DNA of 32,000 bases, taken from assembly GCF_000011805.1 (NCBI RefSeq), contig NC_006841.2. One strand, given 5' to 3'. Each line of letters starts with the position of its first letter. Position 1 is the first letter of the stretch. The notes beneath the pieces are model-generated. The model had not been told where the DNA came from. It saw only the letters and a list, made by a program, of their open reading frames with translations, and ran no database searches. Below, piece by piece: positions 1 through 32,000 of the stretch. The position numbers and the translations under genes are program-made. This stretch comes from Aliivibrio fischeri ES114. GTDB lineage: Bacteria > Pseudomonadota > Gammaproteobacteria > Enterobacterales > Vibrionaceae.

Positions 1-323
1 ATATTTATACTGACAGTTTATTTTTACACGCTAGTACAAATGTACCATTAATGCTTCCTTCTTTAGTCGATAATTATCAAAAAATAAATACGACACGTAA
101 AAAGTCAGATTCTATTTTAACAAAAAGAGAAAAAGAATGCTTAGCGTGGGCGAGTGAAGGAAAAAGTACATGGGATATTTCAAAAATACTTGGCTGCAGT
201 GAGCGTACTGTCACTTTTCATTTAACCAATACTCAAATGAAACTCAATACAACTAACCGCTGCCAAAGTATTTCTAAAGCAATTTTAACTGGCGCCATTA
301 ATTGTCCATACCTTAAAAATTAA
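1..323 (+). CDS. luxR: LuxR quorum-sensing activator, C-terminal part (5' end lies left of the window)
   Basis: The frame is open from base 3 (IYTDSLFLHASTNVPLMLPS...) to TAA at 321-323. The HTH segment TKREKECLAWASEGKSTWDISKILGCSERTVTFHLTN..KLNTTNRCQSISKAILTGAI matches my memory of A. fischeri LuxR closely. Confidence 0.9.
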   Translation, partial: IYTDSLFLHASTNVPLMLPSLVDNYQKINTTRKKSDSILTKREKECLAWASEGKSTWDISKILGCSERTVTFHLTNTQMKLNTTNRCQSISKAILTGAINCPYLKN

Positions 324-364
324 GTGTATGAATAAAACTTTATGCCTATAGACTTTATTTTTTG

Positions 365-1210
365 CTACTCTGTTTTCTGTGGAAAATTAATCTCATACAT
401 TTCCATAAAATCTTGGCGAATAAGTTGCTCTAAATGAGATGCTTTTTCTGTTGGGCAAAAGATCATGTAATGCACTTTTTGATCGCCCATTGAAGTAGTC
501 GTAATATGAATATGGGGCTCTGAACCTGGAAGGTCGACACCTGCGTGCTTCTCTATTACGCTGTTATAGCGTCGTGCTACTTCAATAAACTCTTCACAAT
601 GGACATCTATCTTTGCTAATAGATCCGGTAGCATTGGGTATAGATTCACGAACTCTTTAACGCAGATTGAGAAGTTATGATAAACATAGCGCTTCATGAA
701 ATTCAGGTTTTTCACTGGGTATGTAAAAAACATACTGTTTGGAAGCGTAGCTGTTTTCCCTGTGTAATCATATTGGCTATGGTGTAAATCAATCTCTTGG
801 ATAACCGTAGCCATCATGTTGTGCTCAATAACTTCACCGCACAAAGATCCTACTTCAATCCAATCTCCTATTCGAAATGAACGAGAACTTGCACGTTGAA
901 TCGAGCCAGTAAAACACAAAATAATTTCTTTCGATGCCACCACAATTGCAACGGCAATAGCAGTAACGGATAAAGCAAATTCATTAATCTCTGATTGCCA
1001 TAAAATAAATAACGTAATAACAATCACAGTAAACGAACCATTTTTGGTCCGAGAAATCCATTTACGTTGATCTTCAGTTAAAAAAGCAATATCACCACGA
1101 ATATGCTTTACCGCATAATGGCGTAATAAGAAGATGAAGCTAATAATCAACACACTAAAAATCATCTTATGTGTTAATAAAAAATCTATTACTAGTAACA
1201 GTCTATCCAC
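365..1210 (-). CDS. MscS-family small mechanosensitive channel
   Basis: N-terminal TM helices followed by an MscS-type beta domain (RIGDWIEVGSLCGEVIEHNMMATVIQEID...TLPNSMF). GTG start at 1208-1210, preceded by AGAGG. Confidence 0.75.
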   Translation of the reverse strand: MDRLLLVIDFLLTHKMIFSVLIISFIFLLRHYAVKHIRGDIAFLTEDQRKWISRTKNGSFTVIVITLFILWQSEINEFALSVTAIAVAIVVASKEIILCFTGSIQRASSRSFRIGDWIEVGSLCGEVIEHNMMATVIQEIDLHHSQYDYTGKTATLPNSMFFTYPVKNLNFMKRYVYHNFSICVKEFVNLYPMLPDLLAKIDVHCEEFIEVARRYNSVIEKHAGVDLPGSEPHIHITTTSMGDQKVHYMIFCPTEKASHLEQLIRQDFMEMYEINFPQKTE

Positions 1211-1346
1211 GCTTACCTCTTCTACTTACTGCTTTATTACTCAACAACTAGCAGTAAATATCCCATAGGTAGACCATAATTTCATCCCCATCGATCAATT
1301 TACTCGAACTTGATTCACTTTATCATAATAATAATAATCCTTTTGA

Positions 1347-1541
1347 TTAAGAATGAGTCACTTCTGAATACTCACCTTCGATGATTCGTGCTTCTTTATC
1401 TTCATTTGATTTCATTTTACGGTTATGTGATTTCGACATAATAAAGCCAACAATACTTAATCCCACAGCAAAAAATAAGCTTGAAACCAAGACAAAAAAA
1501 CCAATGAATAAAGCAATAATAGTAGCTAATAACTGTTTCAT
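1347..1541 (-). CDS. small hypothetical membrane protein (64 aa)
   Basis: One long hydrophobic stretch followed by a charged tail. ATG preceded by a GAGAG-type RBS. I recognise no family. Confidence 0.4.
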   Translation of the reverse strand: MKQLLATIIALFIGFFVLVSSLFFAVGLSIVGFIMSKSHNRKMKSNEDKEARIIEGEYSEVTHS

Positions 1542-1847
1542 ATTTTATCTCTCATTATGAATGAAATTTTATAATATCAAGCCAATTCTGAACACAAGAT
1601 GAACGATTAAATCATAACCTAAAATAATGATCTCAAATAAATAACAAACAAATCAATAATGAAACACCTCAACATAAAAATCTACATTTTCAGATGGATC
1701 ACAAAATATAAAACTATTTATACATTCTTTTATTTATAGAAATACTTTTTGATAATTATCAAGCCACCCAAAATCGATTCACGCAAAATACCCCTAAATG
1801 GTTAACCCAATACAATTTCTAATCTTTAAATTTTAAACGAGGTATTT

Positions 1848-2585
1848 ATGACTCAATCGGCTGATAAAGCACGTAAAGTCGGTATTGGCAGCTATGTGGC
1901 TCTGGCCTTTGCTGTTGTGTTCTTCTCTGGCTTTATGCAATCAAATGAATGGTATGGTGTTTTTGACTTTACAACACTAAATGGTTCATTTGGTAAAGTT
2001 GCGTATTCTGTTTCTGAAACAGCGGACGGCGTTCAAGCGGCAACCACTTCTCTACGTGGTAAAGGCGGTAGCGGTGCTCGTGACGGTTTCATTTTCGCAT
2101 TAACTCTGATCCCTACCGTTATGTTTGCATTAGGTATGATCAACGTACTTGAACATTACGGTGCACTTGATGCTGCTCGTAAACTGCTTACTCCACTTCT
2201 ACGTCCATTAATGGGTATTCCGGGTAACTCTGGTTTAGCATTAATTGCATCACTGCAAAGTACCGATGCGGGTGCTGCAATGACTCGTCAGCTAAAAGAC
2301 GAGAAACATCTAACCAAACGTGAAACCGACATTTTCACAATGTTCCAATTCACTGCGGGTGCTGCAATTGTAAACTTCTTCTCATCTGGTGCAGTGTTAT
2401 TCACACTAACTAACCCAGATGGATCTTTAGCGGTTCCATCATCTATTGGTCTAGCTGTTGTTGTTATGTTTGCTTTCAAATTTGTTGGCGCAAACTTATT
2501 CCGTATTTACCTAAATGTTACTGAAGGTAAAGAAGGACAAGATGATGACAAACAAGATAAAAAAATGACTGAGGAGACAGCATAA
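1848..2585 (+). CDS. YjiH-like nucleoside-recognition (Gate) domain inner-membrane protein
   Basis: Polytopic membrane protein with GAGG RBS before the ATG. Its TAA overlaps the next gene's ATG (TAATG at 2583-2587). Pairing with a YjiG-like partner mirrors E. coli yjiH-yjiG. Confidence 0.7.
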   Translation: MTQSADKARKVGIGSYVALAFAVVFFSGFMQSNEWYGVFDFTTLNGSFGKVAYSVSETADGVQAATTSLRGKGGSGARDGFIFALTLIPTVMFALGMINVLEHYGALDAARKLLTPLLRPLMGIPGNSGLALIASLQSTDAGAAMTRQLKDEKHLTKRETDIFTMFQFTAGAAIVNFFSSGAVLFTLTNPDGSLAVPSSIGLAVVVMFAFKFVGANLFRIYLNVTEGKEGQDDDKQDKKMTEETA

Positions 2586-3052
2586 TGAGCGACGTTAAAG
2601 CAAAAAAACCTATGGTTACCGATATCTTTGTTGAAGGCGCTAAAAAAGGTTGGGTTATTGCAACCACTTCAACGGTTCCTAACGTATTAATGGCATTTGT
2701 TATTATCAAAGCTCTTCAAATTACGGGCGCGCTTGATTTAATGGGTTCTATCTTCTCTCCTATTATGGCTATCTTTGGTCTTCCGGGTGAAGCTGCGGCA
2801 GTATTAATTGGTGCTTGGATGTCAATGGGTGGTGCAGTTGGTGTAGTTATTACTTTGTTTGACCAAGGCATCCTAAATGGTGCTCACATTGCGATTCTTG
2901 CACCGGCAATTTACTTAATGGGCTCACAAGTACAATACATGGGCCGTATCATGGGTCCTATCGGTACTGAAGGTCGCTACATTCCAGTAATGATTGCTAT
3001 CTCAGTATTAAACGCATTCGGTGCAATGTTTGTTATGAACATGATTCTATAA
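2585..3052 (+). CDS. YjiG/SpmB-like nucleoside-recognition domain membrane protein
   Basis: 155-aa hydrophobic protein, translationally coupled to the upstream YjiH-like gene. Confidence 0.7.
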   Translation: MSDVKAKKPMVTDIFVEGAKKGWVIATTSTVPNVLMAFVIIKALQITGALDLMGSIFSPIMAIFGLPGEAAAVLIGAWMSMGGAVGVVITLFDQGILNGAHIAILAPAIYLMGSQVQYMGRIMGPIGTEGRYIPVMIAISVLNAFGAMFVMNMIL

Positions 3053-3061
3053 GGATTTCAG

Positions 3062-4186
3062 ATGAACTTTTCTCTAAACGATTATCTAGAAGAACTACGC
3101 CCTCTTATTGACGTAGATTGCGGTACGTATACCGTTGAAGGCATCGAAGTTATTGCTAATCAAATGGCTGCCAAATACGAAGCAATGAACGGCTGGTCTG
3201 TTAAGCGTATTGACTGTGGCAAAGCAGGCGTTGGCCTTGAAGTTCGCAACAAACCTGAAGCTGAACATATTGATGTGATGATGATTGGTCACATGGATAC
3301 GGTTTTCCCTGTAGGTACAGCTGCAGAGCGTCCAATGTCTTTGGATGCTGAAAAAGCGTATGGTCCAGGTGTTTCTGATATGAAATCAGGCCTATTAAAC
3401 GTGGTATATGCACTACGCAACCTAGACAAAGCAGTATTAGATAAACTCTCAATTTGTGTTTGCATGAACCCAGATGAAGAGACAGGATCATTAGATTCAG
3501 TTGACTGGATCCAAGAAACAGCGAAAAAAGCGAAAAACGTATTGGTTGCAGAAGCAGCTCGTGCAGATGGTGGCTTAGTTAAAGCTCGTAAAGGCATGGC
3601 TCGCTACAAAATGACCTTTAACGGTAAAGCCGCTCACGCTGGTAACGAACCAGAGAATGGCCGCAGTGCGATCACTGAAATGGCTAACTGGATCTTAGCG
3701 ACAAACGCGATGACTAACTTTGAATCAGGCACTACGTTAAACGTAGGCGTGGTTTCTGGTGGCGCGGGCGCAAACATCGTTCCTGATTTAGCGACGGCTA
3801 TCGTTGATGTTCGTTTCTGGGATAACGCAGAATATGACCAAGTAGATACTACTTTAAATGGCATGATTACAACGCCATTTGTGGATGGAGTATCGATTGA
3901 ACTGGTTCGTGAAGCGTATAAGCCTTCTATGGTGCCATCAGAGCAAACTGAAGCACTAATGGCGATGATTGAAGAATCAGCTCAAGAGCTAAACATTGAT
4001 ATCAACTGGAAAGAAGTGGGTGGCGGCTCTGATGCTAACAACACGGCAATCTTAGGTGTTCCAACATTAGATGGTCTAGGCCCTATCGGTGCAGGTTTCC
4101 ACAGCGCTGATGAATACTTACTGCTTGAGTCAATCGAACCACGCATTAAACTGCTAATGAGCGTATTAACGAAATTAGCTAAATAG
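3062..4186 (+). CDS. M20-family metallopeptidase (carboxypeptidase G2 / amidohydrolase-like)
   Basis: M20 metal-binding motifs: MIGHMDTVFP, GPGVSDMKSG, NPDEETGS and a C-terminal GAGFHSADEY. Confidence 0.85.
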   Translation: MNFSLNDYLEELRPLIDVDCGTYTVEGIEVIANQMAAKYEAMNGWSVKRIDCGKAGVGLEVRNKPEAEHIDVMMIGHMDTVFPVGTAAERPMSLDAEKAYGPGVSDMKSGLLNVVYALRNLDKAVLDKLSICVCMNPDEETGSLDSVDWIQETAKKAKNVLVAEAARADGGLVKARKGMARYKMTFNGKAAHAGNEPENGRSAITEMANWILATNAMTNFESGTTLNVGVVSGGAGANIVPDLATAIVDVRFWDNAEYDQVDTTLNGMITTPFVDGVSIELVREAYKPSMVPSEQTEALMAMIEESAQELNIDINWKEVGGGSDANNTAILGVPTLDGLGPIGAGFHSADEYLLLESIEPRIKLLMSVLTKLAK

Positions 4187-4232
4187 TATTTGTGATATAA
4201 CGATAACAACGCTTTTAGCTAGGTAACAACAT

Positions 4233-4265
4233 AAAACAGCGAGCACTTGGCTCGCTGTTTTTTTA
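4233..4265. terminator. Bidirectional rho-independent terminator between the M20 and AraC genes
   Basis: Stem cagcgagc (4237-4244) / gctcgctg (4250-4257), A-run on the left and a T7 run on the right. Confidence 0.75.
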
Positions 4266-4290
4266 TCTTTTTTAATCAATACGTCTTTAA

Positions 4291-5076
4291 TTAATACGAC
4301 ACGGTTTTCATATATTGTTTGGGGGTAATACCAAACTGCTGATGAAAACGTTGACTAAAACGTGTTTCAGATTGATATCCACACTGTAATGCCAGATCTA
4401 ATTGGCTTTGCTTTCTCTCTTGCATTAAAGAAAGAGCATGACTCATTCTTACGTTCGCTAATACCGTTCTAAAATTGGTTCCATCTTGATTTAATCGACG
4501 GATCAACGTCGCTCGACTCATAGAGAAAGCATGTGATACTTCATCTAACTGATAATTTTCTGCGGGATCTTTGGAAAAATAAGCACTCAGTTTATTTTGC
4601 AAAGAATCATGGGACTCTGAGAATAAAACATGCAATGCACCAACTTCTACTAGCTGCTGATAAAAGGCAAATAAATGATGTTTTTGCACATTAGAGCTTA
4701 AATTCTGAGAACTCATCTCGATTAGCAAAGAAAAACCATACGCTAATGTTGAAGAAACCTTAATAGCGTTAAGATGTTCATGTCTACGTCGATTCTCTTT
4801 ACTCTCCTCGATCATTTCAGGCGTTGGCGGAAACAAAAAACAGATCTGAACCGAGTAAAAATGATCTTTTGCTGGTTTATTAATAAAACTCAGATCTTGG
4901 TTAGCCGCGGTTAGTAACCATAATTGAGCATCAATATCGTAATTTTCAGTACCTTGAATTACTCTTTTTATACCAGATTTTACCCAAATAATACTTGGAG
5001 CATAAATATGAACATTACGTAAATGTTGATCATTAACGCCTGAATAAGTTTGTACCTTAAGCAGTGTGTCACTCAT
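4291..5076 (-). CDS. AraC-family transcriptional regulator
   Basis: C-terminal double HTH (ATLIRRLNQDGTNFRTVL...CGYQSETRFSQRFHQQFGITPKQY) with an N-terminal cupin-like region. Confidence 0.85.
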   Translation of the reverse strand: MSDTLLKVQTYSGVNDQHLRNVHIYAPSIIWVKSGIKRVIQGTENYDIDAQLWLLTAANQDLSFINKPAKDHFYSVQICFLFPPTPEMIEESKENRRRHEHLNAIKVSSTLAYGFSLLIEMSSQNLSSNVQKHHLFAFYQQLVEVGALHVLFSESHDSLQNKLSAYFSKDPAENYQLDEVSHAFSMSRATLIRRLNQDGTNFRTVLANVRMSHALSLMQERKQSQLDLALQCGYQSETRFSQRFHQQFGITPKQYMKTVSY

Positions 5077-5099
5077 TTTATGCTCCTAATTCTTATCAA

Positions 5100-5618
5100 T
5101 TAACGCACATACGTTGCTGTTAATACCGCTTTGTCTAACGCCATGCTATTTAAAGTATAACCAACTACTGCTGGTGAAATGTCTGCTGGTAAATCGATTT
5201 TCTCTTGTGGTAATGCCCACACTGTATATTGGTATCTGTGCATGCCATCACCTTCTGGAGGACAAGCACCACCGTAACTCATCGTACCGAAGTCATTCTT
5301 AGTTTGTAATGTATTTTTCATTGCCGAGCCTTGCTCAATGCTGTGTACATTTGCAGGAATATTTAGTGCTAACCAATGCCACCAACCACTGCCTGTAGGT
5401 GCATCTGGATCAAATACCGTAATGGCAAAACTTTTTGTTCCTTTTGGCGCATCTTTCCAACTTAATTGTGGAGAGATATTATCACCAGTACAGCCCATAC
5501 CTGAGAAGGTAAACTTGCTATTCATCAATTGACCTTCGTGTATATCTGAACTTGATACTTCAAAAGCGTGGCTAGAAAATGATGCAAGAGTAAGTAACAC
5601 TAATAATGCTTTGTTCAT
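5100..5618 (-). CDS. YbhB/YbcL-family PEBP (Raf-kinase-inhibitor-like) periplasmic protein
   Basis: PEBP motifs FDPDAPTGSGWWHW and GPCPP-like GGACPPEGDGMHRYQYTVWAL. Signal peptide MNKALLVLLTLASFSSHA. I prefer the ATG at 5618 (AAGGA RBS) over the GTG at 5633 used in the ORF track. Confidence 0.85.
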   Translation of the reverse strand: MNKALLVLLTLASFSSHAFEVSSSDIHEGQLMNSKFTFSGMGCTGDNISPQLSWKDAPKGTKSFAITVFDPDAPTGSGWWHWLALNIPANVHSIEQGSAMKNTLQTKNDFGTMSYGGACPPEGDGMHRYQYTVWALPQEKIDLPADISPAVVGYTLNSMALDKAVLTATYVR

Positions 5619-5757
5619 AATAATTTCCTTCACTGTTTATAGAGTGTTCTAATTAAGTACAGGAGCATTATTACGAATAAAACAAACCAAAAGACAACAT
5701 AAAGTATCAAATGATAATTAAATTAAACTTATTTTGATACTTTTAGCAAAAAAAACA

Positions 5758-6213
5758 TTAATTACGAAGCTCTAAGGTATACATCATAGTAGACGCCATT
5801 TCATCACCACCTTCTGGAGGCGCGACTACCCCAAACTTTGTATTTTCAAAGAAAAGATAAAAAGTGGTATCAGCAGTTAATCCATTTCCAAGTGGTAACC
5901 AACCTGATTGATGCTTTCCTGAAAGAGGAGGAAATGCAAACTCAAAATTCAACAACGCATTTTCAAAATCACCGTTTTGAGTTTCATCTTGCCAGTCTTG
6001 ATAAGAGGCTTGATCAATAATATAAGATTCAGACAACACATGATTAATGTCTTGTACTGAAATATTCACTTCTTGATTTGGTTTTAGTGTAAATTCTACA
6101 ACTTTGTAATCATTAGGGGAGATTAAAATTGAATCTATGTTATTTTCATCTTCTGTATCGCACCCAACCAACAGTCCTATAAGTGCAATAGGTAACACTT
6201 TCTTTATATTCAT
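5758..6213 (-). CDS. hypothetical lipoprotein
   Basis: MNIKKVLPIALIGLLVGC has a lipobox (LVGC). The ORF track extends the start to 6231. I recognise no family. Confidence 0.45.
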   Translation of the reverse strand: MNIKKVLPIALIGLLVGCDTEDENNIDSILISPNDYKVVEFTLKPNQEVNISVQDINHVLSESYIIDQASYQDWQDETQNGDFENALLNFEFAFPPLSGKHQSGWLPLGNGLTADTTFYLFFENTKFGVVAPPEGGDEMASTMMYTLELRN

Positions 6214-6448
6214 AAAATCAATCCAATGCATAAAAATAAGTTATATTAAGTATGGTATGTTTTTTCATAAAAAAAAGCCACTTAGGACTAACTAAATGGC
6301 TTTTGGCGCATACACTTTAGGAGCAATATGCTTTTGGGGATACGGTTATACTAGGCTAAAAAGAGCACATGAAAAAGTGAACACTTCACCCAGTATCCTT
6401 TCCCCTTTATACTAAGAACAATAATAGTATTTTACGCATAGGCACAAC

Positions 6449-6838
6449 ATGAAAAGCAGTGATATTTTACTTGGAAAACTCAATACTGAGTTTAAAACTG
6501 TATCAGCCATGATAGAGATTTACTGTAAAAAACACCACAATGCTACCCACCTATGTGAAGAGTGCCAGCAATTGATGGACTATGCAGAAGTACGATTAGA
6601 TCGTTGCCCCTATGGCGAGAATAAACCAACCTGCAATACCTGCCCGATTCATTGTTATAAGCCCGAACCAAAAGAACAAATGCGTCTTGTTATGCGCTTT
6701 TCAGGCCCAAGAATGCTACTGCATCACCCCATACTGGCGATTCGTCATCTATTATCAGAAAAGAGAACCGTTGTAGATAAACCACAACCTAATGCTTCAA
6801 ACCGTCATATTAGACTTAAGAATGGAAATAAAAAATGA
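6449..6838 (+). CDS. YgbA-like 'nitrous oxide-stimulated promoter' family Cys-rich protein
   Basis: RLDRCPYGENKPTCNTCPIHCYKPEPKEQMRLVMRFSGPRMLLHHPILAIRHL matches the YgbA pattern as I recall it (RLDKC..GE.KP.C..CP.HCY.P....MR..GPRM..HP). Confidence 0.75.
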   Translation: MKSSDILLGKLNTEFKTVSAMIEIYCKKHHNATHLCEECQQLMDYAEVRLDRCPYGENKPTCNTCPIHCYKPEPKEQMRLVMRFSGPRMLLHHPILAIRHLLSEKRTVVDKPQPNASNRHIRLKNGNKK

Positions 6839-7716
6839 ACTGGACATTAGATCAACTGAACGCTTTTGTAACCTCAGTAAAATGTGGTTCTTTTTCTGCT
6901 GCAGCACGTCAAATGGGGAAGGCGCAATCACGAATTAGTACCGCAATTTCCAATTTAGAGACAGATCTTGGATTTGAACTGTTTGATCGAAGTGCTCGTT
7001 TACCTGTTTTAACTCAAGATGGCAAAGATATGTTTGTAGAAGCTCAAGCTATTTTAGAGCAATGCGAACGACTACAAGCTCGAGCAGATACTGTTGCAAC
7101 CGGTGAAGAAATCGCACTCACTGTTGCATTAGATGAAGCAGTACCTATTGACGTATTTGAAGATTTCTTTCAAAAAATCTCGGCTAAATTCCCGCTATTA
7201 AAACTGACAATTATTAATGGCTCTCAGGCCGATATTGCACGATGGGTTGATGAAAAAAAAGCAGATCTTGGATTTTTATTTCGAGTTAATGTTCTGTCAG
7301 ATTCACTAGAATATTTATCCCTTGGCTTTTTTAATCAGGCATTAATTGTCTCGCCAGAACACCCTTTAGCTCAATTTGAAAAGCCAACGTTGATCCAGCT
7401 AAATCAATATCGACAATTGGTTATTCGAGATCGTGTAGGCCACTCTCAAGAAAAACCAATTTCGGCCAATCACTGGTATATCGACAGCTATTATTATATT
7501 ACCGCTCTGGTTATTCGCAGTGTTGGTTGGGCATTAGTTCCTGAACACATATTAGAATCAGGCTGGTATAAAAACCAAACTCAAAAACTATCTACAGATC
7601 ATATCCTTGATACATTACAAATTGAATGGGGAGTAGTAAAACGTAGAGACAGCGGTATGGGCAATGTTATGGAGTGGATGATAGATGAAATCGAACACAC
7701 ATTTAAAAAACAATAA
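6835..7716 (+). CDS. LysR-family transcriptional regulator
   Basis: N-terminal wHTH (LNAFVTSVKCGSFSAAARQMGKAQSRISTAISNLETDLGFELFDR) plus a substrate-binding domain. ATGA overlap with the upstream gene at 6835-6838. Confidence 0.9.
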   Translation: MNWTLDQLNAFVTSVKCGSFSAAARQMGKAQSRISTAISNLETDLGFELFDRSARLPVLTQDGKDMFVEAQAILEQCERLQARADTVATGEEIALTVALDEAVPIDVFEDFFQKISAKFPLLKLTIINGSQADIARWVDEKKADLGFLFRVNVLSDSLEYLSLGFFNQALIVSPEHPLAQFEKPTLIQLNQYRQLVIRDRVGHSQEKPISANHWYIDSYYYITALVIRSVGWALVPEHILESGWYKNQTQKLSTDHILDTLQIEWGVVKRRDSGMGNVMEWMIDEIEHTFKKQ

Positions 7717-7731
7717 GAAGATCATGGAACG

Positions 7732-8562
7732 ATGAAAGCACAACTTAAAACTCATTTATTAAATAACGAAACGGTTGATTTATATGAACTGTTTCATCAA
7801 TTACAACCTATTTCAATTTATGAAATAATTAATCAATTACATCAACTTAAGCATGAATTGGAATTAACCACCAAACTGAGTCCTTTGGTTTCTCAAATTG
7901 ATGGTCTATTACCAAGATTAAACGCTATTGATAATCCAAAAGATCAAATTGAATGGTTATGTACAGAAATTGATATTGCACAGCGAGGGCATAGTATGAG
8001 CCGGTATATTCATTTGGTTGATTCTCATAGTACTTTTACCCCTAAAGCTGATCTTGTTCTTTTTGGTGATTCAATTACCGAATGGGGACCATGGCAAGAT
8101 GTATTAACTCATATTCCTCATGTAAATCGTGGCATTGCGGGGGACACCACTTTTGGCATGTTGCGAAGAATTGAAACGGTTCTAGCAGTACAACCAAAAC
8201 TCATTACGATCATGGCTGGTATTAATGATTTGAGCCAAGGTTTTTCTGTTGATTCTGTCTTTGATAATTACACAAAAATCTTAGCTTATTGGCAACAAAA
8301 CAATTGTGAAATTCTAGTGCAAAGTACATTATTTTGTGGTCAAAAACTGGTTCATCTTAATGCTCAAGTTGCTGAGTTAAACGATCGTTTAGTTGCCTAC
8401 TGTCAGCAGCATCAAATCAATTATCTAGATGTAAATGCCGTTCTTTGTCCGAATCAATTCTTATCAAATGATTTTACATGTGACGACTTACATTTAAACG
8501 CTCTAGCCTATTCAACTTGGATTAACTTACTCCAACCTAAAATAGAAACGTTATTACCATAA
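7732..8562 (+). CDS. SGNH/GDSL-family hydrolase with an N-terminal extension of roughly 95 aa
   Basis: SGNH blocks are in order: LFGDSITEWG (I), GIAGDTT (II), MAGINDL (III), DDLHLN (V). Confidence 0.75.
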   Translation: MKAQLKTHLLNNETVDLYELFHQLQPISIYEIINQLHQLKHELELTTKLSPLVSQIDGLLPRLNAIDNPKDQIEWLCTEIDIAQRGHSMSRYIHLVDSHSTFTPKADLVLFGDSITEWGPWQDVLTHIPHVNRGIAGDTTFGMLRRIETVLAVQPKLITIMAGINDLSQGFSVDSVFDNYTKILAYWQQNNCEILVQSTLFCGQKLVHLNAQVAELNDRLVAYCQQHQINYLDVNAVLCPNQFLSNDFTCDDLHLNALAYSTWINLLQPKIETLLP

Positions 8563-8564
8563 AT

Positions 8565-8598
8565 AAAAACGGCTCATCTATTAAATGAGCCGTTTATT
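8565..8598. terminator. Bidirectional terminator between the SGNH and HAD genes
   Basis: Stem aaacggctcat (8567-8577) / atgagccgttt (8585-8595), flanked by A/T runs. Confidence 0.75.
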
Positions 8599-8617
8599 TA
8601 AATAAGACTTGAAAATC

Positions 8618-9271
8618 TTAGCGAGCTTTTAGTTCAGCTAAAACCTCAACCATAGAAGGTAAAATACGATGACCAAGTTCAATAACATCTTGGCTTGGTT
8701 GTACTAAATCAGGGATTTGGTAAGTGATCATTGTTGCGGTAACCGCCGCACGAGTTCCATTATTAGAATCTTCAAATGCTAAGCACGTTTCAGGAGCAAT
8801 ACCTAAACGTTCCGCTGCTAAAAAATAAATTTCTGGATGTGGCTTACTGTTCTCAACCTCACACCCCGTAGCAAGTACATCAAAATAACCATCAAGACCC
8901 GCTAATGCTAATTTCTTAATAGCGATATCATTTTGAGTTGATGTAGCAACAGCCATTGGGATCTTATTGGCTTTTAACCACTCTAACAGCTCAATAACGC
9001 CTTCTTTAACAGGAATAGCTTGATTCTGAACTATAGAAAAATAACGGATACGCCACGCTTTATTTAAAGCAGGGTAATCGATATCAGGACCATAGCCAGC
9101 ACGGAAAAGCTCTTCAATACGTTTAGCGTTACAGCCAATCCCCGACAGATAAACATCTTCAAGAAATGGAACATTCTCTGCTTCACATGCTTGTTGAAAC
9201 ACGGACATACACACTCTTTCTGTATCGAGAAGTAGTCCATCCATATCGAAAATTGCAGCTTTAAATGTCAT
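8618..9271 (-). CDS. HAD-IA family phosphatase (beta-phosphoglucomutase/YniC-like)
   Basis: Motif I FDMDGLLLDTE, motif II VATST, C-terminal FEDSNNG. Confidence 0.85.
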   Translation of the reverse strand: MTFKAAIFDMDGLLLDTERVCMSVFQQACEAENVPFLEDVYLSGIGCNAKRIEELFRAGYGPDIDYPALNKAWRIRYFSIVQNQAIPVKEGVIELLEWLKANKIPMAVATSTQNDIAIKKLALAGLDGYFDVLATGCEVENSKPHPEIYFLAAERLGIAPETCLAFEDSNNGTRAAVTATMITYQIPDLVQPSQDVIELGHRILPSMVEVLAELKAR

Positions 9272-9424
9272 GAGAAACCTTACTGTATGAATAGCAAAAA
9301 AACGTTACGTATACCTATAACTCACTATACGTGGAGAATTGTCATAGTAAGCCAAAATGAGAGATGAAAAAAGTGAACTCTTAATTTAAAAGCACTTCCT
9401 CTTTAATTACAACCAACCGATAAA

Positions 9425-10039
9425 CTAGCTATAAAAAACCACTCGCATCGCTAATAAAATCAATACGACACCAGATAACCTGTCTATCCATTTCGCTTTA
9501 CTACGGAGTTTATCCACAATTCTAGAGGCAGATAATAAACAACTAATAATCGTATACCACAGCCCATCAACAACAATAGGTGTGATAACAATAATGGCTT
9601 TATCTAAAGGTTCATTACCTACTGCGACAAATTGACTAAACAAAGCTAAAAAGAACAACGCAATTTTAGGGTTTATAAGTGAGATAAGTAGCCCTTCTTT
9701 TGCTGACTCAACAATCGTAACTTGTTGTCCAGATTCAAGCTTTGCTGCAATTCCGCCAGTGGAACGCAAGGCACCGAGACCTAAATAAGCCAAATAAGCA
9801 GCACCTAAATAGCTGATCCCTTTAAATAGCACGGGTGACTGTTGTAACACTACCACTAAGCCAATCACAGTAATAAAAGCATAAAACCCAATACCAATTG
9901 AATGAGCCCAAGCGGCTGCTATACCATTAATTCGCTTACCTGATAAGGTATGTTTCGCTACTGTCGCTAAACTTGGTCCTGGAGACATTGCTCCCAACAA
10001 TGAAACCAAAAATAATGAAATCCAAATAGTTAATGTCAT
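9425..10039 (-). CDS. LysE/RhtB-family amino-acid exporter
   Basis: 204-aa protein with six TM segments and an N-terminal ...GAMSPGPS... LysE signature. Confidence 0.85.
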   Translation of the reverse strand: MTLTIWISLFLVSLLGAMSPGPSLATVAKHTLSGKRINGIAAAWAHSIGIGFYAFITVIGLVVVLQQSPVLFKGISYLGAAYLAYLGLGALRSTGGIAAKLESGQQVTIVESAKEGLLISLINPKIALFFLALFSQFVAVGNEPLDKAIIVITPIVVDGLWYTIISCLLSASRIVDKLRSKAKWIDRLSGVVLILLAMRVVFYS

Positions 10040-10116
10040 TTCGCCTTTAATTCCTCTTTACAACATTGTCTCATTCACAATAAAATCGCACATTCGGTTA
10101 AATAGACGAGTTTATA

Positions 10117-10641
10117 ATGAAAAGGTTACTACCACTTTTGTTGCTAGGGGCAACTGCATCAGCGCAAGCAACAGACACTTTACACCAAATCTATATTCAG
10201 CCAAGTCTAGCAAACCTAAAAATTGATGGCTCTCATGGTAGCGCTTTAATGACTCAAGTGGGTTATAACTATCATTTCGCACCCATGATTGCGATGGATC
10301 TAAGCTATTACATGACAGCATCAATGAATGATATCGCAATGGATAATGACAAAGCATCGGCTACGGGTGCGACTATTGCAGCAAAAATGTATTTCCCAAT
10401 GTCTTATTATGGCTCTTTCTATGGGAAATTCGGTTTAAATCGTACCAATGTTGAATATCAATATAAAGAAGGTAATCAAACATTAAAACAAGAAGCGGTA
10501 TCAACTAAACCTTATGTTGCAGTAGGCACAGTAATGAAGCTGTTCCCTTCCGTTACCTTCAACGTTGAATACCAATATATGCCATTAGCTTCTGATGATT
10601 ACATCTCATCTATTGGTGCTGGTGTGAACTTTATGTTCTAG
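10117..10641 (+). CDS. small outer-membrane beta-barrel protein
   Basis: Signal peptide MKRLLPLLLLGATASAQA, alternating aromatic beta-strand pattern, terminal ...GAGVNFMF ending in Phe. Confidence 0.7.
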   Translation: MKRLLPLLLLGATASAQATDTLHQIYIQPSLANLKIDGSHGSALMTQVGYNYHFAPMIAMDLSYYMTASMNDIAMDNDKASATGATIAAKMYFPMSYYGSFYGKFGLNRTNVEYQYKEGNQTLKQEAVSTKPYVAVGTVMKLFPSVTFNVEYQYMPLASDDYISSIGAGVNFMF

Positions 10642-10654
10642 CTTTTAAAAAGCA

Positions 10655-10697
10655 TAAAAAAGGGCGCTTCCAATCACCTTGGAAGCGCCCTTTTTAT
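10655..10697. terminator. Bidirectional terminator between the OMP gene and fruA
   Basis: 13-bp GC-rich stem agggcgcttccaa (10661-10673) / ttggaagcgccct (10679-10691), with an A-run before and a T-run after. Confidence 0.85.
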
Positions 10698-10716
10698 ATC
10701 AATATAGCTTCATTTA

Positions 10717-12450
10717 TTAAGCTGCTGCAGCTTCTTTCGCATCCGCTTTATTTTTCAAGAAAGCGTAAGTGAAGCCTGTTACTGCTGTACCCGCTGCAAT
10801 GGCTACCAAATACATAAATACTGGCGTGATTGCGTTTGGAATAAGTAGAACAAATAGACCACCGTGTGGAGCAAGTAGTTGAGCGCCAAACAACATAGAC
10901 AGACCACCAGTTAATGCACCACCCGCCATACAGCTTGGGATAACGCGCATTGGATCTTTCGCTGCAAATGGAATCGCACCTTCAGAGATAAAGCATAAAC
11001 CAAGCACAAATGATGCTTTACCTGCTTCACGCTCACCCGCTTCAAACTTATTCTTAGCAAGGAATGTCGCTAAACCCATACCTAGTGCAGGAACCATACC
11101 TGCTGCCATGATAGCCGCCATTGGACCGTATGTTTGTGAAGCTAGAAGACCTACACCAAATGTATATGCAGCTTTGTTTACTGGACCACCTAAGTCGAAA
11201 CACATCATACAACCAAGAATCACACCCAGCAATACAGCGTTAGTTGATCCCATGTTGTTTAGGAATTCTGTTAACGCTGACATGATGCCAGATACAGGAC
11301 CACCAACGATGTAAATCATCACCAGACCAGTAAATAAACTCGCCACAAATGGAATGATTAAGATTGGTTTTAGCGCTTCCATTGATTGAGGAAGAGATAC
11401 TTTATCCGCAATGAATTTAGCAGAGTAACCCGCAATGAAACCAGCAGCAATACCACCAAGGAAACCGGCACCTGTTGAGCTAGCCAACATACCGCCGATT
11501 AGACCCGGAGCTAAACCAGGACGGTCTGCAATCGAGAACGCGATAAAACCAGCAAGAACAGGGATCATTAACGCAAATGCAGCGCCACCACCAATATCCA
11601 TTAAGGTTGCAGCAATAGTACCAGGCTCTTTAAACGCTTCAATACCAAATACAAAAGATAATGCAATCAACAAACCACCCGCGATAACAACAGGAAGCAT
11701 GTGTGATACCCCTGTCATTAGGTGTTTGTACATGCCTTTTTTCTCTTCAGTTTGAGAAGATTGTGTATTACCAGACGCTTGGAAAACCGTCGCATCAGCG
11801 AAGGCTTTATTCATCTCTTGTTCTGTTTTCTTTAATGCTAAACCAGTGCTTGTTTTATATAGACGTTTACCATTAAAACGCTCAAGAGGAACTTCAATAT
11901 CAGCTGCGATAATCACCAGATCCGCCTCTGCGATTTCTTGATCCGTTAATTGGTTTTTCGCCCCCACAGAACCACGAGTTTCTACTTTAATAATGTGACC
12001 TTGGCGTTTACCTTCTTCTTCTAACGCTTCAGCAGCCATGAAGGTATGTGCAACACCCGTTGGACACGCTGTGATCGCTACAATTTTTTTAGCGCCCGTA
12101 TCGTCAGCAACCACTATTGATGTCACTTCAGAAGCGGTTAATTCTTTTGCGCTGTTCGCTGCGTTTTCTAACCACGCTTGCGTATCTGTCGTACATTCCG
12201 AAATAGTGCCTGTATATACTTTTTTACCCACAAAACGAGCGGTATCTACTTCTGTATTTGCAGCGATGATAATAGCATCTGCACCATCAATCACTTCTTG
12301 GCTTAATACATCAACAGGTAACACGCTTGATTGGCATTCAATCGACGCAGTCCAATTTAATTTTTTTGCAGCTTGTTCTAATAAACCCGCTGCAATAATG
12401 CTGTTTGCTACACCACTTGGGCATGCTGTTACGATAGCTATGTTTTTCAT
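10717..12450 (-). CDS. fruA: PTS fructose-specific EIIB'BC component
   Basis: Two IIB-like repeats (IVTACPSGVANS; AITACPTGVAHT) followed by a polytopic IIC domain. Sits in fruB-fruK-fruA order. Confidence 0.93.
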   Translation of the reverse strand: MKNIAIVTACPSGVANSIIAAGLLEQAAKKLNWTASIECQSSVLPVDVLSQEVIDGADAIIIAANTEVDTARFVGKKVYTGTISECTTDTQAWLENAANSAKELTASEVTSIVVADDTGAKKIVAITACPTGVAHTFMAAEALEEEGKRQGHIIKVETRGSVGAKNQLTDQEIAEADLVIIAADIEVPLERFNGKRLYKTSTGLALKKTEQEMNKAFADATVFQASGNTQSSQTEEKKGMYKHLMTGVSHMLPVVIAGGLLIALSFVFGIEAFKEPGTIAATLMDIGGGAAFALMIPVLAGFIAFSIADRPGLAPGLIGGMLASSTGAGFLGGIAAGFIAGYSAKFIADKVSLPQSMEALKPILIIPFVASLFTGLVMIYIVGGPVSGIMSALTEFLNNMGSTNAVLLGVILGCMMCFDLGGPVNKAAYTFGVGLLASQTYGPMAAIMAAGMVPALGMGLATFLAKNKFEAGEREAGKASFVLGLCFISEGAIPFAAKDPMRVIPSCMAGGALTGGLSMLFGAQLLAPHGGLFVLLIPNAITPVFMYLVAIAAGTAVTGFTYAFLKNKADAKEAAAA

Positions 12451-12480
12451 ATTCTGTCCTTAATCTATCACTAAGCTTTA

Positions 12481-13461
12481 TTACACGTTGCTAGAAATAG
12501 GGTTGTGTAGGGTTACTTGTTGTTGTAATTCTTGTACGTTTTTAATATCTGGAACACCAACGCCGACCTGCGATACAGCTAAAGCAGAAAGAGCGGTAGC
12601 AAAAGATAAGATTTGTGAACGATCCCAATCTTGCTGCATGTGGCCCCAGCAAAGACCAGCAACTAACGTATCACCTGCACCAACCGTGCTGACTACGTTC
12701 ATTTTAGGTGGTTGAGAATACATCCATTCAGCTTGCTCTTGATTATTTTGACCAAGCCACATCACCCCTTTTGAACCTAAAGATACGACGATATTTTCAA
12801 TGCCTTTTTCAGCAAGATCTTCAGCCGCTTGTTGACATGATTCTGGTGTATTTAATTCACGGCCTACAAATTCCGACAGCTCTTCATCATTTGGTTTAAT
12901 TAACCAAGGGTGAGCATCTAAACCTGCAGCTAGTGCAGCACGACTACTATCAAATAACACTTTCTTGCCCATTTGATGCAGTTTTTCAATCCACTCTGCG
13001 CACTGCTCTGGAGAAATACCTTTTGGTAAGCTACCCGCTAAAACAAAGAAGTCATGATCTTTTGCTAATTCAAATAGGCGAACTTCAAACTCAGCAATCG
13101 CCTGTTGTGATACCTCAACACCCGGGAAGTTAATGTCACTTACTCGCCCATCTGATTCAACTAACTTCACATTGATGCGAGTTGCACCATCAACACGAAT
13201 AAATTCATCTTTAGCCTTCATCTCTTCAAATAATTGACAGAAAAGCTCTTCATTATCACGGCCTAAAAACCCTGTAACCGTTACCTCTGCACCTAAGTCA
13301 GACAACACTTTTGCCACATTAACGCCTTTACCTGCGGCATGAAGTGAGCCTTTACTTATTAAACTCACAGAACCAACTGATAACGCATCTAAACTACCGG
13401 TTAAATCTAAAGCAGGGTTCAGGGTGATAGTTACGACTTTGCTTTTTAAATGAGTACTCAT
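12481..13461 (-). CDS. fruK: 1-phosphofructokinase
   Basis: PfkB family (TITLNPALD, GKGVNVA, C-terminal TVGAGDTLVAG). I prefer the ATG at 13461 over the TTG at 13464 used in the ORF track. Confidence 0.93.
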   Translation of the reverse strand: MSTHLKSKVVTITLNPALDLTGSLDALSVGSVSLISKGSLHAAGKGVNVAKVLSDLGAEVTVTGFLGRDNEELFCQLFEEMKAKDEFIRVDGATRINVKLVESDGRVSDINFPGVEVSQQAIAEFEVRLFELAKDHDFFVLAGSLPKGISPEQCAEWIEKLHQMGKKVLFDSSRAALAAGLDAHPWLIKPNDEELSEFVGRELNTPESCQQAAEDLAEKGIENIVVSLGSKGVMWLGQNNQEQAEWMYSQPPKMNVVSTVGAGDTLVAGLCWGHMQQDWDRSQILSFATALSALAVSQVGVGVPDIKNVQELQQQVTLHNPISSNV

Positions 13462-13464
13462 CAA

Positions 13465-14601
13465 TTAACCCTCGCCTAAACCAGAAGCAATCGCAGCACC
13501 AATACCAGCAAGCGCTTCTTTTGCATCAGCACCATCTGCGGTAAATTGCAGTTCATGGCCGTGTTTAACACCAAGAGCGATCACTTTCATTAAACTTTTC
13601 GCATTCACTGCGTTACCATCACCATTTACGTTTAATACGGTGATTTTTGATTCGTATTTTTTCGCTTCAGCAACAAGCATTGCACCCGGGCGAGCGTGTA
13701 AACCGTGCGCATTTTTAATTTTAAAGATTGCAGTGTTATCCGCATCAGCATTTACTGTTGTTTCTTCAGTAGAAGTAGAGAACATGGCAAGTAACTGTTC
13801 AGAAGTTGCAGATAGAATCGACTCTTGTTGTTGCTCAGTAATCGCCTTAGTGATCGTCGTTAAAAACGCTTGATGAGAAGCATTACAAGAAGCAATCGCA
13901 ATCAGACCTTTCACTGGTAATTCATTAAACTCACAACCATTTGCCGTGGTAACAATAGACATGCCTGAGCGTTTTACGCCTTTGTCCGTACTTACTAACC
14001 ATAAGCCTTTGCCTAAATGAGTCGGTTCTTTAGTTACCAGTTCAGCAACAAATGCGCTCTCTGCGTTACCGCTATTTTTTAATAAACCGCCAGCAACCGC
14101 ACTCATTTGGATCATGTCACTTGCAGGGAAAAGTAATTGAATAAGTGACGCATCAAAATCCGCTTCAAACTGAACTTCGCCATTTAATAATGCAATAATG
14201 TCAGCTTCGGTTTGTGCTTGTTTTAGCTTCTCTTCTACACCATCGGCTGACAACACTTTCGTTAATTGCTTAAGAATACCTAAGTGCTCATCTGATTTAG
14301 CCGCAATACCGATCGCCACATAAACCACATTATCATCACCCCAATTTACGCCTTGTGGAAAATGATGAATCGCGACCCCCGTCTGATTAACCAGTTCACG
14401 GGTATCAACCGTGCCATGTGGAATCGCAATGCCGTTACCTAAAAACGTTGAGTTTTGTTGCTCACGATTAAGCATTCCATCTACATAATTTTCTGCAACT
14501 AATCCTTTGGTTGCTAACTGTTTTGCAATTGCTTTTATTGCTGTTGTCTTATCCGCTGCTGACTGCTGCAGCGTAATGTCATTCTTTGTTAATGTCAGCA
14601 T
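13465..14601 (-). CDS. fruB: Fused PTS fructose-specific EIIA / FPr (HPr-like) protein
   Basis: EIIA-Fru domain (GNGIAIPHG), a central linker, and a C-terminal HPr-like domain (NAHGLHARPGA). The ATG at 14601 with GAGAGG RBS is favoured over the GTG at 14631. Confidence 0.9.
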   Translation of the reverse strand: MLTLTKNDITLQQSAADKTTAIKAIAKQLATKGLVAENYVDGMLNREQQNSTFLGNGIAIPHGTVDTRELVNQTGVAIHHFPQGVNWGDDNVVYVAIGIAAKSDEHLGILKQLTKVLSADGVEEKLKQAQTEADIIALLNGEVQFEADFDASLIQLLFPASDMIQMSAVAGGLLKNSGNAESAFVAELVTKEPTHLGKGLWLVSTDKGVKRSGMSIVTTANGCEFNELPVKGLIAIASCNASHQAFLTTITKAITEQQQESILSATSEQLLAMFSTSTEETTVNADADNTAIFKIKNAHGLHARPGAMLVAEAKKYESKITVLNVNGDGNAVNAKSLMKVIALGVKHGHELQFTADGADAKEALAGIGAAIASGLGEG

Positions 14602-14667
14602 GGGTCTTAGCCTCTCGCTATCTATGTTCACTGATAATCAATCGTATTTATTGCCTTGCAAAACAAA

Positions 14668-14682
14668 CTGAATCGATTCAGC
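14668..14682. promoter_or_regulatory. Cra/FruR operator (perfect palindrome CTGAATCGATTCAG)
   Basis: ctgaatcgattcagc lies about 65 nt upstream of the fruB ATG and matches the Cra half-site consensus TGAA(A/T)C. Confidence 0.8.
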
Positions 14683-14775
14683 AAAGCACTCAAAAAAAGT
14701 TCAACAAATTTATTTCTACGCATTAAATTCGCATTTATGAGTAAAAATAGCGCAAATATCACGCTTTTCAAATTT

Positions 14776-14791
14776 GCTGAATCCTTTCAGC
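14776..14791. promoter_or_regulatory. Cra/FruR operator (GCTGAA-tcct-TTCAGC)
   Basis: gctgaatcctttcagc has perfect outer arms and a variant centre. Confidence 0.7.
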
Positions 14792-14798
14792 TTTTATA

Positions 14799-14813
14799 CT
14801 GAATCGATTCAGC
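14799..14813. promoter_or_regulatory. Cra/FruR operator abutting a TATAAT box for fruR
   Basis: ctgaatcgattcagc is followed directly by g-tataat (14815-14820), about 65 nt upstream of the fruR ATG. Confidence 0.75.
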
Positions 14814-14886
14814 GTATAATTCAACACCTAAGCTGATTGGATCTATATTTCTATGATCCGAACCACAAAATTGAGGATCCTTACCC

Positions 14887-15864
14887 ATGACATTAGATGA
14901 AATAGCCAAACTTGCTGGCGTCTCCAAAACCACTGCAAGCTATGTCATCAATGGTAAAGCGCAGAAATATCGCATCAGCGAAAAGACACAATTAAAAGTC
15001 ATGGCAGTGGTTGATGAGCACAATTACCGCCCTGATCATGCCGCATCTGCATTGCGTGCAGGCAGTAGCCGTTCGTTTGGATTAATCATTCCTGATCTTG
15101 AAAACACCAGTTACGCCAAACTTGCTAAACTTTTAGAATTCAATTCAAGAAAAGCCGGTTATCAAATTTTAATTGGATGCTCTGATGATGATCCAGAAAC
15201 AGAAATGAATGTCGCCCACGCACTTATTAGCCGTCGTATTGATGCACTATTCGTTGCAAGTTGCTTACCTAATGGCAGTGATTACTACTTAGGTATTCAA
15301 GAAAAAGGCACACCAATTATTGCCATTGACCGTTCATTAGATGACGAGCATTTTGGTTGTGTGATCAGTGAAGATTTTGATGCGGCTTACGAGTTAACTA
15401 AATCGGTAGTTAATGAGAATGTAAAATCAATTGGCTTAATTGGTGCGTTACCAGAGCTGAATATTTCTCGTGAACGTCAATTAGGATTTGAAGCAAAGGC
15501 CAAAGAGAAAGGTTTAGCTAGCATCATGGGGTATGGCGAACACTTTAATAGTGAATCAGGCAAAGCAATTTTTGAACAATGGATAAAAAATGACACCATT
15601 CCCGATGCGATTATCACAACCTCTTATATTTTGCTTGAAGGGATTTTAGATGTACTCATTGAAAAGCCTGAGTTAATGACCAGAATAAAATTAGGCACCT
15701 TTGGTGATAACCGTCTATTGGATTTCTTACCCATTAAAGTTAACTCTCTACCGCAACAATTTGAGTTAATCGCAGACAGTGCCTTAGCATTGGGGTTGAA
15801 TGCCTCAGCAAAACGTTATCAAGCAGGAATAGAGTTAATTCCTAGGAAGATTGTTATTCGCTAG
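14887..15864 (+). CDS. fruR: Catabolite repressor/activator Cra (FruR), LacI family
   Basis: N-terminal HTH MTLDEIAKLAGVSKTTASYVINGKA..YRISEKT plus a periplasmic-binding-fold domain. Divergent from fruBKA. Confidence 0.92.
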   Translation: MTLDEIAKLAGVSKTTASYVINGKAQKYRISEKTQLKVMAVVDEHNYRPDHAASALRAGSSRSFGLIIPDLENTSYAKLAKLLEFNSRKAGYQILIGCSDDDPETEMNVAHALISRRIDALFVASCLPNGSDYYLGIQEKGTPIIAIDRSLDDEHFGCVISEDFDAAYELTKSVVNENVKSIGLIGALPELNISRERQLGFEAKAKEKGLASIMGYGEHFNSESGKAIFEQWIKNDTIPDAIITTSYILLEGILDVLIEKPELMTRIKLGTFGDNRLLDFLPIKVNSLPQQFELIADSALALGLNASAKRYQAGIELIPRKIVIR

Positions 15865-15908
15865 TCGAAAAATTGGCTGTTGCGGCAGTCAATGTATATT
15901 CTAATTCT

Positions 15909-16547
15909 TTACCAAATACCAACGGGTACACCGTGCTCATCAATATAAGCTTGCGCTTCTTCGCTTAACTCTGGATAAACAAAATCATCAGCAACTTTAT
16001 ACTCTGCGGCTTGTACTTTGAATTGAAGTTCATTATCAAAACATCGATTATTTAAAAAAACAGAAATCATTCCATCAGGAGCTAAACCTAATAAAATATT
16101 ATTCTTATACGGTCTAAGTTTGTTACTTTTACCACACCGTATATCATGATATTCTCGCATTTTATTTCGCATATCGTCGGAAATCCTAATTGCTTTATCG
16201 TAAGTGACGTTGTTCGCCAATGAATGCCAACGAATATAAACTAATCCTGGTAACTCAGAACTTTGAATAACATAACCTGAATGATATCTTTCTCTTCCCT
16301 CCCAAGAGTTTGGATTCTTAGAAAACTTAGTATACTTTGTAACCATCCCTCTCCAGCCCCCTTGTTTTGTTTCACTTGTTATCAATAATATATCAATGTA
16401 TGCGGAGTAATATTTAGGGGCGACCGTAGATACTGTCCATTCATTTAACTGTTTCGATTTAATTTGGCTATTTGTTGAACAAGCAGAAACGAATAAACAA
16501 AAAATAATGAAAAAAGACTTATGAATGTTGCTCACAATACTCACCAA
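15909..16547 (-). CDS. Putative T6SS immunity lipoprotein, copy 4 (intact, most divergent)
   Basis: Lipobox FVSAC. Shares the RWHSLAN..TYDKAIRISDD.R.KMREYHDIRCG core with copy 1. No ATG is available; the start is TTG 16547, GTG 16544 or GTG 16535. Confidence 0.7.
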   Translation of the reverse strand: MVSIVSNIHKSFFIIFCLFVSACSTNSQIKSKQLNEWTVSTVAPKYYSAYIDILLITSETKQGGWRGMVTKYTKFSKNPNSWEGRERYHSGYVIQSSELPGLVYIRWHSLANNVTYDKAIRISDDMRNKMREYHDIRCGKSNKLRPYKNNILLGLAPDGMISVFLNNRCFDNELQFKVQAAEYKVADDFVYPELSEEAQAYIDEHGVPVGIW

Positions 16548-17216
16548 ATACCAACGGGCACACCATGCTCATCAACATAAGATTGTGCTTCTTCGCTTAA
16601 CTCTGGGTAAACAAAATCATCAGCGACTTTATACTCTACTGCTTGTACTTTGAATTGAAGCTCATTATCAAAGCATCCACCATTAAGAAATACAGATATC
16701 ATTCCATCAGGAGCTAAACCTAATAAAATATTATCTTTATATGGGAGTAATAAATCATAATAGCCACAGCGTATATCGTGGTATTCACGCATTTTATTTC
16801 GTATATCTTCTGATACTTTAATCGTTTTATTATATGTTTTCTTGTTCGCTAATGAATGCCAACGAATATAAAAAGAAGCAGGTAATTCGTCACTATTAAT
16901 TGAATACCCTGAATGAAACCGCTCACCACCATCCCAACCTAGAAGGGCTTTCAGATTCCATATGTTGTGTGTTTTCCCTATCATTCCCCTTCATCCAACC
17001 TTTTTCTCCTCTCCACAATCCATAGCTATCCCAATTTAAGAATATATCCCCTACTTGACCTGGTGTGTAACTATTTCAGGGAGGAAGAATAGTCGCACAA
17101 TCGGTCCACTACATCTTAATTGTTTGAGATTTTAACTTTGAGGTTCCAGTTGAACCAGATGGAAACTAATTAAACCAAAAATAATGAGTAGAAATGTCTT
17201 ATGAATGTTGCTCACC
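16541..17216 (-). pseudogene. Immunity lipoprotein paralogue, copy 3 (5' half disrupted by many small insertions)
   Basis: The 3' ORF at 16541-16984 is intact and lacks a signal peptide. Upstream homology to copy 2 continues but out of frame: 259 nt here (16938-17196) against 214 nt in copy 2 (17627-17840). The leader VSNIHKTFLLIIF runs into stop codons. Confidence 0.75.
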
Positions 17217-17220
17217 ATTT

Positions 17221-17868
17221 TCACCAAATACCGACGGGCACACCATGCTCATCAACATAAGATTGTGCTTCTTCGCTTAACTCTGGGTAAACATAATCAT
17301 CAGCGACTTTATACTCTACTGCTTGTACTTTGAATTGAAGCTCATTATCAAAGCATCCACCATTAAGAAATACAGATATCATTCCATCAGGAGCTAAACC
17401 TAATAAAATATTCATCTTTATCATGGGCAGTAATAAATCCATAATAGCCACAGCGTATATCGTGGTCATTCACGCATTTTATTTCGTATATCTTCTGATA
17501 CTTTAATCGTTTTATTCATATGTTTTCTTGTTCGCTAATGGAATGCCAACGCAATATAAAAAGAAGCCAGGTAATTCGTCACTATTAATTGAATACCCTG
17601 AATGAAACCGCTCACCACCATCCCAACCTAGAGGGCTTTCAGATTCCATTGTGGTTTTTCCTATCATCCCCCTCCATCCACCTTGTTTCTTCTCTCCAAC
17701 AATCAATAAGATATCCCCTCTTACTGTGTAATATTTAGGAGAGATAGTCGAAATCGTCCACTCATCTAATTGTTGAGATTTAACTTGAGGTTCAGTTGAA
17801 CAAGAGGAAACTAATAAACAAAAAATAATGAGTAGAAATGTTTTAGCATTAATCATGATTATTACCAA
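17221..17868 (-). pseudogene. Immunity lipoprotein paralogue, copy 2 (nine +1 insertions)
   Basis: Fragments 17512-17868 (signal peptide, lipobox LVSSC, likely ATG at 17856) and 17221-17469 are in the same frame. Between them are nine single-base insertions relative to copy 3. Confidence 0.8.
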
Positions 17869-18479
17869 ATGCCTGTAGGCACGCCATGTTCATCAACATA
17901 AGCTTGTGCTTCTTCGCTTAACTCTGGGTAAACAAAATCATCAGCAACTTTATACTCTACGGCTTGTACTTTGAATTGAAGCTCATTATCAAAGCATCCA
18001 CCATTAAGAAATACAGATATCATTCCATCAGGAGCTAAACCTAATAAAATATTATCTTTATATGGGAGTAATAAATCATAATAGCCACAACGTATATCGT
18101 GATATTCACGCATTTTACGTCGAATATCATCAGAAATCCTAATTGCCTTATCATAAGTAACTTTATTCGCCAGTGAATGCCAACGAATATAGAGTAATCC
18201 TGGTAACTCGGAATCCTCTATAGTATATCCAGAGTGATAACGTTCAGCTCCACTCCAATTTAAAGGACCCAAGGATTCTGTAGTATAATTACTAACTAAA
18301 CCAGTCCATCCTCCACTTTTATTCTCTCCCGTAATAAGTAGGATATCCACAACTGCTGTATAATTTTTAGGTGATATAGTTGAAACAGTCCACTCATCTA
18401 ATTCTTGAGGTTCAGCTTGATATTCAGTGGAACAAGAGGAAACTAATAAACAAAAAATAACTAAAAGATATTTATTCAA
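17862..18479 (-). CDS. Putative cognate T6SS immunity lipoprotein, copy 1 (intact)
   Basis: MNKYLLVIFCLLVSSC has a lipobox. The TTG start overlaps the effector stop (TTGA at 18476-18479), with AGAAAGGA RBS about 8 nt upstream. Located immediately 3' of the lipase gene. Confidence 0.8.
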   Translation of the reverse strand: MNKYLLVIFCLLVSSCSTEYQAEPQELDEWTVSTISPKNYTAVVDILLITGENKSGGWTGLVSNYTTESLGPLNWSGAERYHSGYTIEDSELPGLLYIRWHSLANKVTYDKAIRISDDIRRKMREYHDIRCGYYDLLLPYKDNILLGLAPDGMISVFLNGGCFDNELQFKVQAVEYKVADDFVYPELSEEAQAYVDEHGVPTGIW

Positions 18480-19750
18480 AATGGAAATCCTTTCTGTTTT
18501 TTATGAGGCCAAATTTGTCTTTCACGCTCTCCGTATTGATTAATTTTAGGTTTCATAGTGTACATACCACTATCTAAAGCCCAGTGATCTGAACAATGGA
18601 CATAATGTTTTAAAACATAAGATGATAAAGACTCTGGTACTTCTTTTATAATAGATAAGCCTGAGATATTTTTTGAATGATTATAATTGTCTTCATAAAA
18701 TGAGTAGAGTTCTGCTAACCTTCCTCCAAAAATCAAAGTATTTGTTGAAAGTGGAACATTATTATCCATGGCTATCTTATGCATTAAATTAAATGAAAGA
18801 AATTGAAGATCTGGTGAAATATCCCTTGTCATTGATAATGTTGCTCTATATCGATAATGCTTATTGGTAAGTCTTGTTTTAACAACATTGTTTTGTGAAA
18901 AACAACTTGAAGAAACAACATAAGGTAGAAACTCTTGTTTCATCTCTTCTATTTTTTCTTCTGCTCTATTATTAAAGTTTCTAGTTGCATGCCAATCGTC
19001 CTCACTAATAGTACGTAGATATGGTTTCATAATTAATACGCTATCTTTTGGATCTTTGTAACCACCACCAATATCAGAATGAACACCAAGCAACGCTAAT
19101 TCTTGATGTTCAGGAGCAACCGAATTTAGCGCAAAATTATCTCTACACTCATGATGAGCGGTAAAATGCACCACTTTTTTTGCAATATCTTTAGGTAAAT
19201 ATAAGTTTATACCATGATTATTTTCATCTGTTGTATCGAGTAAATCTTTAATACAACCAATTGCTGCAACTGTATCGTATAACCCAATAAAATTAATACT
19301 TACTTTAGAAGAATCATTTAATTGTAATTTCTCATACACTAAGCCATCCACTTTTTTATGAATTTCATTAGCAAAATGCCTTGCTGTAGCTGCACCTCGA
19401 CTAAAACCAAAAATATCAAAGACCAACTTTATAAGGTGAATGTTAATACCTGATTTATTTAATTCTAAAAGAATATCATCAATAGCTTTCTTTGAAATCG
19501 CAATAACACCACGATCACCAACCCCTAAACCCATATCAGGAAAACGTTGATCTTCTTCAAGAGCTTTAGTGCCAACACCTTCCATATAAATCTTATGCAT
19601 CGTTTTGACATCTGATATATATGATTTAAATAAACGTCCTATATTTGTAATCGAATTATCGTAACTTCCTCGATTTTTTTCTGAAAATTCGAATAATTCT
19701 TCGCATATATTTTGGGTTTCATCAGAAATAAACGTTTCATCTTCGCACAT
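18476..19750 (-). CDS. C-terminal fragment of the effector (DUF2235 alpha/beta-hydrolase lipase domain, from the first ATG)
   Basis: GFSRG nucleophile elbow with Asp and His motifs. The conserved FFDGTGNN strand lies upstream of this ATG, so the fragment is N-terminally incomplete. Confidence 0.6.
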   Translation of the reverse strand: MCEDETFISDETQNICEELFEFSEKNRGSYDNSITNIGRLFKSYISDVKTMHKIYMEGVGTKALEEDQRFPDMGLGVGDRGVIAISKKAIDDILLELNKSGINIHLIKLVFDIFGFSRGAATARHFANEIHKKVDGLVYEKLQLNDSSKVSINFIGLYDTVAAIGCIKDLLDTTDENNHGINLYLPKDIAKKVVHFTAHHECRDNFALNSVAPEHQELALLGVHSDIGGGYKDPKDSVLIMKPYLRTISEDDWHATRNFNNRAEEKIEEMKQEFLPYVVSSSCFSQNNVVKTRLTNKHYRYRATLSMTRDISPDLQFLSFNLMHKIAMDNNVPLSTNTLIFGGRLAELYSFYEDNYNHSKNISGLSIIKEVPESLSSYVLKHYVHCSDHWALDSGMYTMKPKINQYGERERQIWPHKKQKGFPF

Positions 19751-19930
19751 AGCACCAAAATCAGCATTAAACGAGTTGTTTCCTGTTCCATCAAAGAAAA
19801 CACCAAAGCGAATTTCTTGCTTAGTAAAATCCAGAACTTCAATTACATAACTCTCGTTATGAACAAAAGTAACATTCCCTAGCTTCCCTTTATTATGCTC
19901 TTCAAGAAATTGATAATCCGGATTATTACT

Positions 19931-20278
19931 TCATAGATCTCCCAATGTTGCATGTAGGTACTTTTTACTTTGGTTTTGTTCTGGACCACCCAGAGCTTCT
20001 TTTGCAAACTCTGGAACTAGCGATGTTTCTGAATCTAATCGCTTATCTCGGTCTTCAACAACATCTATTAATGTCTGAGTATCTATAGTAACTTTTACAG
20101 GACCACTCGCAATATCTTCAATATGATTTATTCCAGAAGTCAAATTTACAGTCTGAATAGCTCCGGAAGCATCTTCGATAGTGATATCAAAACCTTCATA
20201 AGACTGATTATTTTCATCTCTAAAATCTAATTCAATCCAGTTTTTACTCTTTTCACAGGGAATACAACGATCACTCAT
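19931..20278 (-). CDS. N-terminal fragment of the effector (115 aa, uncharacterised module)
   Basis: ATG overlaps the DUF4123 gene stop (ATGA at 20275-20278). Ends at the in-frame TGA. Contains C-x2-C near the N-terminus. I recognise no family. Confidence 0.6.
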   Translation of the reverse strand: MSDRCIPCEKSKNWIELDFRDENNQSYEGFDITIEDASGAIQTVNLTSGINHIEDIASGPVKVTIDTQTLIDVVEDRDKRLDSETSLVPEFAKEALGGPEQNQSKKYLHATLGDL

Positions 20279-21075
20279 ATCTGGGTTCCTTGTTGTAATT
20301 CAGATCGAGTTACTAAGTTCTCTACCTGCTTAACGGTTTTTATTTGTGCGCTATCTAAATACCAGGCTTCATAGATGTCGTGACTTTGTTGTTTACTATC
20401 TTTAATTAGCATGTTCATTGAATATGCTTCTAATTCTTCATTTTCAAGACGATGCGCTCGCCCCTCTATAAGATGGTTAATTAACTGTGATTGTATATCT
20501 GAATTTTTTTCGTATATCTCTTTCATTAAAGAAGGAAGACGCTGCCACGCTAATCGCTCAGTAATCCATGCATGTCTTTCAACTGAATATGATGAATGGT
20601 GTTTTTCTATCTTCCACCACGGCTCTGATTTATAACTTACTTGAGAGGCGCTATTTTCGTAAGAACACAAAGAACCGACTGACGATATAATTTCTATACA
20701 CTCTGAACTACCAAGAAATAACGATAATTCTTTCTGGTTAAATGATACAAGCATGGCTTCTAAAACAACTCGGTCATAATAACGAAATAAAACTAATTCT
20801 CCATCAAGACCTGCAAACGTTAAACTTTTCCAATGCTGTATATGTGTTTCAATATCATCAGAAAAATAAATACGAAAGCCTGATGGTTTATTGGCAAAAT
20901 AAGCTAAAAACTCTTTAGGTGGATATGGCAATAACCATGGACCAATCTCTTTCTGTGCATCAAACTCAGTATCTAAATACAAAGGAAAAGCATTACCACC
21001 ACCATAATGATAAAAGCGCTCAATAACCTCTTTATCTTCAAGAGGATTAACTACCAAATAGCTCTGTTCATGCAT
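20275..21075 (-). CDS. DUF4123-family T6SS effector adaptor/chaperone (Tap/TEC-like)
   Basis: DUF4123 hallmarks: YLVVNPL..., FPLYLDT, IGPWLLPYP, LFRYYDRVVLEAML. ATG at 21075 with GGAGGGG RBS just after the vgrG TAA; the ORF track's start at 21114 overlaps vgrG. Confidence 0.85.
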   Translation of the reverse strand: MHEQSYLVVNPLEDKEVIERFYHYGGGNAFPLYLDTEFDAQKEIGPWLLPYPPKEFLAYFANKPSGFRIYFSDDIETHIQHWKSLTFAGLDGELVLFRYYDRVVLEAMLVSFNQKELSLFLGSSECIEIISSVGSLCSYENSASQVSYKSEPWWKIEKHHSSYSVERHAWITERLAWQRLPSLMKEIYEKNSDIQSQLINHLIEGRAHRLENEELEAYSMNMLIKDSKQQSHDIYEAWYLDSAQIKTVKQVENLVTRSELQQGTQI

Positions 21076-21079
21076 TCTA

Positions 21080-23116
21080 TTATTCCCCTCCGCAAGGTTT
21101 AACAGCAATGGCATTCAATTTTTGAGCGTTCTCTAATGCATTTTGAGGGGCTTTCATTGGTAAAGATCCCGCCTGCTCAACTTCTTTTCCCATTGGTAAT
21201 ACGGCTGTTTTTCCTGCATAACCACTGCCACTTCCCGCGCTTCCGCCAGAGTTTAGGTTAATTACAGAACCAATAAGATGAACGCCTGCTGGGTCAATTT
21301 TTACAACACTACCGCCGGCTTTAATGGTGATTTCAGTACCTGCTTCTAACACTATTTTTTGACCTGATTTTAAATGCAATTCAGAGCCGATCTCTTCTAG
21401 CTGTTTTTTGCCTACTTTTTTATGTAAAGAGCCATTAACTTGATGATGAGCGTCGCCTTTAATCGTTTCAAACTGACTTCCATTAACGGTGGTATGACGA
21501 TTGTTTTTTATCTCATTAAACTGATTGTTATGTACAATCTTATGTTCATCATTGAAGACTTCTATTGTGTGATCATGTTGGATCTGGCTATCCATGTCTT
21601 TTGCTGCATGAATATAAATTTGCTCTGCGTCTTTTTTATCTTCAAAGCGCAGTTCATTAAAGTTTTCACCACCTAATGAACTTGAGGTTTTAAAGGTACT
21701 GCGTGTTTTATGCTCAGGTAAGGTATAAGGTGGTTTATTGGCACCGTTATAAAGCGCTCCAGTAATAATGGGCTTATCTGGATCACCATGAATGAAACTG
21801 ACAATCACCTCGTGTCCTATCCTAGGTAAAATAAACTGCCCATATTGGTTTCCAGCCCAGCCCTGAGATGTTCGTAACCAACAACTTGTCTTTTCATTTC
21901 CTTGACCATTTCTATCCCAATGAAACTGTACTTTTACGCGACCATGCTCATCACAATATATCTCTTCGCTTTCAGGACCTGTTACGATAGCGGTATCAAC
22001 ATTATGGATCAGTGGCTTAGGTTGAGTAGTAAGCTTAAAAGGAACTATCCATGGCATACAACGAAAACTGGCATTATATTCAGAGCCACCATCAGCCAAT
22101 TCTTCAAGTACCTGTGGCTGACGCCCGCTATGAAACACTTGAGTTAGCAACCAAGTATCGTTCCACTCAGGGTTAGGATGTTCTTGAATAGGTTGGAAAT
22201 ACCCTGCGGTCAATTGTGCGCAGTCGCTCTCGCCGAAAAGTTCAATACTCCTAGCTCTTTGTTGCTCTAGTCGTAATGATGCTTGTTTTGTAGCTTTTTC
22301 TGATGAGGTTTGATTAATTGGGTATTGATAATGTTCTAATGCTAACTCAGAGGCACATTCACCTTGATCATCGTTCTGCATAATCCCTGCAGGAAGTCGT
22401 GTTGGCGTTTCAAAATTAAAGTCTCTTACTGATATTTTACCGACGCTTACTTGCTGCTTTTTCATTAAAGAAGTAATGGTGTTGCCATCTTTCGTCATTC
22501 CATTATCAGCAACAACGCACAAGGGAGGTAATTCGGTATATATTTCAGGTCCATCCGAAATAATCTGTTTAACTCCACTCTCTGTATGTTCAAAATAATA
22601 TACTAAGCCTTCTTCAGACAATAAGCGCTGAACAAACATGGCATCGGATTCACCGTATTGAACACAGTATTCTCTTGGTTCATGAGTATTAAACAGCTCA
22701 ATAGTAAAATGATTACTCAAGATCCCCGCTTGTTGATAAATCTCGGTAATGATGTCTGGTACGGTTTTATTTTGAAATATTTGATAATTGGTTCGATAAT
22801 TGAGAAGCGCAAAAATAGGAACCAGACTTAATCGGTAGGTACTGTTTCGAAAAGAAGTGCTGATTTGCTCTATCGATTCAATAATGCCATGCACATACCT
22901 TGGCGCAAAATCGGGATTATTGTCATGATGCAATGTCAAGCAAGCTGGCAATTGTAGCCATTGAGCTAAATTCAATTCAGGCTCTTCACAAATAAAAGTA
23001 ACATCAAACTGATAGTTTTCTCCCAACGTTTCTTGCCCTGAGAATGAATACACTTGAAGTGGAATATCTATCGTTGCAACGTTAATTTCAAATTGAGCTT
23101 GGTTTGCATCCTGCAT
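21080..23116 (-). CDS. vgrG: T6SS spike protein VgrG (short C-terminal tail, no enzymatic extension)
   Basis: gp27-like N-terminal domain, gp5-like OB segment (GRVKVQFHWDR...CWLRTSQGWAG..YG..ILPRIGHEVIVSF..GDPDKPIITGALYN), beta-helix repeats, Gly/Ser-rich tail. Confidence 0.93.
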   Translation of the reverse strand: MQDANQAQFEINVATIDIPLQVYSFSGQETLGENYQFDVTFICEEPELNLAQWLQLPACLTLHHDNNPDFAPRYVHGIIESIEQISTSFRNSTYRLSLVPIFALLNYRTNYQIFQNKTVPDIITEIYQQAGILSNHFTIELFNTHEPREYCVQYGESDAMFVQRLLSEEGLVYYFEHTESGVKQIISDGPEIYTELPPLCVVADNGMTKDGNTITSLMKKQQVSVGKISVRDFNFETPTRLPAGIMQNDDQGECASELALEHYQYPINQTSSEKATKQASLRLEQQRARSIELFGESDCAQLTAGYFQPIQEHPNPEWNDTWLLTQVFHSGRQPQVLEELADGGSEYNASFRCMPWIVPFKLTTQPKPLIHNVDTAIVTGPESEEIYCDEHGRVKVQFHWDRNGQGNEKTSCWLRTSQGWAGNQYGQFILPRIGHEVIVSFIHGDPDKPIITGALYNGANKPPYTLPEHKTRSTFKTSSSLGGENFNELRFEDKKDAEQIYIHAAKDMDSQIQHDHTIEVFNDEHKIVHNNQFNEIKNNRHTTVNGSQFETIKGDAHHQVNGSLHKKVGKKQLEEIGSELHLKSGQKIVLEAGTEITIKAGGSVVKIDPAGVHLIGSVINLNSGGSAGSGSGYAGKTAVLPMGKEVEQAGSLPMKAPQNALENAQKLNAIAVKPCGGE

Positions 23117-23183
23117 AATGATCCTTCCTAATACACGACTCTACTTTCATCGCGTTAAACACGGTGGCTTAATTAAATAAGCT

Positions 23184-23244
23184 AAAACGCAAAAAGGGAG
23201 AGCCATCATAAACAGCTAGGGGTGCTTATGATATTGACTCTCCC
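23184..23244 (-). terminator. Intrinsic terminator/attenuator hairpin between hcp and vgrG
   Basis: Minus strand reads GGGAGAGTC-aat-ATCATAA-(14-nt loop)-TTATGAT-GGCTCTCCC, followed by TTTTTGCGTTTT. Confidence 0.7.
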
Positions 23245-23258
23245 GAAAATGCGAGCGA

Positions 23259-23777
23259 TTACGCTTTCATTGCTGTACGCCAGTCATCGTTACCTGATGT
23301 ACCTGCGACTTCGTGCGTCCAATCAATGGCACGATATGTCATAAATACATCTTCTAGGTGTGTGAAATGCGCTTGTGATGGGTCTTGACAGTTAGGCATT
23401 GACGCTGTGATATCAACGATAATCGCATCGTGTAGAACTGTTGTGAAATAGTGCTCTTGTGTACCTGTTGCAGAAGTACGGTACCACTTAATCTCAACTT
23501 TAGGCAGTTTCTCACCAGACGTTAATGCGTTATACATTAGTGGTGATGCCTTATCGAATACTTTTGTAATACGTACAGGCTTATGCACACGTTGACCAGT
23601 AGGCTGACCTGATTGAGGATCACGAGGTAATAAAACCTGATGTTCAAATCCTTGAACTAATACTTCGTCTTCATGACCTTCTTGGTAAATGTTACCTACT
23701 GAATCTTCAGTAAATGTACCTGCAGTAATTAGTCCCTGTTTTTCGCCTTCAATGCGCATATAAGCTGGAGTTGGCAT
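23259..23777 (-). CDS. hcp: T6SS tube protein Hcp
   Basis: 172 aa. MPTPAYMRIEGEKQGLITAG...GHEDE.LVQ.F.H....P.DPQSGQPTGQRVHKP... closely parallels Vibrio cholerae Hcp. AAGGAAG RBS. Confidence 0.95.
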   Translation of the reverse strand: MPTPAYMRIEGEKQGLITAGTFTEDSVGNIYQEGHEDEVLVQGFEHQVLLPRDPQSGQPTGQRVHKPVRITKVFDKASPLMYNALTSGEKLPKVEIKWYRTSATGTQEHYFTTVLHDAIIVDITASMPNCQDPSQAHFTHLEDVFMTYRAIDWTHEVAGTSGNDDWRTAMKA

Positions 23778-23825
23778 ACTTTCTTCCTTTTAAACAATAG
23801 TAAATGAATAATTCCCTATCCCTAT

Positions 23826-23841
23826 TGCCAAAGGTGTGCCA
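23826..23841 (-). promoter_or_regulatory. Sigma-54 (-24/-12) type promoter for hcp
   Basis: Minus strand reads TGGCAC-ACCTT-TGGCA against consensus TGGCAC-N5-TTGCW. GG and GC are correctly spaced. The -12 element is about 50 nt upstream of the hcp ATG. Confidence 0.6.
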
Positions 23842-24015
23842 ATTTTTTAACCGTTAAATATCAACAAGATAAAATGATAAAAAACATAAATTATAAAATA
23901 AAAGTTTGAAAAACAATCAAAGATTCTTGAAAATCAATCAAACTAATATCCGTGCCAAATTAAACTATCTTTCGTACTGAATCACGATTTTCCGATTCAG
24001 TTATCAAAAAAGCCA

Positions 24016-24666
24016 TTAATTAAGTAAATGAGCATAAAGGTGACTCACTTTTTCACTGCATTTAGGATTCGCTTCCATTCTTTTATAATGTGCGATGGTT
24101 TTATGTAAATACTCTTGGTGCTCGGTATTACTCAAGTTCCACATTTCAGAACCTATGCAATGTAATGGCTGTGTTGCTCGGTTGCTCACATGCAATACTT
24201 CATAAAATCGTTGGTTTTCTTTTACAAGCGTTTCAGAGATCAAACCAAAGCCCATTTCAATTAATTCTCGTCTTACCCTGTAATTATGCAAAACTGGGCA
24301 AAGAATAAACTCTAAATCAGCATCTTTATTATACTGATAAATAGACCGTACTAACTCAATAAGTAAATCTCCACCAACACCAGCAATAATAATTAAATTT
24401 TTAGAATCATTAACTAATGGAAGTTGCGCCACATCCATACAATGAACCTGCCATTGGGGTTGAATATCAGCGGCGTATTTATTAAGTCGAGTTTCTAGCT
24501 CTACCATTAAGCTATCTACCACATCCACAAAATGAATTACGCTTTTGGGTTGTGAGGCTAATAAAGCCATACCTAACTGGCCATGGTCACAACAACAGTC
24601 CCAAATATGATCATAATGGGTGGTTACTTTATTTCTGATGGTATCTAAACGAGAGCTTAATTTCAT
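24016..24666 (-). CDS. TrmK-like SAM-dependent tRNA (adenine-N1) methyltransferase family protein
   Basis: N-terminal MKLSSRLDTI...IWDCCCDHGQLG resembles the TrmK/DUF633 pattern (MKLS.RL......D.G.DH..L). Length of about 216 aa fits the family. Confidence 0.6.
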   Translation of the reverse strand: MKLSSRLDTIRNKVTTHYDHIWDCCCDHGQLGMALLASQPKSVIHFVDVVDSLMVELETRLNKYAADIQPQWQVHCMDVAQLPLVNDSKNLIIIAGVGGDLLIELVRSIYQYNKDADLEFILCPVLHNYRVRRELIEMGFGLISETLVKENQRFYEVLHVSNRATQPLHCIGSEMWNLSNTEHQEYLHKTIAHYKRMEANPKCSEKVSHLYAHLLN

Positions 24667-24754
24667 GAGTTTAATCTGTAGTAAAAATCAGACACAGTAT
24701 ATAGTATTTTTTTCATAAAAATCAGGTAAGCTACCCTATAGAATTCTTAATCAA

Positions 24755-25576
24755 ATGGTAATGATGATGTATAAACTGATCGCGCTTGATATGGATGGCA
24801 CTCTGCTTAATTCCGACAAACAAATCTCTGCAGAAAACAAAGCTGCAATTGCCGCTGCTCGTGAAAAAGGTGTCGTTGTCGTATTGGCTTCTGGGCGCCC
24901 ACTAAATGGCATGAAACCACAGCTTGAAGAACTTGGAATGACAACTGAAAACGACTACGTGCTCAGTTATAACGCATCATTAGTTCAAAAAGTGAAAAAT
25001 GAGGAAGTGATCCGTAGCCAAATCATTACTGGTGCAGATGCCAAAGCCATTGCAAAACTTGCACAAGAGCTTGGTGTGAATGTTCATGCATTTTCTCAAG
25101 AAAAAGGGTTAATTACTCCTGCACTAAGTCACTACACAGAGCATGAATCAAAAATCACAGGTATGCCGATCACAGTTATTGATTTTGAAGAACTTGCTGA
25201 TGATGAACAGATACTTAAAGCAATGATGATTGATGAACCAGAACTGCTTTCTGCAGCTATCAAACAACTTCCTGAAGCACTTTATAAACAATTTACCATT
25301 GTTCAAAGTGCACCTTTCTTCTTAGAATTTTTAAACCCAAACAGCAACAAAGGTGTAGGTGTAGAAGCACTGGCTGAGCATCTAGGTATTACCGCCGATG
25401 AGGTAATTTGTATGGGTGATGCTGGCAATGATTGGCACATGATTAAATACGCAGGTTTAGGTGTTGCAATGGCCAACGCAACCGATGATGTAAAAGAGAT
25501 TGCTAATCATATTACCGTAAGTAATAACGAACATGGTGTAGCAAAAGTGATTGAAGAGTTTGTATTAAACGCTTAA
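24755..25576 (+). CDS. Cof-type HAD-IIB sugar-phosphatase
   Basis: LIALDMDGTLLNS (motif I), ASGRP (motif II), NKGVG...CMGDAGNDWHM (motifs III/IV). The start is ambiguous among ATGs at 24755-24769. Confidence 0.88.
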   Translation: MVMMMYKLIALDMDGTLLNSDKQISAENKAAIAAAREKGVVVVLASGRPLNGMKPQLEELGMTTENDYVLSYNASLVQKVKNEEVIRSQIITGADAKAIAKLAQELGVNVHAFSQEKGLITPALSHYTEHESKITGMPITVIDFEELADDEQILKAMMIDEPELLSAAIKQLPEALYKQFTIVQSAPFFLEFLNPNSNKGVGVEALAEHLGITADEVICMGDAGNDWHMIKYAGLGVAMANATDDVKEIANHITVSNNEHGVAKVIEEFVLNA

Positions 25577-25600
25577 TTTCATTACATAGATACAACTAAA

Positions 25601-25645
25601 AATAGCCCCTAGCATGAATAAACATACTAGGGGCTATTTTATTTC
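25601..25645. terminator. Bidirectional terminator between the Cof and MFS genes
   Basis: Stem aatagcccctag (25601-25612) / ctaggggctatt (25627-25638), followed by a T-run. Confidence 0.75.
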
Positions 25646-25666
25646 TGATAAAGACTAATTACATGA

Positions 25667-26965
25667 TTACGCTTCTGATTCAACCATGCGTTTTTCATTA
25701 TCTCCACCACTGTTCTTCTTCTTCAATGAAATAAGAATGAGTGAGCACACCATACCAACAACAGCAACAGTTAAACCAATACCAAAGATCATTTGATATG
25801 CCTGAACTGCAGGATAGCTATCAATAATCCAGCCATTTAATGCATATGCCCAGAATACAGAAGCATAAGCTGCAAATGAACCGACACTCATTGCTGAACC
25901 ACTGTAATCTTTAGGCACGCCCGCTTCTGCCACTGGCGCTAAAATAATACCTTTTGCTAAGAAAATGCTAAATGAGAAACACATTAATAGAACCATGTTC
26001 ATCATTAACATGCCTTCTGATTTAGGTAGAGCAATCGTCACACCTAAACATACCGCCGTTAAACCTAAAGCGAAGAACATCATCTTAATGGAAGATTTAA
26101 AAATGAAATCAGCAATAGAGCCAGCGACAAGACCTGCAACAACACCCATTGCGCCTGTATTAATGATACCGAAGATCGCAGCTTGAGCAGTAGACAACCC
26201 GAACACAGCTTGAAGATAAGGGACCGTATAAATCAGTGTAATGTAAATCCAATATACAGTTAGAGATGTAATTGCAGCTAGCCATACCGTTGGCATTTTT
26301 AAAACGTGAATTAAGCCTTTTAATGCCTCTTTGTTTTTGCTTTCACCTTGCTTAATTTCCATATGGTTATCTGGTACGAATTTCCATACACAGAAGATCA
26401 TTGGGAGAATAAGTAATGTATAGAAAACAATTGCACCTTGGAATACAAGAATAGAGCCACCAACCAATGCCATGATACCGACGATAACCGCATTCATACT
26501 CATCTCAGCAGCGCGTCGCACAGATTCTAATAGCCCAAACGCCATTCCTTTGTTTCTATCGCCAGACATTAACGTCACACCATTCACAACGGCAGGCCAG
26601 AATGCGGCGTCGACTAAGCCCCAAATACCTGCAATAACGACAAGTACGCTAAAACCAGGTTCTAAGAAGATGATCGCCATCATACTTAAAAAACGAATCG
26701 ACAAACTGGTTATTAAAATGGATTTAACAGAAAAACGATTATTGACCCAACCAGCTGGAATATAGAAGAACATTGCTGAGCCTATCAGCGTAAATAGGAT
26801 CCCCATTTGGGTATTATCTATTTTTAGTACTTCTAATAATAAATTATAAAATGTCCCTTTAAAGGCTTCAAAAGCCGAGTAAATAATTTGCCCTGACATT
26901 ACGACAGAGAAAAAACCGAATAGCTGATTTCGACTGGTAAACCCAATCTTTTCAAATAAGTTCAT
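25667..26965 (-). CDS. MFS transporter (substrate unknown; operon partner of a glycerophosphodiesterase)
   Basis: 432 aa with about 12 TM segments in a 6+6 arrangement and a central loop. Located 41 nt downstream of the GDPD gene. Confidence 0.8.
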   Translation of the reverse strand: MNLFEKIGFTSRNQLFGFFSVVMSGQIIYSAFEAFKGTFYNLLLEVLKIDNTQMGILFTLIGSAMFFYIPAGWVNNRFSVKSILITSLSIRFLSMMAIIFLEPGFSVLVVIAGIWGLVDAAFWPAVVNGVTLMSGDRNKGMAFGLLESVRRAAEMSMNAVIVGIMALVGGSILVFQGAIVFYTLLILPMIFCVWKFVPDNHMEIKQGESKNKEALKGLIHVLKMPTVWLAAITSLTVYWIYITLIYTVPYLQAVFGLSTAQAAIFGIINTGAMGVVAGLVAGSIADFIFKSSIKMMFFALGLTAVCLGVTIALPKSEGMLMMNMVLLMCFSFSIFLAKGIILAPVAEAGVPKDYSGSAMSVGSFAAYASVFWAYALNGWIIDSYPAVQAYQMIFGIGLTVAVVGMVCSLILISLKKKNSGGDNEKRMVESEA

Positions 26966-27006
26966 TTGAGCAATCCTTTCACGTTATTGAATTATTAGTT
27001 TTGTTA

Positions 27007-27750
27007 TTATTGTTTTGCTTTGTATTTAGAAGGGAACTTATGAGCTATATCAGTACAGATACCATCTACACCCCAGTTAAATAGTTCATTTGCACGAGCC
27101 AAATCATTCACCGTCCAAACATTCACTTTAATGCCTGATGCTTTAAATTTTTGCACCATATCGCGAGTTAATCCTTTTTCTTCAGGGTGAATATAATCCG
27201 CTTGGCACCACTCAATAATTGAATTCCAGTCATCCCATAAAGTGTGACTTTCAAATAAACACGCAACTTTGGTTTCAGGACTTTTACGCTTAAATTCAGA
27301 TAAAACAAGATGATTAAAGCTTGAAATGATCAGCTCTCTTTCAGAGTTCAGCTCTTTTAATGCCGTAATCAGATTATCAATCAATAAATGACTAAGCTTT
27401 GCGCTCGCTGAACATGATTTGATTTCGATATTCAAATTCAATTCTTTTTCGTTCGCTAATGTAATTAATTGTTGAATCGTCGGTAAACGCTCATCAATAT
27501 AGTCATCACTAAACCAACTGCCAGCATCAATAGAAGATAAATCAGCACTACTAATATCACACAAGCGACCACTTTTATCAGTGCAACGATCTAACGTATC
27601 GTCATGAGATATGATCACAGTGCCATCTTGTAGAATATCGACATCACATTCAAACCATTGAACGCCATGATCTTTACATAATGAGAATGCTGAAAGGGTA
27701 TTTTCAGGAGCCAGAGAAGACATTCCACGATGAGCTATTAATGTTTTCAT
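27007..27750 (-). CDS. Cytoplasmic glycerophosphodiester phosphodiesterase (UgpQ/GlpQ family)
   Basis: LIAHRGMSSLAPENTLSAF...WFECDV...ISHDDTLDR are GDPD catalytic motifs. No signal peptide. Confidence 0.88.
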   Translation of the reverse strand: MKTLIAHRGMSSLAPENTLSAFSLCKDHGVQWFECDVDILQDGTVIISHDDTLDRCTDKSGRLCDISSADLSSIDAGSWFSDDYIDERLPTIQQLITLANEKELNLNIEIKSCSASAKLSHLLIDNLITALKELNSERELIISSFNHLVLSEFKRKSPETKVACLFESHTLWDDWNSIIEWCQADYIHPEEKGLTRDMVQKFKASGIKVNVWTVNDLARANELFNWGVDGICTDIAHKFPSKYKAKQ

Positions 27751-28130
27751 TGTTAACCTATTTCACGTGTTAAAAGATAGAAATAATAATAACGCTTAGG
27801 TCATTGCATAAATGTGACAGAAACGAACAAAATGCGCATTCGAACGCTCGAATTGGAACTTTTATTACTTTTTGCAGCAAAGTTAACAATATTAATCACT
27901 AGAAATTAGCTCACAAACTAATTTAACACCTATCAAACTATACCCATTTAGTAGTAAAAACTATTTCAATGCCAATTTTCAACAGAATAAGTAACCATTA
28001 ATATATAAGCTAAGTAAATAATTGAATTCATTAATAATGTAAATGATGACTTTGCTAATACTGTTTGTTAGTAAGTAAAAAAATAGCACTTCATCTAAGA
28101 TAAAGTGCCATCACGTTGGTTTATGAAATA

Positions 28131-30101
28131 TTACTGCTGATAATAAGCTTTTTTCTCTCGATACATATGTTCATCAGCAACGGTAAACATTTTGAATAAC
28201 TCTGTTTTATCTGAACATGCCCAACCAATAGAATAATGGGCAGCATAAGAGCTCCCTTCTTTATCGAAGAATGAAAGATCCTTTTGATTCACTCTCAATT
28301 TATCAGACAACTGAAGGCACTCACCTTGCGTTACATTCTCTACAAGCAAAACAAACTCATCACCACCAATACGATAAAACTTAATGTCGCTTGATAATAC
28401 CTGAGCAATATTATGACAACTCGCTTTAATCAATTCATCACCAATACTGTGTCCATATTGATCATTAATCAACTTTAATCCATTAACATCTAAAATGAAC
28501 AAACCAAAATTCCAAACCGCTTTAGAATCTCGATATCTCTTTTGGTAATGAGCTAAATCCTCATCAAATGCTTTTCTATTTCCGCAGGCAAGTAATACAT
28601 CGGTTCTGGCAATATCTGCTAATTCTAACCATGATGACAATTGCTTAATAAATAGTTCAAATACAAGCACTTGCTTTTCCAAGGCATCTGTAGATACAAA
28701 GTGTAAACTAGCTAAGACCTTATAATTACTTGAAACAATCTCTATCCCTGCATTATCTCCTAGAGGGTCAAAACTTAGCTTCCAAACCATATCTGGGAAT
28801 AATTTTTTCAGCTGTTGCTCAACTTTCGCAGGTACATCATGAAAATCTAATGACTTATATTCAGAGCCAAACTCAATGACTGCTGCTAAGTTATTTTTAT
28901 TTAACTCTTCACGAAATAATGCATCACTAATTTGTGCTGTCTGTTTTTTAACTTGAATTTCCAGCTCTTGATTAAATGATGATAATTTTTCGTTACTTAA
29001 TTCAATTAAGTTTTTAGATTCATTCAGCTCATCATTTTTCTTTTTAAGTTCAAGTAATTGATTACGAATCGTTGAACTCATTGTCTTTAAAACGATTGCC
29101 ATTCGCTCAAATTCACTAAATTGAAAACGCTTTTCTCGCTTATTTGGCTTATTGGTTGCGTAACTCACAATGGTCTCTTCCATTTCACCAAATTCTTTTG
29201 AGATCCAACGGGTAATCCCCATAGCCAAACAAATTACCGTAATAAGCGTCCACCCAATAACAGTGAACAGAGCTAATAAAGACGACTTCATGTCTTTTAA
29301 TCGTGACACATCAGAAAATTGGTAAGTAATATCTAATGTCAACGATGATGAAAATGAAGGATTATTTAATATAAAAATACGTTCAAGTTTTCCATCTTCT
29401 GCTTTTTGTTGGTTAACAGAATGATCTTCATTGCCAATATGTTGATTTAATTTAAAATTTTCATCTTTAAATAGAAAATGTTGGAAGTGCTCTTCTATTG
29501 TCTCAAACGAAATCAACACGACAACATAACCAGAGGCTCGATAACGACCAGATCCCTCTAAGTTATAAGCTAACATTGGAGTAACTAAAGCGATTCCTTT
29601 AGAAGATGAGGACTCCTTTATTAAGTTTGGCTCTGAGTAAAACAGTGTCTTAGTTAGCCCTTTCTCATATATCGTATGATCGATATTAATCTGCTTAAGT
29701 AACTGACTATTTTCAAAATGATATGGACGACCGTTTAAATTATATAATGGTTCCCATTTATCGTTGAGAACGTACACGCTATTAATCAAGCGTGACAGTT
29801 CACTAAACCGAGTTAAATTATGCCTAACTACACTAGAATAAAGAATATTATCTAACGCTTGAATGTTAAATCGGTCACGTGACAGCCAATTGAGGCTTTG
29901 CTGAATACGATCGAACTCCACCACTATCTCTTGCGCAATGGTAGATACGGCATTTTGAATTTGCTGTTCTTTTTGATTAAATAGCGTTTCACCTATGCTA
30001 TTAGTTAAAAATTGACTAATAAATATCAATGGCACAAGCGAGCAAATAATCAAAACGTAAGTGAATGCTTTACGTAAGCTCACATATGGGCGAGAAATCA
30101 T
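28131..30101 (-). CDS. Membrane-bound sensory diguanylate cyclase (GGDEF)
   Basis: TM segment, a periplasmic domain of about 250 aa, a second TM segment, a coiled-coil linker, and a C-terminal GGDEF domain (FILDVNGLKLINDQYGHSIGD...RIGGDEFVLL). I see no RxxD I-site 5 residues upstream of GGDEF. Confidence 0.88.
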   Translation of the reverse strand: MISRPYVSLRKAFTYVLIICSLVPLIFISQFLTNSIGETLFNQKEQQIQNAVSTIAQEIVVEFDRIQQSLNWLSRDRFNIQALDNILYSSVVRHNLTRFSELSRLINSVYVLNDKWEPLYNLNGRPYHFENSQLLKQINIDHTIYEKGLTKTLFYSEPNLIKESSSSKGIALVTPMLAYNLEGSGRYRASGYVVVLISFETIEEHFQHFLFKDENFKLNQHIGNEDHSVNQQKAEDGKLERIFILNNPSFSSSLTLDITYQFSDVSRLKDMKSSLLALFTVIGWTLITVICLAMGITRWISKEFGEMEETIVSYATNKPNKREKRFQFSEFERMAIVLKTMSSTIRNQLLELKKKNDELNESKNLIELSNEKLSSFNQELEIQVKKQTAQISDALFREELNKNNLAAVIEFGSEYKSLDFHDVPAKVEQQLKKLFPDMVWKLSFDPLGDNAGIEIVSSNYKVLASLHFVSTDALEKQVLVFELFIKQLSSWLELADIARTDVLLACGNRKAFDEDLAHYQKRYRDSKAVWNFGLFILDVNGLKLINDQYGHSIGDELIKASCHNIAQVLSSDIKFYRIGGDEFVLLVENVTQGECLQLSDKLRVNQKDLSFFDKEGSSYAAHYSIGWACSDKTELFKMFTVADEHMYREKKAYYQQ

Positions 30102-31261
30102 GATCCTTCTACCTTTTTAGAAAAACGATCAATCAATTGATTAATATAAAGCATGGTTTCTTCTTTAGGCATACCATCAGAATAACGAGATACGCCTCTT
30201 GCTAGAGCTTCCCAAATAAACGAGACTCGCACACTTGTTGGCATCGGCTGCGATTGTAAATATTGTTGATACACTGCATACATCACTTCTTGATCAGGTT
30301 GTATCGATATTTGATTTACTTCCGTTGAAGCCGAGATATATTGATGCTCATTAATTAATTTAGTCAAAAATGCTTTGTCTTGAACCATAGTCAATAACTG
30401 TTTAATCATCACTCTTTTAGCTGGGTTCTGTAATGCTGTTTTCGTGATCATTAGTACTTTACCTGCAGATAGAGATTTCATTGGTATACCACGATAACTT
30501 GGTAATGAGGCAATGCCGAGGTTACTACCGAACTTTTCACGTAAATCACTTACCGCCCAGTCCCCATCAATAAGGTATGACGCTTTACCATCTATAAATA
30601 ACTGTCGACTACATAAACTATTACATTGAGACCCCAAGTGATTCAATCTTACTAATTCATGAAAGAAAACTAATGTATTCATGCATTCATGATCTTTAAA
30701 ATGAATCTGATCAAGCGGTATCTCTGGATGAAATAAACTAAAAAAAGCCGAAAAGAAATACATATCACGCGAGCTAAACGCAATGTGTGTTTTCTCTGGT
30801 TCTTTTTCAGATAACGCTTGTAATTGCTCCCACTGAGTAACAGGGGTAGGAGTCTTACTCTTATCGTAAAAAAGCATTAAATGATTACCAAGAAATAGAG
30901 GTAAGCCCATATAACTATCACCTACCATCGCACTTTGGCGCGCAGCTGGCTCTAACTGATCTTGATTTATCCACACTTTTGGAATCGGTGAAATACCTAT
31001 AAATTTATGCAACCCAAGAAAATCAGAAGGCACCCACGCCACATCTGGCATGTAATTTTTAGATCTTGAAGCTAATAAGAGTTCTGCTTTCATTTCATCA
31101 ATTGAGAATTTACGAATCATCAATTGGTTCCCTGTTCTTACTTCAAATTCAGCTGCTAACTCCTGATCAACGTTATCGCCAAATGCACTCCAAAATTCAA
31201 GCATTTCCGCTTTCGATATAAATGAAATAAATAATAATATAAGGGTGAAGAATTTAGACAT
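30098..31261 (-). CDS. Periplasmic solute-binding protein (family-1, MalE/PotD-like), likely a sensor partner
   Basis: Signal peptide MSKFFTLILLFISFISKA and SBP-like sequence (LEFWSAF...PDVAWVPSDFLG...). Its stop overlaps the DGC start (ATGA at 30098-30101). Confidence 0.75.
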   Translation of the reverse strand: MSKFFTLILLFISFISKAEMLEFWSAFGDNVDQELAAEFEVRTGNQLMIRKFSIDEMKAELLLASRSKNYMPDVAWVPSDFLGLHKFIGISPIPKVWINQDQLEPAARQSAMVGDSYMGLPLFLGNHLMLFYDKSKTPTPVTQWEQLQALSEKEPEKTHIAFSSRDMYFFSAFFSLFHPEIPLDQIHFKDHECMNTLVFFHELVRLNHLGSQCNSLCSRQLFIDGKASYLIDGDWAVSDLREKFGSNLGIASLPSYRGIPMKSLSAGKVLMITKTALQNPAKRVMIKQLLTMVQDKAFLTKLINEHQYISASTEVNQISIQPDQEVMYAVYQQYLQSQPMPTSVRVSFIWEALARGVSRYSDGMPKEETMLYINQLIDRFSKKVEGS

Positions 31262-31518
31262 GGGATTGTTTTTACAAGTCAGATAAAAATGGAAAATATG
31301 CAGAGTAAATTAGTATAGTTTTAAGGTTGAATATTATATCAGATAAAGCTTAATTTACCTCTTTCTATTTATAAAATACCTCTTTAGGAGTTCATATTAG
31401 GTATTGAACTTCGCCCTTTAAATTTCCAAAAAAGAAAAGACTCTTTGAATTAATTTCACTAACTGAAACAGCAATAATTTCATTAGAATATAACCATACT
31501 AATAAAAAGGGTTTTATC

Positions 31519-32000
31519 ATGAGTCAAGAACGTTTCTATAGCATCATTACCGATGCCAATTTGTCACCAAAACAAAAATCAAACTACTTAGCATTAGAAG
31601 CTGAAGCAAGTTTGCCTTATATGGAAATTAATACAGAAACTCGCAAAGCAATGGATGACGGCGTTCTTTGTGATATGTTTGAAGGCCATGCCCCTTTTAA
31701 ACCTCGCTATGTATTACCTGATTACGCTAAGTTTTTAACTCAAGGTTCAGAATATTTAGAGTTAAGCCCAGCAGAAAATTTTGATGATGCATTAAATTTA
31801 CTCACCATCATTTATCATCATGTCCCTTCTGTTACTTCTATTCCTGTTTATCTTGGTCAACTTGATACTGTACTTCTGCCTTATGTTGGCGCCCTTAGCG
31901 ATGAAGAAATTTACCAAAAAATAAAACGTTTTTGGATCATGTTAGATCGCACCCTTCCTGATGCATTCATGCACGTAAACATTGGCCCAACGGACAATAT
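31519..32000 (+). CDS. YjjI-family glycine-radical-enzyme-like protein, N-terminal part (continues past the window)
   Basis: ATG at 31519, frame open to the window end. MSQERFYSIITDANLSPKQKSNYLALEAEASLPYM...CDMFEGHAPFKPRYVLPDYAKFL...IIYHHVPSVTSIPVYLG resembles E. coli YjjI as I recall it. Confidence 0.55.
   Translation, partial: MSQERFYSIITDANLSPKQKSNYLALEAEASLPYMEINTETRKAMDDGVLCDMFEGHAPFKPRYVLPDYAKFLTQGSEYLELSPAENFDDALNLLTIIYHHVPSVTSIPVYLGQLDTVLLPYVGALSDEEIYQKIKRFWIMLDRTLPDAFMHVNIGPTDN

Follow-up and report, generated by a model that had tools for sequence, protein, structure and literature searches.

The window analysed here, a 32-kb stretch (32,000 nt) of DNA from Aliivibrio fischeri ES114, contains the chromosome-II T6SS auxiliary hcp-vgrG cluster of this strain, which extends from VF_A0945 to about VF_A0954. 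The proteins encoded in the cluster matched the ES114 proteins VF_A0945-0951 exactly. On the minus strand, a sigma-54-type promoter is followed by hcp, vgrG, a DUF4123 adaptor gene, a gene for a Tle1-family (DUF2235) lipase and tandem genes for DUF2931 lipoproteins, and the Pfam domains agree with an earlier note on this DNA, which had placed these genes in this order between fruR and a trmK-like gene. The LacI-family gene fruR (14887..15864, plus strand) is a conserved anchor on the left flank, and the trmK-like methyltransferase gene on the right flank (24016..24666, minus strand) adjoins the cluster in every context from A. fischeri. As in auxiliary clusters of the Aux-1 type, hcp and vgrG are adjacent, the adaptor gene lies directly 3' of vgrG, and the effector frame and the immunity genes follow with overlapping stops and starts, of which ATGA at 20275-20278 and TTGA at 18476-18479 were verified. 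A domain search of the remaining ORFs in the 32-kb window identified no components of a tssA-M core, PAAR, integrase or transposase domains, as the earlier note had claimed, and no integrase, transposase or tRNA gene was found near the module.

The hcp gene (tssD; 23259..23777, minus strand) encodes a protein of 172 amino acids (AAW88024.1 of ES114) with matches to PF05638 (7.5e-35) and TIGR03344 (1.6e-67). An identical Hcp protein was found in 404 collection blocks, with ES114 and MJ11 as the named records, and the look-up returned auxiliary-cluster contexts only. The motif TGGCACACCTTTGGCA (23826..23841, minus strand), which precedes the ATG of hcp by 49 nt, is a TGGCAC-N5-TTGCW-like element with GG at -24 and GC at -12 and occurs once in the window against 0.03 matches expected. 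Of 18 A. fischeri loci, 17 have a sigma-54-type motif at this position, and closely similar forms occur in locus L095 and in other Aliivibrio species; hcp would be transcribed from this putative promoter. Activation of hcp at sigma-54 promoters usually depends on VasH. Sigma-54 sites and rpoN dependence have been reported for hcp and hcp1 in strain FQ-A001, and only the T6SS2 cluster, which is missing from ES114, is listed with VasH (PMC9972734); the predicted hcp promoter may thus be poorly active in ES114. A strong hairpin between hcp and vgrG (23191..23244, minus strand; -30.7 kcal/mol, z = -6.05, none of 200 shuffles as stable), directly followed by UUUUU, is a likely intrinsic terminator or attenuator that would probably reduce read-through into vgrG, tap, tle and tli.

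Downstream of the hairpin, vgrG (tssI; 21080..23116, minus strand) encodes a protein of 678 amino acids with Phage_GPD, Phage_base_V, Gp5_trimer_C and TIGR03361 matches, and the identical protein was found in 66 collection blocks. The adaptor gene (20275..21114, minus strand; PF13503, 2.1e-24) codes for a Tap/Tla1-type protein of 279 amino acids, or 266 amino acids from an alternative start at 21075, and both lengths are annotated in other strains.

The distal part of the cluster, described in the earlier note as four lipoprotein genes, does consist of four tandem units of about 632-680 nt each in the ES114 record, but only two of them are intact. These are tliA (17862..18479, minus strand; 205 amino acids, lipobox LVSSC, VF_A0949, AAW88019.1) and tliD (15909..16547, minus strand; 208-212 amino acids depending on the start, lipobox FVSAC, VF_A0945, AAW88015.1). 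Both cover profile positions 1-182 of 182 of the DUF2931 family PF11153, with 162 bits for tliA (1.6e-47) and 164.5 bits for tliD (2.7e-48), and export signals with lipoboxes were read directly from the N-termini in the array (MNKYLLVIFCLLVSSC, MINAKTFLLIIFCLLVSSC and ...FIIFCLFVSAC). Between them, tliB (17221..17868, minus strand) has an intact 5' half and a 3' half that is frameshifted several times by extra bases and annotated as the fragments VF_A0948 and VF_A0947, while the unit comparison showed that tliC (16541..17227, minus strand) has a scrambled 5' half and an intact 3' half (VF_A0946).

We compared these units to an independent assembly of ES114, GCA_001029395.1, which has 0 mismatches over 19 kb of flanks and contains three units as compared to four in the reference. 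Relative to the middle copy of that assembly, tliB has 9 extra bases, 0 missing bases and 2 substitutions, and tliC has 50 extra bases, 2 missing bases and 14 substitutions. The damage thus lies in complementary halves of adjacent copies and consists almost entirely of insertions, which fits overcalled read ends and not natural decay. Merging tliB and tliC yields one intact gene of 208 amino acids that matches alleles of other strains, so that dropping one unit restores a common allele, and a colinear array of three intact genes is present in locus L099. Artefactual expansions are documented at 14 places in version 1.0 of the ES114 genome (PMC2330054). Taken together, the base-level pattern suggests that tliB and tliC are probably an artefactual expansion in the reference assembly, and the true array is therefore likely to contain three intact genes. 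That the two units are instead genuine pseudogenes, left by decay of a real fourth copy, is unlikely, albeit with some points in its favour: they are present and annotated in the deposited reference, strains truly differ in their number of DUF2931 genes (1 to 6), and other arrays contain fragments of 87-93 amino acids. Moreover, the only other ES114 assembly has a 5-nt TAAAG duplication in two of its own copies that is seen nowhere else, and it is therefore not a clean witness for three copies. The balance of 59 extra bases against 2 missing bases and 16 substitutions nevertheless speaks for the artefact. If so, VF_A0946 to VF_A0948 probably do not exist as annotated, which matters for the design of immunity deletions and for pan-genome counts.

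The DUF2931 paralogues have anciently diverged N-terminal parts (dS 1.35-2.5), whereas divergence in the 3' thirds is far lower (dS 0.19-0.59). Proteins of this family provide immunity to Tle1 in V. cholerae, where binding and neutralisation of the cognate Tle1 has been shown only for Tli1tox- (PMC10395195). The A. fischeri lipoproteins would shield sister cells from the lipase.

Comparison of the fruR-to-trmK interval across strains and species showed that the cargo differs at this site, as the earlier note had predicted, and that several Aliivibrio species do not have the module beside fruR. The accessory status proposed for the module does not extend to all of it within A. fischeri: all of the strain contexts retrieved for this species, including the MJ11 copy (L094) at the same fruR-trmK site, have hcp and the stretch encoding VgrG residues 1-650 in nearly unchanged form, and both also occupy this site in A. 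logei, A. sifiae, Aliivibrio sp. 1S175 and A. finisterrensis A33. From VgrG residue 651 onwards, the cargo is swapped or diversified across strains, and orphan immunity genes are kept. An alignment of the 678-residue VgrG with the 698-residue VgrG of the alternative cargo places the start of the divergence exactly at residue 651, which defines residues 651-678 (about 21083-21166, minus strand) as a cargo-specific tail. The DUF4123 adaptor would load the Tle1-family phospholipase onto this strain-specific tail.

These patterns also bear on the proposal of a foreign island acquired only recently, which we consider improbable. The G+C content of tle (32.4%) and the tli array (35.3%) is indeed below that of hcp and vgrG (40-42%), and other Aliivibrio-like contigs have a vgrG-tap-tle-tli cassette without hcp elsewhere in the genome. 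However, the constant part of the module is at home at this site in A. fischeri and in four further Aliivibrio, no mobility genes or tRNA lie nearby, and turnover is limited to the cargo part, where it would have occurred by homologous exchange. The earlier note had called the effector and immunity part compositionally foreign from the G+C counts of two 60-nt lines, 17 in 18661-18720 and 34 in 11461-11520. Both counts are right, but 67 of the 533 lines in the window have 17 G+C or fewer, and the dip is within the normal range of the window, which has 37.2% G+C overall and its lowest-G+C 4.4-kb stretch elsewhere, from about 27201.

The main departure from a working cargo module concerns the effector itself. 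The Tle1-family phospholipase gene (18476..20278, minus strand; PF09994) is a frame of 601 codons that is interrupted by an in-frame TGA at 19931-19933 (codon 116), and the DUF2235 lipase of the earlier note is thus not a single ORF but two, of 115 amino acids (VF_A0951) and 424 amino acids. Codon 116 is TGA in ES114, as compared to TGG (Trp) in L001, L002, L004, L005 and all relatives of 600 amino acids, while L003 and L006 have 0 differences from ES114 across the gene. The exact 424-residue product was recovered in 74 collection blocks and the 115-residue product on 85 contigs, in NCBI and Logan assemblies of separate runs; because the same allele recurs in this manner, it is real. Since the effector carries this nonsense codon, the module in the ES114 genome most likely does not work as a cargo module. 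The dN/dS ratio on the ES114 tle branch (0.11-0.44) is not above that of intact alleles, and the TGG-to-TGA lesion appears to be recent.

The catalytic part of the protein is preserved behind the stop codon. The 424-residue ORF matches PF09994 with 62.2 bits (Pfam cut-off 27), and the best match among solved structures is Tle1 of EAEC (6SJL/6SKI; E = 1.3e-38). The GxSxG motif (GFSRG, residues 291-295) and the triad Ser293, Asp335 and His400, which align with S197, D245 and H310 of chain 6sjl_D, are all located 3' of the stop; the roles of these three residues in EAEC Tle1 were reportedly described by Flaugnatti et al. in 2016. Preceding the conserved domain is an N-terminal region of about 135 residues that is specific to the A. 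fischeri protein and has no Pfam match. The 115-residue product lacks the entire catalytic domain. The first in-frame start codon after the stop is at residue 177, downstream of FFDGTGNN at residues 161-168, so that a restart product would lack this strand and loop of the hydrolase fold as well as the N-terminal region.

The lipase of the intact alleles is predicted to act on prey membrane lipid from the periplasm, and the ES114 module most probably does not deliver a lipase. The earlier note took the module to be fully functional; this reading, under which the lipase is made by efficient recoding of UGA or functions as two pieces, is far less credible. It can point to the intact catalytic residues, to the single lesion without elevated dN/dS and to the fact that reading UGA as Trp gives the wild-type sequence. 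Against it stand the conservation of TGG in all relatives, the failure of folding to find a SECIS-like structure 3' of the TGA (z = 0.06), the position of the first restart codon, and the observation that ES114 does not kill other V. fischeri strains (PMC9972734). A reference sequencing error that hides an intact gene is barely worth entertaining as the source of the stop: ES114 v1.0 did contain many point miscalls (PMC2330054), but the recurrence of both products in separately sequenced assemblies and the identity of L003 and L006 contradict it. Of the three stop codons UGA leaks most, and small amounts of full-length lipase may be made when near-cognate tRNA-Trp reads it and restores the wild-type residue.

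We also compared the cluster to previously described systems. The module is of a known kind and has already been described as a V. fischeri auxiliary cluster (PMC6130350, PMC9972734); no mention of the ES114 nonsense codon or of the state of the immunity array was found in that literature. It is most likely the hcp1 locus, termed "auxiliary cluster 2" in FQ-A001, with auxiliary clusters also described in MJ11 and ES114 (Speare 2018, PMC6130350; PMC9972734), based on the hcp-vgrG-DUF4123 gene order, the sigma-54 site that precedes hcp and the abundance of the allele; the cluster is also present in ES114, which is T6SS2-negative. A difference is that the review places hcp1 on chromosome I (PMC9972734), whereas both ES114 and MJ11 have the cluster on chromosome II. 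The parallel to V. cholerae Aux-1 (hcp-1, vgrG-1, tap-1, tseL, tsiV1) drawn in the earlier note holds for the gene order and the sigma-54-dependent hcp promoter, and it is closest for strain E1, which has the same adaptor, effector (Tle1Vc; Tle1/DUF2235) and immunity (Tli1/DUF2931) families and an extra DUF2931 gene behind the cognate one (PMC10395195). Unlike Aux-1, the ES114 cluster is at another genomic site and its effector is most likely dead. All relatives retrieved were from Aliivibrio and Photobacterium, with at least 47% identity for Tle and at least 58% for Tli, and the next Tle matches were PAAR-Tle1 fusions with about 35% identity. The exchange boundary at the 3' end of vgrG and the distal retention of immunity genes for displaced cargo, as seen for the alternative-cargo immunity genes in MJ11 and the DUF2931 gene in L089, resemble the situation in V. 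cholerae, where successive displacement of effectors has built up arrays of orphan immunity genes (Kirchberger 2017, PMC5361080), although most members of the A. fischeri array are paralogues from a single family (DUF2931, 1-6 copies). The catalytic domain is homologous to that in the EAEC Tle1-VgrG complex, and the P. aeruginosa Tle1-Tla1-Tli1a system (PDB 4O5P; PMC13133936) likewise uses a DUF4123 adaptor and has a pseudogene as second immunity gene beside the cognate one. In contrast to both of these systems, the A. fischeri Tle has its own N-terminal region, and immunity in P. aeruginosa is provided by DUF3304 rather than DUF2931 proteins.

The reliance on a core encoded elsewhere, proposed in the earlier note, is in accordance with the literature: ES114 has T6SS1 with 11 core genes but without hcp and vgrG, and T6SS2 is missing (PMC9972734, PMC6130350). 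Such a core would fire the spike, and the module would still supply Hcp and VgrG to T6SS1. The second VgrG of ES114 is encoded in a vgrG-DUF4123-VasX_N-TsiV2x2 cluster without hcp. We have good, though not complete, confidence in the overall reading that this is the known auxiliary cluster with tle knocked out, that it supplies Hcp and VgrG and retains a set of anciently diverged immunity genes directed at Tle1 variants from conspecifics with T6SS2, and that the array contains three intact genes once the tliB/tliC artefact is removed. TfoX induces T6SS-dependent killing of E. coli by ES114 (PMC6618264), and no effector had been characterised in V. fischeri as of 2023 (PMC9972734). Because the lipase gene is a nonsense pseudogene, T6SS1- or TfoX-dependent killing by ES114 would have to rest on other effectors, for example the VasX-like protein encoded on chromosome I. 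Likewise, its "toxin genotype" does not simply predict how sensitive ES114 is to lethal strains.

As an auxiliary T6SS cluster already mapped in V. fischeri, the module is a textbook case and in itself an ordinary find. As a second clear case, and one from outside V. cholerae, it does illustrate how cargo is exchanged at the VgrG tail while orphan immunity genes are kept. ES114, a squid symbiont, serves as the standard "prey" in T6SS research on V. fischeri, and the pseudogene status of its lipase effector is relevant to those who use the strain. A more speculative possibility, to which we give limited credence, is that ES114 represents a disarmed but shielded lineage that has lost T6SS2 and, recently, Tle1 (save perhaps for a trickle of lipase from UGA read as Trp). 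Such a lineage would be forced to keep this locus because its only hcp lies here, a gene required by T6SS1 together with the VasX-type cluster on chromosome I. The three anciently diverged Tli alleles would then be retained as an array of acquired defences against the lipase variants that lethal conspecifics deliver in the light organ.

Domain searches showed that the minus-strand gene order recognised in the earlier note, between fruR (14887-15864, plus strand) and a gene for a TrmK-like methyltransferase (24016-24666), is real. The module consists of hcp (23259-23777; 172 aa, AAW88024.1, with profile matches to Hcp), vgrG (21080-23116; 678 aa), a DUF4123 adaptor gene, tap (20275-21114; domain match), a frame of 601 codons with a Tle1-like catalytic domain, tle (18476-20278), and an array of four tandem DUF2931 units of about 632-680 nt each that extends down to 15909, all on the minus strand. 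An NCBIfam search gave no family for Tle, Tli or Tap. The stop/start overlaps ATGA (20275-20278) and TTGA (18476-18479) are present as claimed, and no domain of a tss core, PAAR, integrase or transposase protein was detected in the other ORFs of the window, which encode ordinary housekeeping and transport proteins. Exact protein matches in ES114 chromosome II were VF_A0945 (tliD), VF_A0946, VF_A0947, VF_A0948 and VF_A0949 (tliA), while VF_A0951 corresponds to a 115-aa fragment of the effector. The proposal that the effector and immunity part is compositionally foreign was not borne out: the G+C counts were correct, but the contrast is neither unusual for the window nor significant. As to the flanking genes in other genomes, the trmK-like gene is split into ORFs of 83 and 140 aa in GCA_038993745.2 (L091, 7113-7762), and Aliivibrio sp. 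EL58 has, roughly 5 kb downstream from its intact fruR gene, a 73-residue fragment (L013, 15959-16177) that is 97% identical to FruR.

A sigma-54-type element, TGGCACACCTTTGGCA (23826-23841), precedes the hcp start codon ATG by 49 nt, and the end of this element is the end coordinate that the earlier note assigned to the module. The motif has a single match in the window, as compared to 0.03 expected. Of 18 A. fischeri loci, 17 have it at the same position, and other Aliivibrio species carry close variants of it. This specificity applies to the full motif, the looser pattern TGGC-N8-TGC occurring at chance level. The hcp-vgrG interval contains a strong hairpin with a U-run behind it (23191-23244; -30.7 kcal/mol, z = -6.05), which may act as an attenuator that sets the ratio of Hcp to VgrG. 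Its long loop and inner stem kept it from being picked up by a simple terminator scan. A search for internal promoters of the sigma-70 type that could drive the immunity genes yielded 32 matches, with the best at 18995-18968, no more than the 34.1 expected.

The module is a real and already described auxiliary T6SS cluster. Strain MJ11 contains three auxiliary hcp/vgrG/DUF4123 clusters, two of which are present in ES114, which is without the T6SS2 island (PMC6130350), and the T6SS1 cluster is present in all strains but lacks hcp and vgrG (PMC9972734). In strain FQ-A001, "auxiliary cluster 2" has the order hcp1-vgrG-DUF4123, and its hcp1, which has a sigma-54 site, matches the hcp of T6SS2 exactly and is redundant with it (PMC9972734). 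Judging by the order of its genes, its sigma-54 motif and how common the ES114 Hcp allele is (404 blocks of the assembly collection), the module is most likely the counterpart of this cluster. However, the same review places hcp1 and auxiliary cluster 2 on chromosome I, whereas in both ES114 and MJ11 the hcp-vgrG-DUF4123 cluster that carries this site maps to chromosome II. All 10 of the 10 places returned by a look-up of Hcp contexts for a link to the T6SS2 main cluster were the auxiliary locus. We found no mention of the locus tags VF_A0949-0954 in the literature, and the text of Metzger et al. (2019) contains no gene identifiers.

The lipase gene, which had been taken to be intact, is interrupted by a TGA at codon 116 (19931-19933) of the tle frame, leaving ORFs of 115 aa and 424 aa. 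In strains with an identical VgrG, tle encodes a 600-aa product and has TGG as codon 116, and tryptophan occupies position 116 in every 600-aa Tle relative. A sequencing error is ruled out, since the exact 424-aa product was found in 74 blocks and the 115-aa product in 85 contigs, and two other assemblies show no difference to ES114 over the tle gene; the TGA codon is thus real. Recoding to selenocysteine was rejected, given that the relatives have TGG and that the 77 nt downstream of the TGA fold no better than shuffled sequences, with no SECIS-like structure among them. The catalytic motifs are all intact and located downstream of the TGA, including GFSRG at residues 291-295, and Ser293, Asp335 and His400 of Tle align with S197, D245 and H310 of Tle1 from enteroaggregative E. 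coli (PDB 6SJL, E = 1.3e-38). The first in-frame start codon (ATG, GTG or TTG) after the TGA is at residue 177, beyond the fold element FFDGTGNN at residues 161-168, so neither the 115-aa product nor any product of the 424-aa ORF is expected to be a lipase that is active and can be loaded.

We also considered whether selection on the effector had been relaxed in ES114, but the dN/dS ratio on the ES114 tle branch (0.11-0.44) is not above that of intact alleles, giving no sign of long-standing decay. With the TGA as the sole lesion in the gene, the substitution pattern indicates that the mutation is recent. No intact ES114-type allele more than 90% identical was present in the protein collection. 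In another A. fischeri strain (L096, GCA_001640525.1, 11500-13310), Tle was called at 500 aa owing to a 1-nt insertion near codon 500, which is either a separate inactivation or a mistake in the assembly. For several strains, GenBank gives the effector a length of 424 aa and RefSeq one of 600 aa on contigs of equal length (P0055/P0056, P0054/P0057, P0049/P0062), the short start in GenBank probably having been copied from the truncated ES114 model.

The earlier note also listed four lipoprotein genes downstream of the lipase. There are four tandem DUF2931 units, but only the first, tliA (17862-18479; 205 aa), and the last, tliD (15909-16547), are intact lipoprotein genes in the reference; unit B (17221-17868) has repeated frameshifts in its 3' half and unit C (16541-17227) has a scrambled 5' half. 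The damage to units B and C lies in complementary halves, and merging the two gives an intact protein of 208 aa that closely matches intact proteins in other strains. An independent assembly, GCA_001029395.1, which has no mismatches to the window over flanks of 13.5 kb and 5.5 kb, has an array of three units that is about 679 nt shorter, although this witness is itself odd, with a TAAAG duplication in two copies that was seen nowhere else. Set against the middle copy of this assembly, unit B carries 9 additional bases, lacks none and has 2 substitutions, and unit C carries 50 additional bases, lacks 2 and has 14 substitutions; the undamaged halves are identical to that copy. So large a surplus of added bases resembles overcalled read ends and not natural decay. 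In another strain with a colinear and intact three-gene array, the middle gene product matches at 195 of 208 residues and the last at 207 of 208. In version 1.0 of the ES114 genome, 14 artefactual expansions of repeated DNA have been documented; the immunity-array region is not among the loci mentioned (PMC2330054). Mandel et al. (2008) listed five ES114 pseudogenes with no mention of the module region. Taking together the three-unit assembly, the damage pattern, the intact merged gene and the documented expansions, we consider it highly probable that VF_A0946, VF_A0947 and VF_A0948 (16541-17868) are an artefactual assembly expansion in the reference. Among the three paralogues called genuine, dS was 1.35-2.5 over codons 25-140 and 0.19-0.59 over the last third. 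By these estimates the paralogues are old, and the much lower values in the last third suggest that their 3' ends have been homogenised; such similar ends would provide homology for changes in copy number.

A synteny comparison of the fruR-trmK interval, with one genome per species anchored on FruR and exact look-ups of VgrG and Hcp, bore out that the cargo varies among strains and that the module is absent from some Aliivibrio. The hcp gene and VgrG residues 1-650 are nearly invariant at the fruR site in every A. fischeri context retrieved, and they are also present there in A. logei, A. sifiae, Aliivibrio sp. 1S175 and A. finisterrensis A33. In the single genomes representing several other Aliivibrio species and in all Vibrio and Psychromonas hits, there was no module beside fruR. 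No empty fruR-trmK site was found, the module-less Aliivibrio species also having no trmK beside fruR.

From VgrG residue 651 onward, two types of cargo diverge. In the lipase type, a 678-aa VgrG goes with tap, a Tle of 600 aa and one to six DUF2931 genes, while the alternative type (L007, 11041-14106; L016, 11040-13456; L093; L095) combines a 698-aa VgrG with another DUF4123 protein, an effector of 385-402 aa and small membrane proteins. This effector had no match in Pfam or NCBIfam, and its C-terminus is glycine-rich and membrane-like. In MJ11, which is of the lipase type, a single DUF2931 gene is followed by retained orphan immunity genes that belong to the alternative cargo (L094, CP001133.1, 14106-16290) and are 96% and 98% identical to the copies in SR5, and an alternative-type strain has kept an orphan DUF2931 gene (L089, 13337-13954). 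The same pattern of effector displacement with retention of immunity genes is known from the auxiliary clusters of V. cholerae (PMC5361080). Within the lipase type, identity to ES114 was 99-100% for hcp, 97-100% for vgrG, 97-99% for tap, 88.5-93% for tle and 72-85% for the first tli gene, the tle range leaving out L096 with its frameshift, and the amino-acid changes in Tle cluster at residues 182-285. A vgrG-tap-tle-DUF2931 cassette with a 600-aa Tle and no hcp was identified at a different genomic site (L103, 10001-15261; L104, Aliivibrio-like metagenomic contigs), and the cassette therefore moves between loci.

In an intact strain, RpoN-dependent transcription would produce Hcp in large amounts and the products encoded beyond the hairpin at a lower level, the adaptor would put Tle1 onto the tail of VgrG, a core encoded elsewhere would fire, and the lipase would harm prey membranes from the periplasm while the DUF2931 lipoproteins shield kin, with family roles taken from Tle1Vc/Tli1 of V. 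cholerae (PMC10395195) and Tle1/Tla1 of P. aeruginosa (PMC13133936). The second VgrG of ES114, on chromosome I, is located in a vgrG-DUF4123-VasX_N-TsiV2x2 cluster without hcp. Contigs with this VgrG (L100, 8001-15630) carry a VasX_N effector of 1086 aa, two TsiV2 genes and adjoining heme-uptake genes. T6SS1 can be activated by TfoX to kill E. coli (PMC6618264). What this analysis adds is a putatively dead effector, a probable reference artefact and a strain-to-strain map of the cargo. If there are indeed just two auxiliary clusters in ES114 (PMC6130350), this strain would have no hcp gene but the one in the window, and T6SS1 would then depend on it. With its lipase presumably dead, the locus in ES114 may be kept not as a weapon but as a source of Hcp, VgrG and immunity.

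Follow-up and report, generated by a model that had tools for sequence, protein, structure and literature searches.

In Vibrio cholerae and Vibrio metoecus, the 'C-type' immunity genes of the auxiliary T6SS cluster Aux-1 encode DUF2931 proteins, and orphan arrays of immunity genes have been described (Unterweger 2014; Kirchberger 2017, PMC5361080). Proteins of this family have been validated as immunity proteins against Tle1 in V. cholerae E1 (PMC10395195) and in Aeromonas hydrophila (PMC7245790), and the Tli1 of E. coli EAEC 042 is likewise described as a DUF2931 immunity protein against Tle1 (Flaugnatti 2016). The number of DUF2931 genes in A. hydrophila ranges from none to three, and its two copies, Tli1 and Tli2AH, are needed together (PMC7245790). 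In the orphan toxin–immunity arrays of Rhs/CDI systems, a conserved segment acts as the homology anchor for recombination, toxin tips are shuffled with immunity genes and displaced modules pile up downstream.

We analyzed a window of 32,000 nucleotides from chromosome II of Aliivibrio fischeri ES114 (RefSeq assembly GCF_000011805.1, contig NC_006841.2), which carries on its minus strand, in this order, hcp, vgrG, a gene for a DUF4123 adaptor, tle1 and tandem DUF2931 units (Table 1; VF_A0945 to VF_A0951 are tle1 and the units). The locus belongs to an already described kind, a lipoprotein immunity array behind a T6SS Tle1 lipase, and an earlier sequence-only reading of this DNA was apt in comparing it to the orphan arrays at Aux-1, where the immunity genes are of the same family and occur in arrays. 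[quoted passage not shown] However, the Aliivibrio arrays occur in another genus and at another chromosomal site (beside fruR-fruBKA), reach 6–7 units of a single family, and document segment by segment the reassortment between paralogues within the gene; moreover, the ES114 effector is a pseudogene. By analogy with A. hydrophila Tle1AH-Tli1/Tli2AH (PMC7245790) and with EAEC Tle1-Tli1 (Flaugnatti 2016), the DUF2931 lipoproteins would neutralize a DUF2235 phospholipase that acts in the periplasm, although the Aliivibrio units are only about 25–30% identical to distant DUF2931 proteins. The likeness to Rhs/CDI arrays lies in the conserved anchor and the downstream accumulation, whereas in Aliivibrio it is the immunity gene that is repeated and shuffled, with its own 3' end as the conserved segment. 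We consider it probable that the locus is the effector–immunity end of an auxiliary T6SS cluster, with a recombining Tli1 array whose copy count and whose decay in copies 2 and 3 are artefactual.

Table 1. Features of the auxiliary T6SS cluster and its immunity array in the ES114 window
Feature	Position in window	Strand	Basis or remark
hairpin, candidate bidirectional terminator between convergent fruR and copy 4	15872..15893	+	pattern scan only
copy 4 (VF_A0945), intact DUF2931 lipoprotein, terminal unit	15909..16547	-	Pfam DUF2931, E = 2.7e-48
copy 3 (VF_A0946 = 147-aa 3' ORF), probable assembly ghost	16541..17227	-	comparison with L005
error-rich zone of the ES114 reference	16943..17567		contains all differences from L005 but for a 5-nt indel at two sites
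copy 2 (VF_A0948 + VF_A0947), DUF2931 unit, read as frameshifted	17221..17868	-	comparison with L005
copy 1 (VF_A0949), intact 205-aa DUF2931/Tli1 lipoprotein, TTG start within TTGA overlapping the tle1 stop	17862..18479	-	Pfam DUF2931
128-nt identity tract, copy 1 = copies 2 and 3, gene-conversion tract	17962..18089	-	copy 1 nt 391-518; ~27% divergence just upstream
copy 1 segment siding with copy 4, not copy 2 (codons 86-115)	18135..18222	-	MaxChi-type scan, permutation P = 0.0005
tle1 (DUF2235 phospholipase effector) pseudogene, VF_A0951 + VF_A0950	18476..20278	-	Pfam T6SS_Tle1-like_cat; alignment to intact orthologues
DUF4123 (Tap-1-type) adaptor gene	20275..21114	-	Pfam DUF4123, E = 2e-24
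vgrG spike gene	21080..23116	-	Pfam Phage_GPD, Gp5_trimer_C, Phage_base_V
hcp, first gene of the cluster	23259..23777	-	Pfam T6SS_HCP, E = 7.5e-35
sigma-54-like candidate promoter TGGCAC-N5-TGGCA, ~50 nt upstream of hcp	23826..23841	-	one mismatch, read by eye; function inferred

The units, of approximately 632 nt each, lie head-to-tail between positions 15909 and 18479 of the minus strand, with start-to-start spacings of 632, 680 and 641 nt. We compared the ES114 reference with assembly L005 (GCA_001029395.1) over window positions 4887–26543 (~21.7 kb). Outside positions 16943–17567 the two sequences were identical except for a single 5-nt indel at two sites, whereas inside this stretch we found about 50 changes in 625 nt, nearly all of them insertions (~37 small insertions relative to L005), and all lesions of copies 2 and 3 fell within it. 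Copy 2, which matches L005 unit 2 perfectly over its first 300 nt, showed nine insertions and no substitutions within 160 nt; its apparent frameshift is thus due to nine single-base insertions (eight G and one C on the coding strand, positions 17412–17567). The N-terminal halves had been said to differ in all four copies, but the 5' 290 nt of copy 3 turned out to be a noisy version of copy 2, with about 28 insertion events and 14 substitutions; the first ~30 nt of copy 3 resemble the start of copy 4, and its 3' part does not differ from L005 unit 2. Copies 2 and 3 have complementary lesions, so that their clean parts together form one perfect unit. The DNA of copy 4 was identical in L004 and L005.

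The L005 array, spanned inside a 760-kb contig, consists of three units and is free of the copy 2 and copy 3 lesions, which argues against the four genuine copies assumed at the outset. The comparison suggests that copy 2 most likely gave rise to copy 3 as an assembly ghost, that the frameshifts of copies 2 and 3 are most likely sequencing noise and not biological decay, and that the real ES114 array probably comprises three units, namely copies 1, 2 and 4. L005 units 1 and 2 bear a 5-nt duplication (TAAAG) that is absent from the ES114 window, and the intactness of copy 1 in the real ES114 is therefore uncertain. The error-rich stretch of ~625 nt in the 2005 Sanger reference most likely arose when two poor contig ends were joined in tandem. 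Version 1.0 of the ES114 genome has been reported to contain fourteen such tandem misassemblies of 318–1264 bp, termed 'artefactual expansions' (Mandel, Stabb & Ruby 2008, PMC2330054). The array comes from the same genome project, its extra ~680 bp fall within that range, and its flanking low-quality sequence fits the description 'imperfect contig ends misassembled in tandem', although VF_A0946 to VF_A0948 lie outside the resequenced loci and corrected targets. An error in the array would escape the MJ11 comparison of Mandel et al., since it lies inside a genuine tandem repeat.

It could be argued instead that ES114 has four real units, copy 3 being a recent duplicate of copy 2 that arose when the start of copy 4 crossed over unequally with that of copy 2, with the indels alone as noise and L005 as a deletion variant or a collapsed assembly. 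Such a crossover predicts the observed order of copy 2, a unit with a copy 4 start and a copy 2 body, and copy 4; the copy number of these arrays naturally varies from 2 to 7; the noisy zone has roughly the length of one repeat period, as poorly covered internal repeats would give; and short-read contigs and assemblies break at the array edge. However, the switch from copy 4-like to copy 2-like sequence occurs at microhomology only, before an 18-nt identical stretch, and a chimeric signal peptide like that of copy 3 was found in no natural unit among 45 homologues. The contig that spans the L005 array and the tandem misjoins of poor contig ends documented for this genome (PMC2330054) also speak against a fourth unit, and we regard this explanation as unlikely.

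A profile search assigned copy 1, whose family had not been assignable by eye, to Pfam DUF2931 (PF11153, E = 1.6e-47, profile positions 1–182 of 182), and copy 4 matched over the same full length (E = 2.7e-48, positions 1–182 of 182). The profile, with a cut-off of 22.2 bits, was matched by 39/39 aligned homologues. In the family alignment the lipobox cysteine (Cys16) is at least 90% conserved, P150 and G152 are invariant and conservation is highest in the C-terminal part. NCBIfam contained no family for the DUF2931 units, the lipase or the adaptor. Against the PDB, the sole sequence match, weak and local (E = 6e-5, residues 110–160), was to the designed propellers Ika8/Ika4 and was taken as spurious. 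The signal peptide and lipobox that the sequence-only reading had ascribed to every intact copy were present, as read by eye, in copy 1 (MNKYLLVIFCLLVSS before the cysteine, LVSSC), copy 2 (MINAKTFLLIIFCLLVSS before the cysteine, LVSSC) and copy 4 (ending in FFIIFCLFVSA before the cysteine, FVSAC). In all three copies, the residue that follows the lipidated cysteine is Ser, not Asp. Under the +2 rule of E. coli, Ser at this position is compatible with outer-membrane sorting, and the units are thus predicted to be compatible with an outer-membrane, periplasm-facing site.

The array lies directly behind tle1 in all related array-spanning A. fischeri loci and in four loci of other species, and the start codon of the first unit overlaps the tle1 stop. 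Since DUF2931 is the Tli1 family, this position directly after a Tle1-type lipase agrees, by analogy, with the earlier view of the units as immunity lipoproteins encoded 3' of a phospholipase. Another periplasmic role of the Aliivibrio lipoproteins, unrelated to Tle1, might be considered because a V. cholerae DUF2931 paralogue that is ~80% identical to the true immunity protein gives no protection against Tle1Vc (PMC10395195). However, every strain and species examined keeps the units directly after tle1, the start of the first unit overlaps the tle1 stop, and the immunity function of DUF2931 has been shown in three independent experimental systems, so that such a role appears very improbable. 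According to a review, ES114 is killed in vitro by T6SS2-positive strains, and the array therefore confers no general protection.

The mosaic structure proposed for the array units is real, and recombination was detected both within the window and across strains. The 3' end of copy 1 is nearly identical to those of copies 2 and 3, as had been noticed, and includes a perfect run of 128 nt; the count of about five substitutions did not hold, as the last ~230 nt contain 11–15 (12 against the cleaned copy 2). The middle of copy 1 indeed resembles copy 4: in codons 86–115, 20/22 discriminating sites side with copy 4, compared with 28/110 elsewhere (permutation P = 0.0005, Fisher P = 1e-8). Among the four copies of the window, 35/40 informative sites back one split, copies 1 and 4 against copies 2 and 3, and hence tree incongruence is not demonstrable from the window alone; the evidence for mosaicism consists of relative-distance shifts together with a population sample of units. 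In this sample (17 clean units from eight strains), a PHI-type statistic was 0.17–0.22 compared with 0.42 in permutations (P < 0.0005), and Rm was 46. All four gametes were observed at 42% of informative site pairs, neighbouring sites were far more compatible than shuffled ones, and a table of segment types across strains showed that they reassort in all combinations. Recombination among units is thus pervasive.

Nucleotide diversity (pi) was 0.2–0.36 in the N-terminal part and 0.03–0.09 in the C-terminal part, which bears out the proposal of a variable N-terminal part on a constant C-terminal scaffold, and synonymous diversity was 0.55 in the N-terminal segment and 0.24 in the C-terminal segment. 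Because pN/pS was below 1 in every segment, with the lowest value in the C-terminal one (0.14), there was no signal of diversifying selection, and the analysis lends no support to the proposal that the N-terminal halves determine specificity; such selection on the N-terminal half was considered and rejected (pN/pS = 0.39). The same pattern could in principle reflect uneven selective constraint without recombination, a conserved C-terminal core being joined to a free N-terminus, and the invariant P150 and G152 in the most conserved part of the family and the low C-terminal pN/pS would suit this explanation. However, synonymous diversity too drops in the C-terminal part, the 128-nt run shared by copies 1 and 2 has no synonymous differences beside a divergence of about 27%, and neither the frequency of four-gamete pairs and the compatibility of neighbouring sites nor the reassortment of segment types would be expected from constraint, to which we give almost no credence.

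The effector gene consists of 600 codons in a single frame with one stop, a TGA at codon 116 (window 19931–19933) where other strains have TGG in an alignment to intact 600-aa orthologues. The 424-aa fragment matches PF09994 (DUF2235, E = 6.6e-17), and the GxSxG motif is present as GFSRG; fragments of the gene were found on many contigs (the 115-aa fragment on 85 and the 424-aa fragment on 69). The tle1 of ES114 is thus a genuine pseudogene, its full-length coding sequence not being intact, and with this premature stop, the array copies of ES114 can act only in defence. A reading in which the four copies are all genuine, lesions included, and in which copies 2 and 3 are natural pseudogenes of an array that degenerates after effector loss, would fit the true effector pseudogene and the truncated or frameshifted units elsewhere (L005, L020, P0040 and P0042), but is hardly credible given the concentration of about 50 changes in 625 nt against one 5-nt indel at two sites over the other ~21 kb, the predominance of insertions (in copy 2, 8/9 G and no substitutions) and the exact complementarity of the copy 2 and copy 3 lesions, a pattern not expected of neutral decay.

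The number of units ranged from 2 to 7 in A. fischeri strains and from 6 to 7 in A. logei and A. sifiae; a scan of species-representative genomes matched other Aliivibrio species, A. fischeri being absent from its output. The body of copy 1, which is first in ES114, is found as the second unit in L001 (98% amino-acid identity), where the preceding Tle1 and first unit are different. The extra unit of one strain thus matches the first-position unit of another, as in an orphan array. In L020, a 138-nt remnant that is 96% identical to the 3' end of tle1 directly precedes the last unit; such a displaced-effector remnant before an orphan unit is absent from the ES114 window. Variation in the variable region of Tle1 paralleled that of the first unit (Mantel r = 0.87, P = 0.002), a correlation that is confounded by physical linkage and covers four haplotype groups only.

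By analogy with the characterized members, each unit would be exported, acquire its lipid anchor on the lipobox cysteine and face the periplasm, where it would bind and thereby neutralize an incoming Tle1 phospholipase. The first unit, which would be translationally coupled to tle1, is presumed to be the cognate immunity gene, and the downstream units may be retained or shuffled 'orphan' copies that widen protection against the Tle1 variants of other strains. The units evolve by recombination among paralogues, in the form of gene conversion, of unequal crossover and of exchange between strains. This process homogenizes the 3' third and reshuffles the signal-peptide, N-terminal, middle and 'patch' segments, and specificity may reside in the variable half. 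We tentatively raise the possibility, which we hold with clearly less than even confidence, that the Tli1 arrays of Aliivibrio are a recombination-driven generator of repertoire, in which the near-identical 3' third anchors segment swaps that yield new specificities against a diversifying Tle1.

A review reports sigma-54 sites in front of the hcp genes of V. fischeri, and the candidate upstream of hcp (Table 1) has one mismatch, the strict sigma-54 consensus pattern having no match in the window. As this sigma-54-like element is the sole recognizable promoter of the cluster, and as, according to a review, vasH sits in the T6SS2 cluster and ES114 is T6SS2-negative, it is uncertain whether ES114 expresses the array. 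Scans of the window for sigma-70 and terminator patterns gave match counts no higher than chance, and an Rfam scan of the window gave no match.

These results assign a family and a function to seven ORFs (VF_A0945 to VF_A0951) of ES114, the model strain of the squid symbiosis, annotated as 'hypothetical protein' or 'lipoprotein, putative', namely Tli1/DUF2931 with a Tle1 pseudogene. They also point to a probable uncorrected error in the ES114 reference. To this error the three ORFs VF_A0946 to VF_A0948 owe their spurious existence, and it can distort read mapping, Tn-seq and the counting of pseudogenes. The standard 'target' strain ES114 possesses the immunity genes and is devoid of a working Tle1. 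The formation of variable, recombining arrays by the T6SS immunity genes of A. fischeri is relevant to incompatibility between strains in the light organ, and the Aliivibrio units provide naturally chimeric immunity proteins, a tractable set with which to map Tle1–Tli1 specificity. If the arrays do generate repertoire by segment swaps, they would represent cassette shuffling applied to the antitoxin, and ES114 would illustrate a strain that discarded the weapon and kept the evolving shield.

The genes downstream of the lipase form four head-to-tail units with start-to-start distances of 632, 680 and 641 nt, and the minus-strand gene order is hcp, vgrG, DUF4123 adaptor, lipase and array, with fruR and the fruBKA operon convergent with the array. 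In the lipase, a Tle1-like catalytic domain (DUF2235) was recognised together with the GFSRG motif; the lipase stop codon is overlapped by the TTG start of copy 1 (TTGA). As read in the window, two copies are intact: copy 1, of 205 aa, and copy 4, of 208-212 aa according to which start is taken. A lipobox cysteine closes the hydrophobic signal sequence in copies 1, 2 and 4. An earlier reading of the sequence alone could not assign the family by eye; however, a Pfam search identified the already described DUF2931, matched over the whole profile by copy 1 (E = 1.6e-47) and copy 4 (E = 2.7e-48). An AlphaFold2 model of copy 1 (pLDDT 86, confident) predicted two N-terminal strands, a long loop of lower confidence (approximately residues 52-92) and, from residue 93 onward, a clearly defined beta/alpha core; no similar fold was found among solved structures. 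A local PDB sequence match of residues 110-160 to the designed beta-propellers Ika8/Ika4 (E = 6e-5) was probably spurious. At the other end of the cluster, the 3' end of vgrG and the DUF4123 ORF overlap by 35 nt (21080-21114) with a 279-aa start, and an alternative annotation elsewhere gives 266 aa with a start beyond vgrG.

Features of the locus on chromosome II of A. fischeri ES114 (1,330,333 bp), in window coordinates
Feature	Position	Strand	Locus tag
Sigma-54-type promoter-like TGGCAC-N5-TGGCA, ~50 nt upstream of hcp	23826-23841	minus	
hcp	23259-23777	minus	
vgrG	21080-23116	minus	
DUF4123 adaptor gene	20275-21114	minus	
Lipase (tle1)	18476-20278	minus	
Lipase, 115-aa fragment			VF_A0951
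Lipase, 424-aa fragment			VF_A0950
Array of four units	15909-18479	minus	
Copy 1			VF_A0949
Copy 2, 114-aa piece			VF_A0948
Copy 2, 82-aa piece			VF_A0947
Copy 3, 147-aa ORF			VF_A0946
Copy 4			VF_A0945

Over 128 nt (nt 391-518 of copy 1, window 18089-17962), copy 1 shares every base with copy 3 and with copy 2 once cleaned, whereas over the ~160 nt directly upstream it diverges from both by ~27%. Over the last ~230 nt, 11-15 positions differ, rather than the approximately five counted in the sequence-only reading, which was right in substance about this 3' near-identity and about a copy-4-like middle part: codons 86-115 of copy 1 were copy-4-like at 20 of 22 discriminating sites, compared with 28 of 110 elsewhere. 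A MaxChi-type scan of copy 1 was significant (permutation P = 0.0005, Fisher P = 1e-8). We then typed eight segments in each of 34 units, of which 20 were distinct, drawn from eight arrays, and found that segment types reassort freely among units. For example, the body of copy 1 recurs as the second-position unit of strain L001 with a different signal peptide, some units join a copy-4-type N-terminal half to a copy-2-type middle, and the patch variants GYYDLLLPYKD, GKSNKLRPYKN and GFNNGLYPYKD are each paired with either middle type. Among 17 clean units, all four gametes were present at 42% of informative site pairs, the Hudson-Kaplan Rm was 46, and neighbouring sites were far more compatible than shuffled sites (PHI-type statistic 0.17-0.22 versus 0.42; 0 of 2000 permutations as low). 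The recombinant mosaic originally proposed is thus genuine and general.

Nucleotide diversity was 0.2-0.36 across the N-terminal half and decreased to 0.03-0.09 towards the 3' end. Since synonymous diversity also dropped (from 0.55 to 0.24), this gradient points to homogenisation and not to constraint alone; pN/pS was below 1 in all segments. The terminal unit beside fruR was nearly invariant, and was the same in the window, L004 and L005. Strains of A. fischeri carry 2, 3, 4, 6 or 7 units, A. logei 6 and A. sifiae approximately 7. A 5'-truncated unit (87-93 aa) that begins at RWHSLAN and runs on directly from the end of the unit before it, as a fusion, was found in L002, L003 and L006 (12287-12610), and its junction appears to use the short homology CGTTGG.ATT. 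In L005 (11023-12914), units 1 and 2 are both frameshifted by the same 5-nt duplication (TAAAG, coding strand), at sites corresponding to window positions 16734 and 18055. The site falls within the 128-nt tract identical between the two units; therefore, the paralogues either both have or both lack the duplication, which looks like concerted evolution.

The original interpretation was largely right in its core (immunity lipoproteins behind a Tle1-type lipase, and recombination), but its four-copy array, although four units do stand in the window, is in part artefactual and stems from the reference genome. We compared window positions 4887-26543 with the independent assembly L005 (GCA_001029395.1, a 760-kb contig), and the two differed only within the stretch 16943-17567 and by a 5-nt indel that occurs at two sites. 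Relative to L005 unit 2, copy 2 has nine inserted single bases (eight G and one C) over 160 nt, without any substitution. In copy 3, the opening 290 nt contain ~28 insertion events (~48 nt) and 14 substitutions, beyond which the copy is the same save for the 5-nt indel. The damage in the two copies is complementary, such that the undamaged 5' portion of copy 2 joined to the undamaged 3' portion of copy 3 gives one perfect unit. In addition, copy 3 starts with ~30 nt of copy-4-like sequence and changes over to that of copy 2 where copies 2 and 4 share only microhomology, and among 45 homologues no natural unit carries this chimeric signal peptide. This pattern fits the errors reported for the same ES114 Sanger genome by Mandel, Stabb and Ruby (PMC2330054); VF_A094x is absent from the loci that they list as corrected. 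The frameshifts in copies 2 and 3 are almost certainly errors, and copy 3 is probably a ghost of copy 2, in which case the true array would be copies 1, 2 and 4. The main, though less probable, alternative is that ES114 does carry a fourth unit, of recent origin and badly sequenced. Short-read assemblies break at this array: the assemblies of the ES114-like samples L008-L010, L016 and L017 all stop at the array edge, with contigs ending ≤45 nt past the tle1 stop or within terminal units; therefore, the locus is systematically unassembled in public short-read data. Neutral decay of copies 2 and 3 cannot account for noise that is so localised and so dominated by insertions when the sequences are identical elsewhere.

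The lipase gene forms one 600-codon frame with TGA at codon 116 (window 19931-19933, minus strand) and an intact remainder; this codon is TGG in all other strains compared. Its two fragments recur across independent contigs (69 and 85, respectively, for the 424-aa and 115-aa fragments), which shows that the nonsense codon is genuine, and the effector is dead in ES114 through a single TGG>TGA change. Non-identical Tle1 alleles share 86-94% overall identity, which falls to 54-84% at residues ~150-300 of the catalytic domain (window ~19380-19830), a candidate immunity-contact or lid region. In line with the orphan-immunity reading, every Tle1 variant was paired with its own first-position unit, and the variable region of Tle1 (residues 150-300) was correlated with the N-terminal and middle part of unit 1 (residues 19-131; Mantel r = 0.87, P = 0.002, for four haplotype groups and confounded by linkage). 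The last unit of strain L020 lies behind a 138-nt remnant with 96% identity to the tle1 3' end. Such a remnant is the hallmark of the model of sequential displacement put forward for V. cholerae, in which old immunity genes are kept after effector replacement. An insert of ~590 nt also occurs within or after the array in L020 (~6630-7350, between the fifth and last units) and L001 (8628-9205). Its hydrophobic-rich ORF (108-116 aa) had no match in a Pfam search, and in L020 it is followed by the tle1 remnant and then the orphan unit.

DUF2931 proteins are known from comparable loci. In V. cholerae E1, the DUF2931 protein Tli1tox- binds and neutralises Tle1Vc, an effector encoded in Aux-1, and in strain N16961 the second gene behind tseL, an orphan, likewise encodes a DUF2931 protein (PMC10395195). 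In Aeromonas hydrophila, tle1AH is followed by two DUF2931 genes, with none to three in different strains (PMC7245790), and Tli1 of EAEC 042 is described in a preprint as an outer-membrane lipoprotein with a DUF2931 domain. The present locus thus belongs to a kind already known: it corresponds, in Aliivibrio, to the C-type Tle1-Tli1 module of Vibrio Aux-1 with its array of orphan immunity genes. By analogy with these characterised homologues, the lipoproteins would be located in the periplasm and capture Tle1 as it arrives; the first unit would be the cognate immunity gene, the downstream units would widen protection, and the variable half may carry the specificity. The sigma-54-like site upstream of hcp is the sole recognisable promoter, and expression of the whole cluster in ES114 is questionable because the activator gene vasH has been assigned to the T6SS2 cluster and ES114, the standard prey strain, is described as T6SS2-negative (review). 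The useful outcomes are the intragenic reassortment of the immunity genes and an uncorrected error in the ES114 assembly.

Follow-up and report, generated by a model that had tools for sequence, protein, structure and literature searches.

A premature TGA splits a Tle1-like lipase effector gene in a type VI secretion auxiliary cluster of Aliivibrio fischeri ES114

The nearest solved relative of the effector considered here is EAEC Tle1 (6SJL/6SKI, bound to the VgrG spike), which matches it by sequence over residues 137-448 (E = 3e-38) and by fold (E = 1e-23). The two proteins have in common the FFDGTGNN strand, the GFSRG nucleophile elbow and aligned Asp and His residues. Nothing in EAEC Tle1 corresponds to residues 1-136 of the A. 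fischeri ES114 protein, and EAEC Tle1 loads onto VgrG directly, with no DUF4123 adaptor involved; the ES114 gene, by contrast, is interrupted by a premature stop. The same module as in ES114 was described for Tle1(AH)-Tli1/Tli2 of Aeromonas hydrophila NJ-35 (PMC7245790), with a DUF4123 gene, a DUF2235 lipase carrying GxSxG and one to three downstream DUF2931 immunity genes. The NJ-35 effector is intact and experimentally active (PMC7245790), whereas the ES114 copy is cut short at codon 116 and is followed by four DUF2931 copies, of which two are degraded. Auxiliary cluster 1 of Vibrio cholerae (hcp-vgrG1-tap1-tseL-tsiV1; PMC4557670, PMC5361080) shows the same gene order as the ES114 cluster, and both carry a downstream array of extra divergent immunity genes. 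Unlike in V. cholerae, where a displacement model has been put forward, no effector 3'-end remnants were found between the ES114 immunity copies, and in ES114 the resident effector itself is broken. No V. fischeri T6SS effector had been characterised as of PMC9972734. ES114 is without the T6SS2 island but has kept its auxiliary clusters, and it is non-lethal, a known non-killer (PMC6130350).

We analysed a window of 32,000 nucleotides from chromosome II of A. fischeri (Vibrio fischeri) ES114, a squid symbiont. The cluster within it is of the T6SS auxiliary type (hcp-vgrG-DUF4123-effector-DUF2931), with hcp, vgrG and the DUF4123 gene linked upstream of the effector and DUF2931 lipoprotein genes downstream. 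It lies between TrmK-like and LacI-family genes, and synteny is kept in other strains. All features listed below are on the minus strand.

23826-23841, minus strand: sigma-54-type promoter-like site TGGCACacctttGGCA (GG-N10-GC), 49 nt upstream of hcp; pattern search with one mismatch, also read directly
23259-23777, minus strand: hcp, 172 aa, intact; PF05638 on orthologous genes, 99.4-100% aa identity to orthologues
21080-23116, minus strand: vgrG, 678 aa, intact; PF05954, PF04717 and PF22178, 99.1-99.4% aa identity to orthologues
20275-21114, minus strand: DUF4123 adaptor/chaperone gene, 279 aa as listed; PF13503, E = 2e-24
19934-20278, minus strand: effector codons 1-115 (VF_A0951), N-terminal beta-rich domain; exact match to AAW88021.1
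19931-19933, minus strand: premature TGA, codon 116; TGG/Trp in all orthologues
19751-19930, minus strand: 60 sense codons without a start, encoding the first two core beta-strands and FFDGTGNN (19775-19798)
18476-19750, minus strand: effector codons 177-600 (VF_A0950, 424 aa), rest of the Tle1-like alpha/beta-hydrolase; PF09994
17862-18479, minus strand: immunity gene 1, DUF2931 lipoprotein, 205 aa, intact, presumed cognate; PF11153, E = 1.6e-47
17221-17868, minus strand: immunity copy 2, DUF2931 pseudogene with several frameshifts; profile matches and three-frame translation
16541-17230 (upper boundary approximate), minus strand: immunity copy 3, DUF2931 pseudogene with disrupted N-terminal part; profile match and translation
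15909-16547, minus strand: immunity copy 4, DUF2931, 212 aa, intact, divergent 'orphan'; PF11153, E = 2.7e-48

Sigma-54 sites have been reported upstream of V. fischeri hcp genes (PMC9972734), and the site at 23826-23841 may act as such a promoter here. The DUF4123 gene probably starts at ATG 21075, giving 266 aa, rather than at 21114; anti-SD pairing was -10.0 kcal/mol at 21075 versus -2.9 at 21114, and the orthologues are annotated as 266 aa. The TGA stop of this gene overlaps the effector ATG (ATGA), and the effector TGA stop overlaps the TTG start of immunity gene 1.

The effector is by descent a Tle1-like (DUF2235, PF09994) member, with a PF09994 match of 61.4 bits against a gathering cut-off of 27 (E = 1.2e-16), and NCBI names its orthologues Tle1-like. 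Its reading frame is not one uninterrupted ORF. Translation of 18476-20278 gave 601 codons with a single internal stop, at codon 116, confirming the initial annotation of two same-frame ORFs parted only by TGA. The first (19931-20278, 115 aa) ends in that TGA at 19931-19933, and the lower coordinates of the two ORFs differ by 1455 nt (19931 minus 18476), or 485 x 3. Their products are identical to annotated ES114 proteins, the 424-aa one to VF_A0950 and the 115-aa one to VF_A0951. The 60 codons at 19751-19930 read SNNPDYQ...FFDGTGNNSFNADFGA and contain no ATG, GTG or TTG, so that the first possible start is 19750, yet they encode FFDGTGNN (codons 161-168). This claim too held in the ORF listing and translation, as did that of intact downstream motifs: GFSRG (Ser293, 19400-19402), LYDTVAA (Asp335, 19274-19276) and HSDIGGGY (His400, 19079-19081). 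Ser293, Asp335 and His400 align opposite S197, D245 and H310 of 6SJL chain D. We take the latter three to be the catalytic residues of EAEC Tle1 (Flaugnatti et al. 2016). Chance is not at issue in the split itself, since it is a deterministic reading of the sequence.

The position of the stop was assessed on an AlphaFold2 model of a 90%-identical orthologue and on an alignment of 46 sequences. In the model, residues 5-110 were predicted with a pLDDT of about 77-88, codon 116 falls within a low-confidence interdomain segment (111-136), and strands 142-150 and 154-163 form the first two core strands. In the alignment, G159, F161, F162, D163, G164 and T165 are invariant, and the TGA site lies inside a conserved T-x-G-D-[LF]-W motif in which T111 is invariant and G113 and D114 are conserved in at least 90%. 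The 115-aa domain matched no Pfam or NCBIfam family, and a Foldseek search with the whole model returned just weak Ig-like/CnaB-type matches for the N-terminal domain. Residues 1-115 had been proposed as a loading domain. Such a role may be envisaged for them, but it is the catalytic domain of P. aeruginosa Tle1 that the DUF4123 adaptor and VgrG bind (PMC13133936). Proteins of 53 aa that co-clustered with VF_A0950 were unrelated HTH-like sequences.

Every orthologue examined is a single uninterrupted gene of 593-601 codons. These comprised 21 other distinct A. fischeri alleles, all of 600 aa and collinear with the ES114 effector, and genes from A. logei, A. sifiae, an Aliivibrio sp., a Vibrionaceae MAG and a Photobacterium MAG. 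Tryptophan occupies column 116 in the 12 full-length proteins aligned (alignment A1), and codon 116 is TGG in 11 of 11 DNA loci from six species-level groups (L002-L006, L090 and L010-L014), none with an internal stop. The TGG expected at this site by the initial annotation was thus found throughout, and the two-gene arrangement that would have spoken against a lesion was seen in no orthologue. Apart from the TGA, the ES114 effector has no further lesion, and it shows no excess of private residues (4, versus 0-4 in intact alleles). At the nucleotide level it is 97.7% identical to the nearest intact allele, which is similar to the 97.3-99.6% of the neighbouring genes.

Proteins of 424 aa are also annotated in other strains (P0012, P0122, P0123, P0137, P0139 and others), as if truncation were recurrent. 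This was rejected, as each entry is identical to the last 424 residues of an intact 600-aa RefSeq protein encoded on its own contig. P0123, for example, is the C-terminus of P0148 on the same contig, and the supposed start of MUL10829.1 is an ATA codon within a 600-codon ORF that is open throughout. The 424-aa entries are start miscalls, annotation artefacts on intact genes, and the 424-aa fragment model appears to have spread wrong start sites into the GenBank annotations of other strains' intact genes.

The downstream array consists of four DUF2931 copies, two intact and two frameshifted, as in an orphan or duplicated immunity array. Immunity gene 1 shares 99.5% aa identity with the partner of the nearest intact effector allele, has its own SD (-5.4 kcal/mol) and carries a lipobox-like LLVSSC read in the sequence. 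Two ORF fragments of copy 2 match DUF2931 profile positions 1-82 and 111-182, with the middle part shifted through other frames. The 147-aa ORF of copy 3 matches positions 54-182 only, and its signal-peptide part lies in another frame and is stop-interrupted. Copy 4 is 71% identical to copy 1. In a search for an internal promoter for the immunity genes, sigma-70-like hits were at chance level (33 found versus 35 expected). The best minus-strand sigma-70-like hit, at 18995-18968, is an unproven candidate.

Taken as a whole, the locus is very probably a T6SS auxiliary cluster whose 600-codon Tle1-like lipase effector gene has been inactivated by a TGG to TGA change at Trp116, with the catalytic part not made in meaningful amounts and the cognate immunity gene kept. 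Of the explanations put forward in the initial annotation, a recent nonsense mutation is therefore the one supported, by the Trp/TGG in all orthologues, the lack of any other lesion and the unremarkable number of private substitutions. A single G-to-A transition would account for the change in the conserved codon. Translation would begin normally at 20278 and end after 115 residues, and the N-terminal domain alone would be released. Little of the catalytic part would be made, because no start is available for 60 codons and ATG 19750 has no usable Shine-Dalgarno sequence. Anti-SD pairing at this ATG is weak (-2.8 kcal/mol) and ends 2 nt from it, compared with -5.4 to -6.4 kcal/mol at the starts of hcp, vgrG, VF_A0951 and immunity gene 1 (VF_A0951 and immunity gene 1 each at -5.4). 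A 424-aa product, were any made, would start only beyond the invariant FFDGTGN and the first two core strands, and from structure and conservation we would expect its lipase activity to be lost. Toxin activity is thus presumably absent in ES114. The cognate immunity gene would remain intact with its own ribosome-binding site, and ES114 would be expected to retain immunity. As the sole defect in the effector gene, the lesion looks recent and lineage-specific. The lack of secondary decay gives no date for the inactivation, but it fits a recent event and is no argument against the gene being inactive.

Of the three stop codons, UGA is the one most prone to leak in enterobacteria, and tRNA-Trp is its near-cognate reader. 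Misreading by tRNA-Trp might therefore yield a trickle of wild-type lipase, leaving the toxin down-tuned and not dead, which we consider unlikely. If true, the trickle could be enough to sustain selection on the highly conserved cognate immunity gene and on the lesion-free rest of the ORF, and selection might even have favoured the lesion once T6SS2 and its activator had been lost.

It is very unlikely that the UGA is subject to programmed recoding, whether as selenocysteine or by efficient readthrough, with the full-length effector as the normal product. Readthrough by tRNA-Trp would give back exactly the ancestral residue, and the remainder of the gene is free of further lesions, but no orthologue has TGA or Cys at codon 116; all have TGG. 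The 85 nt around and after the stop had a minimum free energy of -11.3 kcal/mol, while shuffled sequences averaged -13.7 (z = +0.93), and 170 of 200 shuffles folded at least as well. No SECIS-like hairpin was found near the UGA, and a search of positions 15000-24500 for Rfam elements gave no match at E <= 1. TGA also ends neighbouring genes at their expected lengths, being the ordinary stop of the adjacent DUF4123 gene and of the effector itself. With no stem-loop, no Rfam match and no conservation of the TGA, the suggestion of stop-codon readthrough found no support.

Still less probable is a functional split, in which the 115-aa domain and a separately initiated 424-aa lipase act as two polypeptides. 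In its favour, each of the two ORFs carries a protein annotation, several other A. fischeri genomes also list 424-aa products, and the stop falls within the predicted flexible interdomain segment. The entries from other genomes, however, are the start miscalls described above, ATG 19750 in ES114 is not preceded by a proper SD, the 424-aa product would be without strands 142-150 and 154-163 and the FFDGTGN motif, and the two-gene arrangement occurs in no orthologue.

There is next to no likelihood that a sequencing or assembly error conceals an intact TGG in ES114: the original release was error-rich, with 75 of 82 suspect split genes proving to be artefacts (PMC2330054), but this site was among the 82 targets resequenced and was left unchanged, and the same TGA is present in independent Illumina-era assemblies (SRR15312040, SRR3826946, SRR3826893 and GCA_001029395.1). 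For target 164 of Mandel et al. 2008, the primers lie at 20041-20064 and 19567-19590, one on each side of the TGA, and that study (PMC2330054) lists target 164 neither in its table of corrections nor in its file of base changes. An exact copy of the 115-aa product occurs in 96 blocks of the indexed sequence collection. The TGA at 19931-19933 is therefore real and reproducible in independent sequence data, and the error proposed as one explanation is excluded. The TGA-bearing loci (L001, L007, L008 and L009) are identical or one unrelated SNP apart. Found only in ES114-identical assemblies, the TGA allele is compatible with an origin in the wild or after isolation.

The nonsense mutation has counterparts in the same genome. 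In the ES114-specific pseudogenes of Mandel, Stabb and Ruby 2008, such as the amber-nonsense cases umuC and VF_A0270, a single MJ11 gene is likewise represented by two adjacent ES114 ORFs, a split that targeted resequencing showed to be real. Target 164 is not among the five pseudogenes named there, and both fragments are still annotated as hypothetical proteins. The searchable literature yielded no paper explicitly calling this locus a pseudogene, and nothing on VF_A0950/VF_A0951, the LCYF01 assembly or the SRR runs.

The initial annotation had also suggested that the strain would be an immune non-killer. This is plausible, but ES114 is already a non-killer because it lacks T6SS2 (PMC6130350), and it is still killed by T6SS2-positive strains. 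Selection on the effector may have been relaxed because ES114 lacks T6SS2, and the lesion fits the weapon decay expected after loss of that island. Competition studies on the V. fischeri T6SS use ES114 as reference strain and standard prey, and a null allele of the sole effector of this cluster alongside an intact immunity gene would aid the interpretation of killing and immunity assays. It also bears on whether the T6SS1 cluster, which has no hcp or vgrG, borrows this auxiliary cluster. The value of the finding is practical and lies mainly in annotation: this is a real but ordinary strain-specific pseudogene, and VF_A0950 and VF_A0951 should be annotated as one.

The effector gene of Aliivibrio (Vibrio) fischeri ES114 lies in a run of minus-strand genes whose order is that of a T6SS auxiliary cluster. 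The arrangement matches both the DUF4123-Tle1-DUF2931 module of Aeromonas hydrophila (PMC7245790) and auxiliary cluster 1 of V. cholerae (PMC4557670).

23259-23777, minus strand: hcp
21080-23116, minus strand: vgrG
20275-21114 as listed, minus strand: DUF4123 adaptor gene
18476-20278, minus strand: split Tle1-like effector (PF09994)
17862-18479, minus strand: immunity gene 1, intact and with its own Shine-Dalgarno sequence
15909-18479, minus strand: four tandem DUF2931 paralogues, immunity gene 1 among them

In other strains the cluster is flanked by genes for a TrmK-like methyltransferase and a LacI-family regulator, and its chromosomal position is unchanged relative to ES114. A sigma-54-type -24/-12 element, TGGCAC-N5-TGGCA (GG-N10-GC), was located 49 nt upstream of hcp (23826-23841, minus strand), in agreement with the sigma-54-type sites reported for V. 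fischeri hcp genes (PMC9972734). The listed start of the DUF4123 gene, 21114, creates a 35-nt overlap with vgrG. ATG 21075 is probably the true start, with a strong GGAGG Shine-Dalgarno sequence (-10.0 kcal/mol, versus -2.9 kcal/mol at 21114) and agreement with the 266-aa calls in other strains. The G+C content of the effector-immunity module (window 18000-21000) is 0.32-0.35 and that of the flanking genes 0.38-0.43; the low value fits horizontally exchanged effector modules.

Translated as one frame, 18476-20278 spans 601 codons and is interrupted only once, by a stop at codon 116. This TGA (19931-19933, minus strand) terminates a 115-aa ORF (19931-20278) that is in frame with a 424-aa ORF (18476-19750) on the same strand; the products are exact matches to VF_A0951 and VF_A0950 of chromosome II, respectively. 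ATG, GTG and TTG are all absent from the 60 codons that follow directly (19751-19930), which include FFDGTGNN (codons 161-168, 19775-19798), while the GFSRG, LYDTVAA and HSDIGGGY motifs downstream are undamaged. Each of these features had been described in the initial annotation and was recovered here. The effector matched PF09994, the Tle1-like catalytic domain, at 61 bits (cut-off 27).

The initial annotation offered a nonsense mutation of TGG, a sequencing error or stop-codon readthrough as explanations. Comparison with orthologues supports the first. A database search with the repaired effector sequence returned full-length homologues of 593-600 aa from A. fischeri, A. sifiae, A. logei, Aliivibrio sp. 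and Photobacterium, with Trp at alignment column 116 in 12/12 full-length sequences, and 21 further distinct A. fischeri 600-aa alleles were collinear with the ES114 sequence. At the DNA level, codon 116 was the expected TGG in 11/11 loci, six from A. fischeri, namely L002-L006 and L090, and five from other species, namely L010-L014; each is an uninterrupted ORF. Only ES114 has TGA, which differs from TGG by one G-to-A transition.

We also considered whether 424-aa proteins of other A. fischeri strains, which begin exactly where VF_A0950 begins, were independent truncations. This was rejected, as each has the same sequence as the last 424 residues of a 600-aa RefSeq protein on its own contig (424-aa/600-aa pairs P0123/P0148, P0137/P0138, P0139/P0136 and P0144/P0002 of the homologue search). 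The 424-aa GenBank protein of GCA_009728075.1 'starts' at an ATA codon within an open 600-codon frame; in L090, an intact A. fischeri locus, the effector occupies 1001-2803 and codon 177 lies at 1529-1531. These 424-aa calls have misplaced starts; their apparent model was the ES114 fragment, from which the wrong start seems to have propagated.

A sequencing error does not account for the stop; the premature TGA is a true feature of ES114. In the assembly collection, 96 blocks index precisely this 115-aa product, and contigs from SRR15312040, SRR3826946, SRR3826893 and GCA_001029395.1 carry an effector that is identical or differs by one unrelated SNP. Moreover, 82 targets in ES114, each selected because one MJ11 gene matched two neighbouring ORFs there, were resequenced by Mandel, Stabb and Ruby (2008; PMC2330054). 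The primers for their target 164 map to 20041-20064 and 19567-19590, giving a 498-bp amplicon that includes the TGA. Target 164 appears neither in their table of 75 corrected targets nor in the base-change supplement, nor among the five pseudogenes they named, which indicates that the sequence was confirmed and the two ORFs simply left annotated.

Readthrough fared no better: RNA around and 3' of the stop showed no folding advantage over shuffled sequence (z = +0.93), Rfam gave no family matches within 15000-24500, and TGG alone is conserved at the site. TGA is also the ordinary stop of the adjacent DUF4123 gene and of the effector itself. Low-level UGA misreading by tRNA-Trp, which would restore wild-type toxin, is an unlikely residual possibility. 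The first in-frame start after the TGA, ATG 19750, has anti-Shine-Dalgarno pairing of -2.8 kcal/mol ending 2 nt from the ATG; pairing at the hcp, vgrG, VF_A0951 and immunity gene 1 starts is -5.4 to -6.4. Any product starting at Met177 would be missing the FFDGTGN motif, which is invariant across a 46-sequence alignment.

Structure was assessed with an AlphaFold2 model of the 90%-identical intact orthologue P0001 (mean pLDDT 75.7). The model comprises a beta-rich N-terminal domain (residues 5-110, pLDDT about 77-88), a low-confidence segment holding codon 116 (residues 111-136) and a hydrolase core beginning with strand 142-150; a Met177-start product would, on this model, lack strands 142-150 and 154-163. 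The nearest solved structure is EAEC Tle1 (6SJL/6SKI; sequence E = 3e-38 over residues 137-448, fold E = 1e-23), whose positions 197, 245 and 310 align to Ser293, Asp335 and His400 but which has no counterpart of residues 1-136. The stop sits within a motif conserved in distant homologues (residues 111-120, about 19919-19948; T111 invariant, G113, D114 and P120 at least 90%). Its pLDDT is below 50, and it may bind a partner and fold in doing so. Relatives carry a PAAR domain at the position equivalent to residues 1-115, which favours a delivery role for these residues. The label 'loading domain' is unproven, and the binding of the P. aeruginosa Tle1 catalytic domain by adaptor and VgrG (PMC13133936) counts against it.

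The lesion appears to be recent. From the nearest intact allele, L002 (GCA_009727975.1), ES114 is separated by 42 differences in 1803 nt (96.8% aa identity), a divergence similar to that of neighbouring genes; private residues number four in ES114 (I269, F493, M504, G518), compared with 0-4 in intact alleles (n=21), and no second lesion was seen in the gene. The TGA allele was found only in ES114-identical assemblies, so it may have arisen either before or after isolation of the strain. Residues 177-286 (about 19421-19750) are hypervariable among A. fischeri alleles (54-99% identity, versus 89-100% elsewhere in the effector) and apparently recombining. Immunity-gene identity tracks this region in three strains (99.5% in L002, 78.5% in L003, 74.8% in L090), suggesting that it may determine immunity specificity.

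At the protein level, immunity gene 1 is 99.5% identical to the immunity gene adjoining the closest intact allele of the effector. Both copy 2 and copy 3 carry frameshifts, several compensating ones in copy 2, and copy 3 lacks its N-terminal part; copy 4 is intact yet divergent (71% identity to copy 1). Other strains have one or two DUF2931 copies plus fragments. GCA_001029395.1 matches the window exactly from vgrG up to and including the effector but is different inside the array (L007:4800-6348 versus window 17100-18100): copy 1 has a 5-bp insertion at about 18061, copy 2 lacks seven single bases, and a stretch below 17230 is divergent. These differences could be true strain variation, repeat mis-assembly or residual reference-array errors; the Illumina contigs L001, L008 and L009 all stop at 18431, the array edge.

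VF_A0951/VF_A0950 is therefore the pseudogene of a Tle1-like T6SS lipase effector, the product of a genuine and recent nonsense mutation that is specific to ES114, and its immunity gene has been kept. Such events are well known, and the site was flagged and resequenced in 2008; our literature search found no paper naming the locus a pseudogene or tying it to T6SS. ES114 lacks the T6SS2 genomic island and is non-lethal, while keeping auxiliary clusters (PMC6130350). VasH, which activates hcp transcription, is placed in the T6SS2 cluster (PMC9972734), so the auxiliary cluster may be transcriptionally silent in ES114; presumably the operon has low expression there and selection on the effector is relaxed. 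The proposal that ES114 is an immune non-killer is reasonable, but the non-killer state does not stem from the TGA alone, and T6SS2-positive strains still kill ES114. The main value of the finding lies in correcting the annotation and in the reading of ES114 as prey in competition assays.
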